63,395 nucleotides of DNA. It comes from a bacterium. Lineage in GTDB: Bacteria > Patescibacteriota > Minisyncoccia > Phycocordibacterales > UBA5272. The notes beneath the pieces are model-generated. The model was not told where the DNA came from, searched no databases, and saw only the letters and a program-made list of their open reading frames with translations. Positions 1-63,395 of the stretch are shown piece by piece. The number at the start of each line of letters is the position of its first letter. Position 1 is the stretch's first letter. The stretch covers positions 1-63,395 of the forward strand of contig JAYTSG010000033.1 of the NCBI GenBank assembly GCA_043745785.1. Direction: 5' to 3'. The position numbers were made by a program, and so were the translations under genes.

Positions 1-1
1 A

Positions 2-1132
2 TTTGACGGAGCACAGTACTCTGTAGGAAAACCAATTACTCACCGTGTAGAAGAATTATTATCAGGTGTACGAGCACCAATAGTAATCAAGCTTTATGGG
101 GATGATATTGATAAGTTAAGAGCTTATGGAACAACCATTGTTGGACTACTTGATAATGTCTCTGGGGTGACCAATCCTCAACTTTCTCGTGACATCAAAG
201 TGCCAGAAATTCATATTTACCCAGATAGAGATATTCTAGGAAAACTTGGAGTCTCTCCTGGAACACTTGGTGAAGAAATAGAATCTGGCTTCTTGGGTAA
301 TACTGTTGGGGAAGTTCTTGAGGGTCTTCAGAGAATCCCTATTGTTACAAAACTTGATAATGAAAGCAGAAACTCATTTGGAGGATTACGTGATACGTCG
401 ATAAGTGAAATAGGTTCTTCTATTGGAAACCTATCAGCAATTGAAGTAGCTGAAGGAAGAAACAAGATTACTCATGAAGGTGGTAAACGAGTTGTTGTTG
501 TGAGTGCTAATTACGAAGGGAAAGATATTGTGGGCGCAGTGGATGCAGTAAAGAGCAAGTTAGAAAATCAGACACAGCCAGAAAATATCACCATCTCGTA
601 TGAAGGAACGTATAAAAGTCAAAAAGAGAATAGTCTTCGTTTAGCAATTCTCTTCTTAGCTGTTATTGTTCTTATTTCCTTTATTCTCTACAGAGCATTT
701 CCTTCAGCTATTCTTGTATCTCTTATCATGATTAATATCCCAACAGCTCTTTTTGGAGGGTTGGTTGCGGTATGGATGACAGGAGGAAGTATTAGCTTGG
801 CCCACTTGGTAGGATTTATTTCTCTTGCAGGAATTGTTTCTAGAAATGGAATTATTCTTATTAGTCGTACCATTGATCTTTCTACTAATGAAAATAGGTT
901 TATGTCTCCTGAGATTATCAGAGAAGCAACCAGAGAAAGAATTGTGCCAATCCTTATGACATCTATTGTGACAGCTTTAGCACTTGTACCTCTACTCTTA
1001 AATGGATCAGCTCCTGGGAAAGAATTCTTACACCCGCTTGCTATTGTTATGACAGGAGGACTAATTACTTCGACGATAACATCATTACTCTTTATGCCGG
1101 TATTGCTTAATAAGTTTAGTAAGTGGATATAA
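2..1132 (+). CDS. RND-superfamily efflux pump (CzcA/CusA/AcrB-like), C-terminal portion; 5' end outside window
   Basis: Frame of ORF 167..1132 stays open back to nt 2; C-terminal multi-TM bundle with RND-like stretch AHLVGFISLAGIVSRNGIILI. Confidence 0.7.
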   Translation, partial: FDGAQYSVGKPITHRVEELLSGVRAPIVIKLYGDDIDKLRAYGTTIVGLLDNVSGVTNPQLSRDIKVPEIHIYPDRDILGKLGVSPGTLGEEIESGFLGNTVGEVLEGLQRIPIVTKLDNESRNSFGGLRDTSISEIGSSIGNLSAIEVAEGRNKITHEGGKRVVVVSANYEGKDIVGAVDAVKSKLENQTQPENITISYEGTYKSQKENSLRLAILFLAVIVLISFILYRAFPSAILVSLIMINIPTALFGGLVAVWMTGGSISLAHLVGFISLAGIVSRNGIILISRTIDLSTNENRFMSPEIIREATRERIVPILMTSIVTALALVPLLLNGSAPGKEFLHPLAIVMTGGLITSTITSLLFMPVLLNKFSKWI

Positions 1133-1150
1133 AAGGTTCGATGGCGACAT

Positions 1151-1190
1151 CAATAAAAAATACCTATTTTAAAGTAGGTATTTTTTATTG
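1151..1190. terminator. Perfect 16-bp hairpin caataaaaaataccta/taggtattttttattg after the RND gene
   Basis: Inverted repeat read directly; A/T runs on both sides. Confidence 0.6.
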
Positions 1191-1223
1191 ATGTAACTAG
1201 CCTTCTCGTGCTAGCACGTTTGG

Positions 1224-1429
1224 GTGTCCCCAGCAGGGATCTCTCCGACTCGCAACAAAAGGCATAGTCGCTCGCTATGTGCCCAGCATAAACTCGTTAG
1301 TTTAACTGCCAATTTCAAGAGCTTGAATACAAGCTAAGAAATTTGGTAGCCTTCGGTTCTTCACCTGCATGAGGAACTCAGACAAAAGAAAAACATCACA
1401 GGATAAAGTGTTATGTTTTTCTTTTGTTG
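1224..1429 (-). repeat. Insert downstream of tRNA-Lys bounded by an 18-nt exact direct repeat of the tRNA 3' end
   Basis: gtgtccccagcagggatc occurs at 1224-1241 and at 1429-1446 (the latter is the tRNA T-arm/acceptor); internal hairpin 1383-1396/1414-1427. Confidence 0.6.
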
Positions 1430-1502
1430 TGTCCCCAGCAGGGATCGAACCTGCGACCGTCTGCTTAAAAGGCAGCTGCTCTACCGGCTGAGCTATAGGG
1501 AC
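1430..1502 (-). tRNA. tRNA-Lys (anticodon UUU)
   Basis: Cloverleaf folded by eye; anticodon loop CUUUUAA; T-loop GGTTCGATCC; no encoded CCA. Confidence 0.85.
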
Positions 1503-1900
1503 ATTTTATTTTTATTAATTTTTCTCTTTTTAAGCTCACTTTCTTTTAAAGGCAACCGGCAATACTTTCTTGCTAGCTGAGCTGTGGGAGCTTTTTCTTT
1601 GGTGAGAGTAGTGAAGATTCTACCATAAATAACTAGATTAATCTAGGGGGAAAAAGGGTTAGTTGTTTTTCATATGCCTATTTATAGACGAGAGTGAATG
1701 CCTTAAAACTATTGACGAGAGCTGGTTGCGTAAATATATCCCTTAGTGCTTTGAAACTTCACGAGAGGGTATTCGTTCGTCGTTCGTAATGGTCCACCAG
1801 TAATATACCAAATGAGCCATACGAACCAGAATACAGCGAAGACAATACCGAGAGCTTTAAACATATAGAAAGTATACAACAAACTTTCCTATTTCGTAGC

Positions 1901-2827
1901 TTATTTCTGACAGGTATTACAAAAATGTGCGCTACGTCCACCTATTTTCTTTTTCCCCACTCTGCCCATGCAGTTTTCTTGAAGACATTCTTTGCCGTGA
2001 CGGAGGTACACTCTATGTTTTCCTTGGAAAGTTCCACGACCTCCGTCCACATTTCGATAGTCGCTCATGCTGTCACCACCAAAGTCTATACCAGAGGATA
2101 AGACATTCTTAATGTTTTCATAGAGAGCAATTTTTTCTTTTTCTGTGAGTGTTGTTACATCACGAAGTGGATTTATACGCGCAAGGTGGAGCGCTTCATC
2201 GGAGTAAATGTTACCAACGCCAACGAGTACTGTTTGATCAAGAAGTATACTTTTGATGAGCCCACTCTTTTTTCTTTCAAGTATTTTCTTAAAAATTTCC
2301 TCGGTGAAGGTTTCATCGAGTGGTTCTGGTCCGAGCTTTCCAAGCTTAGTATCAAGCTTTCCTTTTTCAAAAAATTCTATAGTTCCAAATTTCCGAGAGT
2401 CACAAAAAGCTAGATGAGATTCTTTACTTTTCTGATCATGAAAGGTAAAAACTGCGCGTATATGTCTGTTGAAGAGATCAGAAAGAGGGGTGTCTTTTTC
2501 TTTTGGAAGCCACGGCCACTCAGACGACACTTCATCTACTAATTCGTACTTGCCATAGAGTAGATGCCCAGTCATTTTCATGTGTATGACAATGGTTCCT
2601 CCACCACTTAAGTTTATGAGTATATGTTTGCCACGACGGGTCACGTCAGCTACTTTTTTACCAAGGATATTTGTGCGGAGTTTTTCAAAGTAAGCCTTAT
2701 TTTTATGATTATTTCTGTTGACATACGCTACACTAAAGGCGTTTGCCCACAAGTCCGTAATGGTGAGCCCCACAATTTTTTTCTGTAGTCCTGTGACGGT
2801 GGTATGTACTTCGGGAAGTTCTGGCAT
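1901..2827 (-). CDS. mutM: Formamidopyrimidine-DNA glycosylase (Fpg/MutM)
   Basis: N-terminus MPELPEV at internal ATG 2827; C-terminal CxxC..CxxC zinc finger (CLQENC...CNTC); upstream part of the 353-aa ORF overlaps ruvA and is not coding. Confidence 0.85.
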   Translation of the reverse strand: MPELPEVHTTVTGLQKKIVGLTITDLWANAFSVAYVNRNNHKNKAYFEKLRTNILGKKVADVTRRGKHILINLSGGGTIVIHMKMTGHLLYGKYELVDEVSSEWPWLPKEKDTPLSDLFNRHIRAVFTFHDQKSKESHLAFCDSRKFGTIEFFEKGKLDTKLGKLGPEPLDETFTEEIFKKILERKKSGLIKSILLDQTVLVGVGNIYSDEALHLARINPLRDVTTLTEKEKIALYENIKNVLSSGIDFGGDSMSDYRNVDGGRGTFQGKHRVYLRHGKECLQENCMGRVGKKKIGGRSAHFCNTCQK

Positions 2828-2828
2828 A

Positions 2829-3392
2829 TTACTTCTGTAAATACGTGAGTGCTTCACGGATAAGGTCTTGGGAACTCTTGGTAGAATCTTTAAGAGAAGA
2901 AAGCGCATCATGTACATCTTTGGAATGATAGCCAAGCGCTTCAAGTGCGAGGCGTACTTCAAAGAGTGAATCGCTTGTTGCTATACCGAGGTAGTCGTCG
3001 AGTTTCCCGCGTAGTTCAATAATCATTTTTTCGGCAGTTTTCTTTCCGATGCCAGGGGAGTGAGAAAGAAGTGCTATGTCATTTTGAGCGACAGCACTTG
3101 CAATGGATGCTGGTGAGTGCACAGAGAGGATTCCGAGCGCGCCTTTTGGACCAATACCCGAAACCCCCATAAGTTTTTCAAAGACAAACTTTTCATCTTT
3201 ATTGGCAAAGCCAAAGAGGGTGAACTGATCTTCTCGTACATGACTATAAATATAAAATTGTGCAAAGTCTCCTTCTTTGAATGATAAAAGTGTTTGTAGT
3301 GGTGTATATATTTCGTAGCCAACACCTCCAACAGAAAGACAGAGAGTCTTTTCATTCGTGAATAAAATAGTGCCTGTGAGATAAGAAATCAT
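2829..3392 (-). CDS. ruvA: Holliday junction branch-migration protein RuvA
   Basis: MISYLTGTI...VGGVGYEI N-terminus typical of RuvA; HhH-like GIGPKGA/PGIGKKTAE; stop abuts fpg start. Confidence 0.85.
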   Translation of the reverse strand: MISYLTGTILFTNEKTLCLSVGGVGYEIYTPLQTLLSFKEGDFAQFYIYSHVREDQFTLFGFANKDEKFVFEKLMGVSGIGPKGALGILSVHSPASIASAVAQNDIALLSHSPGIGKKTAEKMIIELRGKLDDYLGIATSDSLFEVRLALEALGYHSKDVHDALSSLKDSTKSSQDLIREALTYLQK

Positions 3393-3491
3393 TCTTCTAG
3401 TATATAGGAAGAAAGAAGGAAGTAGAAAGGGAAGTAGAAAGGGAAGAAAAAACTTGTAGAAGGGGTGGAGTTGTGGTATAATCATCCCACT

Positions 3492-3758
3492 ATGGCAATT
3501 ACAAAGTCCGCAAAAAGAGCAATAAAAGTGAGTACAAAAAAAGCTTTTGTTAACTCAAAAGTTGAGAGAACAATGAAAGATGCAGTGAAGACTCTTCGTA
3601 AGTCTGTTTTAGCTTCGGCAAAAACTCTTACTGAAGATCTAAGAGTGGCGTACCAAGCGCTTGATAAAGCAGCTAAAGGTGGCATTATCAAGAAAGGAAC
3701 TGCGGACAGAAAGAAGTCTCGTTTAGCAATAGCGGCCGCAAAGGTAGAAAAAAAATAA
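3492..3758 (+). CDS. rpsT: 30S ribosomal protein S20
   Basis: MAITKSAKRAIKVS... basic alpha-helical 88-aa protein. Confidence 0.85.
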   Translation: MAITKSAKRAIKVSTKKAFVNSKVERTMKDAVKTLRKSVLASAKTLTEDLRVAYQALDKAAKGGIIKKGTADRKKSRLAIAAAKVEKK

Positions 3759-3760
3759 CA

Positions 3761-3787
3761 AAAAAGTGCCGCTAAGGCACTTTTTTG
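3761..3787 (+). terminator. Intrinsic terminator after rpsT
   Basis: agtgcc/ggcact stem followed by a T run. Confidence 0.6.
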
Positions 3788-3791
3788 CAAT

Positions 3792-3863
3792 GCTCTCGTA
3801 GTTCAATGGATAGAATATGGGTTTGCGGTACCCACGATGCAGGTTCGATTCCTGCCGAGAGCA
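3792..3863 (+). tRNA. tRNA-Arg (anticodon GCG)
   Basis: Acceptor gctctcg/cgagagc; anticodon loop UUGCGGU; T-arm gcagg-ttcgatt-cctgc. Confidence 0.8.
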
Positions 3864-3958
3864 CAACTGTGTGAGACAGACCGAGGTGCTTAAAAACAAC
3901 ATGTTTTGTATGTAGTTTTAATGGTTTACGAGGTTAACCTAGTATTGTTTACTAGTTT

Positions 3959-4633
3959 TTAAGAGCGTTCTTTACTATTAAGTATTTCTTGTGCAACCCT
4001 ATCATTTTCTTCTTTTGCTTGTTTTAGTGCCTCAGGTATTTTACCGATACTTTCGGCCATGTATGGAAGATCTTCTGCAGTATTTATCAGTGTGTCGTGT
4101 TCGCTGCCCTGCACATAAAACGACACGCCGATGAAGTTGGCGAGTTCCCGAGCACGAGCTAGTTCTTGGAAGCTTCGTACAGTTTGGTTTAATGCAGTGA
4201 AAGAATTTGTCGGTATTGGCAAAGGAATAGGTTTCCTGCCCTGATAGTACATGGAACTAGTTTGTTCACTTTTAAGTGTGATATAAAATGAGCTGTTTTT
4301 ACTCTCAACACCCTGAGTATTTACTGAAGAAGTAATAGTCTGATAAATGAAAACTATGTCAGCATAAGGGTATACAACACAGGTACTACCAACAATTCTC
4401 TTTTTTGTTACAGTTAGAGTTCTGGCGATACTATCCGCAGACACTGAAGTATTTGAGGATAAGAATAGAGCAACCAGCATAAAACAGAAGACAATAAGTG
4501 GAATGGCGACAGGTACAGTCTTTCCTGTTAAGAAAATAAAGAGTGTTATAAGGAAAACACTAGCACCAGTTAATCTTACTGGCCAGGCTGGACTGATGAA
4601 GGTTAATGTTGATGATGTGGGGGATGTTTCCAT
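3959..4633 (-). CDS. Hypothetical membrane protein (N-terminal TM helices)
   Basis: 224-aa ORF with hydrophobic N-terminal third; no recognisable family. Confidence 0.5.
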   Translation of the reverse strand: METSPTSSTLTFISPAWPVRLTGASVFLITLFIFLTGKTVPVAIPLIVFCFMLVALFLSSNTSVSADSIARTLTVTKKRIVGSTCVVYPYADIVFIYQTITSSVNTQGVESKNSSFYITLKSEQTSSMYYQGRKPIPLPIPTNSFTALNQTVRSFQELARARELANFIGVSFYVQGSEHDTLINTAEDLPYMAESIGKIPEALKQAKEENDRVAQEILNSKERS

Positions 4634-4641
4634 GCCAATTA

Positions 4642-5568
4642 TTATTTAACTGTTACTGTTGTTACAGAAGAAGACTGTAGTCTAGTTTTTGTATTTTTTG
4701 CTGTTAAGGTCTTTGTAAGAGTGCAGCCTATAAGGTAGGTATTAATCTTAAAAGAATCTTTCCCAGAAGCTGCAATATCTCGAGGCGGTCTTGTCTCATT
4801 TGACTTTGGATCAACACAACCTGTGGCTGAGTATGTCTCTGTAAGACTGTCAGCACCCGTTGAAGTCCATTCGTAATTCGCCCAATCACCAGCTGTAACA
4901 GTTATTTTGGTTGCTCCATTTGGAAAATCTGCACTTACAGAATAAGATATTATTGGTGCGGTGCCAGATGTTTTGTTGTTATCACTAGCGCCAGGAGCAA
5001 CATTAGCTGCTGTGGTATTCTTAATATAAAAATAATCACTCGTTCCTCCAGAATTATAAACTGTACTTACATTACTAAAAACTAACTGATATTTTTCATA
5101 CTGTTTTCTACTCATGTCTGGAACAGTAAAAGAAAACTTCCCGATTGTCTCGTCTGCATTACCTAATACTGTATCAAACTGGTACGTTGAATCAATAAGT
5201 CTAACTTGATATGAAGGTGCTCTAGCCATTTTGCCAGCAACCCATGTAACTGTATATGTTTGACCTGGCACAAGAACTGTTCCAAAACTTGGGTATGTGA
5301 CTTTAAAAGAAGTCACTTCTCTGTATTCCTCCGGAGTCATATCAGTTTTTGCCGTTTCTTTTACAATTTTTGTTAGTTGCTCGCCATCAGGTAATGCATC
5401 TGATTTAGTGGCAACACTAGCGGGAGTGGTTTGAAGAGCTTGACTATTTTTTATTTGTTTATATTTCCACAAACCCCCGACAGCGAGACAAATGACAAGA
5501 ATTAATACAAAAATTATTTTTTTCATACTATTTATTATATCATTTTTCAGTTCATTTGTCTTAAACAC
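4642..5568 (-). CDS. Hypothetical secreted or membrane-anchored protein
   Basis: 308-aa ORF; N-terminal anchor KKIIFVLILVICLAVGG; Thr/Ser-rich; no recognisable family. Confidence 0.55.
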   Translation of the reverse strand: MFKTNELKNDIINSMKKIIFVLILVICLAVGGLWKYKQIKNSQALQTTPASVATKSDALPDGEQLTKIVKETAKTDMTPEEYREVTSFKVTYPSFGTVLVPGQTYTVTWVAGKMARAPSYQVRLIDSTYQFDTVLGNADETIGKFSFTVPDMSRKQYEKYQLVFSNVSTVYNSGGTSDYFYIKNTTAANVAPGASDNNKTSGTAPIISYSVSADFPNGATKITVTAGDWANYEWTSTGADSLTETYSATGCVDPKSNETRPPRDIAASGKDSFKINTYLIGCTLTKTLTAKNTKTRLQSSSVTTVTVK

Positions 5569-5648
5569 CCCTGACCAAGAGGGTCCAAAATGTGTTTCCT
5601 GAAATTACTAGTAAGCCCTTATAGAGCTTGATTGTATAAAATCCGAGA

Positions 5649-5866
5649 CCGAGCGAGAGCACAGAATATAAAAGACCGAGAAGCCTCTCGGTCTTTTATA
5701 TTCTGTGCTCTCGGAGCAAGCAAACTGCTTTGCTTGCGTCAGGAATCGAAGGGTGGAGCTATGTTTTTCTAGCAAGAAAAACGAGCGAGCCGGGGTCGAG
5801 GAAATTTCGAGTGGCGACGAGAAATTATCCGTGACCGAAAGTGTACTCACATTTCCTGCCGAGAGC
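5649..5866 (+). repeat. tRNA-matched structured module, Arg-type copy
   Basis: 27-bp perfect hairpin 5655-5681/5686-5712; antisense acceptor tgtgctctcgg 5704-5714; hairpin H1 5715-5739; antisense T-arm caggaatcgaa 5740-5750; ccggggtcgag 5790-5800; sense repeat 5853-5866. Confidence 0.7.
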
Positions 5867-5998
5867 GCTCTCATGTGAGACAGGTCGAGAGGTTTATTTT
5901 CTTGGTCCCTAAAAAGACTATAGTTCAAAAGACGTACATATGAAGAATCCTCAAAAAAATTTTCTTTTGTTTGTTGTTCTGAGACAAAACAACTACAT

Positions 5999-6485
5999 CT
6001 ATGCTCTTTTCCATTCCGTCTTTACACCTTTAAGTTTGTTGTCCGCCATCAAAAGTTCATCATATATTCCGTCGATTAAATCTTTTTCTTTCACCGTTTC
6101 AAGCGTTACCCATTCGTAGGCATCAGTTTCACTTTCCTGTAGCTTCACTTCTCCAGAAACATAATCTGCCATGCACGATATCACGAGGGAAGGTGCACCA
6201 TCGGCGTGTACCGTTGCAAGACTTGTAACGTACTCTATAATTAGTGATTTCGAGTCCAACCTCTTCGCGCACTTCTCTTTTTAGAACTTGTTCAAGTACA
6301 TTGTACCAGTAATCTTTCGTATCTTTTGGAAGGTTGATATAATCATCAGTTTCTAATTTTCCTCCAGGCACAGTCCACATCGAAGGGAAGCGTTTTTTTC
6401 CTGCAGAACGTCTTGTAATGAGATACTTACCATCTTTAATAACAATTGCTGTCATAACCACTTCATGCAAATATTTATTTTCCAT
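5999..6485 (-). pseudogene. Nudix hydrolase interrupted by a 1-nt frameshift
   Basis: Nudix box GGKLE...REVREEVGLEI in ORF 6129..6485 continues as IEYVTSLATVHADG... in ORF 5999..6259 in another frame; junction near 6235-6245. Confidence 0.6.
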
Positions 6486-6610
6486 ATAATAAAGTGTAAC
6501 AAGGAACGATTTTTATAACAAGATATCTCCATGTCGCACCAAAAATATACCAATAGGCGTATACTACTACAGCGAAGGCAAACTGATTCGCATTATTTTA
6601 GTAAATTAGT

Positions 6611-7072
6611 ATGTTAACTATGAAAAAAACCATTACAACAATAGCGCTCTTTACACTTTTGGCGACAAGCATTCCAATGCTTTTTGCTCAAACCAGTATC
6701 TCTACTACAACGACAAAGAAAATAAAGACCGTCAAGAAAGTTGACGTTCTCTGTCTTCAGAATGCAATAGAGAAAAGAGATTCCACACTGATTGCCGGAC
6801 TAAATACAGAGAATGCTTCTCTTGTGGCAGCGATGACCGCGCGAAAAGATTCTCTCAAATCTGCGATCTCTCTTTCATCAAGCGCACAGATTCAAGCCGC
6901 TCGAAAGAATTCTGAAAGTTCATTTAAAACATCGGTAAAGTCTGCACATGAAGCAATGAAAGGTACGAGAACATCTTCATGGTCAATATATAAGACTGAA
7001 GCAAAAGCGTGTGGTAGCACAGCCATCGAAGCCCCAGTGCAGATAGCAATAGAAAAAACTATTTCGCTCTAA
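6611..7072 (+). CDS. Hypothetical secreted protein
   Basis: Signal-peptide-like N-terminus KKTITTIALFTLLATSIPMLFAQ. Confidence 0.55.
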   Translation: MLTMKKTITTIALFTLLATSIPMLFAQTSISTTTTKKIKTVKKVDVLCLQNAIEKRDSTLIAGLNTENASLVAAMTARKDSLKSAISLSSSAQIQAARKNSESSFKTSVKSAHEAMKGTRTSSWSIYKTEAKACGSTAIEAPVQIAIEKTISL

Positions 7073-7096
7073 GTTAAAAGCTTAAAATGGTAAAAG

Positions 7097-7128
7097 CAAA
7101 AGAAGTCCGAAAGACTTCTTTTGTTTTT
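7097..7128. terminator. Bidirectional terminator between convergent genes
   Basis: caaaagaagtc/gacttcttttg 11-bp stem flanked by A and T runs. Confidence 0.65.
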
Positions 7129-7131
7129 ATA

Positions 7132-8001
7132 TTACTCTTTCGGAAACTCCTTTATCAGCTCATCACTTTCTAAAAATCTTTGAGCTACTTCCCCATAGGT
7201 GTATGATTTACCTCCGACGGTAATGTATGCACCACCAATTTGAGGGTTGTCGTTTGGTCTCGACTTTACAAAACCAAGATTAAAGAGTGTTGCGTACACA
7301 CCTTGCTTTTCTTTTGCAATAGGAAAACCAGCTTTAGTCCATGATGCATCTATTTCTTTAATAAAAAATGCGGTATAGAGATAGGAGTAATAATGATTTT
7401 TGGAATCAGTAAGGCGTGCGTACTGTTCTTTATCTTTATCGATTCCGTCAGTATAGGCAAGTTTTTTTTCGTACTCCCTACCAAGATAGTAAGGGGAAGA
7501 TGTCGAAGCGAGGGCGAGCTCTATATCGCTTGCAGTGCGAGGTTTGATACCAGTAATACCAAGAGAAAACTGAGACATTACGCCTAATACTTTGAGCGGT
7601 TCAAAATATTTTTTATACACCTCTCTCTCGGCAGAGAAAAAACGAAGTTGTTCAGGTACAGCAAGAGAGATGAGTAATCTGATAGGTACGACTGTTTCTT
7701 TGCTGACCTCTTGAAGAACTTTGGAATCTTTTTGCAAACCATAGGCAACAGTTTGCCATTCGGGGGTGAGAAAAATATCACAAACTTTCGTGCCGTCAGT
7801 ACAAACATAATTGTCTTTTACTCTTATTGAAAGAGTGCTACTTGCTGTCTGCTGAAAGAAAGCGTTTCGATCAGAAATAGATCCTTTTACAGAAAAGAGA
7901 TTGTTTTGCATGCCAATAAAGACAGAAGAAAAAACAAAACCAATAACAGCAAAAGAATACACAAAAAAATGGAAGATGATTCGTAGGTAAGAGGCTTTCA
8001 T
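7132..8001 (-). CDS. Hypothetical N-terminally anchored protein
   Basis: 289-aa ORF; TM segment IIFHFFVYSFAVIGFVFSSVFIG. Confidence 0.55.
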   Translation of the reverse strand: MKASYLRIIFHFFVYSFAVIGFVFSSVFIGMQNNLFSVKGSISDRNAFFQQTASSTLSIRVKDNYVCTDGTKVCDIFLTPEWQTVAYGLQKDSKVLQEVSKETVVPIRLLISLAVPEQLRFFSAEREVYKKYFEPLKVLGVMSQFSLGITGIKPRTASDIELALASTSSPYYLGREYEKKLAYTDGIDKDKEQYARLTDSKNHYYSYLYTAFFIKEIDASWTKAGFPIAKEKQGVYATLFNLGFVKSRPNDNPQIGGAYITVGGKSYTYGEVAQRFLESDELIKEFPKE

Positions 8002-8019
8002 GTTAGTAACAATTCAAAC

Positions 8020-8110
8020 TGCGGAGGAGGTGAGATTCGAACTCACGGTCCGGTTGCCCAGACTCCTGTTTTCAAGACAGGTGCAATCGACCACTCTGCC
8101 ACTCCTCCGC
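8020..8110 (-). tRNA. tRNA-Ser (anticodon UGA)
   Basis: Acceptor gcggagg/cctccgc; anticodon loop CUUGAAA; long variable arm. Confidence 0.85.
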
Positions 8111-8468
8111 ACTTGGAACTCTTGCTGAATGTCAAGAGATTATAGCACAAAAAGTATTAGGATGCCACTCTATATAAGCTCCCTACTACATCAAAAAGAA
8201 TCAGATTAGTGGTTGTTTTTGTTCTTTCAGTTTATTTAATACTGATAAGTAAAGTAATTATGGAAATCAATTTTCTTGAACTGACAGTAGTTAAATAATA
8301 AGTGTTGGTATTTATGCAAAAACTTGATATATAAAAGATTAATCCTTATTTTATGCTCAGTGTAAAAAATAAAAAAAGTAATAGCTAGAGCTACTAGGTA
8401 GTAGAGGTTTCTAGAAATGTTTATATGGAGTGCGTGAGGTATCAGTAACTTTCTGTTATACTGAGAGC

Positions 8469-8939
8469 ATGAAATATTTAGGTATAGATTTTGGTTCAAA
8501 AAAAATAGGTTTTGCAGAATCTGACGACGATGGAAGGCTCGCTTTTCCCTTGATGATCTCCCTAAATGATAACCTTCTCCTTAAGGATACCCTCGAACTT
8601 ATTCGCGAGATGAAATATTCTGCGGTAGTTATAGGTGAAAGTGTTGACCAAAAAGGAAAGCCAAATGAAATAGCTAAATTAGCGAGAGCTTTTGGATCTG
8701 AGCTAGAAAATGCTATGGACGTTCGAGTTGTTTTCGAGAAAGAGTGGTTCACAACAGTTGAGGCAAGAAAACAACCAGGAAGAGAGGGAAATCATGATGT
8801 TGATGATTCGGCAGCAGCTCTTTTACTACAAAGGTATTTAGATAAAGTAAATGGTCCGATGCTCGGAGCAGATGAAGTATTTGATGTCGATGATGATTCC
8901 GAAGAAGAGTCTCCTACAGGAAGGAATGATACTTGGTAA
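8469..8939 (+). CDS. ruvX: YqgF/RuvX-family putative Holliday junction resolvase / pre-16S nuclease
   Basis: MKYLGIDFGSKKIGFA N-terminus characteristic of YqgF. Confidence 0.75.
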   Translation: MKYLGIDFGSKKIGFAESDDDGRLAFPLMISLNDNLLLKDTLELIREMKYSAVVIGESVDQKGKPNEIAKLARAFGSELENAMDVRVVFEKEWFTTVEARKQPGREGNHDVDDSAAALLLQRYLDKVNGPMLGADEVFDVDDDSEEESPTGRNDTW

Positions 8940-8941
8940 CT

Positions 8942-9277
8942 ATGTCAGAAGAAAAAATAACCATCGACGATTTTCTCAAAGTAGAAATAAAATTAGGAAC
9001 AGTGACGTCGGTCTCTATTGTTGAGGGAGCTGATAAACTCTACAAGCTCTCTGTTGACTTGGGTGAAGAGAAAGAGAGACAGATACTTTCGGCAATAAGA
9101 GAGTATGTAAAAGAAGAAGATCTTCTTGGTAAGCAATTTCCATTCATCACCAATCTTGCACCTCGAATAATACGAGGACATGAATCAAATGGCATGATAC
9201 TCGCTGGCAGTGACATACACTCTTTTTCGTTATTACAGCCTTCGAAGATACTCATCAATGGGACGAAGTTGAGGTAG
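8942..9277 (+). CDS. Stand-alone tRNA-binding domain protein (CsaA/Trbp111-like)
   Basis: FLKVEIKLGTVTSV...GADKLYKLSVDLG...NGMILA OB-fold tRNA-binding pattern, as in the MetRS C-terminal domain. Confidence 0.7.
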   Translation: MSEEKITIDDFLKVEIKLGTVTSVSIVEGADKLYKLSVDLGEEKERQILSAIREYVKEEDLLGKQFPFITNLAPRIIRGHESNGMILAGSDIHSFSLLQPSKILINGTKLR

Positions 9278-9336
9278 GTTTGCTGTTTGTGTAGCTTTCT
9301 TAGTTCTTTGTTCATTGCCTGGTATACTCACTTGTA

Positions 9337-9570
9337 ATGATACATCACATTTGTTTACAAAAACATATTACTGTTTGTGACGGAAATCCACTACCTTTTG
9401 GAGCTCTTGCTCTTCTTGAAAGTACAGATGCAGTGCTGCCAGAATTGTTGTCGAGCATTGTTCCTCAAATAGGGGAAGACTCGGTAGTTGTCTGTGGTGA
9501 AGAACCAGGAAAAAGAATGCTCGGAAGAAAACTAGAAGACATTTTAAAGAGAGAAGTTTTCTATGAATAG
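9337..9570 (+). CDS. Hypothetical small protein
   Basis: 77-aa ORF only; no family recognised. Confidence 0.25.
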   Translation: MIHHICLQKHITVCDGNPLPFGALALLESTDAVLPELLSSIVPQIGEDSVVVCGEEPGKRMLGRKLEDILKREVFYE

Positions 9571-9585
9571 AGAACAGAAGGTTAA

Positions 9586-9878
9586 TGGAAGAGAGGACTC
9601 AGTCACCAAACATATCTTTTACTTTTCTTTTTTAAAGTAAATAAAAAAGATATTTCGCTACATAAGGAAAACAGACAAAATCATTTCACAAAAACACTTA
9701 GGCTAATTTTCGTAAAAATTCCGTAATTAGTTTTTCATTTTGCCTCCTCTTTGTTTGATTTACAGCTTGATAGAGTTTTCCTAGGGATTAATCGTTTACT
9801 ATGAGTAGATTCTTTACTATCTATCTCCCACTAAAAATAAATATCACGAAGCAGGTGCTTCGTGATATTTATTTTTAG
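9586..9878 (-). repeat. Module downstream of tRNA-Val (partial homology to the Leu-type module)
   Basis: 33-bp perfect palindrome 9820-9852/9857-9889; on the minus strand aaaagatatgtttggtgac is followed by a degenerate tRNA-Val 3' copy gagtcctctcttcc (plus coordinates about 9586-9620). Confidence 0.5.
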
Positions 9879-9951
9879 TGGGAGATAGAGGGCTCGAACC
9901 TCTGACCTTCTCGGTGTAAACGAGTTGCTCTACCAACTGAGCTAATCTCCC
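9879..9951 (-). tRNA. tRNA-Val (anticodon UAC)
   Basis: Acceptor gggagat/atctccc; anticodon loop UUUACAC; T-arm agagg-ttcgagc-cctct. Confidence 0.85.
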
Positions 9952-10008
9952 TGGTAAGTGAAAGACTATCATAAATTCAAATTTTTTGCTAGTATAGAGA
10001 CCTAACTT

Positions 10009-10083
10009 GCCCTTGTAGTTAAATGGATATAACTGCGGACTTCTAAGCCGTTATTCTAGGTTCGATTCCTAGCGAGGGCACCA
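10009..10083 (+). tRNA. tRNA-Arg (anticodon UCU), CCA encoded
   Basis: Acceptor gcccttg/cgagggc; anticodon loop CUUCUAA; 3' ACCA present. Confidence 0.8.
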
Positions 10084-10162
10084 AAAGCACAGAAAAAGAT
10101 AAAGAGCCTGAAACTATCCCTTTTATCATCTTTTCTCATGCCATTTGATAAACATCATTTTT

Positions 10163-10891
10163 ATGACTACTATTTTCGAAACAATCTATGAAAGCGACGC
10201 AGCTTTAGTTATTGATAAGCCGTCAGGTATCATGGTGCATGAAGATGGTCGTTCTGAAGAAGAGACCGTAGCAAGTATTCTTCTTGCGAAGTACCCAACC
10301 CTTATTAAAGTTGGAGATAGTGGCAGACAAGGAATAGTACATCGTTTAGATAGAGAGACAACAGGGGTGATGATCATTGCGAAAACTCTCGAGGCATATA
10401 AGTACTTCAAAAAGCAGTTTAAAGAACATACAACAAGAAAAGTATATAGGGCAATAGTAGAAGGAAGAATAAAAGATGACACAGGAATGATCAGTGCCTC
10501 TTTAGCAAGGGCAAAGAGTGATTTTCGTAAACGTACTACTGTTGACCCATATACAGAAGACGCTCGTGGTGCCGAGAGAGAAGCCGTCACTCGCTATAAA
10601 GTGTTGCAAAGAGTAAAACGTGAATCAGACGGTAAGAATTTTACCTATGTAGAGATATATCCCATTACTGGTAGAACACATCAAATCAGAGCCCATTTTC
10701 GCTCAATTAGGCACCCTATTATTGGTGATGACCTTTATGGTTCCAGCGAAGGAAAAAAAGAAGCCCCGCGTAGCATGCTTCATGCATTTTCGCTTACATT
10801 ACTTCTTCCTCAGCTTGGCGAAAAAACCTTTTCTGCCCCAATTCATAAGGATATGAAAGACACCCTTGAAAGACTCGGATTTTTGTGCTAA
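10163..10891 (+). CDS. RluA-family pseudouridine synthase
   Basis: LVIDKPSGIMVH, HRLDRETTGVMIIAKT and THQIRAH motifs. Confidence 0.85.
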   Translation: MTTIFETIYESDAALVIDKPSGIMVHEDGRSEEETVASILLAKYPTLIKVGDSGRQGIVHRLDRETTGVMIIAKTLEAYKYFKKQFKEHTTRKVYRAIVEGRIKDDTGMISASLARAKSDFRKRTTVDPYTEDARGAEREAVTRYKVLQRVKRESDGKNFTYVEIYPITGRTHQIRAHFRSIRHPIIGDDLYGSSEGKKEAPRSMLHAFSLTLLLPQLGEKTFSAPIHKDMKDTLERLGFLC

Positions 10892-10903
10892 AATACTAGA
10901 ACT

Positions 10904-11326
10904 ATGAAAACGATTGCACTTGATGAAAAAGAAATCATTGCCCGCAAGGCTCTTTCTTTTGCTGCTGGAGACACAGTAAAAGTTTGGAATAAAATCAAAG
11001 AATCTGATGGTAAAATCAGACTTCAGGCATTTGAAGGTATGGTTCTCGCTCGAAAGCATGGCACTGAAACAGGTGCTACTTTTACGATGAGAAAAGTAAC
11101 TTCAGGTGTTGGTGTCGAAAGAGTGTACCCACTTTTTAGTAATTCAATTGATAAAGTTGAAATCATTCGTAAGAATACTACTCGCCGGAGTAAACTTTAC
11201 TACGTTCGTGATAAAGCTCTTCGTGATGTTCGTCGTAAACTTAAAGCAAATACTAAAGTTGTGAAGAAAGGTTCAGCAACAACAACTGAAGTTTCAGAAA
11301 CAGAAGAAATTACAGTTACAGAATAA
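10904..11326 (+). CDS. rplS: 50S ribosomal protein L19 with C-terminal extension
   Basis: GDTVKVWNKIKE...RLQAFEGMVLARKH...ERVYPLFSNSIDKVEI typical of L19. Confidence 0.85.
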   Translation: MKTIALDEKEIIARKALSFAAGDTVKVWNKIKESDGKIRLQAFEGMVLARKHGTETGATFTMRKVTSGVGVERVYPLFSNSIDKVEIIRKNTTRRSKLYYVRDKALRDVRRKLKANTKVVKKGSATTTEVSETEEITVTE

Positions 11327-11330
11327 AGAA

Positions 11331-11360
11331 AAGAAGACCTCAAGGAGGTCTTCTTTTCTT
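11331..11360 (+). terminator. Intrinsic terminator after rplS
   Basis: gaagacctc/gaggtcttc stem followed by a T run. Confidence 0.65.
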
Positions 11361-11472
11361 TTTCTCTTTTTTGTGTTAGTATTCCCATACCTCATGAGTA
11401 TTTTGTAAGGAAAAAATTTCTCAAAAAAATTCTATTCCGTGTGTTAAATAAAAAAGTGAGAAAATAATGTTT

Positions 11473-11556
11473 GCCCAGGTGGCGGAATTGGTAGACGCAC
11501 TACCTTGAGGTGGTAGCGGGGTTATCCTCGTGGAGGTTCAAGTCCTCTCTTGGGCA
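11473..11556 (+). tRNA. tRNA-Leu (anticodon GAG)
   Basis: Acceptor gcccagg/cttgggc; anticodon loop UUGAGGU; long variable arm. Confidence 0.85.
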
Positions 11557-11815
11557 CAGAGAAATAAAAAACAAAGCTTTGTAGCTTTGTTTTTTATTTC
11601 TCTGTGCCCAAGAAGCAAGTGACCAATGTCACTTGCGTGAGGACTTGAAAGAATTGCCGGTCTACAGCTTTGAGTACTTCGAAAAGTTGTCGGCAATTCC
11701 CGGGGTCGCGAAACAATCTTTTTCTCAAGTCGAAGACGAAAAGAAAAAGATATGTTTGGTGACCAAGTCCTCTCTGTGCCCAAGAAGAAAGCAAACCGGT
11801 TTGCTTTCGTTACCA
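11557..11815 (+). repeat. tRNA-matched structured module, Leu-type copy
   Basis: 30-bp perfect palindrome 11548-11577/11584-11613; antisense acceptor 11603-11613; H1 11614-11638; antisense T-arm 11639-11649; cccggggtcgcg 11699-11710; sense T-arm 11764-11774; second antisense acceptor plus H1' 11775-11810. Confidence 0.7.
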
Positions 11816-12044
11816 AGTCTGATATCCTGATGATATTATTCTAACTATTACACATGAAAATAGTATACAAAGATAATGAATTTTAATCCTTGAAGAAAAG
11901 CCAAATGCAATCTTAATTATTGCTGGGGTATCGCTCGGCTTATTACTAGGTGTCACTAAACATCTTTACTCTGAAGACCCTGAGCTTTTTATTAGCACTC
12001 ATACGCATGTTGGTTTAGGGGCCATTGCTGTATTTCTGTTTGCA

Positions 12045-12407
12045 ATGACTTATTATCTATATTTTTCTACTAGAGTTATTATAAAAAAAGCAGATCTTTC
12101 AGTAGTCATTAAAACAAGTAAACGATTTCAGAAGGAAGAAGATCATTTCTCGCTTAACTTGTGTAAAAGCGTTAGTCTAGAGAAATACTATCAAGAGTTT
12201 AGTAAACCACATGGAACAAATACACTGCCTTGGTATGGGTTAGTATTGTACTTTGAAAAAGAAAAAGAAAAAGTTCTTAACCCTTTTGGAGCAATGTCTA
12301 GTACTTTTCTTACTTCTAAGAAACAAAAAGAAGAGCTTCTTAAAATTTCTGATGAAATTGCAACGTTTATTGGTGTCCCTGCGATAGACAATACTAGGGA
12401 GTCTTAA
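12045..12407 (+). CDS. Hypothetical protein; frame is open upstream to 11880 without an ATG
   Basis: The same frame encodes two TM-like segments (IILIIAGVSLGLLLGV, GLGAIAVFLFAMTYYLYF) before the first ATG. Confidence 0.35.
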   Translation: MTYYLYFSTRVIIKKADLSVVIKTSKRFQKEEDHFSLNLCKSVSLEKYYQEFSKPHGTNTLPWYGLVLYFEKEKEKVLNPFGAMSSTFLTSKKQKEELLKISDEIATFIGVPAIDNTRES

Positions 12408-12568
12408 ACTATGATGTAATAATTTGTTTTTTGCTATAAAAATCGTTACTTTGCAACGCTTACGCAAAAGATTTAGCCCCTCGCAGGGTATAATTCTCTT
12501 GGGTTTAAACACTGCCGGCTGAAACAAAATTTTCTTTCTCTTGTAAATAAAATCTATATACTAAAGTA

Positions 12569-13014
12569 ATGAACTTATATTTTAGAAAAGCTGTAGTAGA
12601 TGATATTCCTTTGCTTCTTTCTCTTGAAGAAAGTGCTCGGGATTTAAAAGTATACTCAGGTACTTATAGCAGAGATGAATGGACAGAAGAGCTTAAGATC
12701 GGAGTCGTCTATATTATAGAAAGAAATGGAGTGCCTGTTGGTGATGTCATGTATGAAAAGAAGAGTGAGTGCTATTTTTATATCGATAAAATTTGGTACT
12801 ACCTGAGCATCAGGGTCAAGGCATTGCGAAAATAGCAATGGAGTATATTCTCTCAGAAATAGGAGAGGCAAAAAGAATAGATCTTGTCACTCATCCTGAA
12901 AATAATAAAGCCGTCAATCTATACGCATCGCTGGGCTTTGCTATCGAGTCGAGAAAAGAAGATTACTTTGGTGATGGAGAGCCAAGGATTGTTATGGTTA
13001 AAATTAGAGACTGA
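12569..13014 (+). pseudogene. GNAT acetyltransferase split by a frameshift
   Basis: ORF 12569..12835 and ORF 12793..13014 (LPEHQGQGIAK acetyl-CoA motif) are two halves of one GNAT fold; shift lies in the aaaattt run near 12790. Confidence 0.6.
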
Positions 13015-13450
13015 TAATCTCCTTGAAATAAAACCTATCCAAGAACAGTAATAGCTTATATACTTGAAAAAATAAAGCAATCATACCTATGTCAAAAGAA
13101 CAAAAAATATTATTACTTTTTATTTTTCTTCTAGAGCTTAATAATATCGAAAGGTAGACACCGAAGCTAGAGCCCATAACATTAATATTATGTATGTCTA
13201 TATTAGGAATAGATAGTAAAGAATCGTAAAGGGTAAGAATATATTGAAGAAAATTTTCTCGTGTTAGTAAATTGATAGTAGTCTTATCCTTTCCGTGCCC
13301 AGGCAAGTCAAAGTTTACACAACAATAACCTTTCTGAGTAAGTGTCTTTACATAAAGAAGATTACTTTCACTACTACCATTCTAACCATGTATAAAAATA
13401 ATGACAGGATGCTTTTCAATCAGGTGAGCAGGGTATGCAACCATAAGCAT
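13004..13450 (-). pseudogene. Alpha/beta-hydrolase remnant with in-frame TAG and C-terminal truncation
   Basis: Minus-strand reading MLMVAYPAHLIEKHPVIIFIHG*NGSS...LPGHGKD...GSSFG; TAG at 13382-13384 sits at a position usually aromatic (HGW/HGF); no Asp/His part of the triad. Confidence 0.55.
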
Positions 13451-13602
13451 ATCAAAATATATTCTATTACTTTTTAACTCAAGTGTTTGCAGGTTAAAAT
13501 ATAGGTATTCTCTTTCTCAAGTCATTCTAAAATACTCATTTTATCCCCACCCATGAAATAAAAAGGTTTCCTCTTTCCTAGTAACATTATATACTTATAC
13601 AC

Positions 13603-14142
13603 ATGACAAAAGAACAAAAAATATTAATGCTTCTTGTGTTACTCGTGGCCGGAGGAGGAGTCTCTCTCTATCTATTGACGCAAAATGCAGTTACACCTCT
13701 AGAGACTCAGGAGATGATAAATAAAACCGGAAATACAACCACAAAAGGAAGCGCTACGACTACGCAAGTGCCAGTCACCACTATTCCAGCTAAAGATCCC
13801 TCTACCGGAGCTTTCATGCCTCCAATGGGTATACCGAAAAATATTAATGCTCCTCACTTGAGTAATGTCACCTATGTTATTCCTGAAAAAGGAACAGAGA
13901 CAATCCATGTCACTCTTTTTGTAAAAGAGGGACTAATACAAGACGTACGTTTCACTTTCGATCCTGCCTCAACAAGACAGTCAGGAGAGTATCTCAGTGC
14001 TTTTAGCAAAGCCCTTGCAGTAGCGAATCTTAAAGGTCAAAAAGTTAATGAGGTGTCTCTTTCTCGTGTTGGCGGAGCAAGTCTCACTACTGACGCTTTC
14101 ATGAAAGCTGTTACTGAGATAAATGTCAAAATTGGCAGCTAA
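13603..14142 (+). CDS. Membrane-anchored FMN-binding-domain protein (likely ApbE substrate)
   Basis: N-terminal TM; C-terminal SRVGGASLTTDAF resembles the FMN_bind flavinylation motif (sGAT/S); adjacent to apbE. Confidence 0.5.
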   Translation: MTKEQKILMLLVLLVAGGGVSLYLLTQNAVTPLETQEMINKTGNTTTKGSATTTQVPVTTIPAKDPSTGAFMPPMGIPKNINAPHLSNVTYVIPEKGTETIHVTLFVKEGLIQDVRFTFDPASTRQSGEYLSAFSKALAVANLKGQKVNEVSLSRVGGASLTTDAFMKAVTEINVKIGS

Positions 14143-15028
14143 TTTTTTCCTTATTGATTCTTTCCCAGCGCTCGGCACTGTATTTTGGGTCGAGTGTTTT
14201 GACCTCTCTCTTAAAGAGAATTTAGTAAGAAGGTTATTGATTGCTGAAGATTTATATACATATATATCTACTTTTGAAGAAAAATTTTCTAGATTTAAAA
14301 AGTCTTCTTTGGTGACAAGATTAAATAAAGACAAAAAAGTTTTATATGATGAAGACCTTTTTGTAATGCTTTCCTTTGGGAAGGATCTTTCAGAAAAAAC
14401 AAATACTCTTTTTTCTTTGTATTTGGGAAATGAACTCATTGAAAAAGGTTATGGAGAAAAAGATTTTCAAACTGTATCATTTGAGAAAATTTCCTCAAAC
14501 TTTACGAGAAAAGGAAAAGAGATATTCTTAGAAGGGGGTGGTGCTGTTGATCTCGGAGGTGTTGGAAAAGGTTATCTCATAGATTTACTTGCGAATCGTT
14601 TGCAAAAAAAATGGGGAGTACTTTTTTTTCTCATTAACGGTGGGGGAGACATGTATGGCACAACAGATAATGGTGAACCACTACAAATACTTCTAGAGCA
14701 TCCGTTAGAAAAAGAAATATACCTTGGAAAAATTGAAATAAAATATCAAGGTTTTGCAGCATCTTCCTCTTTTAAACGAATGTGGAATAAAGAAGGAAAA
14801 GAGGTGAACCACTTTGTCACTCAAGGCGATGAAGTGTGGGGGGCTTCCTTTGTTGTTGCAAAAAATGCTCTCATTGCTGACGCCCTCGCTACTTGTTTAC
14901 TTCTTTATTTACCATCAAAAAAAGAGCAAGAGAAACTTTGTCAAACTTACTCTGCTTCGTATATGCTTATAGATGATGAAGGGGTATTTCTTGATCCGAC
15001 TTTCCCTCCTCTGCAGACGCTCGCATAA
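14123..15028 (+). CDS. apbE: FAD:protein FMN transferase (ApbE family)
   Basis: GGGAVDLGGVGKGYLIDLLA motif typical of ApbE. Confidence 0.7.
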   Translation: MSKLAANFFLIDSFPALGTVFWVECFDLSLKENLVRRLLIAEDLYTYISTFEEKFSRFKKSSLVTRLNKDKKVLYDEDLFVMLSFGKDLSEKTNTLFSLYLGNELIEKGYGEKDFQTVSFEKISSNFTRKGKEIFLEGGGAVDLGGVGKGYLIDLLANRLQKKWGVLFFLINGGGDMYGTTDNGEPLQILLEHPLEKEIYLGKIEIKYQGFAASSSFKRMWNKEGKEVNHFVTQGDEVWGASFVVAKNALIADALATCLLLYLPSKKEQEKLCQTYSASYMLIDDEGVFLDPTFPPLQTLA

Positions 15029-15191
15029 TCTGTTACAATCATAGTATGAGCACTCCACACGTTTACTCCTCCTTATTTTATTTACTACGTTTGCTTAGTG
15101 TGTATTGTCATCATAAAAAAAACTACTTTTTTCTAAAATTAAGAAAGAGAATATTTATTATGAAGAGCTTGAGTTTTTATATGGAAAAACA

Positions 15192-16562
15192 ATGAAAAAA
15201 ATATTGACTACTTTCAAAAAGTATATACGCGCTCTAGTTCCAGAACAACTGCTCTTGATATATCATGGGGTTACTGCATATACAGGGGCTGTTCTGTATG
15301 GTTTCCCCTCAAAAGGAATGGTTATTATTGGTATTACGGGCACTAAAGGTAAAACTACTTCAGCAAATGTAATGTATTCAGTTTTGTCTACTACGTATAA
15401 GACAGGTCTTATTACTACAGCAAATATAAAGATAGGAGATAAGGAAAGATTAAATCCTTGGCATATGACCATGCCAGGAAGATTTGTCATACAAAAGTTA
15501 TTAAGAGAAATGAAAGATGTTGGGGTTACTCATGTCATCATTGAGACAACTTCGGAAGGTCTTAAACAAAAGAGGCATGTAGGTATTTACTATGATGTCG
15601 CTGTTTTTACTAATCTCTCTCCTGAACATTTGCCGTCTCATAATAATAATTATGAGACGTATCGCAAAGCAAAAGAAGTACTCTTTGCTTCAATCGTGAA
15701 GAAAAAGAAAAAAATACCTCATACCCTATCCCCAACAATTATCGTCAATGGTGATGACATCGAAGCTATTCATTTTAAAAAACATAAAGCAGACAAATAT
15801 TTTTCTTTTGGTACTGGTGATACTGTGGAAGTGAAAGGGGTAGATGTTGTTCAAAAAGGTAAACTCCTTACTTTTTCAACACTTGGTAAAGTTTATAAGG
15901 TAAATGCTTTTGGTTCTTATTTTATTTATAACGTGCTCCCCGCTCTTATTGTTGCGAAAGAGTGTGCAGTTAATGATGAAGATATTTCTTTTGCTTTAGC
16001 TCATTTGCCTGTGATACCAGGAAGAATGGAAGTGATAGACGAGGGGCAGAATTTCCTAGCTCTCGTTGATTATGCACATGAAAAACTCAGTATGACGCGT
16101 CTCGCTGAGACAGTGCACGAACTAAAAAAAGAAAACCCTTTATCAAGATGGATAGTTCTTCTTGGTGCTGAAGGGGGAGGGAGAGATAAAAGAAAGCGTG
16201 CGGACATGGGGAAGGTGGTGGGACGTATGGCAGATATTGTTATTATTTCCAACACTGACCCTTATGAGGAAGATGAAATGGCTATAGCGCGTGAGATAGC
16301 GAGTTATGTAGAACAGTATGACAAGAAAGAGGGCTCTGGCTATCGGATTGTATTAGATAGAAAAGAAGGAATAAGGGTTGCTCTCGCATATGCGAAGAAA
16401 GGTGATATCGTCACCATCACAGGAAATGGGTCTCAGCAGTTTTTTCATAGGAAAGGAGAAAAAGTTCCTCATGACGATAGAAACGTCATGAGAGAAATAC
16501 TGAGAGAGATGAGAGACACTAAGGGAGAGCTTTTTGCCCTAAAGTATTCCGTCAGTAACTAA
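15192..16562 (+). CDS. murE: Mur ligase, MurE-type (UDP-MurNAc-tripeptide synthetase)
   Basis: P-loop GITGTKGKTT, DYAHEK and GGGRDKRKR motifs. Confidence 0.7.
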   Translation: MKKILTTFKKYIRALVPEQLLLIYHGVTAYTGAVLYGFPSKGMVIIGITGTKGKTTSANVMYSVLSTTYKTGLITTANIKIGDKERLNPWHMTMPGRFVIQKLLREMKDVGVTHVIIETTSEGLKQKRHVGIYYDVAVFTNLSPEHLPSHNNNYETYRKAKEVLFASIVKKKKKIPHTLSPTIIVNGDDIEAIHFKKHKADKYFSFGTGDTVEVKGVDVVQKGKLLTFSTLGKVYKVNAFGSYFIYNVLPALIVAKECAVNDEDISFALAHLPVIPGRMEVIDEGQNFLALVDYAHEKLSMTRLAETVHELKKENPLSRWIVLLGAEGGGRDKRKRADMGKVVGRMADIVIISNTDPYEEDEMAIAREIASYVEQYDKKEGSGYRIVLDRKEGIRVALAYAKKGDIVTITGNGSQQFFHRKGEKVPHDDRNVMREILREMRDTKGELFALKYSVSN

Positions 16563-16699
16563 AAGATTAAACGCTTGTATTCTCGTGCAAAAGTAAGGAT
16601 TGACTTCAATGGACTTTGACGAGAAATATGGTAGAATAAAGGTCTTCCGTTAAGTCATAAACCTCCAGTAATAAAAGAAGTTGTCAAGGAATGAATATG

Positions 16700-16771
16700 G
16701 TGGCTATAGTGTAACGGTTAGCACTAGGGTTTGTGGAACCCTCAGTTCGGGTTCAAATCCCGATAGCCACA
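16700..16771 (+). tRNA. tRNA-His (anticodon GUG)
   Basis: Acceptor gtggcta/tagccac (a G precedes at 16699); anticodon loop UUGUGGA; T-arm tcggg-ttcaaat-cccga. Confidence 0.85.
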
Positions 16772-16962
16772 CAAAAGTTCAAATCCCGATAAGTATACTT
16801 ATCGGGATTTGAACTTTTGTGTGGCTAAGCAAGCAAACTGCTTTGCTTGTGTGCGGGATTTGAAAGTCCGGAACATGTTTCGCTAGCAAGCGAAACGGTG
16901 AGGAGCGGGAGGCGAGAACTTTTTGTGGCGACAAAAAGTTACTTGCGGAAAAATCCCGATAG
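16772..16962 (+). repeat. tRNA-matched structured module, His-type copy M1
   Basis: 64-nt perfect palindrome 16764-16827; antisense acceptor 16820-16827; H1 16828-16852; antisense T-arm 16853-16864; H2 and H3 hairpins; sense repeat 16951-16962. Confidence 0.7.
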
Positions 16963-17042
16963 AATTTATCTAGATTTTTTGATAAATCTAATTTTATAGA
17001 GACATTGGTATTTAATAAAAATAGGAGTAGAATTAAAGTAGT

Positions 17043-18473
17043 ATGAAAGTAATAAAAATTTTGAGTATCACACTTTCTTTTGTATTAAGTCTTACTTTGC
17101 ATGCTTCCGCTGAAGGTAGTGCTTATACAGATATTATAGGTATCACGCACTACAGTAGCGGAGTAACTTCTCAGACTGACAGTATAGGCAATACGCACCT
17201 TAGTAACGGCGTAACATATTACACCGATTCTATTGGCAATACTCATTATAGTGGAGGATTAAACGGCATTAGTGGAACATCCTATACCGATAGTATAGGA
17301 ATTACACATTTTACATTTAGTGATGGAACTACAATTACAAAAGATACTGATGTAATAGGAAATACCCATTATACAGATAACAAAGGAAGAACAGGAACCT
17401 CATACACTGATAGTATTGGTAATACTTATTTTAGTGGTAGTTTGTTTCCTAGTAGTTGCCCATCGTATCAGGTCTATGATAATGTTCTTAATAAGTGCAT
17501 CATGAAGACTGCCTCCTCTGGTTCAAATAGTAATAATTGTACACAGTCAGAATTACTTTCTATAAAATCAAAATACAATATTGAAACACAGGAACAGCAA
17601 ATTAAAGATTTAAAAAATCAAATAACTGACCTTGATACACAAAGAAAATTGATACCAATTAAGCTCAACGAAGAAATGGTAGGAAGAGGTGCAACAGATT
17701 CAGGACTCGCCCCAATTCTTGCTAGCAGGTTAAGAGAAAATAGTAATAAGGTGACTGCCCTTAATATTCAACTTGAAGATGTATATTTAAAATATACGAA
17801 AGACATTAATTTAGTAAAAGAAGAATGTTATAGTCTTGGTGACAAAGCTTACCACAACACATTGGCTGTAAATACACAAAACAAAACTCAAGAAGTGGTG
17901 GTACCAACAGTAATAGAAGGTGGTTACATACGATGGCAAGATTTGTACTGTGACACTGGATACAACAAAGATATTGCTAACTTAAAATGTATAAGAGATA
18001 ATTCTGTCGCTATATGTTCTCAGAATCCAGACCAAAATGGAAACCTGTCAATGTCTTGTCGTTGTTCTGCGGGTTACAAATGGGCAGGTGGAACTAAGTG
18101 TCAGAAATATAATATCCAAACTGGTGAATTGATTGAAGAAAAACCTGTAACTGTTCAAACTACATCAATAGTCACTTCTACAACAAACAGTATTAACCAA
18201 AATGTAGTAAAAGCTACTTCTCCTGTAACTAAGATTAGTGATCCTTTTTTTACCAGAACCCTTAAAAGGGGAATGTCTGGTGACGACGTAAAACAATTGC
18301 AGACACTTCTTCAAAAGCTTAGTTACTTACCAAACACACAAACCCCTTCAACTTACTTTGGAGGTATAACAAGCAGTGCTCTTATAAAGTTTCAAAAGGA
18401 TAATAAGATACAGCCAGCAACAGGCTCCTTTGGCCCTGCAACACAAGCAAAACTACTCTCTCTAACCAAATAG
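17043..18473 (+). CDS. Secreted repeat protein with C-terminal peptidoglycan-binding domain
   Basis: Signal peptide; about 8 copies of a (Y)TDSIGNTHY motif; Cys-rich middle; C-terminal LKRGMSGDDVKQLQTLL...FGPATQAKL resembles PG_binding_1. Confidence 0.7.
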   Translation: MKVIKILSITLSFVLSLTLHASAEGSAYTDIIGITHYSSGVTSQTDSIGNTHLSNGVTYYTDSIGNTHYSGGLNGISGTSYTDSIGITHFTFSDGTTITKDTDVIGNTHYTDNKGRTGTSYTDSIGNTYFSGSLFPSSCPSYQVYDNVLNKCIMKTASSGSNSNNCTQSELLSIKSKYNIETQEQQIKDLKNQITDLDTQRKLIPIKLNEEMVGRGATDSGLAPILASRLRENSNKVTALNIQLEDVYLKYTKDINLVKEECYSLGDKAYHNTLAVNTQNKTQEVVVPTVIEGGYIRWQDLYCDTGYNKDIANLKCIRDNSVAICSQNPDQNGNLSMSCRCSAGYKWAGGTKCQKYNIQTGELIEEKPVTVQTTSIVTSTTNSINQNVVKATSPVTKISDPFFTRTLKRGMSGDDVKQLQTLLQKLSYLPNTQTPSTYFGGITSSALIKFQKDNKIQPATGSFGPATQAKLLSLTK

Positions 18474-18577
18474 ATTCTGACCACTCATCTGAGTTCTAAT
18501 CCCATCTACGACAGTACACATGTAATAGTAAAAGACTGAGCTTCTTGCCCAGTCTTTTACTTTACACAAAGTGACTA

Positions 18578-18696
18578 TTCGGGATTTGAACCGCTGATTA
18601 GCAAATCACGCCGTGAGGTGATGGCCGCAAGGAGCGAAGAGCGACTGTAGGTTTCGAGCACAGCAGTGCAAGAGGCAAATCCCGATAGCCATACAA
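18578..18696 (+). repeat. Partial His-type module M2 (lacks H1)
   Basis: cgggatttgaacc 18580-18592 is antisense to the tRNA-His T-arm; cgtgaggtgatgg...ggagcgaagagcgac is homologous to the M1 body; ends in sense repeat 18676-18696. Confidence 0.55.
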
Positions 18697-18912
18697 GAGA
18701 AAAAAGACAGCTTACGCTGCCTTTTTGTCTAGCTATCAGTAACAAGATCTAAGTTTTGTTATGTAGGATTTGAAAAGAAAACTGGTATATGGAATGATAT
18801 TTTAAAAATATAATTTTGCTAGTTTTCTCCGGGGTCGAGACTACATGCCAAGATGAAAAAAAGCAAAACTTTTGAAGCGATCCATAGCTGTGACCAAATA
18901 TTCCGATAGTGG
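18697..18912 (+). repeat. His-type module M3
   Basis: H1-like taacaagatctaagttttgttatgt 18740-18764; aggatttgaaa 18765-18775; ccggggtcgag 18829-18839; gtgacc, then degenerate sense repeat 18897-18912. Confidence 0.6.
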
Positions 18913-19009
18913 CACTAATTCATAATTAACTAAAAATATCCTTACATATCAGGAGATTTTTAGCTCCGACATTTGTCTACTCAGTAGAGAATTACATTGA
19001 ATGTCATAA

Positions 19010-19426
19010 ATGGTATACTATTTTTATATGAAAGGATTTATTTCAAATATTGAAAAAGAAACTCTAGAAAATGATGCTTTCCGTAAGGTTTTATACACAG
19101 GAAAACATAGTCAATTAGTTTTAATGAGTTTAAAACCTCAAGAAGAAATTGGCTCAGAGACTCACAATGAGAATGATCAGTTCTTTCGTTTTGAGAGTGG
19201 AGAAGGAAAATGTTTTATTGATGGGAACGAATATGATTTAAGCGATGGTGTGGCTGTCATTATTCCATCGGGCGCACAACATAATATTATTAATATCTCC
19301 GAAACAGAAGATTTAAAATTCTACACAATGTATTCTCCTGCACATCATAAAGATGGAATTATAAGAAAAACAAAAGAAGAAGCAGAAAACAACGAAGAAG
19401 ATTTTGATGGTATGACTTCGGAATAA
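19010..19426 (+). CDS. Cupin-domain protein
   Basis: GSETHNENDQFFRFESGEG...IIPSGAQHNIIN two-motif cupin pattern; real start may be 19028. Confidence 0.6.
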   Translation: MVYYFYMKGFISNIEKETLENDAFRKVLYTGKHSQLVLMSLKPQEEIGSETHNENDQFFRFESGEGKCFIDGNEYDLSDGVAVIIPSGAQHNIINISETEDLKFYTMYSPAHHKDGIIRKTKEEAENNEEDFDGMTSE

Positions 19427-19487
19427 AAAGAAGGATTCAATTATTCAGCACCATACAGCTTAGTTTTAATACCAGCTACAATAGTAG

Positions 19488-19690
19488 ACAAAATTTAAAT
19501 CCCGAAAGGTAAACCTTTCGGGATTTAAATTTTGCGAATACTCATAACAAGATCTAAGTTTTGTTATGTTAGATTTGAGTAAGATATCCGTATTTTCTGG
19601 AGTCGAGACTATGAGCCGAGATAAGAAGGTAAAACTTTTGAAGCGATCCGTAGTGTTGACTAAACATCATAATGATCACACCGTTTTGTG
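19488..19690 (+). repeat. His-type module M4 (paralog of M3)
   Basis: Hairpin 19490-19533 containing ttaaatcccgaa; 25 nt identical to M3 H1 (19546-19570); ctggagtcgag 19597-19607; aaaacttttgaagcgatcc shared with M3. Confidence 0.6.
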
Positions 19691-20122
19691 AGTTCACTTT
19701 GTAGTACAGATATTAAATTAAATTTACCTAAAATATCCTTATGAAAAAATATTTTTTGTTTATAACTTACGTACAGACGTCGTTAGGTATAGAATGTATT
19801 ACAATCACTGAGCTTGATTAAAGGTCTTTTTTCAAAATTCTCAAAACTTTACTGCATTATTATTCTTGTGAAAGCAGATCCAAGACATGATTTAATAATT
19901 CAGAATACAGTATATTTCAGGATAATACTGGACCCTAGTCTCCGTTTAGAGTGACAGCAGGGGATCTTTTGAAAGAGGCCTAATGATTATTTGAAAAATA
20001 GTAGAAAATGACGAGTCAACTATAGAGAGTATTTATACTAGCTATAGTTGGGTGATGTTAGATTTAATTTTAAAAAAGCAAACTTAGACGGACTCTTCCA
20101 TGTGAGTTTGTTTCCAGATACC

Positions 20123-20153
20123 AAAAGGTGGTGTTTAGACCACCTTTCTTTTT
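20123..20153. terminator. Bidirectional hairpin downstream of the P-type ATPase
   Basis: aaaggtggt/accaccttt stem with flanking A/T runs. Confidence 0.6.
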
Positions 20154-20234
20154 AGGGAAGCTGGCTCTCAAAAGTGTACAGCTGACTTATCTTGTAATGA
20201 GGTGTTCATATCTAGTTACGGACTACCTTCAATT

Positions 20235-22646
20235 TTAAAATCGTCTTTTATAAAGAGTTTTAAACAAAGCATCTACTAAGAAGATGGAAAGAGCTGAAAC
20301 AATAATAAGTATCATGAGAGGATAATTAATAGGTATTGTATGTAGAAAAGAATTACCTAAAAAATGATAAAAACTACCTAGTAGTAAGATTGCTTCTACA
20401 GCAATTGCTCCTAAAATAAACCTATTTGAAAAAAGAGAAAAAGAGAAAATAGTTTCATAGTTTTTTCTTACATTGAAAGCATTAAACCAGACGAATGCAG
20501 AAATAAGTAATAGTGTGGCTGTTCTTGCTTCTGGAAGCGAATAATGTTCTGTAAAAAGAGAGAAACCAAACAAAGAGACAGACCCGATAAAAGTTCCAAT
20601 GACGAGTATTTTCATAATGTCATACATGTTTAGTAGAAATCCAGAGTACCTTTTAAAGTTATAGCTTTTAAAAATAATTTCAGGCTCTTCTGTTGCAATA
20701 GAAACATCGAGTAATCCGGCAGTCACAAAATTGAGCCATAAGATTTGTATCGCAAGAAATGGTAATGGTATGGAAAGTGCAAGTGATCCTAGTAGTGCCA
20801 CTACTATGCCAAGAGAGGAGGTCATCAAGAATACTAAAGTCTTTCTAATATTCTCAGAGATGGTTCTTGCTTCAAAAATAGCAAGTGCTATGTCTGAGAA
20901 GTTATCATCTAAGAGCACGAGATCAGAAGCTTCTCTTGCAACTTCTGTACCAGACTTACCCATAGAAATTCCAATATTAGCTAATGAAAGAGCTGGTCCG
21001 TCGTTGACACCGTCACCTGTCATTGCTACCACTTCACCTAACTCTTGCAATATTGTTACTATTCTTTCCTTATGCATTGGGCTAGCACGTGCTATTACTT
21101 TTATTGTATATATTTTCTCTTTTAGTTCTTCGTCATGTAAAGTATCTAAGATATCTCCCGTAATAGAAATGTCATCTTTATGGTTCATGATGCCAACTTC
21201 CTTCGCTACGTATTCTCCAGTTAGAATATTATCTCCTGTAATCACAAGAAGGCTTATCCCTGCTTGCTTGCACTCACTTATAGATTGCTTCACCTCAGCC
21301 CTTATTTTATCTTCAAAGACGACGATACCAATAGGAGATATATTTTGCGTCATAAACTCTGAAGAAGCTGAAAGTTTTTTGTAGCCGACAACCAGAACTC
21401 TAAAACCCTTTTTAGTATATGGAGCAATAATAGCTTCATGAACACCAAGTGCTTCGGGTGACCCTTTGTATATTTGAATAAATGAGTCATCTATCTGGTA
21501 TTCTTTAGCATTATATTTTGCCTCACTTGTGAACGGAAGCTCTTTTATTTCTTTATAGATAAATGAACCTTGTAGATTTTTTTCCAATACAAGATCGAGT
21601 ACGTCTCCAACTTTTTCACCATTAATATTTTTGATATCAATACTATGATAAAGATAATTATTCCAAATTTCTTCAGGAAGATTATTTTTATTAATGTTAA
21701 CAATTTCTTTTACAGACAAATCACCATAAGTAAGTGTTCCTGTTTTATCTGTACAAATAAAAGAAACTGAAGCAAGGGTAGATCCAGATTGTAAATTACG
21801 AAGGAGAGCCCTTGCTCGACTTATGTGAAGTGCTCCTAAAGATAAAACAACAGTAAGCACAACAGGTAATCCTTCAGGTATAACTGCCACTCCTATTGCT
21901 ATGCTTGTTTTTATTGCTGTAGATACATTAACGCCCGTACTAATTGAAAATAATAAAAACAGGATAATGACAAACAAGAGTATAATAAGTAGATAGAGTG
22001 AGAAGGAAGAAAGTTTTTTACTTAACTCAGATTTTTTATCTGCATTTTTAGAAATATCTTTAGCAATAGTTCCTATAAAAGTATATTTTCCAATATTTTT
22101 AATTCGCATAAATGCATTACCAGAAACGATGACACTTCCTCGGTAAAGAGTGTCTTTTAACTTTTTTTCTATAGGCAAAGATTCACCAGTGAGTTGGCTC
22201 TCGTTTACCATGAGCATATGAGACTCAATTAGTTCACCGTCTGCAGGAATAAGATCTCCTGACTCTAGAAAAATAATGTCATCTATCGTCAAGTCTTCTG
22301 TTTTTATGTGTAATAACGTTGTACCCCTTAGAGCTCTTGATTTTGTATGGGAGAGCTTTTTTAAAGCTTTTATGGCATTATTTGCTTTGTATTCCTGCAA
22401 AGTACCAATAATAGAATTTACTATAAGTATGGCCAGAATGACAAAAGTATCAGTAGTCTCACCGCTTATAAATGATAATAATGATACTGCAAGTAATATA
22501 TAAATAAATGGGCTGGCAAATTGCTTTACAAATAAAAGTATGGGGTTATTTTTGTTAGCTTCTGGAAGAATATTTTTCCCATAAATTTCTAAATTTTTCT
22601 TCGCAACATCTTGGGATAGTCCTTCTAAGTTATAGGCTTTGTACAT
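20235..22646 (-). CDS. P-type cation-transporting ATPase (Ca2+/Mg2+-type)
   Basis: DKTGTLT phosphorylation motif, TGDGVNDGPAL hinge, about 10 TM segments. Confidence 0.85.
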   Translation of the reverse strand: MYKAYNLEGLSQDVAKKNLEIYGKNILPEANKNNPILLFVKQFASPFIYILLAVSLLSFISGETTDTFVILAILIVNSIIGTLQEYKANNAIKALKKLSHTKSRALRGTTLLHIKTEDLTIDDIIFLESGDLIPADGELIESHMLMVNESQLTGESLPIEKKLKDTLYRGSVIVSGNAFMRIKNIGKYTFIGTIAKDISKNADKKSELSKKLSSFSLYLLIILLFVIILFLLFSISTGVNVSTAIKTSIAIGVAVIPEGLPVVLTVVLSLGALHISRARALLRNLQSGSTLASVSFICTDKTGTLTYGDLSVKEIVNINKNNLPEEIWNNYLYHSIDIKNINGEKVGDVLDLVLEKNLQGSFIYKEIKELPFTSEAKYNAKEYQIDDSFIQIYKGSPEALGVHEAIIAPYTKKGFRVLVVGYKKLSASSEFMTQNISPIGIVVFEDKIRAEVKQSISECKQAGISLLVITGDNILTGEYVAKEVGIMNHKDDISITGDILDTLHDEELKEKIYTIKVIARASPMHKERIVTILQELGEVVAMTGDGVNDGPALSLANIGISMGKSGTEVAREASDLVLLDDNFSDIALAIFEARTISENIRKTLVFLMTSSLGIVVALLGSLALSIPLPFLAIQILWLNFVTAGLLDVSIATEEPEIIFKSYNFKRYSGFLLNMYDIMKILVIGTFIGSVSLFGFSLFTEHYSLPEARTATLLLISAFVWFNAFNVRKNYETIFSFSLFSNRFILGAIAVEAILLLGSFYHFLGNSFLHTIPINYPLMILIIVSALSIFLVDALFKTLYKRRF

Positions 22647-23016
22647 TGATTACTATTTTAGCACACCCAGTCAAAGATTTTAATCTAAAGTATTTCTCTA
22701 TTTTTATACAGAGTTAGTTCATTAACAAAAAAATAAATCCACTTGGAATAATGGTACATTACAATGGTAGGTTGTTACGCATAAACAAAATTGATAAGCT
22801 TAGATTTTTTCTACCCTACTCTCCATATTTGCTGGAGTGTTGTTGATTAGTATAAAAATACTAACACAAAGAATGTCAGGTAAAGTGACCGTACGTGCTT
22901 ATTATTCGAACATGATATAATGTTTGTAAGAACAGCTAACTAAAGCTAGCTGTAAACACACCTCCTAAAGAAAAGATAATCACAAAAAAGTTCAGAACAT
23001 TCCTCGTGTATATAAT

Positions 23017-23250
23017 ATGAAAATAATAATAAAATTTTTTAGAAAGTTTTTTTCAAACCCAAAAGTTAGAAAGTTTATTGGAGTATTTTTAGTGATATTT
23101 GGGTTTATAGGACTTGTTACACCGTTTACTCCTTGGGGGTTTTTATTTTTCGTCGGTTTAGAAATGGTAGGTATTCGTGTTCTTTTTATAGAAAAATGGA
23201 AAAAAAGATTTTTAGCACTAAAATTTTTCCAAAAAATACCTAAAGTATAA
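23017..23250 (+). CDS. Small hypothetical membrane protein
   Basis: 77 aa with two hydrophobic helices. Confidence 0.35.
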   Translation: MKIIIKFFRKFFSNPKVRKFIGVFLVIFGFIGLVTPFTPWGFLFFVGLEMVGIRVLFIEKWKKRFLALKFFQKIPKV

Positions 23251-23678
23251 AAAGCTATGCTCTCCTCTGTGTTGGTAAAGGTGAAAGCACTCTTCATATC
23301 TTTCATTTTGTTATGAGCTTATTCTTATAAGGTTAGCCTTCTTGTCTTTGAGTGATCTTGCGAAGAGATTCTGTATCCTTGTTATAGAATGAAGGTTATC
23401 TCTAGGTTGTTTCTGTCGTACTCGCTCACAAAGTTTGCTATGCGTTTCTCTGTGCATAAAAGACAGCTTTTTTGTTGATGTTGCAGTTCCTCTTGTTTGT
23501 GCGAAATCTGTTCCTCTCGTAAGTGGAATGACTAAAGAAATACTTGCTATTACTTTTTGTATACATATTTTTATTATTTACAATGGAAACTATTACCTAA
23601 GTATTAGCATAAATCGCCACACCTTTAATACAAGAGAAATATTTATTGACTTATATTATTTTCATACAAAAAAAGACA

Positions 23679-24332
23679 ATGCCAACTAATTCAAACTGTG
23701 ATACAGTAAAGGTTATGGTAACTCTTCTCCATCTTTTCGATACAGCTCAGCTCATGGAGACACTCAAAGTTATTGGGTATGGAGGAATAGGTGCAATCGT
23801 TTTTGCAGAATCAGGACTCTTTTTTGGTTTTTTCTTACCAGGAGATAGTCTTCTCTTTGCTGCTGGAATACTTGCAAGTAGCGGAGTTTTCTCTTTATCT
23901 GCCTTACTCGTAATCGTTATTCTTGCTGCAATCGTAGGGGATAGTGTTGGATATTTTTTTGGCAGATGTGTTGGTAGAAAACTTTTAAAGAAAAAAAACT
24001 CTTTTTTCTTTAAAAGGAAATATTTACTTGAGGCAGAAGTGTTCTACGAGAAACATGGACCAAAAGCAATTGTACTCGGAAGGTTCATACCAATTGTTCG
24101 TACTTTTGTCCCTATAGTAGCAGGTGTAGCTTTGATGAAGTATGGAACTTTTTTGAAATATAATATTCTTGGAGGGTTCATTTGGGGAGGAGGAGTGATT
24201 TGTCTAGGTTATTTGCTAGGTACTCGAATACCTGCTGTCGAACATTATTTGCTTCCAATCATTGTTATTATCATTACAGTATCTTTCCTACCTTTATTGT
24301 ATGAGCTACTATCTGCTCAAAAAAAGAAGTGA
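23679..24332 (+). CDS. DedA-family membrane protein
   Basis: GIGAIVFAESGLFFGFFLPGDSLLFAAG and GRFIPIVRTF motifs; start codon uncertain (23646 TTG, 23679 or 23712 ATG). Confidence 0.75.
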   Translation: MPTNSNCDTVKVMVTLLHLFDTAQLMETLKVIGYGGIGAIVFAESGLFFGFFLPGDSLLFAAGILASSGVFSLSALLVIVILAAIVGDSVGYFFGRCVGRKLLKKKNSFFFKRKYLLEAEVFYEKHGPKAIVLGRFIPIVRTFVPIVAGVALMKYGTFLKYNILGGFIWGGGVICLGYLLGTRIPAVEHYLLPIIVIIITVSFLPLLYELLSAQKKK

Positions 24333-24395
24333 TGACTATGTGAAAGTGCTTAGTGTAAGTTTCTCTAGGTTTAAAATCGGGTAGGCTAGACTGAT

Positions 24396-25095
24396 ATGAA
24401 AAAAACTATAAGTACTTTTGTTGCAGGAAGAGTTATTTCTGGTGCCGGTAAAAGAATTGCAACTTTACCGATTGTTGTTATTTTAAAAACAAAGGCTTAC
24501 GGTGTAAATATTATTGAAGCTAATCCTTATTTGAATGTCGATGCAAGAACTATGAATACTAAAGAACGGGGATAATTTTTCGTGCTTGCTGACAGTTTAG
24601 AAACTGATCAAGATATCGGTAATTATGAGAGATTTTTGCGTAAAGATGCTGATTCTTCAGATTATATGACATCGGTATAGCCTACCATTTGGTAGTTGAA
24701 AGGACATCTCTCTTGGATATTAAGGTAATTATGGTGAGACTCTGAGACTTAGTTTTAATACTTGCGAGTTATTTGCAGGAATTATTACAGAAAATAAATA
24801 TCTAAAAAAGAATAAAACCTATATAAATATATGAGAAAAAGACATTTTAGTGATTAGTAAGAGATGTAGATATTGATTTCAAGCAACTATAAAGTTTATA
24901 TTGCTTCTTTCAGAAAAAAATCTTATTTTTCCTATGGTGTCATTAGACAAAAAACTCATGGAGATAGCTGAACTCTCTCATAAAGATGATCTATTTTTCC
25001 TCGATACTTAGTTTCATCCTGAACTCGTAGCTAGAGTGCTTGCTCCGTATCCACTCTTTACAGAATTTTTGAAAGCGTCCATTCTTCAAAAAAAA
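24396..25095 (+). pseudogene. pyrG: Decayed CTP synthase (pyrG) remnant
   Basis: N-terminal GAGKRIATL...ANPYLNVDARTMN..RG*FFVLADSLETDQDIGNYERFL (in-frame TAA at 24573-24575), then frameshifts and a large internal deletion; C-terminal FHPELVARVLAPYPLFTEFLKA preceded by TAG. Confidence 0.65.
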
Positions 25096-25136
25096 TACGT
25101 AGAAAAGTTTATTGGTAAATATCTTAAGTTTTTGCT

Positions 25137-25871
25137 ATGCTCATACATATGAGTGAAATAGTGATAAAAAATGTTAGTAAATCGTATGATGGAGGAGTTA
25201 CTTATTCAGTAAAAAATCTATCACTAAGTCTCAAAAAAGGAACTATTTTTGGTTTTTTAGGGGCAAATGGTGCTGGTAAAACAACAACAATTAAAATGTT
25301 GGTAGGACTTACTAGACCAACAAATGGAGAAATTCTTATTTTAGGAAAGTCGCCTGAAGACAGTGAAATAAAATCGTTCATAGGCTTTATGTCTGAGTCA
25401 CCATCTTTTTACCCCCATCTTACAGGTAAGGAGCTTCTCTCTTTTATTGCTAATCTTTTTAAGATAAAGAATCCAGAAAAGAAAATAGAGGAGGTTCTTC
25501 TTTTAGTTGACTTACAGAATGCTGGCAATAAAAAAGTTAAAACGTATTCAAAAGGAATGCTTCAAAGGCTTGGTTTCGCGCAAGCGCTATTAAATGATCC
25601 AGATATCATTTTTCTGGACGAGCCTCTCGACGGTCTTGATCCACTTGGGCGTGCTGAAATCAAAAAAATTATTTTTTCATTAAAAACGAAGAAGAAAACC
25701 ATTTTCTTTAATTCTCACATTTTGGGAGATATGGAAGAAATTTGTGATGAGGTAGGGATTATTGACAAAGGGGTGCTTATCGTTCACGATAGTCCTGCGA
25801 AAGTAAGAGGTAAATACGGCAACCTCGAGGAAGCTTTTGTTTCAATTATTAAAGAAGCCCGTAAAAAATAA
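25137..25871 (+). CDS. ABC transporter ATP-binding protein (ABC-2 type)
   Basis: Walker A GANGAGKTT, signature YSKGMLQRL, Walker B IIFLDEP. Confidence 0.85.
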   Translation: MLIHMSEIVIKNVSKSYDGGVTYSVKNLSLSLKKGTIFGFLGANGAGKTTTIKMLVGLTRPTNGEILILGKSPEDSEIKSFIGFMSESPSFYPHLTGKELLSFIANLFKIKNPEKKIEEVLLLVDLQNAGNKKVKTYSKGMLQRLGFAQALLNDPDIIFLDEPLDGLDPLGRAEIKKIIFSLKTKKKTIFFNSHILGDMEEICDEVGIIDKGVLIVHDSPAKVRGKYGNLEEAFVSIIKEARKK

Positions 25872-25874
25872 ATT

Positions 25875-26645
25875 ATGTTACATCAGATTTTTTTGATTGC
25901 AAAAAATACCTATCTTGAGACAGTTCGTGACAGAGTTATCCTCGGAGGGACTGTAATCTCTTTCTTTGCGATACTCTTTTCTTTATTTATAGGAACTATT
26001 TCAGTAGAGCAAAACACAAGAATTATTATCGACCTCAGTCTTTCTTCAATCTACATACTGCAAGTATTTATCTCTATCTTCATCGGAGCGACATTACTCT
26101 CAAAAGAGATTGAAAGAAAAACACTTTTTTTACTTATTCCTAAAGTTTCAAGAAGGGAATCTCTTCTTGTTGGTAAAATAGCTGGCCTCCTTTTTGTCGT
26201 TGTCGTTGTTACTGTTATCAATGTATTTTTACTTCTCGTGTTACTTTACTCAAGAACAGGAGTTTCCTTTGCAGGAATTATCACTATTTCACTTTTGTAC
26301 AGCCTTCTCGAAGTGTTGATTCTCATTGTGCTTTCAGTCTTTTTTTCACTTTTTACTTCACCTATACTTTCAGTACTCTTCACGTTCTCAATGTTTTTAG
26401 TTGGGCATTCACAAAGTATTTTAAAATTCATTATTCTTCACACGAACTCAGCAACACTCTCTGAGACTCTTAAAGTTTTTTATTATCTATTGCCTAATTT
26501 AGAGAAGTTTAATATACGTAACGATGTTATCTATAAAGTAATTCCAGAGTGGAAAAACATGCTCTTTACCCTCATTTATGCGCTTCTGTACACTGCTCTT
26601 ATCTTCTCCATTTCAAGAATCTTATTTAAAAGAAAAGAGTTTTAA
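25875..26645 (+). CDS. ABC-2-type transporter permease
   Basis: 256 aa, 6 predicted TM helices, immediately follows the ATPase. Confidence 0.7.
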   Translation: MLHQIFLIAKNTYLETVRDRVILGGTVISFFAILFSLFIGTISVEQNTRIIIDLSLSSIYILQVFISIFIGATLLSKEIERKTLFLLIPKVSRRESLLVGKIAGLLFVVVVVTVINVFLLLVLLYSRTGVSFAGIITISLLYSLLEVLILIVLSVFFSLFTSPILSVLFTFSMFLVGHSQSILKFIILHTNSATLSETLKVFYYLLPNLEKFNIRNDVIYKVIPEWKNMLFTLIYALLYTALIFSISRILFKRKEF

Positions 26646-26647
26646 GT

Positions 26648-27499
26648 ATGCAGAGAGTTACTGATTTATTAAAAAATAAGAAAATATGGACAGCTCTTTT
26701 TTTTGTAGTGCTACTTCTCTCTGTCGTGTTAGTACAAAAAAAATATGACTCACAGTATGCTCGCCCATTGTCTATCATTGAATCGAGCACCTCTTATCTT
26801 TTTCCAGAAAAAATACTTCCCTATCTTTCTTTTGGTTTTACAAACCTCATTGCCGATTATTATTGGATAAATGCGATACAAGATATGAATCTTCGGTCAA
26901 CAAATATTGATCTCTATCTTAGCTATTTTTATAACATTTCAGCTCTTGACCCAAAATTTGCAGAACCCTACAGCTTTGCCATTTATGTAATCCCTAGTAA
27001 ACATGCTACAACGTTACTTGACTACGTGCTACCACTTGCCGAGAGGGGCATGGTAAATCTACCTAATAATTGGCAGATACCCTACTACTTAGGGTTTCAG
27101 TATCAGTTGGTTAAAAAATCTTACACTGACGCGTTACATTATATTTCTATTGCAGCAATAAAGCCTAATGCTCCTCAAGAGGTGGTGAGTGCTTATAGAG
27201 GTTACTTGGCTCGCTCCATTAGAGATGATAAAGTAGACAGCACCTTGATTAAGGTTATTTTAAAAACAAGTGAAAATCAAAATCTAAAAAATGAAGTACG
27301 AAAGGATTTAGCTGAGGAGTATTTTACTAAAGTTCTTGAACATGGCATTATTCAATACAAGATAAAATATCGTGAATATCCAAACAGGATAGAAGATCTG
27401 GTTAAGAAGAAGTTCGTTACTCTTCCTATAGATTTTTTTGAGAAACTTAGTGTTGATTATAATAAGTGGACAGGAACGGTGCTTGTAACTTTTAAATAG
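26648..27499 (+). CDS. Hypothetical membrane-anchored protein, operonic with the ABC transporter
   Basis: N-terminal TM; 2-nt gap from the permease stop. Confidence 0.5.
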   Translation: MQRVTDLLKNKKIWTALFFVVLLLSVVLVQKKYDSQYARPLSIIESSTSYLFPEKILPYLSFGFTNLIADYYWINAIQDMNLRSTNIDLYLSYFYNISALDPKFAEPYSFAIYVIPSKHATTLLDYVLPLAERGMVNLPNNWQIPYYLGFQYQLVKKSYTDALHYISIAAIKPNAPQEVVSAYRGYLARSIRDDKVDSTLIKVILKTSENQNLKNEVRKDLAEEYFTKVLEHGIIQYKIKYREYPNRIEDLVKKKFVTLPIDFFEKLSVDYNKWTGTVLVTFK

Positions 27500-27577
27500 A
27501 TTTGTCGAGTTCGCAAATCTTTTTCGAGATTAATTTTTATTCGCGAATAATACCCCGTGGCGTGAGCCCGGGGTTGT

Positions 27578-28270
27578 TTATTTTTGTTTTATTATTTCTA
27601 CAACTATCTTGATGGTTTGGTTTTCTTTTAGTAAAAAAGATGAAGGTAAAGAGTCTTCATTAAAAGAAACACCAATTACCGGTTCTATGCATATATATTT
27701 CTCGACATCGTCAGTCCATAGACAAAAAGCATAAGAAAAAATATGAGTAACATCAGTCGATATCGCTTGGCAACGTATGGTGTAGTTTCCGCTTATGTTC
27801 TGCATTTCTGCAACAGCGGAGGTGTCTCCCTCGTTACACGGAATCGCAAGTTTGATTGAAAGTGGTAGTGAATTTTTGAGAAGAGTTTTCCCTGCTATAT
27901 GTATTTGTAGATCATCTTTCATTACCATATAAGGGTGAAACCCTGGCCGTATCAATGTTTCATGAGAATGTGAGGTGATATCTATAGTAGAAGTGAACCC
28001 CGTTTCATCTATTTTCCAATTGCAAGTAGTTGCAAGAGACCCCCATGGTCCTTCTATGTTTTTACTATACATTTCATCATTTCCTTTTCCTGCTATTTTT
28101 CTATATTCACCATGCCTTACGGTAAATGGAATTACAGCTTCATCAAAATTAGGGAGACACCAAAAAGCACCTCCACGATATGGACTCTCATCGTCATAGG
28201 GGTAAATAATTTCTTTTTCTTCCATCGATAAGGAAAGAAGTGTTCCAGTAAAAGATAGTGGTAATGACAT
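27578..28270 (-). CDS. Aldose 1-epimerase-like (mutarotase-fold) protein
   Basis: RGGAFWCLPNF, RPGFHPYM and CIEP resemble conserved mutarotase-family blocks; start chosen at MSLPLSF. Confidence 0.45.
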   Translation of the reverse strand: MSLPLSFTGTLLSLSMEEKEIIYPYDDESPYRGGAFWCLPNFDEAVIPFTVRHGEYRKIAGKGNDEMYSKNIEGPWGSLATTCNWKIDETGFTSTIDITSHSHETLIRPGFHPYMVMKDDLQIHIAGKTLLKNSLPLSIKLAIPCNEGDTSAVAEMQNISGNYTIRCQAISTDVTHIFSYAFCLWTDDVEKYICIEPVIGVSFNEDSLPSSFLLKENQTIKIVVEIIKQK

Positions 28271-28355
28271 ATTCTTTTTAGTATACACCGGTGTTAAAGA
28301 AATAAAATAGAAATAATCACAGGCTTTTCTTTGCATATCATGTATACTAAGAACA

Positions 28356-28979
28356 ATGAATCAAACGGTAAGTATTGAAAAAAGAAAGTATAGTGAATCT
28401 CTTGCCGAAGGGTTCACTTTTTTTGTTTTTGCTGTTTTCCTTACTCACTACGCTAGTCTCTATGCGAAAATTAGAGCGAGTAATTTTGTTGACGATATTA
28501 TTTTGAGTAACACTCGTGTTTACAATTTTGAAACCATATTCGTAGAAGGAGCGATATTTATGTCTTTCTTTGTTATTCTTTTGTGTTTCAAATATTACAA
28601 AGGCGCTCCGTACATACTCAAGACAGTTTCAATGTTTATTGCTGTTAGAGCTCTCTTTGTTATGATGACGCACATTGCGCCGTTTCCTCTACAGCTTGAT
28701 GTGTCTTCTAACCTTCTTAGTTTTATTACGACAGGCAATGATCTTTTTTTCTCAGGGCATACAGGGTTACCTTTTCTTGTTGCGCTTATATTTTGGAAAC
28801 ATGAGTATTTAAGAAGGTTCTTTCTCTCATCTTCTTTCGTATTTGGCACAATAGTACTACTCGCACATCTGCATTACACTATTGACGTTTTTGCTGCATT
28901 CTTTATTACTCATAGTATTTATACTGTCTCCAAGAAACTTTTCAGTGAAGATTATGAACGATTTGAAAAGTGTATATAA
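28356..28979 (+). CDS. PAP2_C / sphingomyelin-synthase-like membrane protein
   Basis: FFSGHTG and HYTIDVF motifs in a polytopic membrane protein. Confidence 0.5.
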   Translation: MNQTVSIEKRKYSESLAEGFTFFVFAVFLTHYASLYAKIRASNFVDDIILSNTRVYNFETIFVEGAIFMSFFVILLCFKYYKGAPYILKTVSMFIAVRALFVMMTHIAPFPLQLDVSSNLLSFITTGNDLFFSGHTGLPFLVALIFWKHEYLRRFFLSSSFVFGTIVLLAHLHYTIDVFAAFFITHSIYTVSKKLFSEDYERFEKCI

Positions 28980-29844
28980 ATGGCGCTTCTTTAAAACTAA
29001 AAAAGAGAAAGACTTTATTATAAAAAATATAAAAAAAGGAAAACTCATTCCATTAGGCATCTATGTTTGTTACCTGCTTGGCGCGACGAGATTTGTTAAA
29101 GTAGAAAGGAACTATTATAAACTTTACTTCTCGAGAGACCCTTATGCGCTTTGGCTCTATTTTCACCCAAAGAAAGAAAGAAAAGAAGAAGAATTTGTCT
29201 ATGAATTTTTAAAAGAGGGAAATAACTTCGTGGACTGTGGGGCTCACTTAGGAACAGTGAGTTTCACTGCGTCATATAAAGTCGGTGTGAGAGGCAAAGT
29301 GATAAGCATAGAAGCACACCCCGATACTTTTCGGTACCTTAAAAGAAATAATGAGCTTCAGAAATATGAAAATACCATCTTTATCAATGCTGGAGTAGGA
29401 GAGAGAGAAGGGTTCTCGTATATATCTACGTCCTATGTGAGTGATATGAACCATATTGGTGCAAGTGGCAGGGAAGTAAAGATGATTACTCTGGAACCAC
29501 TTATACAAAAAATGGGAAAAGTCGACTTACTCAAGCTTGATGTTGAGGGTATGGAACTCGTAGCTCTCCGTGGAGCGGGAGAAGGGTTAACATTAGTCGA
29601 TGCGATTATCTTTGAAAGTTCAGAAAGTCTTTACGAAAGAAATGGCTATTCATTACAGGAAATGTTTCATTTTCTTACAATGCGAGGATACGAAGTTTTT
29701 CGTTTTGTCGGCGATAGTGTTTTTTGTATGGAAAAAATAGATTATCTTTATCGCACAAAAAAGAGGTACGAAGATTTAGTTGCGGTTAAGGGTGCTGGAA
29801 AAATTCGCCTCCAAATGATGTTAAAGAATCGACAACCTTTTTAA
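28954..29844 (+). CDS. FkbM-family methyltransferase
   Basis: FVDCGAHLGTVS SAM-binding motif and IEAHPDTFRYLKRN; start chosen at MNDLKS. Confidence 0.65.
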   Translation: MNDLKSVYKWRFFKTKKEKDFIIKNIKKGKLIPLGIYVCYLLGATRFVKVERNYYKLYFSRDPYALWLYFHPKKERKEEEFVYEFLKEGNNFVDCGAHLGTVSFTASYKVGVRGKVISIEAHPDTFRYLKRNNELQKYENTIFINAGVGEREGFSYISTSYVSDMNHIGASGREVKMITLEPLIQKMGKVDLLKLDVEGMELVALRGAGEGLTLVDAIIFESSESLYERNGYSLQEMFHFLTMRGYEVFRFVGDSVFCMEKIDYLYRTKKRYEDLVAVKGAGKIRLQMMLKNRQPF

Positions 29845-29879
29845 AAGGTTCTGTTTTTTTTAGTATAAAAAGTATAACT

Positions 29880-30135
29880 CCATTCCCTATCATCTCTACC
29901 TCAAGCCCTTGTAGGAAAGTTTGAAAACCCTCGGTTTTCAATAATCCTTGCGGAGTAGTTCCTATAGATACCCGGTTGATACGAACGGAGTGAGTGAGGG
30001 GAGGTCTTTGACCTGGGGAGTTTTATTCGAATCTCTCTAAGAAGTTCTCTGTTTTTGCAAAAGGAGAAGAGTGACAAAGATTTTTCCTTTGTATTTCTGT
30101 GCGGAACATGACTGTGTTCTAACAAGCATTTAATA
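29880..30135 (+). repeat. Degenerate module-like sequence with no adjacent tRNA
   Basis: gaacggagtgagtgaggggagg resembles the M1 body aaacggtgaggagcgggagg; gtaggaaagtttgaaaacc resembles gcgggatttgaaagtcc; gtgacaaag...atttctgtgcgg resembles the Arg-type 3' end. Confidence 0.3.
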
Positions 30136-30186
30136 ACTTTATAAATAAAAGCCATTAAGTTACAATAATAAACATAAATAAAAAAT

Positions 30187-30822
30187 ATGAAAACAATACA
30201 GGATGCATTTTTATGGAGAGCTGCTATTAAAGAATATAATAAAGAAGAGATACTTACTTCAAATGAGGTAGAGACTTTGCTCGAAGCTTTACGTATGTCT
30301 CCGTCGTCTTATGGATTACAGCCGTATAAGGTAGTCGTTGTTGAGAACAAAGAAATTCGTGAGAAATTAAAAACAGTTTCATATGATCAGACTCAAATAA
30401 CTGACGCATCACATTTTATCGTCCTTGCAGCAAGGATTGATGAAAATGAAAAAGATGTCGCTTTGTTTATAGAAAATATTGCCTTAGTTCGTGGTATGAA
30501 GAAAGAAGATTTAGCTAGTTATCAAGGTATGATGAACGGAGCTTTGTCTCATATGACTGCAGTCGGAGCAAAGACTATTTGGGCTAGTAAGCAAGCGTAT
30601 CTTGGTCTCGGAGTACTGCTTACTGCTGCGGCGCTTATGGAAATTGATGCATCTCCCATGGAAGGTTTCGATGCTACTGCCTACGATGAAATTCTCGATC
30701 TTACAAAAGACGGCTACACAACAGTGGTTATCTGCGCTCTCGGAAAGCGTGCAGAGACAGATGAGTATTCAAAGTTACTAAAGGTGAGAAAGAGTAAAGA
30801 AGATTTTATTGTTATTGTTTAA
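30187..30822 (+). CDS. Nitroreductase-family protein
   Basis: AIKEYNKE...LEALRMSPSSYGLQPYKVVVV and MEGFD patterns. Confidence 0.75.
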   Translation: MKTIQDAFLWRAAIKEYNKEEILTSNEVETLLEALRMSPSSYGLQPYKVVVVENKEIREKLKTVSYDQTQITDASHFIVLAARIDENEKDVALFIENIALVRGMKKEDLASYQGMMNGALSHMTAVGAKTIWASKQAYLGLGVLLTAAALMEIDASPMEGFDATAYDEILDLTKDGYTTVVICALGKRAETDEYSKLLKVRKSKEDFIVIV

Positions 30823-30843
30823 ATAAAAAATTAGTAATGACGG

Positions 30844-30888
30844 AAAAGGATGGGCTCGCCCTACGGGCGAGCCCATCCTTTTCTTTTT
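30844..30888 (+). terminator. Strong intrinsic terminator
   Basis: aaaaggatgggctcgcc/ggcgagcccatcctttt 17-bp stem followed by a T run. Confidence 0.8.
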
Positions 30889-30912
30889 GTCTATATTTGT
30901 TAGTATGTCTAT

Positions 30913-31755
30913 ATGTATACAGTACTCCTCTTCTATAAATACGTCACCATTAAAGACGCATCGACTCTTATGCTTTATATGAAAGGTTTATGCGAAGGCC
31001 TTTCGCTCACAGGTAGAATCATCCTTGCAGAAGAGGGGGTTAATGGAACTCTCGAAGGAAAAACGGAAGATACTGAAAGATTTCTTAAACAGTTTCTTCT
31101 TGATAAAAGGTTCAAAGATATTGAGGTCAAGAAAAGTGTAGGAATAGGAAATGCTTTCCCAAAACTCTCTATCAAAGTTCGTGAAGAAATAGTGGCTACT
31201 AAATTACCAAAAGAAATTAATCCAAGAAAAAAGACAGGTATCTATCTGAAACCAGAAGAGCTCCATGCTTTTTATGAAGAAGGAAAAGATTTTGTGGTCA
31301 TTGATATGCGCAATTCCTACGAAATAAAATCAGGCTACTTTGATAAGACGATAGATCCAGGGATGAGTGCATCGAGAGAACTCTCTGACGTAGTTGAAAA
31401 ACTTCGTATTTACAAAGATAAAACTATTGTTACCACCTGTACAGGTGGAGTAAGATGTGAAAAAATGTCGGCATACCTCCTTCATGAGGGTTTCAAAAAT
31501 GTGTATCAACTCCATAATGGCATACATAGTTACATGGAAAAATATCCAGGTAAAAACTTTAAAGGAACACTTTATACTTTTGACAATAGGCGGGTTATGG
31601 ATTTTGGTGGAGAAAGAGAAATAGTGGGGAGATGTGCAGATTGTGACGCTTCAACAGAAGACTACTATGATTTTAAAAAAGAAAATGGAGAAGAGAATCA
31701 GACACTCTTTTGTTTCTCTTGTGCGGAGAAAAAAGGTGAAAAAGTGAGGAAATAG
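30913..31755 (+). CDS. trhO: Rhodanese-domain tRNA uridine(34) hydroxylase (TrhO/YceA family)
   Basis: LLFYKY...GRIILAEEGVNGTLEG N-terminal domain; rhodanese loop CTGGVRCEK. Confidence 0.75.
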   Translation: MYTVLLFYKYVTIKDASTLMLYMKGLCEGLSLTGRIILAEEGVNGTLEGKTEDTERFLKQFLLDKRFKDIEVKKSVGIGNAFPKLSIKVREEIVATKLPKEINPRKKTGIYLKPEELHAFYEEGKDFVVIDMRNSYEIKSGYFDKTIDPGMSASRELSDVVEKLRIYKDKTIVTTCTGGVRCEKMSAYLLHEGFKNVYQLHNGIHSYMEKYPGKNFKGTLYTFDNRRVMDFGGEREIVGRCADCDASTEDYYDFKKENGEENQTLFCFSCAEKKGEKVRK

Positions 31756-31825
31756 TATAAATTACTTTTCAGTCACTGTCTTTGCTATACTGGCTCTATT
31801 AGTCGTATGTAAAGAATAAACAACT

Positions 31826-32611
31826 ATGAATGAACAAAAAAATTATTATATGAAAACTTGGCCTGTTATTGTGCTTGCCACCTCACTCGCTCTGTCTGCG
31901 CTCATCGCATCTAGTGCGTATCGCTTTAGTGCTTTGCATGGAAATGACCTCGCTACTCCTACTATAACTGTTTCTGGTGAAGGAGAAGCGACAGCGCTTC
32001 CAGATATCGCCACAGTAACTTTTACTATTAACCAAGTCTCAGTAAATGTGAAAGATGCACAAAAGAAGGTTGAGAATACGATGAGTACCGTATCAATCGC
32101 TCTTAATGCTCTTGGTGTTAGTGGTAAGGACGTCAAGACTGAAACTTATTCAGTAAGTCCAAAGTACAGCTATCCTCAGATAATTTGCATGTCATCATCT
32201 TGTCCTGCTTCTTCACCTAAACTCGAAGGGTATGAAGTAAGCGAGACTGTTTCGGTAAAGGTTCGCAAGATAGATGTAGCAGGGGATGTGCTCGCACTTC
32301 TTGGTAAAAATGAAGTAAAAGATATTTCTGGTCCTCAATTTTCTGTTGAGAACAATGAAGCGCTTCTTAAAACTGCACGTACACAAGCAATAGAAAAAGC
32401 AGAAGTAAAAGCAAAAGAAACAGCAAAGTCCCTCGGTGTTTCTCTCGGTGAAATAAAGTCATATAATGAAGGTGGAAGTACACCGTATATGCCTATGTAT
32501 ACCAAAACCATGTCTTTAGATGCGTTTGCGGGAGGGGTAGAGAAAGTTACTTTAGCTCCTGGAGAGTCAAAAGTAAAGGTAAGTGTGTCTATTGTGTATA
32601 CACTAAAATAG
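31826..32611 (+). CDS. SIMPL/DUF541-family secreted protein
   Basis: N-terminal TM, then ITVSGEGEATALPDIATVTFTI typical of DUF541. Confidence 0.65.
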   Translation: MNEQKNYYMKTWPVIVLATSLALSALIASSAYRFSALHGNDLATPTITVSGEGEATALPDIATVTFTINQVSVNVKDAQKKVENTMSTVSIALNALGVSGKDVKTETYSVSPKYSYPQIICMSSSCPASSPKLEGYEVSETVSVKVRKIDVAGDVLALLGKNEVKDISGPQFSVENNEALLKTARTQAIEKAEVKAKETAKSLGVSLGEIKSYNEGGSTPYMPMYTKTMSLDAFAGGVEKVTLAPGESKVKVSVSIVYTLK

Positions 32612-32751
32612 TTTTTAGTAAGATACAAAAAAGGGTTAATACAAAACACGGAGCCGAAGGTCCCGTGTTTTGTATTAACCAACTACATTTCATAAAAACT
32701 TGCGTTATTTTATTTTTTCACTATACTTGCACAAGTCCTTGAGATAATTAA

Positions 32752-33330
32752 ATGCTCAAGTTTTTGAAAATAAATCAGCAAGGAGTTGAGATGAAATGTA
32801 AGCAGGTGATTCTGTGTGGAGTCCTCTCAGTTTTTTTAGCTACGACAGGTCACTCTCAAATCGTAGCTGTCACGGCGTGTCTTTCGTCTGATATTATGTA
32901 CACTGCGTTTAACGATGCCGTTTGGCCTGCAGATGCCGTCAAACTGGGAAAGGTATTTCAGGGTTGTCACCCCGACAAAGTCTCATCTGAAATGGTTGAC
33001 AGGATCGAAATAATGAAGGCTTCGCAGGCGGTTATCCGGAAGACATCTTTATTTCCCGAAGGTTTTTTTGCAGCAAAGCAAGAATACCTTCGTCTTGCAG
33101 GGTTAGGCGACTCAGATGCTGCGTTAAAAGCTGCCGAAAGTTGCAAAGAAGGCTCTCGGCGTATTGCATGGCTCGAGTACGCGGCACTGCTCGGCAATGC
33201 TAGAGCAGCCAAAAGTCTCACCAACCACTACAGTACTTTGGGACAAACAAATGAGGCGGCAAAGTGGCTAAAGCTTGCAGTCGAGCAGGGTGCGCAGATG
33301 CCAGCAACTTTTGACAATGTAAGAAAATAA
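32752..33330 (+). CDS. Sel1-like repeat protein with signal peptide
   Basis: AAKSLTNHYSTLGQTNEAAKWLKLAVEQG Sel1/TPR-like repeats; GC visibly higher than neighbours. Confidence 0.6.
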   Translation: MLKFLKINQQGVEMKCKQVILCGVLSVFLATTGHSQIVAVTACLSSDIMYTAFNDAVWPADAVKLGKVFQGCHPDKVSSEMVDRIEIMKASQAVIRKTSLFPEGFFAAKQEYLRLAGLGDSDAALKAAESCKEGSRRIAWLEYAALLGNARAAKSLTNHYSTLGQTNEAAKWLKLAVEQGAQMPATFDNVRK

Positions 33331-33408
33331 TAACCTTCTCAATGAGGAGGTCATTGAAAATCCGTTTGACAAACGGATTTTTTGTATAGCACTCTCTTTA
33401 ATAAGACC

Positions 33409-33436
33409 TTGACTTTCCGACTCTTTCTAGTATACT
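33409..33436 (+). promoter_or_regulatory. Sigma-70-like promoter upstream of secE
   Basis: TTGACT (33409-33414), 16-nt spacer, TATACT (33431-33436). Confidence 0.5.
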
Positions 33437-33456
33437 TTGTGTTATTAGAGAAGTTT

Positions 33457-33500
33457 CGCTCCATGATATCTGTTTACGATATCCATTTCGGAGCGTTTTT
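33457..33500 (+). promoter_or_regulatory. Terminator-like hairpin inside the secE-nusG leader (possible attenuator)
   Basis: cgctcc...gatatc-tgtttac-gatatc...ggagcg stem followed by TTTTT, ending 14 nt before the secE ATG. Confidence 0.45.
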
Positions 33501-33513
33501 TAGAATAAGAACT

Positions 33514-33708
33514 ATGAGTATTATTTCCTACATCGGTGAAGTGAAAGCAGAACTTAAGAATGTAAAGTGGCCAACGTTTGAGCAAACAGTCATGTATACA
33601 GCTTCAGTTCTTTTAGTTTCGGCAGTAGCAGGACTTTTCCTAACAGGGGTCGACGTCACTCTCAAAGAGGGATTGAAACGTATGGTAGAAATCATTATTA
33701 AAAAATAA
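33514..33708 (+). CDS. secE: Preprotein translocase subunit SecE
   Basis: 64 aa; EVKAELKNVKWPT followed by a single TM; sits upstream of nusG. Confidence 0.8.
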   Translation: MSIISYIGEVKAELKNVKWPTFEQTVMYTASVLLVSAVAGLFLTGVDVTLKEGLKRMVEIIIKK

Positions 33709-33711
33709 TTT

Positions 33712-34257
33712 ATGGCAAAACAAGAACTTGGAGGAGATAGGCACTGGTACGCAATCCATACCTACAGTGGGTATGAAAATGCAGTGATGAGAAATCTCAA
33801 GCAACGTATTGAGTCTCTCGGTATGGAAGATAAAATTTTCACCGTGCTTGTCCCTGTTGAAAAGAAAATCAAAGTAAAAGGCGCAAAGCGTGTCGAGGTA
33901 GAAGAAAAAATTTATCCTGGCTATGTTCTCGTCGATATGATTGTAGATGATAATTCATGGTACGTTGTGCGTAACACTCCGCGCGTAACAGGTTTTGTCG
34001 GAGCTGGAACTACTCCAGTACCACTCTCACAGCATGAAATAGACCTCCTCTTTTCCCGTATGGAAAATAGTAAAATAGAACATGAGATTACTGTTGAGTC
34101 TGGAGAAATGGTCACTATTACTGATGGTCCGTTTAAAGATTTTGAAGGAAAGGTGAGTGAAGTTGATAAAGGCAGAGGAAAGCTCAAGGTTTTGGTAAAT
34201 ATGTTTGGACGTGAGACTCCAGTTGAGCTCGATTTTCTCCAAGTAAAGAAAATATAA
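33712..34257 (+). CDS. nusG: Transcription termination/antitermination factor NusG
   Basis: [17 protein letters not shown] start and C-terminal KOW ([10 protein letters not shown]). Confidence 0.9.
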
Positions 34258-34458
34258 ATAAAGAAGAGATAAATCACTCCATCTATTTTGTTGAAAATAA
34301 TTTTTTCTTCCGTATTGTACAAGTAAGTACATTTTGGTTGTAAAAATCATTTTCTCCTCGCAACTAAAGCAGTATCTCTCTTCCTAGGCTTAAGAAATAA
34401 AAATTGCCAAAAAGCAAAAAATCTGATAGAATAAGCAAACTTTAAAAGAAAAAATATC

Positions 34459-34869
34459 ATGGCTAAGAAAATTACAAAATACGTCAAAGTACAAATAGAA
34501 GCAGCAAAGGCAACTCCCGCTCCACCACTTGGTCCCGCTCTCGGTCAGGCTGGTGTTCAGATTGGTGATTTCGTGAACAAGTTCAACACAGCTACACAAG
34601 GAATGCAGGGAAGACTTTCTGTTAAAATCTACGTGTATGAAGACAGAACTTACGATTTCGTTATAAAGACTCCAACCGCTACATCTCTTATCATGAAAGC
34701 AGCTGGCATCACCAAAGGTAATTCAAAAGGGAATGCTGGAACTATTTCAAAGGATGAAATCAAGCGCATCGCAGAACTTAAGATGAAAGATTTGACAGCT
34801 CACTCTGTAGAGCAGGCGATGAAAATCATTGAAGGGTCAGCACGTTCTATGGGTCTCAAAGTAAAGTAG
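34459..34869 (+). CDS. rplK: 50S ribosomal protein L11
   Basis: KVQIEAAKATPAPPLGPALGQAGV typical of L11. Confidence 0.9.
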   Translation: MAKKITKYVKVQIEAAKATPAPPLGPALGQAGVQIGDFVNKFNTATQGMQGRLSVKIYVYEDRTYDFVIKTPTATSLIMKAAGITKGNSKGNAGTISKDEIKRIAELKMKDLTAHSVEQAMKIIEGSARSMGLKVK

Positions 34870-34984
34870 TTCTAAAAGTATTCCGTCTTCTTTGTTGTAA
34901 CTTCATTTTTGTCAGTCATCGTACCACTAAGTACGTTTCCTTCCAAAAACTCGTTACGCCTTGAATACGAAACACTTTTAAAAC
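34869..34984 (+). repeat. Dispersed roughly 115-nt element R3, copy A
   Basis: Core cgtaccactaagtacgtttccttccaaaaactcgttacgcct is homologous to 52908-52946; locus-specific imperfect inverted termini 34869-34885 / 34968-34984. Confidence 0.55.
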
Positions 34985-35017
34985 TACATAAAATTCTTTA
35001 GTTAACAACTTAGAATC

Positions 35018-35046
35018 AAAAAATCTCGCATTCGCGAGATTTTTTG
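35018..35046. terminator. Bidirectional terminator
   Basis: aaaaaatctcgc-attc-gcgagatttttt. Confidence 0.75.
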
Positions 35047-35106
35047 CTTTATGATAGAGTGCTTTCTGTACAGCCCTCGTGGCTGAAATAACATCTGGAG
35101 GCTCGT

Positions 35107-35688
35107 ATGAGCATCAAGAGTGATAAGTGGATACGCCGCATGGCGCAGCAGTCGGGCATGATCGAACCGTTTGAGCCCGGTCAAGTACGCCAGTCGGTCG
35201 ACGGCCAGAAGATCGTCAGCTACGGCACCAGCAGCTACGGCTACGATGTGCGTTGTGGCCCTGAGTTCAAAGTTTTTACGAACATTTTCAGTACTGTGGT
35301 CGATCCGAAGAACTTCGATGAAAAGAGCTTCGTTGACTGGAATGCGGATGATCACGAAGGGGTTTGTGTCATTCCTCCAAACAGCTTTGCACTCGCGCGC
35401 ACGCTGGAGTACTTCCGCATACCGCGCAACGTGCTGACCATCTGCTTGGGTAAGTCCACCTACGCCCGCTGCGGCATCATCGTCAACGTCACGCCTTTCG
35501 AGCCTGAGTGGGAAGGTTACGTGACGCTAGAGTTCAGTAATACGACGCCGCTGCCGGCCAAGATTTACGCTGGTGAAGGCTGCGCGCAGGTGCTGTTCTT
35601 CGAGAGCGACGAGGTCTGCGAGACGAGTTACAAGGACCGAGGGGGCAAGTATCAAGGACAGCGTGGTGTGACGCTACCTAAGGCGTGA
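35107..35688 (+). CDS. dcd: dCTP deaminase
   Basis: [20 protein letters not shown]...[20 protein letters not shown] pattern of Dcd; about 60% GC in hand-counted lines. Confidence 0.85.
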
Positions 35689-35790
35689 TGGGTGAGGTGC
35701 TGTGAGTACCAAAGAAAGGTGAGTCTACGGACCCACCTTTTCTTCTTTCTTACTTTCAGAGTTGACACCTAAAGAAATGTTTTCATAACC

Positions 35791-35822
35791 CAAAAAAAGA
35801 AAGAGGCACCTTTGTGGTGCCC
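35791..35822 (-). terminator. Intrinsic terminator for thyX
   Basis: ggcacc/ggtgcc stem followed on the minus strand by a T run. Confidence 0.6.
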
Positions 35823-35841
35823 CGAGCCAAATGGCTGCTGT

Positions 35842-36666
35842 TCAAACTTTCCAGTATTCAGGAACGAGTGCCCCGTTCACCTCTTTGAAGTCTCCGAACA
35901 GCTCAGGGACGTTTGCAAGCATCTCCTTTCCGACCTTCTTGTAGACGTGAACGATTTCTTCTTCTGCTCCTTCGTTCGTACGGAGTGCAATGATGTGCCG
36001 AAGGGCACGAACATTTAGACTCCAGACACCTCCTGTTGCGATTCCCATGCCGATGCCACGGCGAAAAGCGGAGGTCAGTACTTTCTTGCCATGGAATGTG
36101 CTCGAAGGGTCGAGCTCTTCCTTCCATGTTCCTGCGAAGAATGCCATCATTTCTTCTTGGCTCGTGAACTGGGCAGTCAAGCGTTCTCGGCTAAGCTGTT
36201 TCTTACGAGCAAGTGTCTCTGAGTCGCTAGTTTCTTCTCGAAAGCATTCGGGCATCCAAAATTCAATGTTCTCGTAGCGTACGTATCGCATACTCCGTTC
36301 GGAGATAGCGACGCCTGCGCGATGACGATTGTTTTCTCCCGTGAAGACTCGTGAACAGCCGTTGATGCCGAAAGTGAAGACGGCGTGCTCAAGAACAGAG
36401 CCATGTCGTTGCTTCATGACATTGTCAAGATAGTTAACCATGTCTTTTCTCACCTTGGTGACGTTAGGGTTGAGCCCGGGTTGAAACGACATATAGCACT
36501 GCTTTGCCGCAAGAGCGACGAGGAGTGCGGGGTCAGAGACAGCTTCTTGTTCGGGTATCTCAAACTCGTCTGCCCCGAGATCGTCAAGCCAAAGGCGTAC
36601 AGCTTTGCGGTCAACAACAGTTTTTGCAATTTGGAAGACACGAATTTCGTTAAAGGATGATGCCAT
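35842..36666 (-). CDS. thyX: Flavin-dependent thymidylate synthase ThyX
   Basis: ThyX signature RHRAGVAISERSMRY (RHR-x8-S-x-R-Y). Confidence 0.85.
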   Translation of the reverse strand: MASSFNEIRVFQIAKTVVDRKAVRLWLDDLGADEFEIPEQEAVSDPALLVALAAKQCYMSFQPGLNPNVTKVRKDMVNYLDNVMKQRHGSVLEHAVFTFGINGCSRVFTGENNRHRAGVAISERSMRYVRYENIEFWMPECFREETSDSETLARKKQLSRERLTAQFTSQEEMMAFFAGTWKEELDPSSTFHGKKVLTSAFRRGIGMGIATGGVWSLNVRALRHIIALRTNEGAEEEIVHVYKKVGKEMLANVPELFGDFKEVNGALVPEYWKV

Positions 36667-36834
36667 GATGGCCTCCGTATGGGTTAGGGATTGCGTGTGC
36701 AGAGATCTCTTTTCAGGGACTCTTAAAAAACTCTACTACTTTAAGCTCTATTTTGCAATTTTGTTTATTCTTTTAGCAAGAGTATAATTGCTGGCAAGGT
36801 AGCATTAGGCTACTTTGTTCATTAACTAAACCTT

Positions 36835-37458
36835 GTGAGGACGCAAATGATACACGCAAAATATATCGTTATTGACGGTATTGACGGTGGTGGAAAAACT
36901 AGCCTTTTCTCTTGGCTGAAAACAGTTTTTCCAACAGGAAAGTTTGAATATACGCGAGAGCCCGGAGGAACACCTCTCTCTGAAAAGATTCGCCCACTTC
37001 TTTTGCAGGAACCCATGTCTCCGTACTCTGAAATGTGTCTCTTCATCGCTGCTCGCGAAGACACTCGAAAACAAGTCGTTGCTCCAGCACTTGCGCGTGG
37101 TGTTCATGTCATTTCTGATCGTTCTGATTCTTCTACATTTGCCTATCAGCTTCGTGGAAGAAGACATGAAGACCTGCAAGATCTTTTTTGGAAGATGAGT
37201 GAAAGGATCCACCCTTCGCCGTCACTCTATATCTTTCTTGACCTTGATCCAAAGGTTGCTGCTGGGCGTATGGAAGGGCGAAGAGCGGATAGGTTCGATA
37301 CCGAGAGTATTGAATTCTTTAGAAGAGTGAGGCGAGGTTTTCAGGATTTTGCTGCTCATGTTCAAAGTCCTTGCCAAGTCGTCAGTGCTGAGCATTCACC
37401 AGAAATGGTTGCAGAAGAAGTTCGTGTGCTCATACAAGATCACTTGAGGGGGGAGTGA
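36835..37458 (+). CDS. tmk: Thymidylate kinase
   Basis: P-loop IVIDGIDGGGKT and DR(S/Y) motif; start may be 36847. Confidence 0.85.
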   Translation: MRTQMIHAKYIVIDGIDGGGKTSLFSWLKTVFPTGKFEYTREPGGTPLSEKIRPLLLQEPMSPYSEMCLFIAAREDTRKQVVAPALARGVHVISDRSDSSTFAYQLRGRRHEDLQDLFWKMSERIHPSPSLYIFLDLDPKVAAGRMEGRRADRFDTESIEFFRRVRRGFQDFAAHVQSPCQVVSAEHSPEMVAEEVRVLIQDHLRGE

Positions 37459-37533
37459 TTTCAGACGCAATACAAACAAGAGGGTGGTCAGAAGTGACCG
37501 CCCCTTGTCTTTTTTCTATAATACGATATTATC

Positions 37534-37959
37534 ATGCGAATGAGGCTCTTGATTAAAAAATTAGAACAAGACGCGAAGTTGCCTGAAAGGGCTCATAAAG
37601 AAGATGCAGGAGCTGATATTTTTTCTTTCGGTGAGCAAACTATTCTGCCGGGCGAAACCAAAAAGCTGCGCACTGGGATTTCCTTCGCTTTTCCTCCAGG
37701 TTATGTTGCTCTCATCTGGGACAAATCCTCTGTTGGAGCGCTTGGTATTAAAACTCTTGGAGGTGTAGTAGATGCTGGGTACCGAGGAGAAGTGCAGGTG
37801 GTTATGATAAATCTTTCAAAAAATAAAATCATCTTCTCGCATGGACAAAAAATAGCACAGATACTCATACAAAAAGTAGAACTTCCAGAAATAGTAGAGG
37901 TAGAAAGTCTCGATGCTACTTTGCGTGGAGAAGGTGGTTTTGGAAGTACTGGGAAATAA
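37534..37959 (+). CDS. dut: dUTP diphosphatase (trimeric dUTPase)
   Basis: AGADIFS, GVVDAGYRGE and GFGSTG motifs. Confidence 0.85.
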   Translation: MRMRLLIKKLEQDAKLPERAHKEDAGADIFSFGEQTILPGETKKLRTGISFAFPPGYVALIWDKSSVGALGIKTLGGVVDAGYRGEVQVVMINLSKNKIIFSHGQKIAQILIQKVELPEIVEVESLDATLRGEGGFGSTGK

Positions 37960-37973
37960 GGTAGTATGTTTGT

Positions 37974-39821
37974 ATGAATCCAGAGGAAGAGATCAGAAAC
38001 GCACTTATAAAAGTTAGTCAAAACTGTTTTAACAATTGGTCACCTATGTTTAATTTGGAGAAAAAAGATGATCTTAGACATGGAGATTACTCTACAAATT
38101 ACGCGTTCGGTTTCTTTGCGGATTTTGCTCGACTTACTGACACTCATGTTGGAGAAATGACAATTATTTTCCCAAATGATCTTCCAAAGCTAAAAAAATC
38201 AGCTAATCCTAAAGAGTTGGCTGATCAGTTGGTTCTTGTATTGAACAGTGATAATAAATTGAAAGAGATTGTTTACCATATCGAGTCTGCTGGTACAGGA
38301 TTTATCAACTTTTTTATAAAACCTGAGGTAATAAGGGAAGCTGCGTACACTGTCGGGAAAATAAAGACGAAATTTTCTGGTAAAAAAATTCTTGTTGAGC
38401 ACTCCTCTCCAAATCTCTTTAAGCCATTTCATATTGGCCACCTGATGAATAATATAGTAGGGGAGTTTTTAACAAGAGGAATGAGTTTCGCAAATAATGG
38501 TAATGTAACAGTACTTTGTTTCCCTTCAGACATTTCTTTTGGTATTGCAAAAGCTCTATATGTTTTGATGAAAGAAGAAGACATAAATACATCTTTATTT
38601 AATGAGTTTAAAACAATTGGCAGCGATGAAGATTTGTCAGAGGTTGTTTCCTATCTCGGCATCTGCTATGTAAAAGGCACAGCGCTGATACACCTCTCAC
38701 CAGAAGATAATTTGTTAGTACCTGAGGTTCGAGGGATAGCAAAAAAACTCTATGACGCGATTGAAGGAAGGGGGGATAAAAAATCCAGAGAGTATGAGTT
38801 ATGGCAAAGAGCCCATGAGCTCAATACTCAATACTTTCAAACAGTTATTGAAAGTATTGGCTCTCAGATGGGAAAGCCTATTTTTGAAAGTGAAGTCTCT
38901 TTGCTGGGAAAAGATATTGTTACAAAGAATATTCCTAACGTATTTACCGCAAGCGAAGGAGCTGTTGTTTATATTCCAAATGAAGAAAGAAAAGATATAA
39001 ATATCAGTGTATTCATCAACAGTGAAGGGCATCCTACCTATGAAGCGAAAGACCTCGGTCTTATTTATAAAAAGTTTTTTGATTATAAAGAGACAGATGT
39101 TTCACTATTTGTGACTGATGCAGAACAAACACAACACTTTAAGGTAGTGCTTGATGCTGCTTCAAAGTTGGGTGGAGACTGGGAGCAAAGAGTAAAAAAG
39201 AGCATTCACGTTCCTCATGGTAGGATGCTCTTTAAGGGGCAGAAAATGTCAAGTCGTCTGGGCGGCGTACCGCTTGCACTCGACGTGATTGCTGTAGTCG
39301 AAGAAGAAGTAAAAGAGCGCGCAGGGGACAAAATTGCGAATCTTTCGCAAGAAGAGAAAGGTAAACTCGCTCGAGAGATAGCACTCTCTGCGCTTCGTGT
39401 CGCGGTCCTTCGTTCCAAGCCAGGAATCAATATTAACTTTGATCCAGAAACATCACTTTCTTTTGAAGGGGATTCAGGGCCATACCTTTTGTATACGCAT
39501 GCTCGCTGTAGCTCACTTCTTGAAAAAGGCAAAGATATTGTACCAGAGTTTGATAATGCAGTTTCTGTGAGGGCTCTCGAGCGTACTCTTCTTCATTTCA
39601 ACAAGACTCTCAGAGAAAGTATTGAAGATATTGCTCCACAAAAACTAGTCACGTATCTTTTCCTTGTTGCTCAAGAATTTAATAGTTTTTATGGGCAAGA
39701 GCAGATTCTTTCGGAGAACGTCAAAAAAACGGCGCATAATCTCGCTATCGTTTCTTGGACAAAGGAAGTTCTGAAGCAAGGGTTGTATGTACTTGGCATT
39801 ACTGCTCCAGAGCGAATGTGA
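37974..39821 (+). CDS. argS: Arginyl-tRNA synthetase
   Basis: HIGH-type motif PFHIGHLMN; C-terminal anticodon-binding (DALR-like) region; ends in ...ERM as in ArgRS. Confidence 0.85.
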   Translation: MNPEEEIRNALIKVSQNCFNNWSPMFNLEKKDDLRHGDYSTNYAFGFFADFARLTDTHVGEMTIIFPNDLPKLKKSANPKELADQLVLVLNSDNKLKEIVYHIESAGTGFINFFIKPEVIREAAYTVGKIKTKFSGKKILVEHSSPNLFKPFHIGHLMNNIVGEFLTRGMSFANNGNVTVLCFPSDISFGIAKALYVLMKEEDINTSLFNEFKTIGSDEDLSEVVSYLGICYVKGTALIHLSPEDNLLVPEVRGIAKKLYDAIEGRGDKKSREYELWQRAHELNTQYFQTVIESIGSQMGKPIFESEVSLLGKDIVTKNIPNVFTASEGAVVYIPNEERKDINISVFINSEGHPTYEAKDLGLIYKKFFDYKETDVSLFVTDAEQTQHFKVVLDAASKLGGDWEQRVKKSIHVPHGRMLFKGQKMSSRLGGVPLALDVIAVVEEEVKERAGDKIANLSQEEKGKLAREIALSALRVAVLRSKPGININFDPETSLSFEGDSGPYLLYTHARCSSLLEKGKDIVPEFDNAVSVRALERTLLHFNKTLRESIEDIAPQKLVTYLFLVAQEFNSFYGQEQILSENVKKTAHNLAIVSWTKEVLKQGLYVLGITAPERM

Positions 39822-39929
39822 TTTTTTACTTTGAATTTACTAGCGAAAAATCACCCAGGCTTCGCTAGAAGGTCGGGTGAATTTTTTACTGGACTTAAGG
39901 CTAAAAATTAAGCTAAATCCCATGAGAAT

Positions 39930-40167
39930 AGTAAGAAAGTTTTTTCTTGCATCTCCCTTTATTTCTGTTATGATGGAACTATACAGCAATGAAGGGAATA
40001 ATCACCCCCGAGCGAGGGAAGAACATAGCATGTACGCTATAACTAGAACCCATAAATAAGTTTTGCTTTCTTGTGAGAGCAAATAAAACAAGGTGGTACC
40101 ACGATAAAAATCGTCCTTGGAAATAAGTTCATGTAAGTGAATCTATTTCTGTGGGCGATTTTTGTTT
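39930..40167 (+). promoter_or_regulatory. T-box riboswitch leader, candidate Ile specifier
   Basis: T-box sequence aggtggtaccacg 40091-40103; terminator arms aaaaatcgtcc 40106-40116 / gggcgattttt 40153-40163 plus T run; candidate specifier AUC followed by A at 40001-40004; 5' boundary approximate. Confidence 0.7.
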
Positions 40168-40199
40168 AAGGTGTGTCATCTTAGAATTTTTGTAATCAA

Positions 40200-40318
40200 A
40201 AATATCTGTATGAGTACATTTATACTAGGTATATAAGGATCCAGGTTACTGATCCCTAGATATGAATACCGAATGATTGCTTCTGTATGACAAATGCGAG
40301 ATACAGACTGCTCGATAT
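40200..40318 (+). repeat. Dispersed repeat R2, copy 1, between the T-box terminator and the ileS start
   Basis: Blocks ttgtaatcaaaaat, gtacatt, actaggta, aggatc, ataccgaatgattgc and ttctgtatgacaaatgc...gatacagac are shared with 63177-63390. Confidence 0.55.
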
Positions 40319-40350
40319 GAAGACTCTTTATTAAAAATATCAAAAACATT

Positions 40351-43300
40351 ATGGAAGACAAAAAAATAACAATATCAAAGACAATCAATGAAAAAGAACT
40401 TGAAACACTTGCCTTTTGGAATGAAGCAAAGATTTTCGAAAAGTCAGTAGAAACCCCAGCAGGGAGTGCTCCAGTCGGAAACTTTTCTTTTTACGACGGA
40501 CCTCCTTTTGCGACTGGACTTCCTCATCATGGGCATATACTTGCCGGAACCATCAAAGACACCATACCTCGCTATCAGACGATGCAAGGCAAACGTGTGC
40601 GCCGTATGTGGGGCTGGGATTGTCACGGTCTGCCTATAGAAAATCTTATAGAAAAGAAATTAAACTTATCATCTAAAAAAGCTATTGAAGAATATGGTAT
40701 TGATAAGTTTAATCATGAGGCGATGAACTCTGTCCTCGCCTACGATACAGAATGGAAAAAGATAGTGCCGCGTCTCGGTAGATGGGTAGATATGGAACAT
40801 CCGTATAAAACAATGGACGCCACCTATACAGAAAGTGTGTGGTGGAGTTTTTCTGAATTACATAAAAAAGGTTTTGTCTACGAAGGAAATAAAATGATGC
40901 ATATTTGTCCGAGATGTGAGACACCACTAGCACAAAGTGAAGTCGGTCTTGAATACCATGATGTGACGGATATTTCAGTGACGGCTAAGTTTGAGCTCAT
41001 TGATCCTACTACACCGGATAATCATCCTTCTTCTTCTGAAACCCTGAAAGAGTTCAACTCAGAGAATTCTACCAAAAAGACTTATATTCTGGCATGGACG
41101 ACGACACCGTGGACTTTGCCAGGTAATACTGCCCTTGCTGTGAATAAAGGTATCACTTATGTGAAAGTTAAAGCTGTAAAGAAATCAGTATCTGTTAATA
41201 GTATTTCGGATAGAGATGTCTCAGGAGGGGATGATATCGTATGTGTATATTTTATTTTAGCTAAATCAAAATTTCAAGAATATAAAGCTTTTTCGGAAAA
41301 AGATTTTATGATTTTCATAGTCGAAGAAGAATTTTCTGGAGAAAAACTGATTGGAAAATCATATAAACCAGTTTTTCCTTATTTTGTAGATAAAGAAATG
41401 GATAATAGAGAAAATCTTTTCAAAATATGGCATGCAGACTTTATTACTGATGATACTGGTACAGGTATCGCGCATGAAGCGCCAGCATTCGGAGCAGAAG
41501 ATATGGATCTTGCAAAGGAAAATAATATCCCCGTTATAAAGCATGTCAAAATGGATGGCACGTTTACTGTAGAGGTGACTGACTTTGCTGGCATGAAAGT
41601 GAAAGTTAAAGACGATACACAGTCAGCAGACATAGAAATCATCAAGTATCTCGCGTATCACGGGTCACTTTTTGAAAAACATAAAATAATACACTCGTAT
41701 CCATTATGCTGGAGATGTAAAACTCCGCTCCTTAATTATGCGACTAGTTCATGGTTCGTCGATGTTCCAAGTTTTAGAGATAAACTTGTTTCAGAGAATC
41801 AAAAGATTGGTTGGACCCCAGAGCATATGCGCGATGGACGATTTGGTAAATGGTTAGAAGGCGCTCGTGAATGGGCTGTTTCGAGGCTTCGCTACTGGGG
41901 AGCCCCACTGCCTGTTTGGAGAAGTGAGAGTGGAAAAATAAAAGTTATTTCATCACTGAAAGAACTTGCCGAACTTTCTATAACCAAACCAAAGAACAGT
42001 TATTTTGCGATGAGACATGGGCAGTCACTCTATAATACAGAGCAAAAGCTGGACTCCCTTGGTGTGGAAGAAAACGTCCTGACAGAGGTGGGAAGAGAAA
42101 AAATAAAATCTCAAAGAGAAGTATTTAAGAAAGTAGGTATTAATATCATTCTCGTTTCTCCTCTCCCTCGCACGAGAGAGACAGCTCATATAGTAAGTGA
42201 AGGCAGTGATGTAAGTATCATTATTGAGGAGAAGCTTCGTGAGTTTGCCTTTGGAGAATTCGAAGGTAAAAGTTCAGACGAGTTTCATAATCATAAAACT
42301 CTACATGAACATTTAGACGAAAAAGTAGAAAAAGGAGAGTCATTTCGAGATCTTGCTAAAAGATTTATGCAGGTAGTAGCTGAGTGTGAAGAAAAATATG
42401 AAGGTAAAAAAATACTTTTTGTAACACACGGTTCCAATGCATATATGGGTCGAGCTGAAGCTCATTTGTGGACTGATGAAGAAATCTTACAGGGTAACAA
42501 TGAGCTCACTGTCCATAATGGTGAATGTATACCTATAGAAATTAAAATGGTTCCGCGCGATGCCACAGGGGCCGTTAACTTACATCGCCCTTATATAGAC
42601 GATGTTGTTTTAGATATAGATGGTGAAGAGTATAGACGTATTCCTGACGTGTTTGACTGCTGGTATGAGTCTGGCTCTATGCCGTATGCTTCGCTCCATT
42701 ATCCTTTTGAAAATAAAAAGGTCTTTGAAAATAATTTTCCAGCTGACTTTATTGCAGAAGGGCTCGACCAAACTCGCGGATGGTTTTATTCACTGATGAA
42801 CCTTGGAGTTGGTGTTTTTGATAAGTCTCCGTATAAACAAGTAGTAGTCAACGGTACTATTTTGACTGGTGATGGTGAAAAAATGAGTAAAAGTCTGAGT
42901 AATTTTACCGACCCTATGCTTCTTGTGGAAAAGTATGGAGCAGATGCACTTCGTTATTTCTTGCTTTCTTCCCCTGTAGTGAAGGGAGAAAGTATGGAGT
43001 TTCATGATAAAGGAGTGGAAGATGTTTATAAGAAAGTTATTGGTCGCTTAGAAAATGTGGTGTCACTGTATATGATGAATAAAGATGAAGCAGTAACAGC
43101 TAAAGCAGACAGTACGAATGTTCTTGATATCTGGATAGTAAGCCTACTTCATGCCATGCAGAGAAATGTGACTATAGCCTATGATACATATAAACTTGAC
43201 GAAGCAACGAGACCTCTTGAAAGTTTTATCGACAGTCTTTCTGTCTGGTATGTCAGACGCTCAAGAGATAGGTTCAAAGGGGTTCTTGGTGAGCTGGAAA

Positions 43301-43938
43301 AACGTGAGGCTCTCGCTACTCTTAAGTATGTACTGCTCGAGCTCGCAAAAATGATGGCACCGGTTATGCCATTCCTCGCGGAGCGCATATATCTTGAAAT
43401 GGGTGGAGGAAGTGAGAGCGTCCATTTGGAGAAATGGTCGGCTATAAAACCTCTTGTAGATACCGAAGCGGAGGGTGTCAAAAATATGTCTCTCACCAGA
43501 GACTTTGTGTCAGTGCTTTTAATGCAAAGAACCAAAGCAGGTATACCTGTACGTCAACCGCTAGCTAGTGCAACTATCAATGATAGCTTACCTGAAGTGT
43601 ATCTTGAAATTATTAAAGAAGAAGTAAATATCAAAAAAATCCTTATTGATACAAGAGAAAAAGAAGAGGTGTCGATTGAGACGACTATGACAAAGGAGCT
43701 TATCCGCGAAGGAGATATCAGAAATATCATGAGATCTCTTCAAGATACTCGTAAAGAAAAAGGGATGACTCAGGGTGACATGGCGCAAGGAGAAATAGCT
43801 CTCACTCTTACGGAAAGTGAGAGAAATGAAATCATGAAAGTATGTAATCTTTCTACACTTGCTTTTGTTTCCGAAATAGAAAATGCGAATAAGTCTCAAG
43901 TATCTTTTGGTAAGATTTTATTTTCTGTAAAGCTGTAA
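40351..43938 (+). CDS. ileS: Isoleucyl-tRNA synthetase carrying an internal histidine-phosphatase-like domain
   Basis: HIGH (PHHGH) and KMSKS motifs and editing domain; extra segment at about aa 548-735 with RHG, SPLPRTRETA and THG motifs. Confidence 0.85.
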   Translation: MEDKKITISKTINEKELETLAFWNEAKIFEKSVETPAGSAPVGNFSFYDGPPFATGLPHHGHILAGTIKDTIPRYQTMQGKRVRRMWGWDCHGLPIENLIEKKLNLSSKKAIEEYGIDKFNHEAMNSVLAYDTEWKKIVPRLGRWVDMEHPYKTMDATYTESVWWSFSELHKKGFVYEGNKMMHICPRCETPLAQSEVGLEYHDVTDISVTAKFELIDPTTPDNHPSSSETLKEFNSENSTKKTYILAWTTTPWTLPGNTALAVNKGITYVKVKAVKKSVSVNSISDRDVSGGDDIVCVYFILAKSKFQEYKAFSEKDFMIFIVEEEFSGEKLIGKSYKPVFPYFVDKEMDNRENLFKIWHADFITDDTGTGIAHEAPAFGAEDMDLAKENNIPVIKHVKMDGTFTVEVTDFAGMKVKVKDDTQSADIEIIKYLAYHGSLFEKHKIIHSYPLCWRCKTPLLNYATSSWFVDVPSFRDKLVSENQKIGWTPEHMRDGRFGKWLEGAREWAVSRLRYWGAPLPVWRSESGKIKVISSLKELAELSITKPKNSYFAMRHGQSLYNTEQKLDSLGVEENVLTEVGREKIKSQREVFKKVGINIILVSPLPRTRETAHIVSEGSDVSIIIEEKLREFAFGEFEGKSSDEFHNHKTLHEHLDEKVEKGESFRDLAKRFMQVVAECEEKYEGKKILFVTHGSNAYMGRAEAHLWTDEEILQGNNELTVHNGECIPIEIKMVPRDATGAVNLHRPYIDDVVLDIDGEEYRRIPDVFDCWYESGSMPYASLHYPFENKKVFENNFPADFIAEGLDQTRGWFYSLMNLGVGVFDKSPYKQVVVNGTILTGDGEKMSKSLSNFTDPMLLVEKYGADALRYFLLSSPVVKGESMEFHDKGVEDVYKKVIGRLENVVSLYMMNKDEAVTAKADSTNVLDIWIVSLLHAMQRNVTIAYDTYKLDEATRPLESFIDSLSVWYVRRSRDRFKGVLGELEKREALATLKYVLLELAKMMAPVMPFLAERIYLEMGGGSESVHLEKWSAIKPLVDTEAEGVKNMSLTRDFVSVLLMQRTKAGIPVRQPLASATINDSLPEVYLEIIKEEVNIKKILIDTREKEEVSIETTMTKELIREGDIRNIMRSLQDTRKEKGMTQGDMAQGEIALTLTESERNEIMKVCNLSTLAFVSEIENANKSQVSFGKILFSVKL

Positions 43939-43944
43939 TCATCA

Positions 43945-44511
43945 TTGTTCTCTGTGGCAATAGAAAAATATACAACGGAAGCCTTTGTTCTTAGAGACTA
44001 TGAGCAAGGAGAGCATGATAAAGTCTTTAAACTCTTTACAAGAGAATTTGGCGTGCTGTACACTCTTGCTAAAAGTGTAAGAAAACTTGAAAGTAAACTA
44101 AGGTATCACCTCGATACTTCAAAGAAATTATCCGTCACGCTCGTCAAGGGTAAAGAAGTGTGGAGATTAACAGGTGTTGAAAGTTTAAGTGAAAGTAGTA
44201 ATAACACAGCACTCGCTTGTCATATAGTAGAGCGTTTTGTACGTGGTGAAGGGGCTCAGAAAAAACTTTTTGATCATGTCTCGGAGTTCTCACTCTTAGA
44301 AGACGGGTCACTTCCGAGCGATGTCGGCGTACTCACTTTGTATTATCTGCTCCTGGTCGATCTTGGTTATGCAGATGGTAGTCTAGGTGGGGCAAAAGAT
44401 ATAGAAGAGTTTTTCTCGTTCTCACTTACTGATCATTTTACTCACATACTACTACATAAAGCTGTCGTCAAAAGTCATGTACACACAGTAATGGCTGAAA
44501 TGCAGTTATAA
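43945..44511 (+). CDS. recO: DNA repair protein RecO (short form)
   Basis: N-terminal OB-fold pattern EAFVLRDYEQGEHDKVFKLFTREFG; TTG start. Confidence 0.55.
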   Translation: MFSVAIEKYTTEAFVLRDYEQGEHDKVFKLFTREFGVLYTLAKSVRKLESKLRYHLDTSKKLSVTLVKGKEVWRLTGVESLSESSNNTALACHIVERFVRGEGAQKKLFDHVSEFSLLEDGSLPSDVGVLTLYYLLLVDLGYADGSLGGAKDIEEFFSFSLTDHFTHILLHKAVVKSHVHTVMAEMQL

Positions 44512-44518
44512 TAGATAT

Positions 44519-46363
44519 ATGCCACGCGGAAGCCTCGATCATACAGAAGAAATGCTCTATAAACAGTCCAAGGAAAGCCTGGGTAATGGCATAAATGGTG
44601 TCTATCAAGGAGGGTCTTTTCATCATAATACTGCGTGGGAATCTGGCGACCTTTATACAGGAGAATCAAAATCCTCATCCTCCTTTTCATTCAAAGTTTT
44701 TGTTTTTTCACTCTTGGTTTGTATTTTTGCAGGAGCATTTCTTTTTTATAAGTTGACCATTAGTCCAGTAACTATTGATAGTAAAAAAATAGCAATCACC
44801 CTTACCGCTGATCCCTATGTTGATGGAGGGCAAGAAGAAAAGCTTTCGGTAACGGTTACTAATAATAATCAGATTACTCTTGACGAAGCAAAACTAACCT
44901 TTACCTACAATAAAGGATCAAATCTTTCAGGTGATGCAGAAAAGATTACCGTCACTAAAGACATTGGACAGATACCTATTATGGGAATAGTGAAGCAAGA
45001 GTTCCCTTTTATTTTGTATGGTCCTCTTGAAGATAAAAGACCTCTGATAGTTCGGCTTGATTACAAAATAAAAGGGTCAAATGCTCTTTTTCCTAAGGAA
45101 AGTAGCACTGAAGTAACTCTCAGTACTCCACCTTTATCTCTCGCGATAGAAGGGAGTGAAAATGTAGTTTCTGGTGATCAAACCGAGTATGTCATTGTGA
45201 TAAAAAATAATACAGCAACTTCAAGTACCCCATCATTTTTGAGTCTCACTCCTCCAACTGGTTTTTCTCTTATTAAGACAAGTGAAAATCCACTCGAGAA
45301 AACATTTTCATGGATACTTCCTGCATTTACATCAGGTGAAGAAAAAAGAATTAAAATTACTGGTGTGTTTACAGGAGTTGTTGGAGAAAAAGCAGTATTC
45401 AAGGGTGTCATTGGTTCGAAAAAAAGTAATGAAGACACTATCCTAGATTTGTATTCATTTGATGTGAAGGATGTAACTTATTCGAAACCAGGACTTTCTG
45501 CTAGTCTTACTCTGGTCACCGACAGAGGGGTGAGTACTATCCTTCGTAAAGGTGATAAAATATCCACTACTATCAAATATAAAAATGAGGGCATTTCTAA
45601 AATCTCTTATATTGAATATAGATTAGTACTCCCTGATGGCATTGATCCGCGAACCATCCTTGTTAATCAGAGTGGCTATTATGATTCGGGGACACATGCT
45701 ATTATCTGGAGTTCTGAAGCCTATGAAGGATTTCTCAGTCTTGGAGTAGGTCAAGAAGGATTTCTCAGTATGAGTTTTATACTACCGACTAACTTCAAAG
45801 ACACATCGTTACCCATAGAAATAAAATATAAAGGAATGGATGCAGGGGTAGGGAAAGTTATTACTTCAGCGAAAGATTTCTCTTATCAGATAGGTGGTAG
45901 TGTGGCTTTCAATACCTATACTATCTACAAAGATGAAACCTCTCCAAATAAAGGTCCTCTCCCTCCAAAAGTAGATACTGAGACTACTTACACTGCAGTG
46001 CTGGTGCTCTCATCTGAAACTGATCTGCATAATGCTCGAGTTTCTTTTACTCTTCCAGCTTTATATGTCACTTGGCTTGATAGTGTTATTTCATCGAGTA
46101 CAGTTATATATGATTCACGCTCAAAAATCGTCTCCTGGAATGTTGGGGACGTGAAAAAAGATGAAAAGCTTACAGCAAGGATAAAACTCTCCGTTAAACC
46201 ATCTCTCGTACATCTGGGGTCGTCACCACAACTAAGCTCTAAAATAGTTTTTTCAGCTGAAGACATTATGACGAAAGAAAAAATACAGCAAATACTAGAC
46301 CCGCTGACGACAAGTATCATAGGTGCAGATAATCTTTCAGATCAAATACACGTTATTAAGTAA
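44519..46363 (+). CDS. Large hypothetical membrane-anchored extracytoplasmic protein
   Basis: TM at about aa 55-80, then beta-rich repetitive sequence; no family recognised. Confidence 0.55.
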   Translation: MPRGSLDHTEEMLYKQSKESLGNGINGVYQGGSFHHNTAWESGDLYTGESKSSSSFSFKVFVFSLLVCIFAGAFLFYKLTISPVTIDSKKIAITLTADPYVDGGQEEKLSVTVTNNNQITLDEAKLTFTYNKGSNLSGDAEKITVTKDIGQIPIMGIVKQEFPFILYGPLEDKRPLIVRLDYKIKGSNALFPKESSTEVTLSTPPLSLAIEGSENVVSGDQTEYVIVIKNNTATSSTPSFLSLTPPTGFSLIKTSENPLEKTFSWILPAFTSGEEKRIKITGVFTGVVGEKAVFKGVIGSKKSNEDTILDLYSFDVKDVTYSKPGLSASLTLVTDRGVSTILRKGDKISTTIKYKNEGISKISYIEYRLVLPDGIDPRTILVNQSGYYDSGTHAIIWSSEAYEGFLSLGVGQEGFLSMSFILPTNFKDTSLPIEIKYKGMDAGVGKVITSAKDFSYQIGGSVAFNTYTIYKDETSPNKGPLPPKVDTETTYTAVLVLSSETDLHNARVSFTLPALYVTWLDSVISSSTVIYDSRSKIVSWNVGDVKKDEKLTARIKLSVKPSLVHLGSSPQLSSKIVFSAEDIMTKEKIQQILDPLTTSIIGADNLSDQIHVIK

Positions 46364-46422
46364 TTAAGTACGACGAGTGACACTAGTATGTCACTCGTCG
46401 TAAAGTATGTTAGTATAAATCT

Positions 46423-47481
46423 ATGGAAACAAAGACTATATCTATTACGACAGGTACTTTAATACGAACATTTATGGTCGTTATTTTTGCGTCACTTTTT
46501 TTATTTTTGAGCAAGGTCGTCATAACCCTTCTTGTTGCAGTAGTACTTGCATCTGCCATTGAACCATGGATACTTTTTCTCAAGAAATATAAAATGGGAC
46601 GAGGAATTTCTGTTTCACTCATATTCCTAGCCATTCTCTCTCTTCTGTTCTCAGTTTTTTACTTTCTTTTACCTCCACTCGCTAAAGATGTTGTAGAATT
46701 TCTCAAGCACATACCAGAAATGTTTCAGAAGGTCACATTTTTTGGTAATGATTATGGTTTTAGTGACCTCTCACTTTACTTTGAAAAACTTTCTAAAGAG
46801 ATTACTCCTGAAAAGATTATTAGCACCGTTAAGAATCTTATTTTAGGCGGAGGTACTTTTTTTCAGGCTGGGTCTGCAATTATTTCTAGTTTAATTAGTT
46901 TGTTTTTGACTTTTGTTATCGCTTTTTATTTAGCAACGGAAGAGCAAGGTGTGCAAAAGTTCCTTCGTATTGTTATTCCGAGTGCTCACGAAAAGTATGT
47001 CGAAGATCTTTGGAGGAGAGCACAAATCAAATTTGCTTATTGGCTTCGAGGTCAGCTTTTACTCTCACTCATTATATCGATACTCGTTTACATACCACTC
47101 CTTATTATAGGTTTACCTTTTGCAACACTCCTTGCAGTCTTTGTCTTCTTTGGTGAGCTCGTACCTATGGTAGGGATACTTATAGCAACTATTCCAGCAC
47201 TGATCATTGCTTTCGTTTCAGGAGGGTTTTCACTTGTTCTTGTGGTTCTCGCGATATATGTGGTCGTCAATTTCCTCGAGAACCATGTTATTTATCCATC
47301 GATTATGAATAAAGCAGTCGGTGTTCCTTCAGTTCTTATTCTCATTGGTGTACTCATCGGGGCTGAGCTTGCGGGTATTTGGGGAGTTATTCTTTCTGTA
47401 CCCCTTTCTGCTGTACTTATGGAGCTCGCTTCCGATGTTGAAAAAAGAAAGTCAGTATCTACAGTAAATAGTGTTGTATGA
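46423..47481 (+). CDS. AI-2E family transporter (PerM/UPF0118)
   Basis: 352-aa polytopic protein; C-terminal GAELAGIWGVILSVPLSAV pattern. Confidence 0.7.
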   Translation: METKTISITTGTLIRTFMVVIFASLFLFLSKVVITLLVAVVLASAIEPWILFLKKYKMGRGISVSLIFLAILSLLFSVFYFLLPPLAKDVVEFLKHIPEMFQKVTFFGNDYGFSDLSLYFEKLSKEITPEKIISTVKNLILGGGTFFQAGSAIISSLISLFLTFVIAFYLATEEQGVQKFLRIVIPSAHEKYVEDLWRRAQIKFAYWLRGQLLLSLIISILVYIPLLIIGLPFATLLAVFVFFGELVPMVGILIATIPALIIAFVSGGFSLVLVVLAIYVVVNFLENHVIYPSIMNKAVGVPSVLILIGVLIGAELAGIWGVILSVPLSAVLMELASDVEKRKSVSTVNSVV

Positions 47482-48962
47482 AAAAAGTAATCTCTACTGC
47501 AATAGCGTACGCCAATGCTGGTCCTCATATTGGGCACGCTTTTGAGTACGTCTTAGCTGATACTATTTCTCGGTATCTTAAAAATAAAGAGGGCATTGAC
47601 AATGTTTTTTTCGTCACTGGCATGGATGAGCATGGACAAAAAATTGAACAAAAAGCAAAAGAGATGAATATCCCTCTTCAAGACTTTGTTGATACCAATG
47701 CAAACCTCTTTAAAAATCTAGATATCGAGCTAGGTATTAACTATGACTACTTTGTGAGAACAAGTGATAAAGAAGCTCACTATAAAGGAGCTCAATTATT
47801 ATGGAATAAGCTACTAGATGCTGGAACTCTTGAAAAAAGAGAGTACAGCGCTCTCTATTGTATTGGTTGTGAGGAGTTTAAAATGGAGAAAGATCTGAGT
47901 GAAAAAGGGGAATGCATAGTACATCTCAAAGCCCCCGAAGAAGTAAAAGAAGAAAACTGGTTTTTTAAACTTTCAAAGTATGGAAAGGAGATACAGCAAA
48001 AAATAGAAAGTGATGAGCTCAAGATTCACCCAGAAACGAGAAAGAATGAAATCATGGCTCTTCTTGAAAGAGGTCTTGAGGATGTTAGTTTCTCAAGACC
48101 AAAAGAAAAAGTATCATGGGGTATTCCTGTGCCAGGAGATGACTCTCAGGTTATGTATGTGTGGTGTGATGCGCTCTCAAACTATATTACTGCTTTAGGT
48201 TACGGAAAGGACAAGTGGGAAGAGGGGAAAGAGTTTTGGAATGATGCAACTCACATTATTGGAAAAGATATACTTCGCTTCCACGGTGCTATTTGGCCAG
48301 GCATGCTTATGGCAGCTGGACTTCCACTCCCTAAAAATATTCTTGTGCATGGTTTTATTACTTCAGGTGGACAAAAGATGAGTAAGTCACTTGGAAATGT
48401 TATTAGTCCAAACGAAATCCTCGACCTCTTTCGCCCTGCCTGCGGCGACCTTGCTGGTGAGGCGCTTCGCTTCGTTCTTCTTCATGAGATTCCTTCTTTT
48501 GAGGATGGAGATTTAACGATGGAAGGTATCAAGGCGAGTTACACCGCGCATCTTGCAAATGGAATTGGAAATCTGACAAGTAGAATCATGAAAATGGCAA
48601 CAAGCTATGAGGTAACCTTTAATCCTAAAACAGATCCAATGAATATATTTGGTCTTTACGACTCGATGAAAGATATTAGTCGGATTATTCATTTAGAAGA
48701 TTTTGATACCAAGGAAGCTTTGAGTGAGATAATGAGTACAGCTAGATCCATTGATGGGCTTATTCAGTTAGAACAACCATTTAAACTCATAAAGATAGAC
48801 GAGAAGAGGGGTAAAGAAATTATTAAAGATCTGCTGGTTTATTTGTATAAAGATATTGCGCTACCTCTTCATCCATTCATGCCGAAAACTTCTGCGAAAA
48901 TTCTCGAGTGTATTCGCGAAAATAAAATGCCAGAGAAGCCACTTTTTAATCGCTTAGCATAA
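47478..48962 (+). CDS. metG: Methionyl-tRNA synthetase (short form, no C-terminal tRNA-binding domain)
   Basis: AYANAGPHIGHAFEY (HIGH) and KMSKSLGN motifs. Confidence 0.85.
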   Translation: MKKVISTAIAYANAGPHIGHAFEYVLADTISRYLKNKEGIDNVFFVTGMDEHGQKIEQKAKEMNIPLQDFVDTNANLFKNLDIELGINYDYFVRTSDKEAHYKGAQLLWNKLLDAGTLEKREYSALYCIGCEEFKMEKDLSEKGECIVHLKAPEEVKEENWFFKLSKYGKEIQQKIESDELKIHPETRKNEIMALLERGLEDVSFSRPKEKVSWGIPVPGDDSQVMYVWCDALSNYITALGYGKDKWEEGKEFWNDATHIIGKDILRFHGAIWPGMLMAAGLPLPKNILVHGFITSGGQKMSKSLGNVISPNEILDLFRPACGDLAGEALRFVLLHEIPSFEDGDLTMEGIKASYTAHLANGIGNLTSRIMKMATSYEVTFNPKTDPMNIFGLYDSMKDISRIIHLEDFDTKEALSEIMSTARSIDGLIQLEQPFKLIKIDEKRGKEIIKDLLVYLYKDIALPLHPFMPKTSAKILECIRENKMPEKPLFNRLA

Positions 48963-48966
48963 AATT

Positions 48967-49530
48967 ATGCAAGAAATATATTTTGAATTAAAAGTAGATG
49001 AGGATATTGTCTTAAAACTGAGAAACCAAAATCATCTCAAGGAAATGTTTGAGATTACTAAAAATAATATTGATAGATTAAAGCCTTGGCTGTCATGGGC
49101 AACTGACTCAATAGTTATTGAAGAAACTGAAGCATTTATACAGAGAAGTCAAGAAGGTTTCTTAAGTAAGAAAAGTCTAGATCTTGGCATTTTTTATCAG
49201 GGTAAACTGATTGGTAGCGCTGGATTTCATGGTATGGTAAAAAGCGACAGAAAGGCAGCAATCGGTTACTGGGTAGACAAAAACCATGAAGGTCAAGGAA
49301 TTGTCACTAAAAGTATGAGATGTCTTATTGAGTATGGTTTCGGTGAGCTTGATTTAAACCGGCTAGAGATACTTTGTGGAGAAGGTAATAAAGAGAGTAG
49401 GGCAGTAGCAGAGAGACTTGGCTTTGTTTTAGAAGGAAAAATGAGACAGTATCACATCATCAACGGCGTTATGATTGATGACCTTATCTTTAGTCTTTTA
49501 AAAGAAGATTTTCTTAAAAATAAGAATTAA
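48967..49530 (+). CDS. GNAT N-acetyltransferase (RimJ/RimL-like)
   Basis: IGYWVDKNHEGQGIVTKS and NKESRAVAERLGF patterns. Confidence 0.65.
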   Translation: MQEIYFELKVDEDIVLKLRNQNHLKEMFEITKNNIDRLKPWLSWATDSIVIEETEAFIQRSQEGFLSKKSLDLGIFYQGKLIGSAGFHGMVKSDRKAAIGYWVDKNHEGQGIVTKSMRCLIEYGFGELDLNRLEILCGEGNKESRAVAERLGFVLEGKMRQYHIINGVMIDDLIFSLLKEDFLKNKN

Positions 49531-49539
49531 AATTCAATC

Positions 49540-49911
49540 ATGAAATCCATACTTAAACTACACACCATACGGGCATTTACTCATATCGGCTACTACGACT
49601 CAGAACGTGCTACAGGGCAGTGGATAGAGCTTTCTGTCGACCTTCATATCAAAGACCCTGCGAGCTGCGCGTCAGATGATATCGAAACTACTCTTGACTA
49701 TGGCTTCCTCACGGGGCGTCTCACTACCTTTCTCCAAAAGTCAGAGGCAAAGCTTATCGAGAAACTCGCGCTCGACGTGAAGGACGAAGTTTTTCACATA
49801 GATAAAGATAAAAAAATCAGTGAAGTGCTTATTAAAATAAAAAAAACTTCGCCGTCGGATAAGTATGATGGTCACGCAGTGTATGAGCTTCAGTGTACGC
49901 GCCATGAGTAA
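49540..49911 (+). CDS. Dihydroneopterin-aldolase-fold protein (FolB-like)
   Basis: 123 aa; IGYYDSER...VDLHI...LDYG...LIEKLA pattern of the tunnelling-fold family. Confidence 0.45.
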   Translation: MKSILKLHTIRAFTHIGYYDSERATGQWIELSVDLHIKDPASCASDDIETTLDYGFLTGRLTTFLQKSEAKLIEKLALDVKDEVFHIDKDKKISEVLIKIKKTSPSDKYDGHAVYELQCTRHE

Positions 49912-50533
49912 AATGCTTTCCAAAGAAGACTACAGAGATGGACTTGTTAAGATAGGGAAACTTGTCTTTGACTTTGCGCGTGTACACAGAGTGACCTATC
50001 ATGATGATGGCATAACCCCAGAGTCAGACACAGACCATACGGTCATGCTGTCAGTCATCGCATGCGCGCTTGCTGATACATTTTATAAAGATGAACTTGA
50101 TATTGGTCTCGTGGCGCAGTACGCTGTCGTCCATGATCTTGTCGAAGCCTATGCGGGTGATACTGACACCTTTGGAATTATCGATACTGCAAGAAAAGAA
50201 AAAGAACACAGAGAAGAAAGAGCTCTCCATATGATAGAGGATCAGTTTCAGCAGGTTTATCCATGGCTTCCAAAAATAATTGGCGAGTATGAATCATTAC
50301 AAAAGAAAGAGGCAAGATTCGTCAAAACAGTTGATAAAATGATGTCTAAGATAACTCATATTTTAAATAATGGTATTTATTTTAAGAAAAAAAGAATTAG
50401 TGAGGAACATATGCTTGCTAATTATAAAAAAATGTTTGAGAGAATGGAAGGGTCTTATGGAAAAGAATTTCCACTCCTGCTATCTATCACCAAAGAGCTA
50501 ATAAATGAGGCTAGAATAAAAACATATGATTAA
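49904..50533 (+). CDS. HD-domain phosphohydrolase (YfbR-like 5'-nucleotidase)
   Basis: ESDTDHT...VHDLVEAYAGDT HD motif; ATG overlaps the upstream stop. Confidence 0.65.
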   Translation: MSKMLSKEDYRDGLVKIGKLVFDFARVHRVTYHDDGITPESDTDHTVMLSVIACALADTFYKDELDIGLVAQYAVVHDLVEAYAGDTDTFGIIDTARKEKEHREERALHMIEDQFQQVYPWLPKIIGEYESLQKKEARFVKTVDKMMSKITHILNNGIYFKKKRISEEHMLANYKKMFERMEGSYGKEFPLLLSITKELINEARIKTYD

Positions 50534-51356
50534 TTTTATTGACATACACTCTCACCTTCATGATAAAGCTTTTGATAGTGATAGAGAAAAAATAATGATA
50601 GAGCTAGAACAGGCGGGTGTGATGACTATCACCGTTGGTACTGACTATGTAGAGAGCTTAAAGGCTGTAGCACTTGCAAAAGAAAGTGCTTATATTTTTG
50701 CAAGTGTTGGTATGCATCCTGTCGATAACAGGAATGAAGAGTTTATCAAAGAGAGATACTTGTCACTTGCACTTGAAGAAAGAGTTGTGGCGATCGGAGA
50801 ATGTGGTCTTGATTATTTTAGATTAGAAGAAGATAAAAAAGCAGGATTTTTCCTAGAAGACGAAGATGAAAAAGAAAGACAGAAAAAGATTTTTGCGGCA
50901 CAGATAGAACTTGCTGTAGAGTTGAATAAACCACTCATGCTTCATGGCAGGCCAAGTAAAGGCAGTATGGACGCTTATAAGGACATGCTCGAGATGCTCC
51001 GGCAGGCCAAGCATGTCTACGGCGATAAAGTGAGAGGTAATTTTCATTTTTTTGTTGGCAATACTTATGTTGCTGAAAGAGTACTGAACCTCAATTTTAC
51101 AATGAGTTTTTCTGGTGTCATTACTTTTGCTAAAGAATATGAAGAGGTAGTACACTTTGTGCCACTCCATATGATGCACGCCGAGACAGATAGTCCCTAC
51201 GCGACACCTGCTCCATATCGTGGTAAGAGAAATGAGTCAACCTATGTAAGAGAGGTGGTAACAAGGATAGCTGAAATAAAGGTAAAAGAAGTAGAAGAGG
51301 TGAGAACTCAGTTGCTTCAGAACAGTTTGAGAGATTTTGCATTGACAGATAAGTAA
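50526..51356 (+). CDS. tatD: TatD-family metal-dependent hydrolase
   Basis: IDIHSHL start, GECGLDY and HAETDSPY motifs. Confidence 0.8.
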   Translation: MINFIDIHSHLHDKAFDSDREKIMIELEQAGVMTITVGTDYVESLKAVALAKESAYIFASVGMHPVDNRNEEFIKERYLSLALEERVVAIGECGLDYFRLEEDKKAGFFLEDEDEKERQKKIFAAQIELAVELNKPLMLHGRPSKGSMDAYKDMLEMLRQAKHVYGDKVRGNFHFFVGNTYVAERVLNLNFTMSFSGVITFAKEYEEVVHFVPLHMMHAETDSPYATPAPYRGKRNESTYVREVVTRIAEIKVKEVEEVRTQLLQNSLRDFALTDK

Positions 51357-51403
51357 ATAAAAGGCATCATAAAAGTATCGGCACTATATGAAAGGAGGTT
51401 GCC

Positions 51404-51796
51404 GTGGCAAACAGAGACAGACGTGCATACTTTGGTCCGGTGTATAATCGAAACTTCGGAAAACTTGTAAAAGAAGTAGATCGAGAAGTCCTCCAGCTTT
51501 TTGTTGGAAAACATAAACTACTCCTTGACTCACTTCTAGAAGAAAGTGGAATGCAATCGGGTGTGAGTAAAGCAAGACATCTTTTTGTTGTTGAGACAGT
51601 GAGGTTGCTTGATGACGGGAACAAACTCCTGAGACCGCTTTGCATCTGGTTTCTTCCAAGACATGATTTTGTGACGGAGGTTAATAGTCTTCTGACAGAG
51701 TCATATAACTTAGATGAGATCAAGCAGAATAAACTCCTCCTAGCCTTAAACCCACCACCAGATTGGAGTAACTGGGACTATGAGAAGGCTAACTAA
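51404..51796 (+). CDS. Hypothetical protein (GTG start with strong RBS)
   Basis: aaggagg 7 nt upstream of the GTG; terminator 51805-51842. Confidence 0.5.
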   Translation: MANRDRRAYFGPVYNRNFGKLVKEVDREVLQLFVGKHKLLLDSLLEESGMQSGVSKARHLFVVETVRLLDDGNKLLRPLCIWFLPRHDFVTEVNSLLTESYNLDEIKQNKLLLALNPPPDWSNWDYEKAN

Positions 51797-51872
51797 AATC
51801 GCCTGAAGGCTACACCAGCAGTAGTGGGGGTAGCCTTTTCATATGCTTAAAAATGTGCTATAGTGTGCTCCT

Positions 51873-52382
51873 ATGACTAAAGAAATAGAAACCACAGTAG
51901 ATAGCCGTGTGTATGAAGTTTCATACATTTTCGATAATAAAATTGAAGAAAGTACGGCGCTTTTGAAGGTAGACGCCCTCAAGCAATCTATTGCTACCCT
52001 TGGAGGTAGCTTCGTTTCAGAAGAAACTCCGTATTTACGCGAGCTTGCTTACGAAATGATTCGCGTCGTTAACAATGTGAATATTCGTTTTAATGAAGGT
52101 TATTTCGGATGGATTAAATTTGAAATAGCTGGAGAGAAGATAAAAGATCTTGAGAAAACTCTCAAGGCTGACGAAGAAGTCGTCCGCTTTATTGTCGTTA
52201 AGACAGTCAAAGAAAATACCGTCTTTACCAAGCGTGCACCAGTAATCAAAGCTGAAAACCTTACTGATATTATTGGAGACGTTATAAGTGAAACTCCAGT
52301 TGCAGAAGAAGTAAAAATTGAGGAAGCTAAGGCAGAAGTGGAAATCACTCCTAGCATTGAAACGAAAGAAGCGGTACAATAA
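51873..52382 (+). CDS. rpsF: 30S ribosomal protein S6 with acidic C-terminal extension
   Basis: YEVSYIF...LRELAYEM pattern; followed by ssb and rpsR. Confidence 0.8.
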   Translation: MTKEIETTVDSRVYEVSYIFDNKIEESTALLKVDALKQSIATLGGSFVSEETPYLRELAYEMIRVVNNVNIRFNEGYFGWIKFEIAGEKIKDLEKTLKADEEVVRFIVVKTVKENTVFTKRAPVIKAENLTDIIGDVISETPVAEEVKIEEAKAEVEITPSIETKEAVQ

Positions 52383-52386
52383 AAAC

Positions 52387-52851
52387 ATGTATCTCAATAA
52401 AGCATTTATTTTCGGAAATTTAACTCGTGACCCAGAGCTTAAAGCGCTCCCTAGTGGAACAAAAGTAACTGAGTTTGCGATAGCAACGAATCGTTCCTAC
52501 AAAGATCCAAATGGTGTTGTTAAAGACGAAACGCAATTTCACAATGTTATTGTGTTTGGCCGTCAGGCGGAGATTTCTGCGCAGTATTTAAAGAAAGGGC
52601 AGGGGGTACTCATTGAAGGACGTATACAAACTCGTAGCTGGGATGATACAAATGGTGGTGGTAAAAAGTATCGTACAGAAATAATCGCAGAGTCAGTGCA
52701 GTTTGGTCCAAAAAGTAGTGGTAGCGGTGCACCGCAAGGAGCTCCACAAGGTATGACAGGAGAGCATGCGCCAGGAGTGATAAGTAAGCCTGGACTGGAT
52801 ACTATTGACTATGGAGACACCAACATCAATCTCGATGACATTCCATTTTAA
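52387..52851 (+). CDS. ssb: Single-stranded DNA-binding protein
   Basis: MYLNKAFIFGNLTRDPEL OB fold; Gly-rich tail ending DDIPF. Confidence 0.9.
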   Translation: MYLNKAFIFGNLTRDPELKALPSGTKVTEFAIATNRSYKDPNGVVKDETQFHNVIVFGRQAEISAQYLKKGQGVLIEGRIQTRSWDDTNGGGKKYRTEIIAESVQFGPKSSGSGAPQGAPQGMTGEHAPGVISKPGLDTIDYGDTNINLDDIPF

Positions 52852-52975
52852 GAGCTAAAATTACTTCATCTACTTCCCTGTAAAAGCTTTTCGCTCCAGC
52901 GTCGTATCACTTGTACGTCTTGGTCGCAAAAAACTCTTACGCCTCGCATCTAAAGCAATTTGTAGCTCTTAAAAA
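52846..52975 (+). repeat. Dispersed element R3, copy B, between ssb and rpsR
   Basis: Core 52908-52946 is homologous to copy A; locus-specific inverted termini ttttaagagcta..aaatt (52846-52864) and 52955-52975; left arm includes the ssb stop codon. Confidence 0.55.
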
Positions 52976-53179
52976 TCTATGCCAAAGCTTTTGTCTAACC
53001 AAGAAAGCTTTTGAATAAGTCCAAAAAGCAGATGTACTGAGAGTTAGTTTCTTTACCTGAAAGCATGAAGTGTCAATTTCAGTTAAAAAATACACACTAA
53101 TCAAATACATACCCCACACTCCGTCCTAAAAGAACCGAAGAATTCTTTAGATTAAAAAAGAAATTTATCTATTAAATAT

Positions 53180-53383
53180 ATGAAAAAACAAGATTACTTC
53201 AAACAAAATAGCATCAAGTTCATCGACTACAAGGATACAGAAATCCTCGTTAAGTTCTTAAACCCACATGCGCGTATTCTTTCACGTAAAAAAACTGGCC
53301 TTACTGCTGGTAGTCAGCGTGATCTCTCACAAGCTATCAAGCGAGCAAGATTTATGGGGTTACTTCCGTACGTTAGCCACTAA
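53180..53383 (+). CDS. rpsR: 30S ribosomal protein S18
   Basis: IDYKDTEILVKFLNPHARILSRKKTGLTAGSQRDLSQAIKRAR. Confidence 0.9.
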   Translation: MKKQDYFKQNSIKFIDYKDTEILVKFLNPHARILSRKKTGLTAGSQRDLSQAIKRARFMGLLPYVSH

Positions 53384-53407
53384 AGAAAGACAGAGAGAAA
53401 GTAGGCA

Positions 53408-53440
53408 CATAAAAACCACAGAATTTCTGTGGTTTTTATG
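53408..53440 (+). terminator. Intrinsic terminator after rpsR
   Basis: cataaaaaccacaga/tctgtggtttttatg 15-bp stem. Confidence 0.7.
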
Positions 53441-53579
53441 TAGCTCAATGTGCTGGTAAAAATTAAGATGATTGTAGTTACGTCCTCTCTGTTACGGCAG
53501 CAATAATTTCTGCAAGTTCAGTAGTCACATTTTGAGCGTAACTAAAATCTTTTGAGGTGTTAATATTATATTTGAGTTC

Positions 53580-53897
53580 CTATAGAATCTCTTTTACTTT
53601 ACTTAGTTCATCTTTGTTCATAGTATCAAAGACTTTTTGTATAAAATGAGGATCTGCATCCAAAAGTACTTCAAGTCCTTTCCTTCCAAGAGATAATCTC
53701 AAAGCTTTTTCTAGAGGGAAGATGGGTTTATTTTTATTATCAGACAACTGAGCTGGACTCATCGGTTGAGAAGTCTTAGCTATCGTATCAAAGAGGTTAA
53801 AAACATTAGCTGAAGTAAGCTCTGTTTGGCCTGATTTGCGTGATGCTTCGTTTTCTTTTGAGTCAGGAACTGGTGCCTGTTTATTTATTTTTGTCAT
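53580..53897 (-). CDS. Hypothetical protein
   Basis: 105-aa ORF only. Confidence 0.4.
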   Translation of the reverse strand: MTKINKQAPVPDSKENEASRKSGQTELTSANVFNLFDTIAKTSQPMSPAQLSDNKNKPIFPLEKALRLSLGRKGLEVLLDADPHFIQKVFDTMNKDELSKVKEIL

Positions 53898-53978
53898 ATA
53901 TGGTAATTAGTACACACAAAAGATTAGAAACAGCCACTATTTTATGGTAGTATACTTACATACTATTTATAAAAGTCC

Positions 53979-54611
53979 ATGTCATTACAAACACATCCAA
54001 AAAAAGAAAGAACCTTTGTTATTCTCAAGCCAGATACAGTACAGCGCGGTCTCGTTGGAGAGATATTTAAGCGTTTCGAACGTATCGGTCTTAAAATCGT
54101 CGCTACTAAAATGCATATGGTCGATGAAAAAACTCTCTGGGAACATTATAATAAAGACGATACTTGGTATGAGAAGAAAGGGCTCCGTATTGTAGAGAAC
54201 AAGAAATCACTTGGGCATGTTATCGACAAAGAAGCTATTGAATACGGTAAAGATATTATTCGTGCTATGGTGCATTATATGTGTGCAGGACCAGTTGTTT
54301 CACTTGTGTTAGAAGGTAATAATGCACAGGCAGTTGTCAAGCGTATTGTTGGTAGCACAGAGCCTTCTACGGCAGATACAGGTACTATACGCGGTGATTA
54401 CTCTATCGACTCTTACTACCTTTGTGATGTTGATGGCAGCCGTGGAATGAGAAATCTCATTCACTGTACAGATCCAGCCGATGGTGAGGGTGCATATCAG
54501 CGCGAAGTAGATCTCTGGTTCTCAGAAGATGAAATCATGAAATATCGTCTCGTCACTGAAGCGATGCTCTATGATGTAAGTCTCGATAGTATGCGAGATA
54601 GTCTTACATAA
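53979..54611 (+). CDS. ndk: Nucleoside diphosphate kinase, long variant
   Basis: ERTFVILKPDTVQRGLVGEI start; catalytic-His region NLIHCTD; about 60 aa longer than typical Ndk. Confidence 0.75.
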   Translation: MSLQTHPKKERTFVILKPDTVQRGLVGEIFKRFERIGLKIVATKMHMVDEKTLWEHYNKDDTWYEKKGLRIVENKKSLGHVIDKEAIEYGKDIIRAMVHYMCAGPVVSLVLEGNNAQAVVKRIVGSTEPSTADTGTIRGDYSIDSYYLCDVDGSRGMRNLIHCTDPADGEGAYQREVDLWFSEDEIMKYRLVTEAMLYDVSLDSMRDSLT

Positions 54612-54709
54612 AGATATAAATACTCTCTTAAAACTTTCTTTATCAGGATTCACTGTAAAGTAAAGTCAAAAGACACAGTAACACGAAAGCGAACTATGAT
54701 GGTTCGTTT

Positions 54710-55120
54710 TTGTGTTACACTCAAACCATGAAAAAGACACAACATTTTTATGCAACTATGATAAATATGAATATGCCTGCAACTCGCACAGAATGGTGGA
54801 TTATTGCAACACTTTTCTTTTTTCCATGGATTATTTTCGCACCTCTAGTGCTCGTTTCAATGCTCTTCGTTCCTTTCTTTTTTATGAGTCTTCTTTCTTT
54901 TGTGCTCAGTCTTTTTCTTGTTCCTCTTCTTTTTCTAATAACCCTTGTGTCGATTTTTGCTTGTCTACAGGTGCTCTATGTTATTGTTTCGCTACGTCGA
55001 TATAAAGATTTAGGAAAAAGTGGTCTCTGGTTTTTTGTTATATTCATTCCAGTTATTGGTTCACTTTGGCAGATAGTAGAGCTTGGTTTTATTAAAGGGA
55101 AAATAGGTCATCACTCATAA
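54710..55120 (+). CDS. DUF805-family membrane protein
   Basis: RTEWW... and RRYKDLGKSGLWFF...IPVIGSLW patterns; start may be 54728. Confidence 0.6.
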   Translation: MCYTQTMKKTQHFYATMINMNMPATRTEWWIIATLFFFPWIIFAPLVLVSMLFVPFFFMSLLSFVLSLFLVPLLFLITLVSIFACLQVLYVIVSLRRYKDLGKSGLWFFVIFIPVIGSLWQIVELGFIKGKIGHHS

Positions 55121-55328
55121 AGAAGAGTTGCGATATTTTTTCTGCGCGTTATACTACAAAGTAGGTACTCGGACATTTTATCCTTCGCACATTCCGGGCT
55201 ATGAGACATTGAAGTTTGCTGAGGCATATTTCTTTCTCTGCCCACCTGAAATATTTTCAGGTAATGTGCCCGAGTGCCGAGCAATTGCGCCCACTCTTGT
55301 GGGCGCTTTTGCATGGTATACTTTTGCG

Positions 55329-55697
55329 ATGAAGGGAGCATTTTTGTTTCTTTGCGGAATCATCGTTATGGTAGGTATTTCTCACTTTGTGTTTGAAAGA
55401 CTTCATCTGTACGATGAGTTTTTATGGCTTGATATTCCGATGCATTTCATCGGAGGTTTTCTGATATTTGGTTGTGTCGAAAGCTTGTTGCGAGCATGTA
55501 AGGTGAAGCATGATTTTTTGCTCACCATATCCATTTTTCTCATTTGCGCGAGTATTTGGGAGCTAAATGAATATTTCGTGAGACATGTCACCGAACGTAG
55601 CTGGTATGGATTCTTCGATACTATTAAAGATTACTGTGTAGGAGTTTTTGGATTTACCCTCGGGTACTATATACTTTATATTAAAAAATATTTATGA
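55329..55697 (+). CDS. Hypothetical membrane protein
   Basis: Start chosen at MKGAFLF, after hairpin gcgcccac-tctt-gtgggcgc (55289-55308); 4 TM-like helices. Confidence 0.45.
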   Translation: MKGAFLFLCGIIVMVGISHFVFERLHLYDEFLWLDIPMHFIGGFLIFGCVESLLRACKVKHDFLLTISIFLICASIWELNEYFVRHVTERSWYGFFDTIKDYCVGVFGFTLGYYILYIKKYL

Positions 55698-57058
55698 AAA
55701 TTTCATTTTTAGGTGGTGAGGGGACGGCGACAGGGTCGCTTTTCTTGATAGAAATTGGTGGTAAAAAAATACTCATTGATTGTGGTCTGTATCAAGGGGA
55801 AAAGTATGGTTCAGATTTAAACAGAGAGGATTTTACTTTTGAGCCAAACGATATTACGTATCTCTTTGTGACACATGCTCACCTTGATCATGTGGGAAGA
55901 ATACCTAAAATGGTACATGAAGGATTTAATGGACAAATTATTAGTACGGCACCAACGAGAGATATGGCAGAGCTTATTCTACTCGACTCGTATCGTATTC
56001 TTTCAAAAGAAGCACTTCGTGATAATCTCCCTCCTCTCTATGAGGAAAAAGACGTACTTGCTGCATTGCCTCTCTGGAAAACAATTGACTATCATGAAAA
56101 GTACATTTTTGACACCAGTGATGGTCCTGTGACTATTGAACTTTATAATTCTGGTCACATACTTGGCTCAGCTATTGTCGTTATTGAACATCAAGGAAAG
56201 AGAATCGCCCTCACTGGCGACCTCGGTAACACTCCTTCTCCGTTGATGCAAGAAACAGAGGTTCCTGAAGATCTGGATTATCTTGTTTGTGAAAGTGTTT
56301 ATGGTGATAGAAATCATGAAGATTATGATGAGCGAGTAGCACTCCTTAAAGAGGCTATTGTTTCAACGGTGAAGCGTGGAGGTGTGCTAATGGTTCCTAC
56401 TTTTTCTATAGAACGTGCCCAAGAAATGCTCTATTATCTTGAACAAATGATTAAAAATGGCGAAATACCAAGACTTCCTATTTTTCTTGATTCACCACTT
56501 GCTATCAATATTACTAAGGTGTATAAAAAATATGAAAATCTTTTTAACAATACAGCACAGGATATTATTAAAAACGGTGATGATATTTTTGCTTTCCCAG
56601 GACTCGTCCAAACAGTGACCGCTGATGAAAGTAAGCAAATACTCCATTCACCAAATCCTAAAATTATCCTTGCTGGGAGTGGTATGAGTAATGGTGGACG
56701 AATACTTCATCATGAAAGAAACTATTTACCATTCCATGAAAATAGTCTTTTACTCGTAGGGTATCAGGCAGTAGGAACTCTCGGCAGATTACTCCAAGAA
56801 GGCGAGAAGAAAATATTTATGAAAGGTGAAGAAGTAAAAGTTGAAGCTCGTATCTTACAGATACATGGTTTTAGTGCTCACAAAGACTCTGATCACCTTC
56901 TCGAATGGGTGAGTAAAGTAGCAGAAAAAGGAAGACTCAAGAAAATATACTTTGTGCTTGGTGAACCAAAAAGTTCTATGTATATTGCTCAGCGTGTGCG
57001 TGAACATACAGGTATATCCGTCTCTGTGCCAGAAAGGGGAGAGTCGTTCACACTTTAA
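55694..57058 (+). CDS. Beta-CASP metallo-beta-lactamase-fold ribonuclease
   Basis: HAHLDHVGRIP motif and beta-CASP-like C-terminal half. Confidence 0.75.
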   Translation: MKISFLGGEGTATGSLFLIEIGGKKILIDCGLYQGEKYGSDLNREDFTFEPNDITYLFVTHAHLDHVGRIPKMVHEGFNGQIISTAPTRDMAELILLDSYRILSKEALRDNLPPLYEEKDVLAALPLWKTIDYHEKYIFDTSDGPVTIELYNSGHILGSAIVVIEHQGKRIALTGDLGNTPSPLMQETEVPEDLDYLVCESVYGDRNHEDYDERVALLKEAIVSTVKRGGVLMVPTFSIERAQEMLYYLEQMIKNGEIPRLPIFLDSPLAINITKVYKKYENLFNNTAQDIIKNGDDIFAFPGLVQTVTADESKQILHSPNPKIILAGSGMSNGGRILHHERNYLPFHENSLLLVGYQAVGTLGRLLQEGEKKIFMKGEEVKVEARILQIHGFSAHKDSDHLLEWVSKVAEKGRLKKIYFVLGEPKSSMYIAQRVREHTGISVSVPERGESFTL

Positions 57059-57084
57059 GAGGAAGCTGTAGTATACTTTCCTTT

Positions 57085-57534
57085 ATGAAAACAGTATTTG
57101 TTATTGCTATTGTCTCAAAACTGTATGACGCCTACAAAGACGAGAAAAAAATTTCCCTTAAAAGAGAGCTTGGCTCTTTACTCGCAAAAAAAAGATTATC
57201 GGTGCTCGCTGATTTTTCACCGATGGCTCAGTATGTAAAAGAGTCAATTCTTGCAGAAGGAGGGACGTTGACGTCCATTTCACCAGCAAGTAAAAGAGAG
57301 GAACATGTCTCTGTCTTTCGCTTAGATACACTTCCAGGTGAAGTAGTTATCTATGCAGGCCTTGGACAGCATACTACCTTTTTGACACTGCTTCGTAGTG
57401 CGGATATAGTGATTTGTCTTGACGAAGTATCATTTTGTGATGCGACGATTCTTTTCCAAGAAGGAGTAGTGAAAGAGGTAAAAGAACTCAACCTTGAGAC
57501 ATTGAAATATGTTAAGGGACTTGGCACAGAGTAA
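57085..57534 (+). CDS. Hypothetical protein (possibly SLOG/LOG-like Rossmann fold)
   Basis: 149-aa ORF; weak resemblance only. Confidence 0.35.
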   Translation: MKTVFVIAIVSKLYDAYKDEKKISLKRELGSLLAKKRLSVLADFSPMAQYVKESILAEGGTLTSISPASKREEHVSVFRLDTLPGEVVIYAGLGQHTTFLTLLRSADIVICLDEVSFCDATILFQEGVVKEVKELNLETLKYVKGLGTE

Positions 57535-57602
57535 TCATTGCTCAGTACATATAGAACGGTTCTTATGGAGTAATTCTAGATATCCCTTAGCTAAGTAACT
57601 TA

Positions 57603-57644
57603 CTCAAAACAAAATCGCTCCTTACGGAGCGATTTTGTTTTGAG
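57603..57644. terminator. Bidirectional terminator
   Basis: ctcaaaacaaaatcgctcc-ttac-ggagcgattttgttttgag, 19-bp perfect stem. Confidence 0.8.
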
Positions 57645-57647
57645 TGT

Positions 57648-57995
57648 CTATGCTGTAACGACAGCAACGATTTTCTTGAATGTTTCAGGATTTTCTGCTG
57701 CTAGGATGGAAAGTATCTTACGATCAATTTGCATATTCTTAACAGTCGCAAGAGCTATGAATCTACTGTAAGTAATACCTATTTCTCGGAGAGCTGCATT
57801 TAATCTCACGGTAAAGAGGCGACGCATGTCGGTCTTCTTGTCTTTTCTATGAGAAAAAGCATGAGCTCCAGCGTGGCGAAGTGCTACTTTTGCCTCTACT
57901 TCTTTCTTGCTTCTTCCAAAACGGTAACCTTTTGCAGCTTTAAGCACGTTTCTACGGTGCTTCATGGCCATGAGGCCTCTTTTAACGCGTGACAT
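57648..57995 (-). CDS. rplT: 50S ribosomal protein L20
   Basis: MSRVKRGLMAMKHRRNVLKAAKGYRFGRS. Confidence 0.9.
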   Translation of the reverse strand: MSRVKRGLMAMKHRRNVLKAAKGYRFGRSKKEVEAKVALRHAGAHAFSHRKDKKTDMRRLFTVRLNAALREIGITYSRFIALATVKNMQIDRKILSILAAENPETFKKIVAVVTA

Positions 57996-58028
57996 ATCTT
58001 TTCTTGTACAATTTAATAAATTACCTAA

Positions 58029-58220
58029 CTATTTAAGAAGACCTGGAAGGAAACGAGATTTCTCTTTTCCTGTCATATGGAATTCTTGGGGTCTTTTTGC
58101 AGAAAGCTGCTTACTTCTCTTCGCTTTTGCATTGAAGTGATTAATTCCTGGCTTGCGCGAAAGGATTTTACCATTCTTTGTTATTCGAAGACGCTTGAGA
58201 AATGATTTGTTCGTTTTCAT
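58029..58220 (-). CDS. rpmI: 50S ribosomal protein L35
   Basis: MKTNKSFLKRLRITKNGKILSRKPG. Confidence 0.85.
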   Translation of the reverse strand: MKTNKSFLKRLRITKNGKILSRKPGINHFNAKAKRSKQLSAKRPQEFHMTGKEKSRFLPGLLK

Positions 58221-58289
58221 ACCGTACCTTTGTGTGTAATTTGCCTATTCTATCATAAAAATAAAGAGGAATCAAGAGACTTTCCTACT

Positions 58290-58802
58290 TTACTTTGCTT
58301 TTTCAATAACGATCATATAGCTCTTGGGAACTTTTTTTAGGGGTTCAGCTATTTTGTATTCTGCGGGGATCACCGCCAGTATTCTGTCCATGCGTTCACG
58401 AAGGAATGAGTCTTCCATATACTTTGTTCTTCCTTTGAGTTGCATTTCTATTTTGACGCGATGTCCTTCTTTGAGCCATTCTGCGGCCTGTTTGGCTTTA
58501 ATAAAAATATCATGCTCTGATATGCCGACAGAAATTTGTATATTCTTAGTCTCAGTAATGTGTGACTTTGCTTTTACTTCTTTTTGTTTTTTAGACTGTT
58601 CGAACATGTACTTCCCGTAATCAGTGATACGAGCGACAGGGGGTTCTGCGTTCGGAGAAACTTCGATGAGATCGAGCTTGAGTGCTTTTGCTTGCTCAAG
58701 CGCTACTTCTTTAGAAAGAACACCGAAGTTTTCACCTTGGGGTCCGATGACACGAAGAGTCAGTGCGCGAATTTGTTGATTGATGGAAACTTTAGTAGAC
58801 AA
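58290..58802 (-). CDS. infC: Translation initiation factor IF-3 (TTG start)
   Basis: INQQIRALTLRVIGPQGENFGV start; infC-rpmI-rplT order. Confidence 0.85.
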   Translation of the reverse strand: MSTKVSINQQIRALTLRVIGPQGENFGVLSKEVALEQAKALKLDLIEVSPNAEPPVARITDYGKYMFEQSKKQKEVKAKSHITETKNIQISVGISEHDIFIKAKQAAEWLKEGHRVKIEMQLKGRTKYMEDSFLRERMDRILAVIPAEYKIAEPLKKVPKSYMIVIEKAK

Positions 58803-58914
58803 AGTGTTTATAGTTATTTCTTAGTAAGTAAAGTGTATTATACAACATTTTTGTCGATTTGAAAATAACTAAAAGCAATTAAATTATTCTGGACATTAGT
58901 TGGAGTTGTATTTG

Positions 58915-59733
58915 CTAGTATCCTTTTTTTGGAGGAAAAGGTAAAAATGCATTCGTCTTTTTTGCATACGCTTCCCATTCTTTATCACCACGCCATCTTT
59001 TTTCTACCATAGGTATACCGCTGACAAAGAGTAAAAGTGTCGTAATGAGTAAAGGAGAGAGATAAACGATGAAGCTGCTACCCCCTCCAAAGCTGATGGT
59101 CGCCAGCCCTAACCACATCATTGATTCCCCAAAATAGTTAGGGTGTCTAGTGTAGGCGAAAAGACCTGTAGTAAGAAATCTGAGACCATGTTTGTTTCGT
59201 TTGGCAATAAAGCTATCGAGCTGTGCATCTCCTACCGCTTCAAAGAAGAATCCAAGCATCCAGAGTAGTATTCCTATACAAGAAAGAACTGAAATAGTGG
59301 TTCCTGTGAGAGAGAGTGTGAAGGGGAGTAACACTAAAGAAATGATAAATGCCTGCAAGACATATATTTGCAGATAGCTACGCAGTATACAATAAAGCTT
59401 CCCGTACCTTGACCATTCTATGCGCCAAACTGCATAACGGAAATCTTCTTCCTTGTTTTTGTTTCTTTTGTATATTCTCATCGCAAGACGAGATCCCCAA
59501 ATAAGTATGAGAAAAAGGAGTAGGAGTGAAATAAAAGGTAAGCCCTTCTGTGTTATAGCAATATAGGAAAGAATAATACTGGTAAAAATAAAACAGAGAC
59601 CATAACCTATATCCATGATGCTATTATTTTTAATACGCAAGGCGAGTGAAAAAATAAGAGTAGTAAAAAGAAGCGAGAGAATAAATGAAAGGGTGTAGAT
59701 TACAGGTAGTACCATAAGTAAAGTATATAGCAA
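58915..59733 (-). CDS. DUF1295 / steroid-5-alpha-reductase-like membrane protein
   Basis: TRHPNYFGESMMWLGLA motif; polytopic. Confidence 0.65.
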   Translation of the reverse strand: MLYTLLMVLPVIYTLSFILSLLFTTLIFSLALRIKNNSIMDIGYGLCFIFTSIILSYIAITQKGLPFISLLLLFLILIWGSRLAMRIYKRNKNKEEDFRYAVWRIEWSRYGKLYCILRSYLQIYVLQAFIISLVLLPFTLSLTGTTISVLSCIGILLWMLGFFFEAVGDAQLDSFIAKRNKHGLRFLTTGLFAYTRHPNYFGESMMWLGLATISFGGGSSFIVYLSPLLITTLLLFVSGIPMVEKRWRGDKEWEAYAKKTNAFLPFPPKKGY

Positions 59734-60044
59734 TTTGAGTTTATTGCATCTATTTTATTGACATTTACCGGAAACTTTTATTGAATACTACTAAAAATAT
59801 TCGTACCATTTTCATCAACGCCAATAAGAAATGAGTTCTTGGTAAGAGAGACATCCCCCTTCCTGAGGTAGGAAATGGTCTTCTAAAGAAAAAGAGTAAG
59901 CACTAAGAATTTTTTCATGAGATAAAGAGGAGAAACTTATATAACTTCTCGTCATGCCATGGGCATTTATTGTGATTGGAATGAACAGTAAATTTCATCA
60001 GACTCCTTCTTTTCATGAGACTCACAAGTTATTAGCTTTCTCAA

Positions 60045-60260
60045 GACATTTAGGGTCTTTCCGTCGCAAGTACTCGCGAGCTCATCTCGCTTGTTTTAGT
60101 TTTGTCTTGAACCCAACAAAACTAAAACATAGCTGCGACCGTTCGAATCCTCACAGACGTGAGCGTCTCCCAATATGATTCTCTAATCAGCGGTTCACGT
60201 CTTCCATCTCCACAGAAAATAAAAGTGCGACACCTTTCGGTGTCGCACTTTTATTTTCTG
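60045..60260 (-). repeat. tmRNA-matched module
   Basis: 31-bp perfect palindrome 60204-60234/60239-60269 includes the tmRNA 3' end; on the minus strand tgggagacgc, hairpin ctcac-gtct-gtgag, ggattcgaacgg (antisense T-arm), then atgttttagttttg...caaaactaaaac hairpin and gtacttgcgacggaaag as in M1. Confidence 0.55.
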
Positions 60261-60654
60261 TGGAGATGGGCGGATTCGAACCGCCGTGTACAAAAGGGTA
60301 AGGGTAGCATCTACGTTACGTAGTTTGCTTTTATATGTCTCGACATCCTCCTCTAAAAAACAAACCAAATGAGAAAGATGTCAAAGCACATTGTTTCGGA
60401 ATTTCTCTGTGCGTGTAGAAGTTCCTACGCTCGTAAGTATATTGCCCACACTTTCTCTTACGAGTAAAGAAAAAGGGGACACCAGGTTGGCGTATTACGC
60501 GAACGCTGGAGCAAATCCGAACGCCATATATGGTGAAGGGATAGCCTTAGCAGTTTTGTTTGCACAAAATTGTTACAACAAGCTTAACGAAATTTGTTGC
60601 CACTTCGGTGACGCACTACCTCTACCTTTTTTGTATCGATACCAGTACATCCCC
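60261..60654 (-). ncRNA. ssrA: tmRNA (SsrA)
   Basis: 5' GGGGAUG pairs with 3' CAUCUCC-A including G3:U; T-arm ggcggttcgaatccgcc; tag ORF 60563..60495 encodes ANKTAKAIPSPYMAFGFAPAFA*; lies downstream of smpB. Confidence 0.85.
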
Positions 60655-60735
60655 GTGTACAAGCTGTAAGCTCTGAGACACAAGCTTCAAGCTTTTTGAA
60701 TTAAACCTATATTTATAAACCAAACTTGATGTCTC

Positions 60736-61179
60736 TTAGACAGAGTGACTTATATTTCTTAAATCACGTTTACTTTCTTTTTCTTTCAAACTTTCCCGTT
60801 TGTCACCTTTAGTTTTTCTTTTCCCTAAAGCAAAACGGATTTTGATAAGCAGACCTTTACTGTACAACGAAAGAGGAATCATTGTCAAGTGTTTATTTTC
60901 AGATTCACGGTAAAGATCTTCTATTTCTTTTTTAGAGAGAAGAAGTTTACGGACTCGGTGTGCGTCATAGTCTTTACCAGCATTAAGAACTTGATAGGGT
61001 GGTACAAACATGCCTACAATAAAAACCTCGCCACCACGAACTATCACGCGCGCACCATCTAGCGATCCATGTTTTTGTTTAAGACTCTTGACCTCTTGAC
61101 CGGTGAGTTTGATTCCCGCCTCAAAAGATTCTTGTAGTTCAAAATCTAACCCTGCTTTTTTATTTTCAACAAATGACAT
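60736..61179 (-). CDS. smpB: SsrA-binding protein SmpB
   Basis: NKKAGLDFELQESFEAGIKLTGQEVKSL and basic C-terminal tail. Confidence 0.9.
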   Translation of the reverse strand: MSFVENKKAGLDFELQESFEAGIKLTGQEVKSLKQKHGSLDGARVIVRGGEVFIVGMFVPPYQVLNAGKDYDAHRVRKLLLSKKEIEDLYRESENKHLTMIPLSLYSKGLLIKIRFALGKRKTKGDKRESLKEKESKRDLRNISHSV

Positions 61180-61242
61180 AATTCGATTATATCATGGACT
61201 AAAGTTCTACATTTAGCTCTTGATTTGGTATAATAGGGGCAT

Positions 61243-63150
61243 ATGTCTAAAAAGGTAACAAGTAAAGTGAAGGATTTGCTGAAAAAAGGTGATGTAAAAG
61301 GAGATACCCCATTTGGAACGCTCTTTAAACAGTTTCTCATAGTCGTGCTAGTTATTACTGCACTCACCTTTATGTATGGTCGTTTGACGAAGAAGAAGGA
61401 GACAGAAGTTATCTCGCTCGGAGCACTTTCCTCACTTGTAACAGCAAAACAAGTGAAACAAATAGAAGTGTACGACAATGATTTAGAGGTGCTTAAAATA
61501 GACGGGACTAAGTTACTAGCTCATAAAGAAAAAGAGTTATCTGCTTCAGAGACGCTCCTCTCTTATGGAGTAAGTACAACAACTCTTGCGAGTACTAGTC
61601 TCTTGGTGAAGGGTCAGACGGCTAGTACTGTTCTACTTGCAATGCTACCAATACTACTCCCATTCCTTTTTATAGGTTTTACCATTTGGTGGCTCGCTCG
61701 CGGCGTCAAGGGTGCAAATATGCAAGCATTATCTTTTGGACAAAGTAAAGCAAAGGTGATCATGCCGGATGACACCGCAAAGAAAGTCCTCTTTAAAGAT
61801 GTAGCAGGTGTCAAAGAAGCAAAAGAAGAATTGACAGAAGTTGTCGACTTTCTTCGTAATCCTAAAAAGTTTACCGAGATTGGAGCAGAAATACCAAAAG
61901 GCGTACTTCTGATGGGTGCGCCAGGAACGGGTAAGACTATGCTTGCTCGTGCTGTGGCAGGAGAAGCAGGGGTTCCGTTCTTTCATCTTTCTGGAAGTGA
62001 GTTTGAAGAAATGTTTGTCGGTATTGGTGCAGCACGCGTACGAGACCTCTTTGATATGGCAAAGAAGCAGGCTCCATCAATTATTTTTATTGATGAAATA
62101 GATGCTATTGGACGCGCTCGATCGACGAGTATGGGGGGGCAAGGTGAAGCTCGCGAGCAGACACTTAATCAGATACTTGTTGAAATGGACGGTTTTGAGA
62201 AAAAAGAAAATGTTATCGTCATGGCGGCAACTAATAGACCGGACGTACTCGACTCTGCACTGCTTCGCCCTGGACGATTTGATAGAAGAGTCACACTTGA
62301 TTTGCCAGACAGATTAGATAGAGTAGAAATACTGAAGGCACACATCAAAGATAAACCACTCGCAGAAGATGTCAATTTTCAAACCATTGCCGAGCGTACG
62401 CCAGGCTTTTCTGGAGCAGATTTGTATTCACTGATGAATGAAGGTGCCATCCTCGCAGCTCGTGAAGGTAGAAATAAAGTAGCCCAATTTGATCTCGTTC
62501 GCTCTATTGAAAAAGTGATGCTTGGTCCTGAGCGAAAGAGTCATGTGCTGTCACTGAAGGAAAAGAGAATCACTGCATACCATGAGGCAGGACACGCTCT
62601 TGTTGCTTCGATGTTGCCTGATGCTGACCCTGTGCACAAAATATCTATCATCGCTCGCGGTCGCGCTGGAGGCTATACGCTGAAGCTTCCCTTTGATGAG
62701 AAAAGACTTATGAGTAAGCGTGCATTCTTAGATGATATTGCGATGTCTCTTGGTGGATATGTTGCAGAAAAGCTTGTCTTTGGAGATTTAACAACGGGGC
62801 CATCAAATGACTTACAGGTAGCGACAGCTCTTGCAAGAGATATGGTGACTAAATACGGCATGAGTGATTTACTCGGTCCGATAGCGCTCGAAGGAGATGG
62901 ATCAGCTCTCTATGGCAGGGGAATGTACGGCAAAGAATACAGCGAAGAAATGGGGGCGAAGATAGATAGTGAAGTCAAGCGCATCATGAATGAAAACTGG
63001 GAAAGGGCAACAAAGATACTGACCGAAAAAAGATCAGCGCTCAACTCTATTGCTGAGGAACTTATTAGGGTAGAAAACATTGAAAGAGAAGAATTTGAAA
63101 AGCTCCTTATTTTAAATGGTATTGTTCCAAAGAAGAGGGAAGTGGAGTAA
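61243..63150 (+). CDS. ftsH: ATP-dependent zinc metalloprotease FtsH
   Basis: Two N-terminal TMs, Walker [12 protein letters not shown] region, HEAGHA zinc motif. Confidence 0.95.
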
Positions 63151-63176
63151 TCTCTTTAGTATATAATACCGGAAAC

Positions 63177-63395
63177 TTGTAATTAAAAATGTATGAATAA
63201 GTACATTCAAACTAGGTACACTAGGATCTAGCTTTCTGATTTATAGACTTGGATATCGAACTGATTACTCATCACTAGGGATGATATTAGTACATCAGGC
63301 ATGACAGATACAGATACAGATACAGACCTGGATACCAGATAGTTTTTGAGTACAAAATACTTCTGGTATGACAAATACTTGAACACAGAGAAATA
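63177..63395 (+). repeat. Dispersed repeat R2, copy 2 (runs to the window edge), with an internal (agatac)n microsatellite
   Basis: Shares ordered blocks with 40200-40318; extra segment includes gacagatacagatacagatacagac, about 63304-63327. Confidence 0.5.

Follow-up and report, generated by a model that had tools for sequence, protein, structure and literature searches.

Protein-less mirror module and nested two-gene segment at the 3' end of a tRNA-Arg gene in a Patescibacteria genome

The 3' end of the tRNA-Arg(GCG) gene in the window (the whole stretch of 63,395 nt that was analysed) appears to hold two nested insertions, a reading to which we give a somewhat better than even chance; the older of the two would be a mirror module of ∼200 nt (5654-5852). 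Comparisons within the window and with related genomes established the anatomy of the module, its membership in a larger family, its fold as a single strand, the polarity of insertion, and the nesting (Table 1). In the explanation that we favor, a module would insert at some point from about position 56 to the 3' end of its target tRNA or tmRNA gene and supply its own copy of the segment that it entered, leaving the tRNA intact; the original 3' end and its trailer would be pushed downstream and decay there, in this case as 5853-5896. Read along the tRNA strand, the unit runs from the replacement 3' end through a terminator-like hairpin, the arms of which take in the acceptor strand, to A' (a mirror of tRNA positions 65-75), a hairpin H, T' (a mirror of positions 54-64), and a scaffold of ∼100 nt. 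The single strand forms nested three-way junctions in which the target is recreated as a duplex, and H occupies exactly the point from which the D and anticodon arms of a real tRNA emerge. Later, a 1.79-kb operon of two membrane or secreted genes (3866-5653) would have entered between tRNA and module, bringing a fresh acceptor strand and trailer and leaving a 10-nt relic at 5654-5663. A fully empty site would be expected to read gattcctgccgagagc followed at once by gctctcatgtgagacag, directly past the intact tRNA body.

Table 1. Features of the tRNA-Arg locus and of the other modules in the window
Feature	Position	Strand	Basis or detail
tRNA-Arg(GCG)	3792-3864	+	ARAGORN; Rfam tRNA, 66.6 bits
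Left direct repeat, copy 1	3849-3892	+	tRNA positions ∼59-73 plus 27 nt, trailer-like
Left copy of 10-bp bounding repeat CGAGAGCACA	3856-3865	+	Repeat search
Two-gene segment (nested insertion), 1,788 bp	3866-5653		Absent from tRNA-Arg/module junction of L150
cargo1, 224 aa	3959-4633	-	Two TM helices, PH-like beta sandwich, C-terminal helices
cargo2, 294 aa from MKKII start	4642-5526	-	Signal/TM segment and Ig-like core; ORF to 5568
Sigma-70-like promoter match before cargo2	5534-5562	-	AAGACA-17-TATAAT with TG; consensus match only
Terminator-like perfect hairpin, 28 bp	5654-5713	+	Arms 5654-5681 and 5686-5713, 4-nt loop
A'	5704-5714	+	Reverse complement of 3855-3865 (acceptor 3' strand, discriminator, CA)
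H1 hairpin	5715-5739	+	25 nt; 9-bp stem, CTGC loop
T'	5740-5750	+	Reverse complement of 3844-3854 (T-loop and four nt of T-stem 3' strand)
Type-A scaffold	5751-5852	+	Covariance model R1, 114 bits; covariation; fold
Right direct repeat, copy 3	5853-5896	+	Holds palindrome 5861-5872; repeat search and flank identity
Module at tRNA-Leu(GAG)	11549-11810	+	Covariance model
tRNA-Leu module, left part		+	Hairpin 11549-11612, H variant 11614-11638, T' 11639-11649
tRNA-Leu module, right part		+	Long scaffold, copy 3 from 11765, second H-like hairpin 11786-11810
Module at tRNA-His(GTG), without cargo	16764-16967	+	Covariance model
tRNA-His module parts		+	Hairpin 16764-16827, H1 16828-16852, T' 16853-16864, scaffold, copy 3 16951-16962
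Module at tmRNA 3' end	60010-60269	-	Covariance model
tmRNA module parts		-	Hairpin 60269-60204, H (32-nt loop) 60203-60153, T' 60152-60142, type-A scaffold

The first-pass annotation had pointed to a 14-nt repeat, ttcctgccgagagc, at 3849-3862 and again at 5853-5866, each copy followed 7 nt on by tgtgagacag (3870-3879 and 5874-5883). Both were found as described, and a repeat search extended the match to a direct repeat of 44 nt with 75% identity (3849-3892 and 5853-5896). Past the tRNA end the two flanks agree in register at 19 of 30 positions, where random window pairs average 7.9; since the fraction of such pairs scoring 19 or more is 5e-5, the homology of the flanks is real. The 12-nt stretch at 5861-5872, gagagcgctctc, is a perfect palindrome, as had been noted. 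Insertion is targeted to the last ∼20 nt of tRNA-Arg(GCG), which at present form the newest copy of its 3' end. We read 5853-5896 as the probable original tRNA-Arg 3' end with its old trailer, moved downstream by insertion of the module, given that the module is joined directly to tRNA-Arg in a relative and is free of cargo elsewhere, and by analogy with pairs of occupied and empty sites. The repeat thus bears out the earlier suggestion of tRNA-targeted integration, in the form of an att-type duplication of the tRNA 3' end produced by insertion into the gene.

The acceptor strand and trailer are present as three paralogous copies at this locus. A degenerate third tRNA end had been placed at about 5641-5663; its exact part is the 10 nt of CGAGAGCACA at 5654-5663 (identical to 3856-3865), while the sequence upstream is not tRNA-like. 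A decayed second tRNA-Arg upstream of 5654 was considered and rejected (alignment score of 16, shuffle mean of 16). The relic forms the start of the left arm of the terminator-like hairpin, which had been reported as 27 bp and is perfect over 28, and the right arm closes with the mirror. The antisense module itself proved to be exact and matched to tRNA-Arg: 5704-5714 and 5740-5750 together are the exact reverse complement of 3844-3865, split by H1 between 3854 and 3855. Downstream, the type-A scaffold forms a three-way junction of a CTAGCAAG-loop hairpin, a GGTCG/TGACC stem, and a GTGGCGAC-loop hairpin (with GTGACC at 5831-5836); it also includes a linker of 16 nt.

Four copies of the module were identified in the window with a covariance model, at tRNA-Arg, tRNA-His, tRNA-Leu, and tmRNA, out of eight tRNA/tmRNA genes; the latter three are free of cargo. 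H1 recurs with one mismatch at 16828-16852, where none would be expected by chance, and the loop pair CTAGCAAG...GTGGCGAC recurs along with it. Chance was rejected as an origin on these recurrences (0 expected) and on the flank identity (p ∼5e-5). Patescibacteria genomes are tiny, yet this window spends four structured modules of ∼200 nt on its eight tRNA/tmRNA genes.

Beyond the window, the 21-mer core of H1 is present in at least 120 genome loci. The covariance model gave more than 160 matches in contigs of Patescibacteria and Elusimicrobia; matches in other non-Patescibacteria MAGs may be binning errors, the Elusimicrobia ones being on long contigs. Of 117 copies that could be evaluated, 80 have a tRNA or tmRNA gene upstream on the same strand at a distance of at most 70 nt, and 20 isotypes are represented. 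Across copies, T' spans tRNA positions 53/54 to 64/65 and A' begins at 65/66; the duplication covers ∼17 to 20 nt, beginning near position 56 and reaching the end of the tRNA. In relatives, as many as five or six modules lie within 15 kb, tandem arrays occur, and scaffold types are mixed within arrays. Scaffolds at different isotypes are 85 to 95% identical over part of their length only, and this was the closest similarity found: the scaffold comparison yielded no near-identical copies at different targets, which weakens the mobile reading as far as recent movement is concerned. Mosaicism of scaffolds between loci gave a weak signal (80.5% versus 76.4%). Some modules lack H, A'/T', or copy 3, so no part is universal, and second-tier modules mirror sequence that is not tRNA, so tRNA mimicry is not required. 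The modules apparently form a large, highly folded, protein-less family at the 3' ends of tRNA and tmRNA genes that has gone undescribed; a limited literature search found no earlier description of mirror modules.

The family is marked by a strongly covarying fold. RNAalifold predicted 31 pairs with compensatory changes in 22. Over 136 covariance-model matches, 92.7% of cells are paired, compared with ∼40% when the partners are slid, and the covariation score is 0.34 (0.05 with slid partners); double, compensatory changes occur at 31 of 31 pairs. G-U pairs are frequent, with 53 at one position, which identifies the folded strand as the tRNA strand. The strength of this covariation is like that of a riboswitch class. 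Conserved folds rich in G-U pairs are seen more typically in functional RNAs than in DNA att sites, which counts against the att-site reading. Minimum-free-energy folds reproduce the predicted junctions: T A ... A' [H] T' forms a perfect hairpin of 28 to 32 bp plus an 11-bp stem, the acceptor and T stems are stacked with a continuous 3' strand, and the third arm stands at the 7/49 junction. In folds of the Arg, L066, L013, L105, and L080 modules this arm (H) lies opposite the junction of positions 65 and 66. The stretch from A' to copy 3 is predicted to close as a tRNA-like three-way junction, and a hypothetical circular unit would be 78 to 80% paired (z = -12 and -17).

The polarity of insertion was established by comparing occupied and empty sites. 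In five occupied/empty pairs at tRNA-Arg, the flank past copy 3 is homologous to the flank that directly follows the tRNA at the empty site; the original tRNA end has therefore been pushed downstream. In the syntenic relative L150, tRNA-Arg is joined directly to a homologous module, and tRNA end plus module are collinear with 5654-5827 of the window; the hairpins of the two modules are homologous, that of L150 beginning within its tRNA. The two-gene segment is therefore a second, nested insertion, and the apparent boundary of the island is the scar of an older and smaller one. The comparison with related genomes that had been proposed earlier revealed the module without the segment in L150 and empty tRNA-Arg sites in the five pairs. 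Turnover is seen at other genes as well: L150 has other module types at the same tRNAs as the window, and it bears modules at Ser and Val, two sites that in the window show a stub at most. In a search for a strain-level empty site, every Logan contig of the same strain either contained the island or ended at 3836-3864 and 5761.

The nested segment is flanked by the 10-bp repeat CGAGAGCACA (3856-3865 and 5654-5663), and its left end is homologous to the native tRNA-Arg trailer. Its GC content (0.37 to 0.385) equals that of its flanks, giving no sign of foreign composition. As predicted, it encodes two minus-strand membrane or secreted proteins of no assigned family, neither of which has a recombinase domain in Pfam, in keeping with the claim that the interval lacks an integrase. 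The homology and structure searches that had been suggested for both proteins gave no PDB sequence match to either; cargo1 also had no Pfam match, and its predicted fold yielded a weak, EROS-like PH-domain match only. For cargo2, three homologous clusters were found and the structure model was of poor quality. The pair consists of conserved membrane/secreted genes typical of the lineage, which elsewhere adjoin aminoacyl-tRNA synthetase genes, not tRNAs. In one relative, a cargo1-like gene lies on an island at a tmRNA 3' end together with a large serine recombinase, which favors an island-like origin of the segment. The displaced copy at the segment keeps the acceptor strand only, without the T-arm part; with such a relic, microhomology-mediated insertion fits as well as site-specific integration.

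No protein or known RNA could be linked to the modules. A Pfam scan of 40 window ORFs revealed no recombinase, all-against-all clustering of 1,272 ORFs found no protein family in more than 9 of 120 loci (the top clusters were housekeeping), and no DEDD or other recombinase was found in ∼240 loci; the ORFs that neighbor the modules were looked over by eye. A known RNA family was rejected: Rfam matches at gathering score were tRNA and tmRNA only, and E-value scans gave only hairpin-driven miRNA noise. The family is missing from Rfam and from annotation pipelines and will be misread as terminators, pseudo-tRNAs, or att scars. Origin from a phage or plasmid was likewise rejected, as blastn against phage and plasmid collections gave no match. 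H1 had 0 matches in IMG/VR, and a viral scan with a 17-mer of the scaffold returned 8 matches, all of them outside modules and away from tRNAs. The phage, plasmid, and viral scans turned up no autonomous relatives of the modules. The locus is a concrete case of insertion into tRNA genes without a linked recombinase, which poses a testable question: what recognizes the folded mirror of the target?

Four other explanations bear on the two insertions. The first-pass annotation had treated the locus as a single two-gene island with a private module at its end, and 3863-5852 might have entered in one integration event as an integrase-less island, with the module as an Arg-specific att device at its right end and the integrase encoded elsewhere. 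The insertion duplication and the Arg-matched module were borne out, and the 44-nt imperfect repeat that begins in the T-loop, the trailer-like left end, and the serine-recombinase island with a cargo1-like gene are in line with this account; moreover, kilobases also separate tRNA from module at three other loci (L019, L037, and L077). However, the module is free of cargo at three other genes in the window and in L150 adjoins tRNA-Arg without a gap and has a homologous hairpin, the inner 10-bp repeat and relic acceptor strand mark a separate junction, the gene pair adjoins aminoacyl-tRNA synthetase genes in relatives, and no cargo is common to the long-distance loci, those three and L094 all being different. 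We regard a single integration as quite unlikely. For the two-gene segment alone, it is possible, if on balance doubtful, that it came from a close, module-free relative by homology-facilitated illegitimate recombination rather than site-specifically, with the tRNA and upstream genes as anchor and the 10-bp CGAGAGCACA as a microhomology junction. GC content equal to the surroundings, lineage-typical chromosomal genes, a left end homologous to the native trailer, and a relic of 10 nt without any T-arm part agree with such an event; against it, no relative was found in which tRNA-Arg is followed by these genes, and the three serial copies of acceptor strand and trailer suggest repeated use of one att site.

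The modules themselves could be host noncoding RNAs or cis elements of tRNA operons that do not move, for example trailer-encoded RNAs or processing or termination devices that present RNase P, RNase Z, or the CCA-adding enzyme with a mimic of the acceptor/T-arm; the repeats would then arise locally by template switching at hairpins. The strong covariation and G-U pairs on the tRNA strand would suit such a role, as would H exactly at the acceptor/T-stem junction, an A'-H-T' layout like that of the tRNA 5' half, the closed tRNA-like junction predicted from A' to copy 3, and the lack of a linked protein and of recent identical copies. Snap-back duplication gives a + - + arrangement, as in tandem inversion duplications, and the target segments are arranged in this way. 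An immobile host RNA is nevertheless unlikely, considering the empty and occupied alleles with displaced, decaying 3' ends, the mixed scaffold types in tandem arrays, the different module types at orthologous tRNAs of relatives, the same H1 and similar scaffolds at 20 isotypes in two phyla, and the second-tier modules that mirror non-tRNA sequence. It is decidedly improbable that the module specifies a guide RNA, in the manner of the IS110 bridge RNA or IS1111 seekRNA, that serves a recombinase whose gene lies elsewhere; in such an RNA, A' and T', to either side of H, would pair with the tRNA gene's sense strand and the sense copy with the other strand, while the scaffold would bind the enzyme. 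Two 11-nt target-complementary blocks do surround a conserved hairpin, a sense copy lies within the same transcript, the fold is conserved, and one scaffold serves many different targets. Yet no DEDD or other recombinase was seen in the window or among the neighbors inspected at ∼240 loci, both 11-nt blocks are self-paired in the predicted, covarying three-way junctions and not exposed in internal loops, the mirror matches the copy borne by the element itself, as a plain inverted repeat would, and H or the mirror is missing from some members.

For the mobile module that we favor, a complete mechanism can be proposed, which as a whole we rate at somewhat short of an even chance. The module would be excised as a circle and integrated by Campbell-type, short-core site-specific recombination, by a recombinase that is supplied in trans and recognizes the folded mirror and scaffold. 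In read-through transcripts the fold may also serve for tRNA-like processing, so that the host tRNA remains usable. The mirror would belong to the inverted repeat of the element itself, and quasipalindrome (template-switch) correction would keep it perfect. Against the proposal, neither a circular junction nor an excision product was seen. Going further, the modules might be a new class of autonomous-looking yet protein-less mobile units in which a highly folded molecule of ∼200 nt, as transcript or in single-stranded form, specifies the integration site through its target mirror, as a stand-alone, programmable guide/att RNA used by an unlinked recombinase or by tRNA-processing enzymes and spread over Patescibacteria and Elusimicrobia at most tRNA isotypes and tmRNA; we give this a low probability. 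Should integration be guided by the fold, the modules would amount to a compact system open to retargeting; should the fold serve for tRNA-like processing, it would show how a parasite of tRNA genes remains harmless.

The modules share features with several known systems. Like islands and prophages at tRNA genes, they insert into the 3' part, restore the gene, leave the old 3' end as a direct repeat, and stack serially; Williams in 2002 reportedly defined sublocation classes of tyrosine-integrase islands and prophages in the segment of tRNA/tmRNA genes from the T-loop to the 3' end. In contrast to such islands, the module has no integrase or any gene, measures only ∼150 to 250 nt, and has a hairpin-split antisense core and a covarying single-strand scaffold. 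Of the marks of a genomic island, the locus has the tRNA direct repeat but no integrase and no foreign composition or cargo. CIMEs and MITEs are likewise small and protein-less, occur in many copies per genome with tandem accretions, and are presumably moved in trans, but they are not defined by a conserved RNA-like fold. The modules have attL/attR-type flanks and no recombination genes, as CIMEs do. In MITEs the terminal inverted repeats are specific to the element and the target duplications are short, whereas in the modules the inverted repeat is the target and ∼17 to 20 nt are duplicated; terminal inverted repeats, a fixed short duplication, and near-identical copies, which characterize MITEs, were absent.

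Closer parallels exist among folded sites and RNAs. In CTX-phi attP(+), a pair of inverted dif-like sites makes up the forked hairpin on which XerCD acts; there, as in integron attC sites and the modules, inverted site copies a few tens of nt apart can fold into a bulged duplex of the target, structure is conserved rather than sequence, and arrays are possible. The module has what defines a folded attP of the IMEX or CTX-phi type, two inverted target copies that fold into a duplex mimic, but its target is a tRNA end and not dif or attI, it adds a conserved scaffold, and its G-U pairs point to RNA over DNA. It also differs from integron cassettes: no integrase was found in the ORFs scanned, and the module ends are tRNA sequence rather than the R boxes (GTTRRRY core) of attC. 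IS110 bridge RNAs and IS1111 seekRNAs are also structured, retargetable RNAs with target-matching segments around a stem-loop. Their guides are 4 to 8 nt long in open internal loops, and to our knowledge they are always encoded beside a DEDD transposase within an IS of ∼1.2 to 1.5 kb; the module, by contrast, has no enzyme, its blocks of 11 + 11 nt are self-paired, and the element is the RNA alone, with neither an adjacent DEDD transposase nor two guide-bearing internal loops. With tRNA-like domains (the tmRNA TLD, viral 3' structures, and YrlA) the module shares a coaxial acceptor/T-stem and an extra arm at the junction, and both are probably substrates of RNase P/Z-type enzymes. Unlike those domains, the module has its T-loop replaced by the complement plus a 100-nt scaffold, and it copies whichever tRNA adjoins it, or, in second-tier modules, non-tRNA sequence.

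The window is low-GC (0.35-0.42) chromosomal DNA, with genes typical of Patescibacteria/CPR housekeeping (ruvA, fpg, rpsT, a Mur ligase, aminoacyl-tRNA synthetases, nusG, ftsH, and tmRNA). At the 3' end of tRNA-Arg(GCG), a first-pass annotation had described a direct repeat of a 14-mer and a 10-mer, which proved to extend to 44 nt; past the tRNA end the copies are identical at 19 of 30 positions in register, as are 5e-5 of random pairs. The palindrome in the downstream copy was confirmed, as was an antisense of tRNA nt 3844-3865 broken at 3854|3855 by the 25-nt hairpin H1. The perfect hairpin ahead of H1 is present, but has 28 bp rather than the 27 bp claimed. The absence of an integrase was borne out, with no linked protein found. 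The module, a ~200-nt protein-less unit, is not a private device but a member of a family, present without cargo at tRNA-His in the window.

A covariance model built from 29 modules identified four copies in the window, at tRNA-Arg (114 bits), tRNA-His (89 bits), tRNA-Leu (68 bits), and the tmRNA gene (33 bits). The parts of the His module follow the order of the Arg module: the tRNA end opens a perfect 32-bp hairpin, followed by the acceptor-strand mirror, H1 with one mismatch, the T-loop/T-stem mirror, two hairpins with loops CTAGCAAG and GTGGCGAC as in the Arg module and with compensated stems, and finally a 12-nt direct copy of the tRNA T-arm. Beyond copy 3, the displaced direct copy of the tRNA 3' end, the Leu module continues with another mirror and another H-like hairpin; this extra end resembles truncated tandem-array ends at three other loci (L026, L045, and L053). 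In the tmRNA module, H has a 32-nt loop, the mirror T' departs from the tmRNA T-arm at one or two positions, and no clear copy 3 was found. The hairpin at tRNA-Val, long and perfect, takes in the acceptor 3' strand and its mirror. The same tRNA-Val in L150, a syntenic relative, has a full module without H, and the window's hairpin may be a stub or a precursor.

Features of the window discussed in the text
Feature	Coordinates	Strand	Remarks
tRNA-Arg(GCG)	3792-3864		
Direct repeat	3849-3892 / 5853-5896		75% identity; second copy is copy 3
Two-gene segment	3866-5653		1788 bp
cargo1	3959-4633	-	
cargo2	4642-5526	-	
Perfect hairpin, Arg module	5654-5713		
H1, Arg module	5715-5739		
Palindrome	5861-5872		
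NUDIX gene	6129-6485	-	
ORF overlapping NUDIX gene	5999-6259		other frame
Hairpin at tRNA-Val(TAC)	~9821-9888	-	extended hairpin only; no H or scaffold
Module at tRNA-Leu(GAG)	11549-11810	+	covarying H variant, longer scaffold
Second H-like hairpin, Leu module	11786-11810		
Complete sister module at tRNA-His(GTG)	16764-16967	+	type-A scaffold, without cargo
H1 copy, His module	16828-16852		directly after tRNA-His
Module directly 3' of tmRNA gene	60010-60269	-	

On the tRNA strand, a module runs from the tRNA end, in segments T (positions 54-64) and A (65-75), through a terminator-like hairpin, the arms of which are lengthened to take in A and its antisense mirror A', to H, T', a folded scaffold, copy 3, and the flank. 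Copy 3 repeats the stretch of the tRNA that begins at about position 56-60 and runs to the end. Of 61 T' cases, 52 end at position 53/54 and 40 start at 64/65, and A' starts at 65/66; H therefore lies opposite the T-stem/acceptor junction, exactly where nucleotides 8-48 of a real tRNA leave the coaxial acceptor/T helix. H is made up of AG, an 8-9-bp stem, a 4-nt loop, and CGT, and its stem covaries among members (AGTACGACAACTGCTTGTCGTACGT in L150, AGCAAGTGACCAATGTCACTTGCGT at the window's tRNA-Leu). Scaffolds are of several types, and some members lack H or the mirror. In second-tier modules of arrays (L009 and L005), the mirror copies any sequence ahead of the module's own hairpin; hence what the family mirrors is the left end of the element itself rather than a tRNA as such.

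RNAalifold, applied to a MAFFT-based alignment of 29 modules that is independent of any fit to the covariance model, gave 31 pairs, 22 with compensatory changes. In the alignment of 136 model hits, whose fitting to the model favours structure, 92.7% of cells were paired, compared with 31-43% when partners were slid; the covariation score was 0.34 against 0.03-0.06, double changes occurred in every pair, and no shuffle of this alignment scored as high. G-U pairs are common and conserved in position, with 53 at the GGTCG/TGACC stem; since the opposite strand would have mismatches at these places, it is the tRNA strand that folds. We conclude that it carries a conserved single-strand fold, most simply read as RNA, with single-stranded DNA as the alternative. 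Minimum-free-energy folds of individual modules form a closed three-way junction of the A':A stem, H, and the T':T stem, the last of which opens into a second three-way junction. The motif GAGCGWAGCGA recurs in hairpin loops (type-A scaffold apical loops; L013, L029, L105, L118, and others). It contains GCGAAGC/GCGTAGC, known to fold into highly stable mini-hairpins of DNA that have a GNA loop, and may hint at a single-stranded DNA stage.

Scanning with the tRNA-Arg 3' 25-mer gave 120 metagenome loci, both occupied and empty. In five matched occupied/empty pairs (L177/L154, L183/L229, L195/L133, L169/L142, and L157/L129), the flank past copy 3 is homologous to the one that adjoins the tRNA where the site is empty, which identifies copy 3 as the original tRNA end. 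The insert supplies the functional end, and copy 3 is left to decay: in 44 of 70 cases, 9 nt or more of it are kept. Insertion falls in the stretch from about position 56 to the tRNA end and duplicates it, and the insert restores the tRNA. L150, a 162-kb contig, has six tRNA genes in common with the window and bears modules at Leu, Val, Ser (two), His, and Arg(GCG), of types that differ from the window's at the same tRNAs; the window's tRNA-Ser has no module and its tRNA-Val only the possible stub. Some scaffolds at different isotypes in different genomes are 85-95% identical. No near-identical copy pairs at different targets were seen, hence there is no sign of very recent movement. In L169, tRNA-Arg is followed by another kind of insert, made of three ~85-nt units in tandem. 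Each unit is a pseudo tRNA 3' half, interrupted in the T-loop by 20 inserted nt, and has as its last part a copy of the tRNA 3' end; at L142, the homologous site is empty.

Directly 3' of tRNA-Arg in L150 lie cagaatacaaaaag...ctttttgtattctgtgctctcgg, H, caggaatcgaa, a type-A scaffold, and attcctgccgag. This tRNA end and module are collinear with window 5654-5827 (hairpin plus A' 82% identical, T' 100%); the two-gene segment therefore came between the tRNA and an already present module, and the two insertions are nested. The segment equals its surroundings in GC and has its own promoter-like site. The product of cargo2 (294 aa; three homologous clusters only) has a signal/TM segment and an Ig-like core, and its structure model was unreliable. 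For the cargo1 product (224 aa; eleven clusters), the model (pLDDT 79) predicts two TM helices, a PH-like sandwich, and C-terminal helices, EROS being the sole, weak match to the fold. Homologues of both adjoin as the same pair in other contigs, where the upstream ORF, as read by eye, encodes an aminoacyl-tRNA synthetase and no tRNA or module was found near the pair. Relatives of cargo1 occur in varied settings, paired with other proteins that are secreted or bind peptidoglycan. In one relative (L264, 4721-6731), a large serine recombinase gene abuts the 3' end of a tmRNA (86.5% identical, same tag peptide) in an island context, at one side of a stretch where a cargo1-like gene adjoins a PG_binding_1 protein. 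At another locus, L077, a LAGLIDADG-like homing endonuclease ORF (1123-1797, oriented coordinates) lies between tRNA-Met with a first module and a second module, and L037 has a primase-like 709-aa ORF in the corresponding position; the junction between tRNA and module thus seems to serve generally as a landing site.

The two-gene segment has CGAGAGCACA at either boundary (3856-3865 and 5654-5663). Its left end shows homology to two stretches, the old trailer past copy 3 and the module hairpin's left arm, so that the acceptor strand plus trailer occurs three times in series at the locus. Homology-facilitated illegitimate recombination is a possible, if rather unlikely, source of the segment, and a single island, set beside the nested order read from L150, is improbable. 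For the module itself, without a linked protein, we tentatively propose that it moves as a circle with one tRNA-end copy and integrates by short-core recombination supplied in trans. Folded as single-stranded circles, the His and Leu units were 78-80% paired (z = -12 and -17). In the circle, the mirror would pair with the core, giving a duplex replica of the target from which H bulges at the junction; CTX-phi attP(+) has this geometry and integron attC, loosely, a similar one. Once the unit has integrated, read-through from the tRNA would give an RNA with a closed tRNA-like junction that tRNA-processing enzymes could cut away, which would explain selection on the RNA fold. A purely host-encoded trailer RNA appears unlikely. 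The perfect 25-32-bp hairpins fit template-switch correction of quasipalindromes, established in E. coli and Salmonella.

The locus resembles tRNA/tmRNA-targeted integrative elements in site, polarity, and stacking, but an integrase is the defining test of that class and the locus has none. CIMEs and MITEs are similarly small and nonautonomous but differ in repeat logic. Folded att sites share the geometry but not the target or the conserved scaffold. Bridge/seek RNAs are alike only in having target-matched blocks around a stem-loop; their DEDD enzyme and loop architecture are missing, and a true guide RNA for an unlinked recombinase is improbable. We therefore file the modules as a variant of tRNA-end insertion elements; it is doubtful that they represent a categorically new, self-specifying RNA or single-stranded-DNA mobile unit.

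Exact matches to the 21-mer core of H1, a sample biased to one H sequence, occur at at least 120 loci in species-representative genomes. Those listed, with taxonomy in part MAG-based, are mostly from Patescibacteria (Saccharibacteria, Paceibacterota, Kaiser-, Nomura-, and Yonath-bacteria, and others), with several from Elusimicrobia on long contigs. Binning errors could account for the matches in single Leptospira, Campylobacterales, and gammaproteobacterial MAG contigs, and the match in a Thiohalobacter isolate is confined to the hairpin. Of 117 evaluable copies among the matches listed, 80 have a tRNA or tmRNA gene on the same strand no farther than 70 nt upstream; another 13, second units of tandem arrays, are within 300 nt of one, and 20 isotypes are represented. 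The covariance model gave 136 matches in 100 of the H1-core loci; in a set made up of the window and 99 tRNA-Arg loci fetched independently, it gave 29. The family had no match in Rfam, IMG/VR, or annotated phage and plasmid collections, and a literature search of restricted reach found no relevant account.

Logan unitigs of the window's strain from several samples (L121-L127 and L267) break within the T-arm of tRNA-Arg (3836-3864) and within the Arg module (5761); the breaks are graph branches that could stem from strain variants or from shared tRNA k-mers. The NUDIX gene and the ORF that overlaps it (together 5999-6485, minus strand) are split in the same way in same-strain contigs, and the region may be a frameshifted gene.

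Follow-up and report, generated by a model that had tools for sequence, protein, structure and literature searches.

The window, i.e. the whole stretch of 63,395 nucleotides that was analysed, contains a tRNA-Leu(GAG) gene which is followed by a structured module (Table 1). The order of its parts is tRNA 3' end, hairpin/terminator, antisense acceptor, the 25-nt hairpin H1, antisense T-arm, a P2/P3 junction holding GGGGUCG...GUGACC and, after this junction, a direct repeat that begins at tRNA position 57. The two antisense parts are referred to as the guide, which lies on the same strand as the tRNA and within ~100 nt downstream of it (guide start 11603, tRNA end 11557).

Table 1. Features of the tRNA-Leu(GAG) locus and further copies of the module in the window
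Feature	Position	Strand	Support
tRNA-Leu(GAG)	11473..11557	+	ARAGORN and Rfam
Perfect palindrome, 31-nt arms	11548..11613	.	repeat search, sequence, fold
Guide part A: antisense of acceptor 3' strand, discriminator and 2 nt	11603..11613	+	
H1: 25-nt hairpin (A-G-stem-loop-stem-C-G-U)	11614..11638	+	9-bp
Guide part T: antisense of T-loop and T-stem 3' strand, tRNA positions 54-64	11639..11649	+	
P2 hairpin, outer stem gaattgccg/cggcaattc	11651..11699	+	folds, type-II alignment
Conserved core CCGGGGUCGCG and long P3 hairpin closed by GGUCG/UGACC	11700..11764	+	covariance-model alignment
Right direct repeat aagtcctctc, tRNA positions 57-66	11765..11774	+	
Putative remnant of older tandem module	11775..11819	+	sequence
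Arg-guided member	5654..5868	+	136.9 bits (copy in seed), direct repeats
His-guided member directly behind tRNA-His	16764..16965	+	71.3 bits, E = 1e-17; palindrome
M3, degenerate His-guided copy	18740..18904	+	14.3 bits, E = 0.015
M4, more degenerate His-guided copy	19533..19679	+	11.2 bits, E = 0.1; motif CTGGAGTCGAG
tmRNA-guided member, enlarged H1	60058..60269	-	21.1 bits, E = 2.4e-4; palindrome 60204-60269

The preliminary description of this DNA had reported a 30-bp palindrome, 11548-11577 being the reverse complement of 11584-11613. This is correct, and the repeat search lengthens it to arms of 31 nt (11548-11578 and 11583-11613) with 100% complementarity. Its parts are, in order, the acceptor 3' strand, an A-rich tract, a GC stem (CAAAGCU/AGCUUUG), a U-run and the antisense acceptor, suggesting a bidirectional hairpin of the intrinsic-terminator type. 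When the tRNA was folded together with the module, the palindrome fell within a single long hairpin.

The target of the complementarity is the tRNA-Leu 3' segment 11537-11558, which begins at T54 and runs 2 nt past the discriminator. As had been proposed, the two blocks flanking H1, tgtgcccaaga (11603-11613) and gaggacttgaa (11639-11649), form its exact reverse complement when joined (22 of 22 positions). H1 interrupts this antisense copy at the T-stem/acceptor boundary, and the terminal GAA of guide part T sits in the junction. The two strands of the 9-bp helix, gaattgccg (11651) and cggcaattc (11691), as well as cccggggtcgcg (11699) occur once each, the sense T-arm caagtcctctc lies at 11764-11774, and the 16-mer ctctgtgcccaagaag is found twice, at 11600 and 11772. 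A second antisense acceptor, again tgtgcccaaga, is present at 11775-11785 and is followed by a second hairpin, H1', at 11786-11810. Every coordinate and string that the preliminary description gave for the locus checks out.

P2 varies in sequence from copy to copy and is missing from a 'mini' subtype found at three related loci. P3 finishes in the 3' terminal GUGACC of the element. Invariant columns of the alignment fall within the core and P3, and in the Leu copy the stretch in which GGTGACC passes directly into aagtcctctc lies at 11758-11774. The arrangement of the Leu locus as a whole far exceeds chance.

Structure of the family and specificity of the guide

The Leu module folds similarly strongly as RNA (z = -9.1) and as DNA (z = -9.0), and the + strand folds better than the - strand in every case. 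In an alignment of 40 genomes comprising 34 base pairs, 94.5% of the cells were paired, as compared with 69.8% in shuffles, none of 500 of which reached the observed value, and 32-42% in slid controls. Cells with double changes numbered 346, against 99 +/- 9 in the shuffles and 55-95 in the slid controls, so that the changes are far more compensatory than expected by chance. In detail, 26 of the 34 pairs covary, including all nine pairs of H1, which show compensatory double changes across the 40 genomes, and the Leu H1 differs from those of the Arg and His copies in four base pairs, all of them fully compensated. The suggestion that H1 is a real helix of a repeated module, maintained by compensatory change, is thereby upheld.

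In H1, P2 and P3 the structure is conserved far beyond the sequence, and a core of ~100 nt is shared across two phyla. Of 45 parsed modules, 27 have an H1 insert of exactly 25 nt. All 40 of 40 sequences share an invariant G.U pair, and the junction, which is formed by P1b, P2 and P3, has the near-invariant strands GAAA, GGC/GCC and GGGGUCG...GUGACC.

For the collection of further members a pattern demanding three conserved motifs was used, which biases the sample of at least 120 loci towards intact copies. It was matched in at least 120 genomes and, among the matches listed, almost all are MAGs of Patescibacteria (CPR) or Elusimicrobia. A covariance model (R1), for which 39 of the 40 seed sequences came from other genomes and which also included the Arg copy of the window, gave 116 matches in 100 of the pattern loci listed and none in GC-rich chance matches. 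Among the matches listed, 93 sit 37-356 nt behind a tRNA or tmRNA on the same strand, the hosts being 17 tRNA types and tmRNA. In an unbiased sample obtained by L19 synteny, 34 of 41 covariance-model matches lie no more than 120 nt behind a tRNA.

At the gathering score of Rfam 15 tRNA and tmRNA alone pass, and scans of 5600-5950 and 11540-11850 by E-value returned nothing but spurious miRNA-like hairpin matches to the palindromes. Window scans gave no Rfam matches to self-cleaving ribozymes or group I/II introns; a hammerhead or other ribozyme was also rejected because CTGATTAG, which occurs in type-B and tmRNA units, is not CUGANGA and the order of the junction strands does not match that of a hammerhead. 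Independent of any mechanism, these data define a large and strongly covarying structured family that is absent from Rfam.

The guide is specific to the adjacent tRNA. Among the 93 modules in the matches listed it agrees with this tRNA at 19 of 19 positions in 32 and at 18 or more in 53, whereas just 3 of 930 comparisons with non-cognate tRNAs reach 18 or more. In part T, the contiguous match to the tRNA most often spans 11 nt. The right repeat begins at position 57 in 76 of these 93 modules, and intact repeats of at least 16 nt are, with two outliers, 16-31 nt long and end at the tRNA end or no more than 13 nt beyond it. Where tRNA and right repeat differ, the guide agrees with the tRNA in 278 cases and with the repeat in 11 (111 and 2 at positions 57-64). 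In addition, guide-tRNA complementarity persists despite a decayed right repeat (85.5% vs 69%, at positions outside the search pattern). This persistence fits a function in situ, or gene conversion templated by the hairpin, at least as well as a purely selfish element.

A guide that tracks the tRNA over the repeat, even where the repeat is heavily decayed, would be expected if the module were a host-serving RNA acting in cis or in trans on the adjacent tRNA, the repeats being a mere scar of its arrival. Such an RNA might serve as a platform for processing or termination (an entry site for RNase III, P or Z), might regulate the tRNA 3' half in antisense or act in its quality control, or might keep other elements from using the tRNA gene as their attachment site. 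RNase III could plausibly act on the perfect duplexes of 28-37 bp, and the variants of the repeat resemble neutral decay, with only 27% of them still able to pair with the 5' strands of the tRNA. In Elusimicrobia the original trailer has been displaced, its CCA and terminator now following the right repeat, and the module is placed before this terminator, as for co-transcription with the tRNA. However, pairing with the tRNA 3' half would unfold the tRNA, and a 'young' guide beside an 'old' repeat could also be left by recombinational collapse of tandem copies or by template switching at the quasi-palindrome, neither of which needs a host function. Together with the distribution of the modules described below, this leads us to regard a host-serving RNA as unlikely.

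Three further readings of the guide and the repeat were rejected. The right repeat is not a maintained closing-helix partner of the guide, which follows the tRNA instead; nor is it a functional foreign tRNA end (a horizontal chimera), as the share of variants that pair with the 5' strands is only the 27% given above. A role as a tRNA-primer site (PBS-like) does not fit, since the guide in the window matches the trailer of the gene and not an added CCA.

Occupied sites, tandem copies and linked genes

The covariance model finds the Leu copy at 11603-11773 (35.9 bits, E = 2.8e-8, filters off, with a seed taken almost wholly from other genomes) together with five further copies in the window (Table 1). 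The Arg copy comprises a palindrome (5654-5713), the module (5704-5854) and a degenerate repeat (5850-5868), and forms the right border of a 2-kb insertion that follows tRNA-Arg(GCG) and carries two ORFs (3959-4633 and 4642-5568). Four more perfect palindromes, of 28-37 nt, are found at the 3' ends of tRNA-His, tRNA-Val and tmRNA and in the Arg module.

The orthologous L19-tRNA-Leu(GAG)-tRNA-His locus is empty in five relatives, with a spacer of 12-65 nt, and is occupied by different subtypes (mini, type I, type II) in others. Filled sites were counted at 14 of 47 loci for Leu(GAG), 13 of 42 for Val(TAC), 4 of 24 for Arg(TCT) and 3 of 19 for His. The right repeat, of 10-12 nt, is also present at four orthologous loci, and tandem arrays of different subtypes occur behind a single tRNA. 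Empty and differently filled orthologous sites as well as tandem arrays indicate that the element inserts. A search for L19-encoding contigs returned just contigs of ~1.5 kb ending at the tRNA.

The same observations weigh against the host-serving RNA, because modules that occupy a minority of orthologous sites are dispensable, and because differing subtypes at one site and decayed tandem copies are typical of repeated insertion.

The unit at 11775-11810 had been described as a duplicated antisense acceptor and H1. A second unit is indeed present, but it did not arise by duplication within a single module. It probably represents the leftover of an older tandem module that was inserted separately, because H1' is not identical to H1 and leads into tACC (11811-11814) and AAGTC (11815-11819), i.e. 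into a module end of the GTGACC-repeat type, with tACC corresponding to the end of GTGACC and AAGTC to the start of the remnant's own repeat. The covariance model matched 11775-11839 weakly and below significance (8.5 bits, E = 0.5). The junction at which ctc meets tgtgccc is the expected product if the palindrome was lost between two CTC repeats, and comparable tandem remnants are found at four loci in relatives. The region 11548-11819 would then consist of an intact insertion and a decayed one in tandem, a reading which we hold jointly with, and at the same odds as, that of a mobile element given below.

No recurrent family of recombinases, transposases or RTs was found near ~100 loci, in stretches of up to 8 kb; all-against-all clustering of 1,258 ORFs from these loci yielded housekeeping clusters only. 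The ORFs of the window contained no recombinase, as checked with Pfam, and those outside the Arg insertion are housekeeping genes; the two ORFs of the Arg insertion, which were among fourteen ORFs first scanned, have no transposase domain. A linked recombinase was therefore rejected. The same holds for an origin from phages, as, out of 2.9 million viral contigs, the pattern occurs in just 2, neither of which has a covariance-model match, and for gene cassettes, as cargo of more than 350 nt between tRNA and module is essentially confined to the Arg copy of the window. A relaxed motif scan found cargo in 1 of ~138 candidate modules.

Integration by tyrosine integrases classically leaves direct repeats of a tRNA 3' end that start at the T-loop. 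The modules might thus be ordinary leftovers, namely att-site scars of integrase-driven prophages and islands next to plain tRNA terminators, and an Arg copy that bounds a 2-kb insertion with two ORFs would agree with this. Such scars would not account for a ~100-nt core with 26 of 34 pairs covarying across two phyla, an antisense guide specific to each tRNA and the same passage from GTGACC into position 57, nor for the absence of an integrase from ~100 loci and from the window; the sole two pattern matches in viral contigs are chance matches. Given the covariation, the tRNA-specific guides and the lack of a linked recombinase, we consider this explanation effectively refuted.

More weight should be given to a site that recombines as folded single-stranded DNA, in the manner of integron attC or the attP hairpin of CTX phage. 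The guide and the sense tRNA segment would rebuild a duplex gene end on which a host Xer-like or HUH-type recombinase performs the exchange, H1 marking the strand or orientation. DNA parameters predict the same structure (z = -9.0, as given above), structure is far more conserved than sequence in all three hairpins, and the tRNA 3' end, trailer and guide constitute one long perfect inverted repeat. In addition, no protein encoded by the element would be needed, and tandem arrays with the newest unit beside the attachment site, including the His array of the window, resemble cassette arrays. On the other hand, the invariant G.U (G.T) pair, GA-rich internal loops and the GAAA junction strand are typical RNA motifs, cargo is nearly always absent, neither a GTTRRRY integron core site nor an IntI or HUH gene is found nearby, and the layout in Elusimicrobia fits co-transcription. 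A folded DNA site thus appears quite improbable.

A guided insertion model and its relation to known systems

We estimate the probability at roughly 50% that the module is a small non-autonomous mobile element of ~150-250 nt whose insertions, in Patescibacteria (CPR) and Elusimicrobia, are specific to tRNA and tmRNA genes and located at their 3' ends, and which encodes no protein but specifies a structured single-stranded nucleic acid. This product is most likely an RNA that would be read through from the tRNA promoter, as indirectly suggested by the strand asymmetry, by the G.U pair found in all sequences and by the layout for co-transcription. In Saccharibacteria tRNA and module are separated by a strong terminator, so that expression of an RNA would there need read-through or a promoter of its own; in a promoter scan, promoter-like sites were no commoner than in shuffles.

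For such a mobile element the following mechanism can be envisaged, an inferred nucleic-acid-guided insertion at the tRNA T-loop. The split guide (antisense acceptor, H1, antisense T-arm), complementary to tRNA positions 54-73, would pair with the tRNA gene or its transcript and so choose the site. The element would then be inserted between C56 and R57 by an unlinked enzyme acting in trans, which may be a recombinase, a nuclease or a polymerase; catalysis by the RNA itself is less likely. The tRNA would be left intact and everything between position 57 in the T-loop and the 3' end, or a point slightly past it, would be duplicated, which would explain why the element always ends with GUGACC directly before R57.

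A more far-reaching possibility, which we put forward tentatively and consider doubtful, is that of a programmable class of mobile elements without protein genes, in which a small RNA riding on tRNA transcription recognises, by its split guide, the T-loop-to-acceptor segment of any tRNA gene, inserts a copy of itself between positions 56 and 57, regenerates the tRNA and has its guide re-matched by copying or conversion. In this case the enzyme would be unlinked and possibly a housekeeping one, or catalysis would be the element's own.

Several known systems share single traits with the module. The bridge RNA (seekRNA) of IS110/IS1111 is a structured RNA of ~150-250 nt in which guides flank a hairpin and covary with the target, the two guides of a loop pairing with opposite DNA strands and a second loop reading the donor (PMC11208160). 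The module, too, has a target-complementary guide split around a hairpin, but its halves are contiguous on the target and both antisense to one strand; moreover, the DEDD/Tnp (IS110-type) Pfam domain is absent from the ORFs of the window and no recurrent recombinase accompanies the ~100 loci. Bridge RNAs adjoin the gene of their DEDD/Tnp recombinase, and IS110 duplicates a short core only, whereas the module duplicates 10-30 nt. With islands and prophages of tyrosine integrases the module has in common the tRNA/tmRNA 3' target, a tRNA kept intact by a duplicated segment and tandem accretion. It differs from them in its size of 150-250 nt, in the absence of a tyrosine or serine integrase from the loci and the window, and in that one conserved module serves at least 17 tRNA types via a nucleic-acid guide instead of protein specificity.

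Integron attC sites and the attP of CTX phage are substrates defined by their fold, with the enzyme acting in trans and arrays growing at one attachment point. The module likewise conserves fold over sequence and forms arrays at one point, but it lacks RYYYAAC/GTTRRRY core sites and an IntI or Xer site, hardly ever carries cargo genes, and possesses RNA-like motifs and a target-complementary guide. In the OMEGA guide RNAs (TnpB/IscB) and in group II introns a non-coding RNA of the element base-pairs with the site of insertion or homing; in contrast, no TnpB, IscB or RT gene lies by the module, its RNA would be much smaller and its target duplication is long. In a check for ωRNA the sole match to IS605-orfB-I scored 10.7 bits (E = 6.9) and fell on the palindrome. 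Finally, the module resembles MITEs in being short, non-coding, non-autonomous, present in many copies per genome and polymorphic for presence and absence. Unlike MITEs, it ends in guide/terminator and GTGACC without terminal inverted repeats, it duplicates 10-30 nt, its target is strict (between tRNA positions 56 and 57) and it has a covarying internal structure with a target-specific guide.

A search of the literature found no description of this element, and it appears to belong to no RNA family or class of mobile elements that we found described.

Patescibacteria and Elusimicrobia have very small genomes and few known mobile elements. If our interpretation is true, many of these small genomes carry a widespread element that lacks a recombinase gene and finds its sites through base-pairing to tRNA genes. 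It would then join CRISPR transposons, OMEGA systems, group II introns and the bridge RNAs of IS110 as a new kind of DNA insertion guided by nucleic acids, and would point to a partner enzyme of possible use in genome engineering. The family also explains perfect palindromes and repeats of tRNA ends which break assemblies and confuse annotation in these phyla, and filled or empty tRNA sites as well as inversions between copies can serve as markers for evolution at the strain level.

Structure of the module behind tRNA-Leu(GAG)

At the Leu copy of the module, 11548-11577 and 11584-11613 form an exact palindrome (scripted string check), which a repeat finder extends to arms of 31 nt around a 4-nt loop, with 100% complementarity. 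The blocks tgtgcccaaga (11603-11613) and gaggacttgaa (11639-11649), when joined, give the exact reverse complement of tRNA nucleotides 11537-11558; these two halves, an antisense acceptor and an antisense T-arm split by the hairpin H1, are called the guide. Reading of 11300-12100 together with a script confirmed the palindrome, the split guide and H1 as the preliminary description had them, and its placements of a 9-bp helix, cccggggtcgcg, the sense T-arm copy, a second antisense acceptor, a second H1-like hairpin (H1') and a repeated 16-mer were all exact by script. The observation at this locus is real, and the interpretation put on it is supported. The 9-bp helix is the variable body hairpin P2 of the Leu subtype, which has a long second body hairpin P3 (CGAAACAAU...AUGUUUGGUGACC) and is common to loci L005, L018, L044 and L121 of other genomes.

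On the + strand the Leu copy folds at -73.2 kcal/mol (z = -9.1), on the - strand at -64.6 kcal/mol (z = -6.0), and the + strand fold is the more stable one in all six window copies. DNA parameters, proposed beside RNA folding, returned the same Leu fold (z = -9.0).

Forty modules of the commonest subtype, 39 of them from other genomes, align cleanly, and the RNAalifold prediction for them contains H1, a P2 in two parts that includes a conserved internal loop (G-G/C-A opposite G-A), and a P3 closed by GGUCG/UGACC. Compensatory double changes occur in 26 of 34 pairs, including all nine pairs of H1. Paired cells amount to 94.5%, as opposed to 69.8% after shuffling (0/500 shuffles reach the observed value) and 32–42% with slid partners. 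The preliminary description had claimed compensatory change in H1; in the alignment, compensation in the helices lies far above chance, with 346 double-change cells against 99 ± 9 in shuffled alignments and 55–95 with slid partners. One G.U pair is invariant in 40/40 modules and so marks the + strand as the folded strand. A 'mini' subtype without any P2 (GAA-UA-GGGGUCGCG-P3-UGUGACC; L143, L138, L141, L126, L131, L121) sets the minimal core as guide, H1 and P3.

Distribution and insertion at tRNA genes

Scanning one genome per species with the pattern GGANTYGAA..CCGGGGTCGNG..GTGACC gave at least 120 stretches. Apart from a few chance matches in GC-rich genomes, those listed are nearly all from Patescibacteria (Paceibacterota, Saccharibacteria, Kaiser-, Adler-, Yonath-, Nomurabacteria and others) or Elusimicrobia, and 93 of them have a tRNA or tmRNA gene on the same strand 37–356 nt upstream, these genes covering 17 tRNA types and tmRNA. 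The covariance model R1, built from the 40 aligned modules, matches 116 times among the first 100 loci and never in the GC-rich chance ones. The listed tRNA-plus-module matches closest to the window are in Saccharibacteria MAGs (L052, L075), which makes it probable that the window comes from Saccharibacteria too. Both matches in viral contigs were chance ones. Rfam 15 holds no family matching the module and no description was found in the literature; the family, which is bigger than the Leu locus alone, is apparently undescribed.

Insertion is seen in loci fetched via the neighbouring L19 protein, a sample unbiased as to module presence, which retain the order RluA-L19-tRNA-Leu(GAG)-tRNA-His. 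The Leu-His spacer measures 12 nt (L166, L167) or 58–65 nt (L139, L146, L147) at empty sites and ~220–285 nt where one module of differing subtype is present (L126, L131, L138, L141, L143, L151); in the window it is 5.1 kb. By R1, filled sites number 14/47 for Leu(GAG), 13/42 for Val(TAC), 4/24 for Arg(TCT) and 3/19 for His, and 34/41 matches lie no more than 120 nt behind a tRNA. The module is a widespread, strongly structured, tRNA-specific and insertion-polymorphic element.

Its junction is precise, at tRNA position 56|57: the right repeat, a sense tRNA copy after GTGACC, begins at position 57 (TTC|GAATCC) in 76/93 modules and, if intact, ends at the tRNA end or up to ~13 nt past it. In Elusimicrobia the module directly follows the tRNA with no terminator between; in L067, L088, L083 and L063 the encoded CCA survives in the right-hand copy, together with the original terminator, and is missing from the functional copy, so that insertion changed the tRNA 3' trailer.

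It is common for one tRNA to be followed by a tandem array of different subtypes, the outermost repeat being the most decayed. Because these arrays and the filled and empty sites show insertion, the duplicated antisense-acceptor/H1' unit of the preliminary description, present as placed, reads instead as an older tandem copy. It has kept antisense acceptor and H1', its body is deleted down to tACC|AAGTC, and it scores insignificantly with R1 (8.5 bits, E = 0.52). From its sequence, the junction ctc|tgtgccc would be the expected product of palindrome loss between two CTC repeats.

The guide and the acting molecule

From T54 onward the antisense T-arm has an unbroken match to the adjacent tRNA (mode 11 nt). 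The insert between the antisense halves is exactly 25 nt in 27/45 parsed modules; in a minority H1 is missing and the antisense runs uninterrupted for 15–24 nt. Over positions 54–72 the guide matches its own tRNA at 19/19 in 32/93 modules and at 18/19 or better in 53/93, compared with at least 18 in 3/930 comparisons with non-cognate tRNAs.

At positions that differ between tRNA and right repeat, the guide is complementary to the tRNA 331 times and to the repeat 13 times (111 vs 2 at positions 57–64; 278 vs 11 at positions free of search-pattern constraint). Only 27% of the right-repeat variants would remain able to pair with the 5' strands of the tRNA, and these variants look like neutral decay. 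Possibly, guide-tRNA pairing is kept in place by function. It is also possible that a newer insertion and an older tandem copy recombine, so that a young guide ends up with an old repeat, or that template-switching during replication of the long quasi-palindrome repeatedly restores the guide arm to match the tRNA arm, which is under selection. Guide complementarity is equally high in modules with decayed and with fresh repeats.

The module has no linked enzyme in the window and ~100 loci: 1,258 ORFs from these loci clustered into housekeeping families only, Pfam found no transposase, integrase or reverse transcriptase in the whole window, and cargo between tRNA and module is essentially confined to the window's Arg copy. 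The guide would pair with the tRNA gene or its transcript and in this way choose the site, and an unlinked factor would supply the insertion chemistry. The acting molecule is presumably RNA, given the strand asymmetry, the invariant G.U pair, the GA-rich loops and, in Elusimicrobia, a layout that fits co-transcription. Among known systems the IS110 bridge RNA comes nearest in its logic; it adjoins its own recombinase and has guides that pair with opposite strands of target and donor (PMC11208160), whereas the module shows none of these features. Integron attC, classical integrase island, OMEGA RNA, intron, ribozyme and MITE were each rejected on their defining tests.

Further copies and gene content of the window

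The window has 38% G+C and housekeeping genes only. Besides the Leu palindrome there are four more perfect ones of 28–37 nt, at the tRNA-His, tRNA-Val and tmRNA 3' ends and where the tRNA-Arg acceptor end is copied. The tRNA flanks follow one order: tRNA 3' end (or copy), hairpin/terminator, antisense acceptor, H1, antisense T-arm, body and sense copy. The bodies carry CCGGGGTCGAG and GTGACC, followed by a sense T-arm copy with or without acceptor.

Features of the window; R1 scores were obtained with filters off, and the Arg copy is itself in the seed
Feature	Position	Strand	Remarks
Arg copy	5704-5854		R1 136.9 bits, E = 4e-35 (seed member)
tRNA-Leu(GAG)	11473-11557	+	tRNA annotation, Rfam
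Leu copy	11603-11773		R1 35.9 bits, E = 2.8e-8
H1 of Leu copy	11614-11638	+	25-nt hairpin between two antisense blocks
His copy (first module of the array below)			R1 71.3 bits, E = 1.1e-17
His array, module	16817-16965		
His array, ORF	17043-18473		peptidoglycan-binding domain
His array, 'type B' unit	18574-18700		contiguous antisense, body with CCGCTGATTAG, sense copy caaatcccgatagccataca
His array, M3 (degenerate, His-guided)	18740-18904		R1 14.3 bits, E = 0.015
His array, cupin ORF	19010-19426		
His array, palindrome	19487-19527		
His array, M4 (degenerate, His-guided)	19533-19679		R1 11.2 bits, E = 0.1
tmRNA copy			R1 21.1 bits, E = 2.4e-4

Behind tRNA-His follows a ~3-kb array (16700-19700) made up of four His-guided units, two of which carry cargo ORFs. 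The 11-mer CCGCTGATTAG is confined to 60183-60193, within the tmRNA module's enlarged H1, and 18591-18601, within the type-B unit; this suggests a common sub-domain.

A 2-kb insertion behind tRNA-Arg(GCG) (3841-5896), bounded by an imperfect ~52-nt repeat (3841-3892 and 5845-5896), holds a palindrome, the Arg module and two minus-strand ORFs (3959-4633, 4642-5568). Judged by their translations, both products look membrane-bound or secreted; neither has a transposase-like Pfam match, and one has a weak, sub-threshold Ig-like match. This is the only cargo-bearing case among ~138 candidate modules from a relaxed motif scan. Behind tRNA-Lys (- strand, 1215-1450), a terminator precedes a different insert of ~190 nt, whose last 17 nt repeat the tRNA-Lys 3' end (atccctgctggggacac, ~1222-1238). 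This insert may represent a separate family that inserts by the same logic.

On the other strand behind tRNA-Val, 9590-9632 repeats the Leu module 3' end (11733-11775) in inverted form over 43 nt (88%), and in relatives (L125, L130) tRNA-Val, tRNA-Arg and tRNA-Leu are inverted along with their modules; module copies may for these reasons mediate inversions. A recurring motif TGTGTTAG(A/T)GTA just upstream of tRNA genes (11375-11390 in the window; before tRNA-His in L126, L131, L138, L141 and L143) is probably an extended -10 promoter element of the window's lineage. Residues 553-695 of the isoleucyl-tRNA synthetase (40351-43938, 1,195 aa) are an inserted histidine-phosphatase domain (His_Phos_1).

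Follow-up and report, generated by a model that had tools for sequence, protein, structure and literature searches.

Small structured modules with hairpin-split antisense copies of tRNA 3' ends behind tRNA and tmRNA genes of Patescibacteria and other bacteria

Module copies in the window

The window was the whole analysed stretch of 63,395 nt from a bacterium of the Patescibacteriota (contig JAYTSG010000033.1). All parts that a sequence-only reading of this DNA had listed behind tRNA-His were present at the positions given (Table 1). The part of tRNA-His copied into the module was its last ~20 nt: T-loop, T-stem 3' strand, acceptor 3' strand, and discriminator. The palindrome was composed of acceptor 3' strand, spacer, extra T-arm copy, and loop, followed by the inverse of these, and it occupied the place where other copies carried a terminator-like hairpin; at the orthologous tRNA-His locus of L138, a relative of the window with 85% identical MurE, an ordinary A-run/GC-stem/T-run hairpin was found in its stead. 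H1 was flanked by A on its 5' side and GT on its 3' side (AGCAAG..CTTGYGT). The T' of the L138 orthologue matched its tRNA perfectly, and the sense copy was truncated at the identical position in L138. In the predicted fold, the sense copy pairs with T' and closes the core, and P3 displayed compensatory changes and conserved G.U pairs in alignment A3. This architecture is far beyond chance: TTCAAATCCCGATA at ≤2 mismatches occurred seven times in the window (0.62 expected), the 22-nt H1 occurred twice (0 expected), and the folding z of the module was -4.4 as RNA and -5.2 as DNA.

Table 1. Coordinates of the tRNA-His module and of the other module copies and related loci in the window (CM, covariance model)
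Feature	Position	Strand	Evidence or remark
tRNA-His(GTG), host gene	16700..16772	+	ARAGORN; Rfam tRNA, 65 bits
His palindrome, perfect, 64 nt	16764..16827	+	identical to own reverse complement
A' (tgtggcta), antisense to acceptor 3' strand and discriminator	16820..16827	+	sequence
H1, conserved hairpin (9 bp, 4-nt loop)	16828..16852	+	22-mer identical in Arg copy
T' gcgggatttgaa, antisense to T-loop and T-stem 3' strand	16853..16864	+	one mismatch, adjoining H1
P2 (H2 of the sequence-only reading), class A core hairpin	16875..16896	+	MFE fold; stem covaries in alignment A3
Purine-rich conserved junction ggtgaggagcgggagg (GCGAGGCGGGGTCG type)	16897..16912	+	conserved between window and L138
P3 (H3 of the sequence-only reading), hairpin 16917-16940, with closing pairs	16913..16946	+	MFE fold; alignment A3
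Right sense copy aaatcccgatag of tRNA-His 3' end, T-loop to acceptor	16951..16962	+	truncated at GATAG
Second and third His-type units	18490..18915	+	
Second and third His-type units, left part: tRNA-3'-like fragment, hairpin, contiguous A'T', core, sense copy	A'T' 18571-18590; sense copy 18676-18693	+	A'T' without H1
Second and third His-type units, right part: hairpin, variant H1, T', junction, sense copy	H1 18738-18764; T' 18765-18774; junction 18829-18841; sense copy 18900-18915	+	sense copy decayed
Fourth His-type unit	19490..19700	+	decayed
Fourth His-type unit: T/T' palindrome, variant H1, T', junction	palindrome 19490-19533; H1 19544-19569; T' 19570-19579; junction 19599-19609	+	
Decayed tRNA-Arg(GCG) 3' fragment, preceding Arg-type module	5640..5663	+	
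Arg-type module	5654..5866	+	CM 132 bits, E = 4e-40 (training sequence)
Arg-type parts: palindrome, H1, T', P2	5654-5713; 5715-5739; 5740-5750; 5761-5782	+	
Arg-type parts: junction, P3, sense copy	5783-5800; 5801-5826; 5853-5866	+	
Leu-type module behind tRNA-Leu(GAG) (11473-11557)	11549..11810	+	CM 49 bits, E = 4e-14
Leu-type parts: palindrome, H1, T', core, sense copy	palindrome 11549-11612; H1 11614-11638; T' 11639-11649; sense copy 11764-11774	+	
Leu-type tail: second A', second H1	11775-11785; 11786-11810	+	
tmRNA-type module behind tmRNA (60258-60654)	60017..60269	-	CM 28 bits, E = 2e-7
tmRNA-type parts: palindrome, enlarged H1, T', class A core	palindrome 60204-60269; H1 60155-60203; T' 60142-60152; core to ~60061	-	
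tRNA-Val palindrome: acceptor 3' strand, terminator-like hairpin, 11-nt A'	9821..9888	-	without H1
tRNA-Val locus: decayed class A right end	9591-9620		
tRNA-Lys (1429-1502) locus	1224..1427	-	no recognisable H1

The same architecture was also confirmed behind tRNA-Arg, tRNA-Leu, and tmRNA. The Leu-type module was not among the training sequences of the covariance model. Every scoring site of the model in the window adjoined a tRNA or tmRNA gene, or a displaced 3' fragment of one, and lay on its sense strand. The tmRNA-type module had orthologues in L131, L132, and L135. One correction concerned the Arg-type copy: it lay 1.8 kb from tRNA-Arg(GCG), behind a decayed 3' fragment of that gene, owing to a two-gene insert from 3865 to about 5640 (genes 3959-4633 and 4642-5568), and a 44-nt repeat was present at the locus (3849-3892 and 5853-5896).

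The weaker copies proposed for tRNA-Val and for three more His-type sites were upheld in part. The tRNA-Val locus, arranged identically in L138, had the palindrome and a decayed right end but no H1; H1 variants were present at 18738-18764 and in the fourth His-type unit, and the antisense block at 18571-18590 was contiguous. The tRNA-Lys locus consisted of a terminator-like hairpin (1382-1427), a spacer of ~140 nt, and an 18-nt sense copy of the tRNA-Lys 3' end (1224-1241). Terminator-like hairpins with A-run, GC-stem, and T-run were recognised by eye in the Arg, Leu, Val, and tmRNA copies; at His and Leu, where the extended stem takes in the T run, a consensus terminator scanner for that reason made no call. 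Genes were interleaved with modules behind tRNA-His and tRNA-Arg, and this gene cargo had no H1 module of its own.

Distribution, templated arms, and fold

The search pattern was one degenerate motif composed of H1 and antisense T-loop. It matched loci in at least 120 genomes/species, compared with about 3 expected by composition-free arithmetic. The carriers were mostly Patescibacteria (CPR) and also included Elusimicrobia, Chlamydiae, Verrucomicrobia, and Proteobacteria. For 99 of the 124 pattern matches, a tRNA or tmRNA gene on the same strand ended ≤400 nt upstream, mostly at 20-60 nt, and the host genes of these 99 covered 20 specificities plus tmRNA. An antisense T-arm of ≥9 nt was present downstream of 99/194 tRNAs, compared with 2 in the upstream control, and of 52 occurrences of the class A junction motif, 39 followed a same-strand tRNA at a distance of ≤300 nt. 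The module, a non-coding unit of ~150-250 bases, was found behind ~20-50% of tRNAs, and most copies elsewhere stood solo between housekeeping genes.

At ~90 loci in other species, the arms A' and T' were exact antisense of the neighbouring tRNA or tmRNA and contiguous on it, in keeping with the claim that the variable blocks match the nearest tRNA; the exact antisense match had a median of 11 nt across loci. H1 had been claimed to split the antisense copy always at the T-stem/acceptor junction, and it interrupted the copy there in ~90 further loci, an exception in the window being the contiguous block at 18571-18590. The sense copy was located downstream, 90-150 nt beyond the arms. Sense copies began in the T-loop, and in 30 of 57 loci they went no further than the end of the tRNA; direct repeats measured 12-60+ nt, and the most extended sense copies or direct repeats reached 60-139 nt. 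Arms and sense copy were perfect in ~40% of loci and decayed in the remaining ~60%, which is a pattern of birth and decay.

The origin of the arms was read from G.U positions of tRNA acceptor stems in other genomes (n = 20): A' complemented the tRNA 3' strand in 19/20 and followed the 5' strand in 0/20. The arms were shown to be Watson-Crick copies templated on the tRNA 3' strand and not on the 5' strand. A' also tracked a change in the tmRNA acceptor (ggagatg versus ggaggtg). Two other origins were rejected: (i) a duplicated tRNA gene (pseudo-tRNA), since A' never tracked the 5' acceptor strand at the G.U positions, and (ii) a copy of mature tRNA, as in the primer-binding site of a retroelement, since the perfect palindrome to which the arms belong runs on into trailer sequence of the genome; CCA in the sense copy at 4 of 38 CCA-less genes, about chance level, likewise counted against the latter. 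A palindrome with the antisense acceptor block and no H1 module occurred in a close relative; the palindrome and A' are thus separable from H1, T', core, and sense copy, and part of the matching to the tRNA is a property of terminators in this lineage.

The covariation suggested earlier for the scaffold helices was borne out in the alignments for H1, T':T, P2, and P3. Double compensatory changes were observed at 7 of the 9 pairs of H1, and compensatory changes were observed in 23/33 pairs of the class B core and in 19/25 pairs of the class A core, the latter together with conserved G.U pairs. The tRNA-sense strand folded more stably than its complement in 42 of 46 modules (p = 1.6e-8), and G.U pairs were conserved in that strand. 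The scaffold (H1, P2, junction, and P3) was thus shown to be selected for folding in the tRNA-sense strand, and these data support the proposal that the module probably acts as a functional folded single strand. A'/T' are predicted to pair with the sense copy, which would present the final 20 bp of the tRNA gene in duplex form, H1 projecting from the acceptor/T-stem junction, much as the sequence-only reading had supposed. Dependence on the replication strand was rejected: the bias of modules (46:30) equalled that of module-less tRNAs (48:24). Judged by sequence reading, no ribozyme or k-turn model or consensus fitted the junctions.

Relatives, entry point, and searches for enzyme and known family

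At the tRNA-Leu of L138 orthologous to that of the window, H1, T', and core were absent. At its tRNA-Arg, L138 had a new unit between tRNA-Arg and the old unit and was devoid of the two genes that make up the 1.8-kb insert at the same position of the window. H1 was identical at 24/25 nt and the junctions were conserved between the window and L138, while hairpin apices and terminator stem had turned over; the same was true of tmRNA loci with 68-78% identical SmpB. In L138, the tRNA-Leu gene also had a direct-inverted-direct rearrangement at its 5' end. Two pairs of ~95% identical cores were each found within one genome: (i) one core behind tRNA-Cys and the other at a site where the arms differed and no tRNA was called upstream, and (ii) at tRNA-Arg and tRNA-Lys. 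DALYDY01 and JAZKFG01 were genomes in which different tRNAs carried near-identical cores. Near-identical cores at different sites had differing arms and terminators, and unrelated core classes occupied one tRNA in different lineages. A very recent copy in Cupriavidus had 2-nt microhomology at its left junction.

The mobility put forward earlier for the module gains support from these near-identical copies at different tRNAs, from presence and absence in relatives, and from accretion beside the tRNA, which together point to a probably mobile unit. The T-loop/3' end of the tRNA gene was shown to be the entry point of new units, sometimes of gene cargo. With each unit that enters come a new tRNA 3' end and a terminator-like hairpin of the unit's own; the older tRNA 3' end is displaced downstream as the sense copy and later decays, and repeated entry generates arrays. 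A pattern for the unoccupied tRNA-Ser site of Cupriavidus had 0 matches in metagenomes.

The search for a linked enzyme consisted of all-against-all clustering of 675 ORFs located within -3/+4 kb of 124 copies, together with phmmer and a Xer-like seed. It returned housekeeping families only, plus three Xer-like genes at inconsistent positions; no protein gene recurred within ±4 kb of the 124 copies, and no integrase lay beside any of them. Pfam detected no recombinase, reverse transcriptase, or transposase in the 20 unassigned ORFs of the window, in agreement with the remark that the window encodes no recombinase, nor in nine neighbours of proteobacterial copies. The module pattern had 0 matches among 2.9 million viral contigs, and the Cupriavidus copy had 0 matches in plasmids and Escherichia coli genomes. 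Rfam 15 at gathering threshold identified only tRNA and tmRNA in the whole window, and its E-value mode gave only spurious long-hairpin (miRNA) matches for two modules. No published description of the module was found in the full-text literature, which does not prove that none exists.

Candidate explanations

The leading explanation, offered tentatively, sees in the module a miniature integrative cassette, non-coding and non-autonomous, that is specialised for tRNA and tmRNA 3' ends. Such a cassette would replace the tRNA 3' end, work as a folded single strand, and be mobilised in trans. The unit is ordered as T-loop 3' half, T-stem 3' strand, and acceptor 3' strand, then terminator-like hairpin, A', H1, T', and structured core. 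Its folded structure may be the site of action for a recombinase or other enzyme encoded elsewhere, and candidates for the single strand are DNA, either incoming or in replication, and RNA made by read-through from the promoter of the tRNA. It counts against the model that 150-250 bp makes an implausible dsDNA circle as substrate, so that a single-stranded or larger carrier is needed. The most economical idea for the matching of arms at a new tRNA would be that the end of the local tRNA is copied by fold-back (snap-back). The most novel proposal, which we thought rather doubtful, was a new class of minimal mobile element: a protein-less cassette of 150-250 nt, travelling or acting as a folded single strand, that an enzyme of the host, or another unlinked one, would insert at the T-loop, its arms being re-templated on the recipient tRNA. 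An equal alternative to it would be a family of tRNA-specific cis-encoded guide or trailer RNAs.

Several observations weighed against the cassette: A' occurs without the module, replication-strand bias is absent, viral and plasmid matches are nil, the enzyme searches found none, and no empty/filled pair of otherwise identical sequence was obtained. A simple T-loop crossover cannot explain three matched blocks on one scaffold at a new tRNA, and the strong conservation of H1 and junctions between species with saturated neutral DNA could mean a host function.

Among the known elements that resemble the module, one group comprises integron attC and CTX-phage attP(+), to which the module had been likened: structure is selected over sequence with one strand favoured, inverted target-like segments can fold into a displayed target duplex with an extrahelical feature (H1 in the module), and cassette-like arrays stand beside a fixed entry point. 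The module differs in having a tRNA gene end as target instead of attI or dif, a multi-helix junction instead of a bulged hairpin, and neither AAC/GTT core triplets nor intI. Integron attC is an imperfect palindrome R''-L''...L'-R' with AAC/GTT triplets (RYYYAAC/GTTRRRY). It was not supported as an identity for the module: T' ended in ..TCGAA followed by variable bases, no GTTRRRY was present, the right copy began with CGAAT or GATTCC preceded by GTGAC or a hairpin, and no tyrosine recombinase was found among the tested ORFs of the window. As for CTX-type IMEX, the one-strand fold of inverted target-like sites is predicted for the module and covaries, but the target was a tRNA or tmRNA end and not dif, and no viral contig matched as a filamentous-phage carrier would. 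Another group comprises bacterial MITEs and IS200/IS605-derived palindromes, which are likewise small, non-coding, multi-copy, and hairpin-rich, have one active strand, and are mobilised in trans, as the proposed cassette would be. Unlike these, the module is strictly tied to tRNA and tmRNA 3' ends, its 'inverted repeats' copy the local target, it has long, variable direct repeats in place of a fixed short target duplication or none, and it lacks replication-strand bias. IS200/IS605 elements enter 3' of a fixed tetra- or pentanucleotide, make no target duplication, and are oriented by the lagging-strand template; the direct repeats (12-60+ nt) and the strand ratio of the modules do not agree with this. 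Class C group II introns share the position immediately 3' of a terminator-like hairpin, but the module is far too small, is devoid of intron domains, and has no Rfam match.

Next to the cassette stood a host-serving cis-encoded RNA, which we considered unlikely: a structured 3' trailer would be transcribed with the tRNA or tmRNA, its arms pairing with the tRNA 3' strand or the sense copy around H1. Possible variants were a defined substrate for tRNA-processing enzymes or RNase III, a device for read-through disposal, and a stable small RNA with a cap mimicking acceptor/T-stem. The module always lies on the tRNA-sense strand, which is the more stable one and conserves G.U pairs; H1 and junctions persisted in the window versus L138 and at tmRNA loci while apices and terminator stem turned over; A' covaried with the tmRNA acceptor; and, by sequence reading, A':A plus t':t mimic the 12-bp acceptor/T-stem stack of the neighbour with H1 replacing the D/anticodon arms. 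Against these points, only ~20-50% of tRNAs carry the module and it is missing at orthologous tRNAs of close relatives, unrelated core classes serve one tRNA across lineages, arms and sense copies are decayed in ~60% of loci, and there are tandem arrays and near-identical copies within genomes. Moreover, the terminator-like hairpin separates the tRNA from the arms, and most transcripts may therefore stop short of these; the strictly Watson-Crick arms (19/20) point to templating, whereas selection at the RNA level would tolerate G.U.

In a further explanation, which we regarded as quite improbable, the inverted and direct copies of the tRNA would be by-products of snap-back template switching in the hairpin-rich region at the tRNA 3' end, through tandem-inversion-duplication or quasipalindrome events between T-arm and terminator hairpin; H1 and core would be passengers of gene conversion among loci, and no dedicated enzyme would be called for. 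Tandem inversion duplications have a direct-inverted-direct layout in Salmonella genetics, and the module has the same layout (T A, A' T', T A), perfect templated arms, and junction microhomology, as at the Cupriavidus copy. Long perfect palindromes through the acceptor strand, H1-less versions with contiguous A'T', the similar rearrangement beside tRNA-Leu of L138, and the lack of a linked enzyme also fit. But such duplications are sporadic and have no conserved inserted scaffold, and template switching leaves unexplained (i) a 25-nt hairpin conserved in sequence and position, as well as conserved cores, across several phyla and at least 120 species, (ii) covariation with conserved loop and junction nucleotides, and (iii) units that bring their own terminator to the tRNA-proximal position.

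A guide RNA for an enzyme encoded elsewhere (IS110-type recombinase, or an RNA-modifying or RNA-cleaving enzyme), whose arms would select the tRNA gene or tRNA, appeared very improbable. In its favour, a conserved hairpin stands between arms of 8 + 12 nt whose target is contiguous, the scaffold is conserved with variable arms, and the sense-strand signals are RNA-like; the target strand would be continuous across a three-way junction, as in H/ACA guides, but H/ACA proteins are not known in bacteria. The comparison with the bridge (seek) RNAs of IS110/IS1111, made in the sequence-only reading, found no support beyond a conserved scaffold with short variable segments complementary to the insertion target. 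Bridge RNAs have two internal loops that pair with opposite strands of target and donor, while A' and T' have the same polarity, are predicted to pair in cis instead of forming open loops, and match a contiguous target of 20 nt; the module has no adjacent DEDD recombinase or other linked effector and does not lie at the end of an IS. Moreover, targeting a gene that is already adjacent has no obvious role, and the arms are decayed in most loci.

Equally improbable were scars, i.e., attL/attR-proximal remnants of kilobase-sized tRNA-using integrative elements or prophages after deletion of the coding part: direct repeats of the tRNA 3' end do start in the T-loop, and arrays are interleaved with accessory genes behind tRNA-His and tRNA-Arg, but the pattern was not found in 2.9 million viral contigs or in plasmids, none of the 124 copies has an integrase beside it, most are solo between housekeeping genes, and the gene cargo of the window carries no H1 module.

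tRNA genes are classic landing sites for mobile DNA, and their known users are kilobase-sized with their own integrase. The module resembles tRNA/tmRNA-attB islands, including integrase-less cis-mobilisable tandem elements, in its tRNA 3'-end direct repeats from the T-loop, in the restoration of the tRNA by incoming DNA, and in arrays with newer elements beside the tRNA and older ones displaced. Direct repeats, T-loop crossover region, and restored tRNA were all found, including at tRNA-Arg of the window versus L138, but no integrase was encoded beside the att site; the module further differs in being non-coding and 150-250 bp in size, in its absence from viral and plasmid collections, in an inverted att copy split by a conserved hairpin, and in a covarying structured core.

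Whatever its nature, the module is a cassette that is tiny, conserved, and structured, and a large proportion of the sampled CPR tRNA and tmRNA genes are followed by it. If mobile as a folded strand, it would extend structure-based recombination sites (attC and CTX attP) to tRNA genes and point to an unrecognised enzyme; if an RNA, it would stand for a new and large family of structured RNAs that are linked to tRNAs in minimal-genome organisms. Its palindromes break short-read assemblies, and it inflates the apparent intergenic space of CPR genomes. Exact-protein look-ups of the window's own strain returned only short contigs, which ended at palindromes. The module also yields spurious ORFs, e.g., 5608-5928 and 11538-11816 in the window.

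Modules behind the tRNA genes of the window

The window was a Patescibacteria (CPR)-type genome segment with 35–40% GC and small housekeeping genes; it contained seven tRNA genes and one tmRNA gene, and close protein relatives carried the names Patescibacteria, Paceibacterota, or Vogelbacteria. The module behind tRNA-His was composed of the tRNA 3′ end, a perfect 64-nt palindrome (in place of the terminator-like hairpin of other copies), A′ (antisense to the acceptor 3′ strand), hairpin H1, T′ (antisense to the T-loop and T-stem 3′ strand), and a structured core with hairpins P2 and P3, followed by a sense copy of the tRNA end; all parts lay exactly in the order and at the coordinates proposed by the sequence-only reading. 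This module folded far more strongly than shuffled sequences; across the window, the tRNA-end 14-mer (≤2 mismatches) occurred seven times versus 0.62 expected, and the H1 22-mer twice versus 0 expected. The same order, proposed for further loci too, was recovered in Arg-type, Leu-type, and tmRNA copies. The Val copy and three further His-type copies were degenerate, as was a copy behind tRNA-Lys; the three His-type copies, 3′ of tRNA-His, were interleaved with two accessory genes (encoding a cupin and a secreted, peptidoglycan-binding protein).

Coordinates of modules and associated features (window positions unless stated)
Feature	Position	Remark
tRNA-His	16700-16772	host gene of His module
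Perfect 64-nt palindrome	16764-16827	behind tRNA-His
A′	16820-16827	His module
H1	16828-16852	His module
T′	16853-16864	His module
P2	16875-16896	His module
Purine-rich junction	16897-16912	His module
P3	16917-16940	His module
Sense copy of tRNA nt 16755-16766	16951-16962	His module
Arg-type copy	5654-5866	same part order
Leu-type copy	11549-11810	same part order
tmRNA copy	60269 down to about 60017	same part order; minus strand
Acceptor-spanning palindromes	9821-9888, 11549-11612, 5654-5713, 60204-60269	also tRNA-Leu and tRNA-Val of L138
1.8-kb segment	3865-5640	genes 3959-4633 and 4642-5568, minus strand; between tRNA-Arg(GCG) and old 3′ end plus module
44-nt repeat	3849-3892 / 5853-5896	bounds 1.8-kb segment
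tRNA ends, CCA check	e.g., 16766-16775, 3858-3866, 11551-11560	
Contig ends at palindromes	L001 (window about 16793); L133/L134 (inside tmRNA terminator palindrome); L123/L124	same- or related-strain contigs

Two mechanically called minus-strand ORFs, 5608-5928 (106 aa) and 11538-11816 (92 aa), lay wholly inside modules; they were almost certainly not genes, yet are annotatable as hypothetical proteins. None of the three tRNA genes inspected [His, Arg(GCG), and Leu] encoded CCA, each being followed by CA, and tRNA-His displayed A73 plus G at position −1, a combination unusual for bacteria. GC skew was positive over almost the entire window; the three intact canonical modules (Arg, Leu, and His; plus strand) were on the G-rich strand, and the three minus-strand modules (Lys, Val, and tmRNA) were divergent or decayed, numbers too small to mean anything. 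The block 34000-38000 had 44–45% GC, held ThyX (Pfam) beside ORFs read as dCTP deaminase, thymidylate kinase, and dUTPase, and may represent a nucleotide-metabolism cluster gained by horizontal transfer. A GNAT-like acetyltransferase frame (12569-13014), located in the variable region 3′ of the Leu module, appeared split into overlapping ORFs 12569-12835 and 12793-13014, which could reflect a frameshift or a pseudogene.

A conserved folded scaffold tied to t(m)RNA 3′ ends

Further copies existed beyond the window: a scan of one genome per species with the single pattern AGCAAG-N12-CTTGYGT-N1-3-GGANTYGAA, in which tRNA identity was not specified, gave at least 120 loci among the matches listed versus about 3 expected by chance (arithmetic estimate). 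Hosts among the matches listed were mostly Saccharibacteria, Paceibacterota, and other Patescibacteria, with a few in Elusimicrobia, Simkaniaceae, Verrucomicrobiae, Gammaproteobacteria, Duganella, and Cupriavidus. A same-strand t(m)RNA gene ended ≤400 nt (usually 20–60 nt) upstream of H1 in 99 of the 124 matches listed, with 20 specificities plus tmRNA represented. The block 3′ of H1 was the exact antisense (median 11 nt) of the upstream gene's T-loop and T-stem 3′ strand, the block 5′ of H1 was antisense to its acceptor 3′ strand, and about half of the loci had a 12–22-nt sense copy of the tRNA end 90–150 nt further downstream. Two further proposals were thereby borne out in other species: the variable blocks matched the adjoining tRNA, and H1 was a clean insertion at the T-stem/acceptor junction, since the two antisense blocks were contiguous on the tRNA. 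An antisense T-arm of ≥9 nt was found within 200 nt downstream of 99 of 194 tRNAs (matched loci plus the window) but in the upstream control region of only 2 of 194; 21 of these 99 had no canonical H1 match nearby, most of them having H1 variants with compensatory change of the base stem.

In H1, nine base pairs closed a 4-nt loop; an unpaired A preceded the stem and GU followed it. The claimed covariation of the scaffold helices held: double compensatory changes were found in 7 of 9 H1 pairs (the figure of 100% H1 pairing being partly circular because sequences were picked by a hairpin finder), and the core downstream of T′ fell into at least two classes: (i) class A, the window's type (closing helix, P2, GCGAGGCGGGGUCG junction, and P3), with compensatory changes in 19 of 25 pairs and two P3 positions being G.U in 13/20 and 8/20 sequences, and (ii) class B (long hairpin, GUACUG-type junction, and small hairpin with GUA loop), with compensatory changes in 23 of 33 predicted pairs, T′/sense-copy helix included. 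In 42 of 46 modules, H1 plus T′ plus core gave the more stable fold on the tRNA-sense strand (p = 1.6e-8; mean folding energy −44.8 versus −39.7 kcal/mol on the other strand), and G.U pairs were commoner on that strand, which together argue that the selected form was a single strand of tRNA-sense polarity. This strand may act as RNA or as DNA: the conserved G.U pairs are compatible with an RNA form, and the sense strand was also rich in GNA triloops, and GCGAAGC, an unusually stable DNA mini-hairpin, occurred 14 times on it versus 2 on the other strand. No replication-strand bias of modules was found in the wider sample.

Templated arms and turnover by insertion next to the tRNA

At acceptor-stem G.U positions, A′ was the Watson–Crick complement of the 3′ strand in 19/20 cases and equaled the 5′ strand in 0/20, so the 3′ strand was the template of the arms, and a pseudo-tRNA (a second, degenerate tRNA gene) was rejected. 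The arms extended into the genomic trailer, not into CCA, which rejected a primer-binding site; the genomic tail was also present on the sense copy, and the template was therefore the gene or precursor rather than the mature tRNA. For A′, the T-stem block t′, and the sense copy, taken one by one, the match was perfect in about 40% of loci; the other loci had decayed versions, a birth-and-decay pattern. At t(m)RNA genes, the terminator-like hairpins were long perfect palindromes running through the acceptor 3′ strand, even with no H1 module following; their inner stems were unrelated between close relatives yet always perfect, which requires strong selection or hairpin-templated correction.

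H1 plus core was about 95% identical at different sites of single genomes, with different arms and terminator stems, as in two near-identical pairs: (i) tRNA-Cys plus a site with no tRNA called upstream and (ii) tRNA-Arg(CCT) plus tRNA-Lys. The core class at one and the same tRNA differed between lineages. The most telling comparison was that with L138, a close relative (MurE 85% identical) with conserved gene order: (i) the tRNA-His module was orthologous (H1 24/25 identical, T′ perfect, and junctions kept), with hairpin apices and terminator stem replaced; (ii) tRNA-Leu of L138 had only tRNA, terminator palindrome, and A′, with H1, T′, and core absent; (iii) tRNA-Val had the palindrome only in both; and (iv) at tRNA-Arg(GCG), a new unit of another subclass separated the L138 tRNA from its decayed old unit and was complete, from a tRNA 3′ end and terminator-like hairpin of its own through A′, H1, and T′ to the core. 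At this place the window had a 1.8-kb two-gene segment, absent in L138, and its old unit was intact. This segment, flanked on both sides by a 44-nt repeat of tRNA end plus flank (75% identity) and devoid of an H1 module, encoded two functionally uncharacterized proteins, secreted or membrane-bound, one of which weakly matched Kre9/KNH (Ig-like); it resembles gene cargo that integrated at the tRNA. The L138 comparison indicates that new DNA inserts at the tRNA gene's T-loop/3′ end, leaves that gene restored, and displaces earlier 3′ ends downstream. The extents of sense copies match such tRNA-proximal entry and displacement: they began in the T-loop, ended within 2 nt of the tRNA end in 30/57 loci, ran on through the terminator when recent (about 60 nt, perfect, in Cupriavidus), and formed 1.x tandem units in a few loci. 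At the tmRNA locus, all four species compared (SmpB 68–100% identical) had the module, with A′ tracking a tmRNA acceptor change and terminator stems unrelated; H1 plus core was replaced in one lineage. In L135, a related contig, an 82-aa GIY-YIG domain ORF (2457-2705), absent there in the window, was located between smpB and the tmRNA gene.

Candidate explanations

The reading that fitted the data best was a miniature, non-autonomous integrative cassette, which would supplant the tRNA 3′ end and act via a folded sense-strand structure; the folded strand would display a duplex version of the tRNA-gene end, from which H1 branches where acceptor and T-stem meet, and would serve as substrate of a trans-acting enzyme. 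This comes close to the folded element envisaged by the sequence-only reading, whose likenesses to integron attC and IS110-type guide RNA were rejected, as were IS200/IS605 derivatives and group II introns, each on a defining test of class membership. Three points stood against the cassette: (i) the searches found no enzyme or carrier, with no recurrent protein family within −3/+4 kb of the 124 copies listed (neighbors being housekeeping genes), no recombinase, transposase, or reverse transcriptase in 20 unassigned window ORFs (the window having been said to encode no recombinase) and nine proteobacterial neighbors, no H1 pattern in 2.9 million viral contigs, and no match of the Cupriavidus copy in plasmids or E. 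coli; (ii) it does not account for how three blocks come to match a new tRNA; and (iii) H1 and junctions were strongly conserved between orthologues, behind which a host RNA function could lie. Snap-back template switching, as source of the tRNA-matching copies, accounts for the direct-inverted-direct layout, the perfect arms, copies that lack H1, and a comparable rearrangement at the tRNA-Leu 5′ end in L138, but leaves the conserved scaffold unexplained. That rearrangement (L138, about 6460-6600, upstream of tRNA-Leu) was a direct-inverted-direct duplication that covered the tRNA-Leu promoter and about the first 20 nt, the D-arm being among the parts copied in inverse; it points to snap-back rearrangement as a common event near tRNA genes of this lineage.

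The module was real, widespread, and in none of the libraries searched: no Rfam 15 family matched it, and no description was found in the literature searched. Short-read contigs, whether from this strain or from relatives, ended inside or just before palindromes; the modules break up assemblies, and MAGs may contain too few of them.
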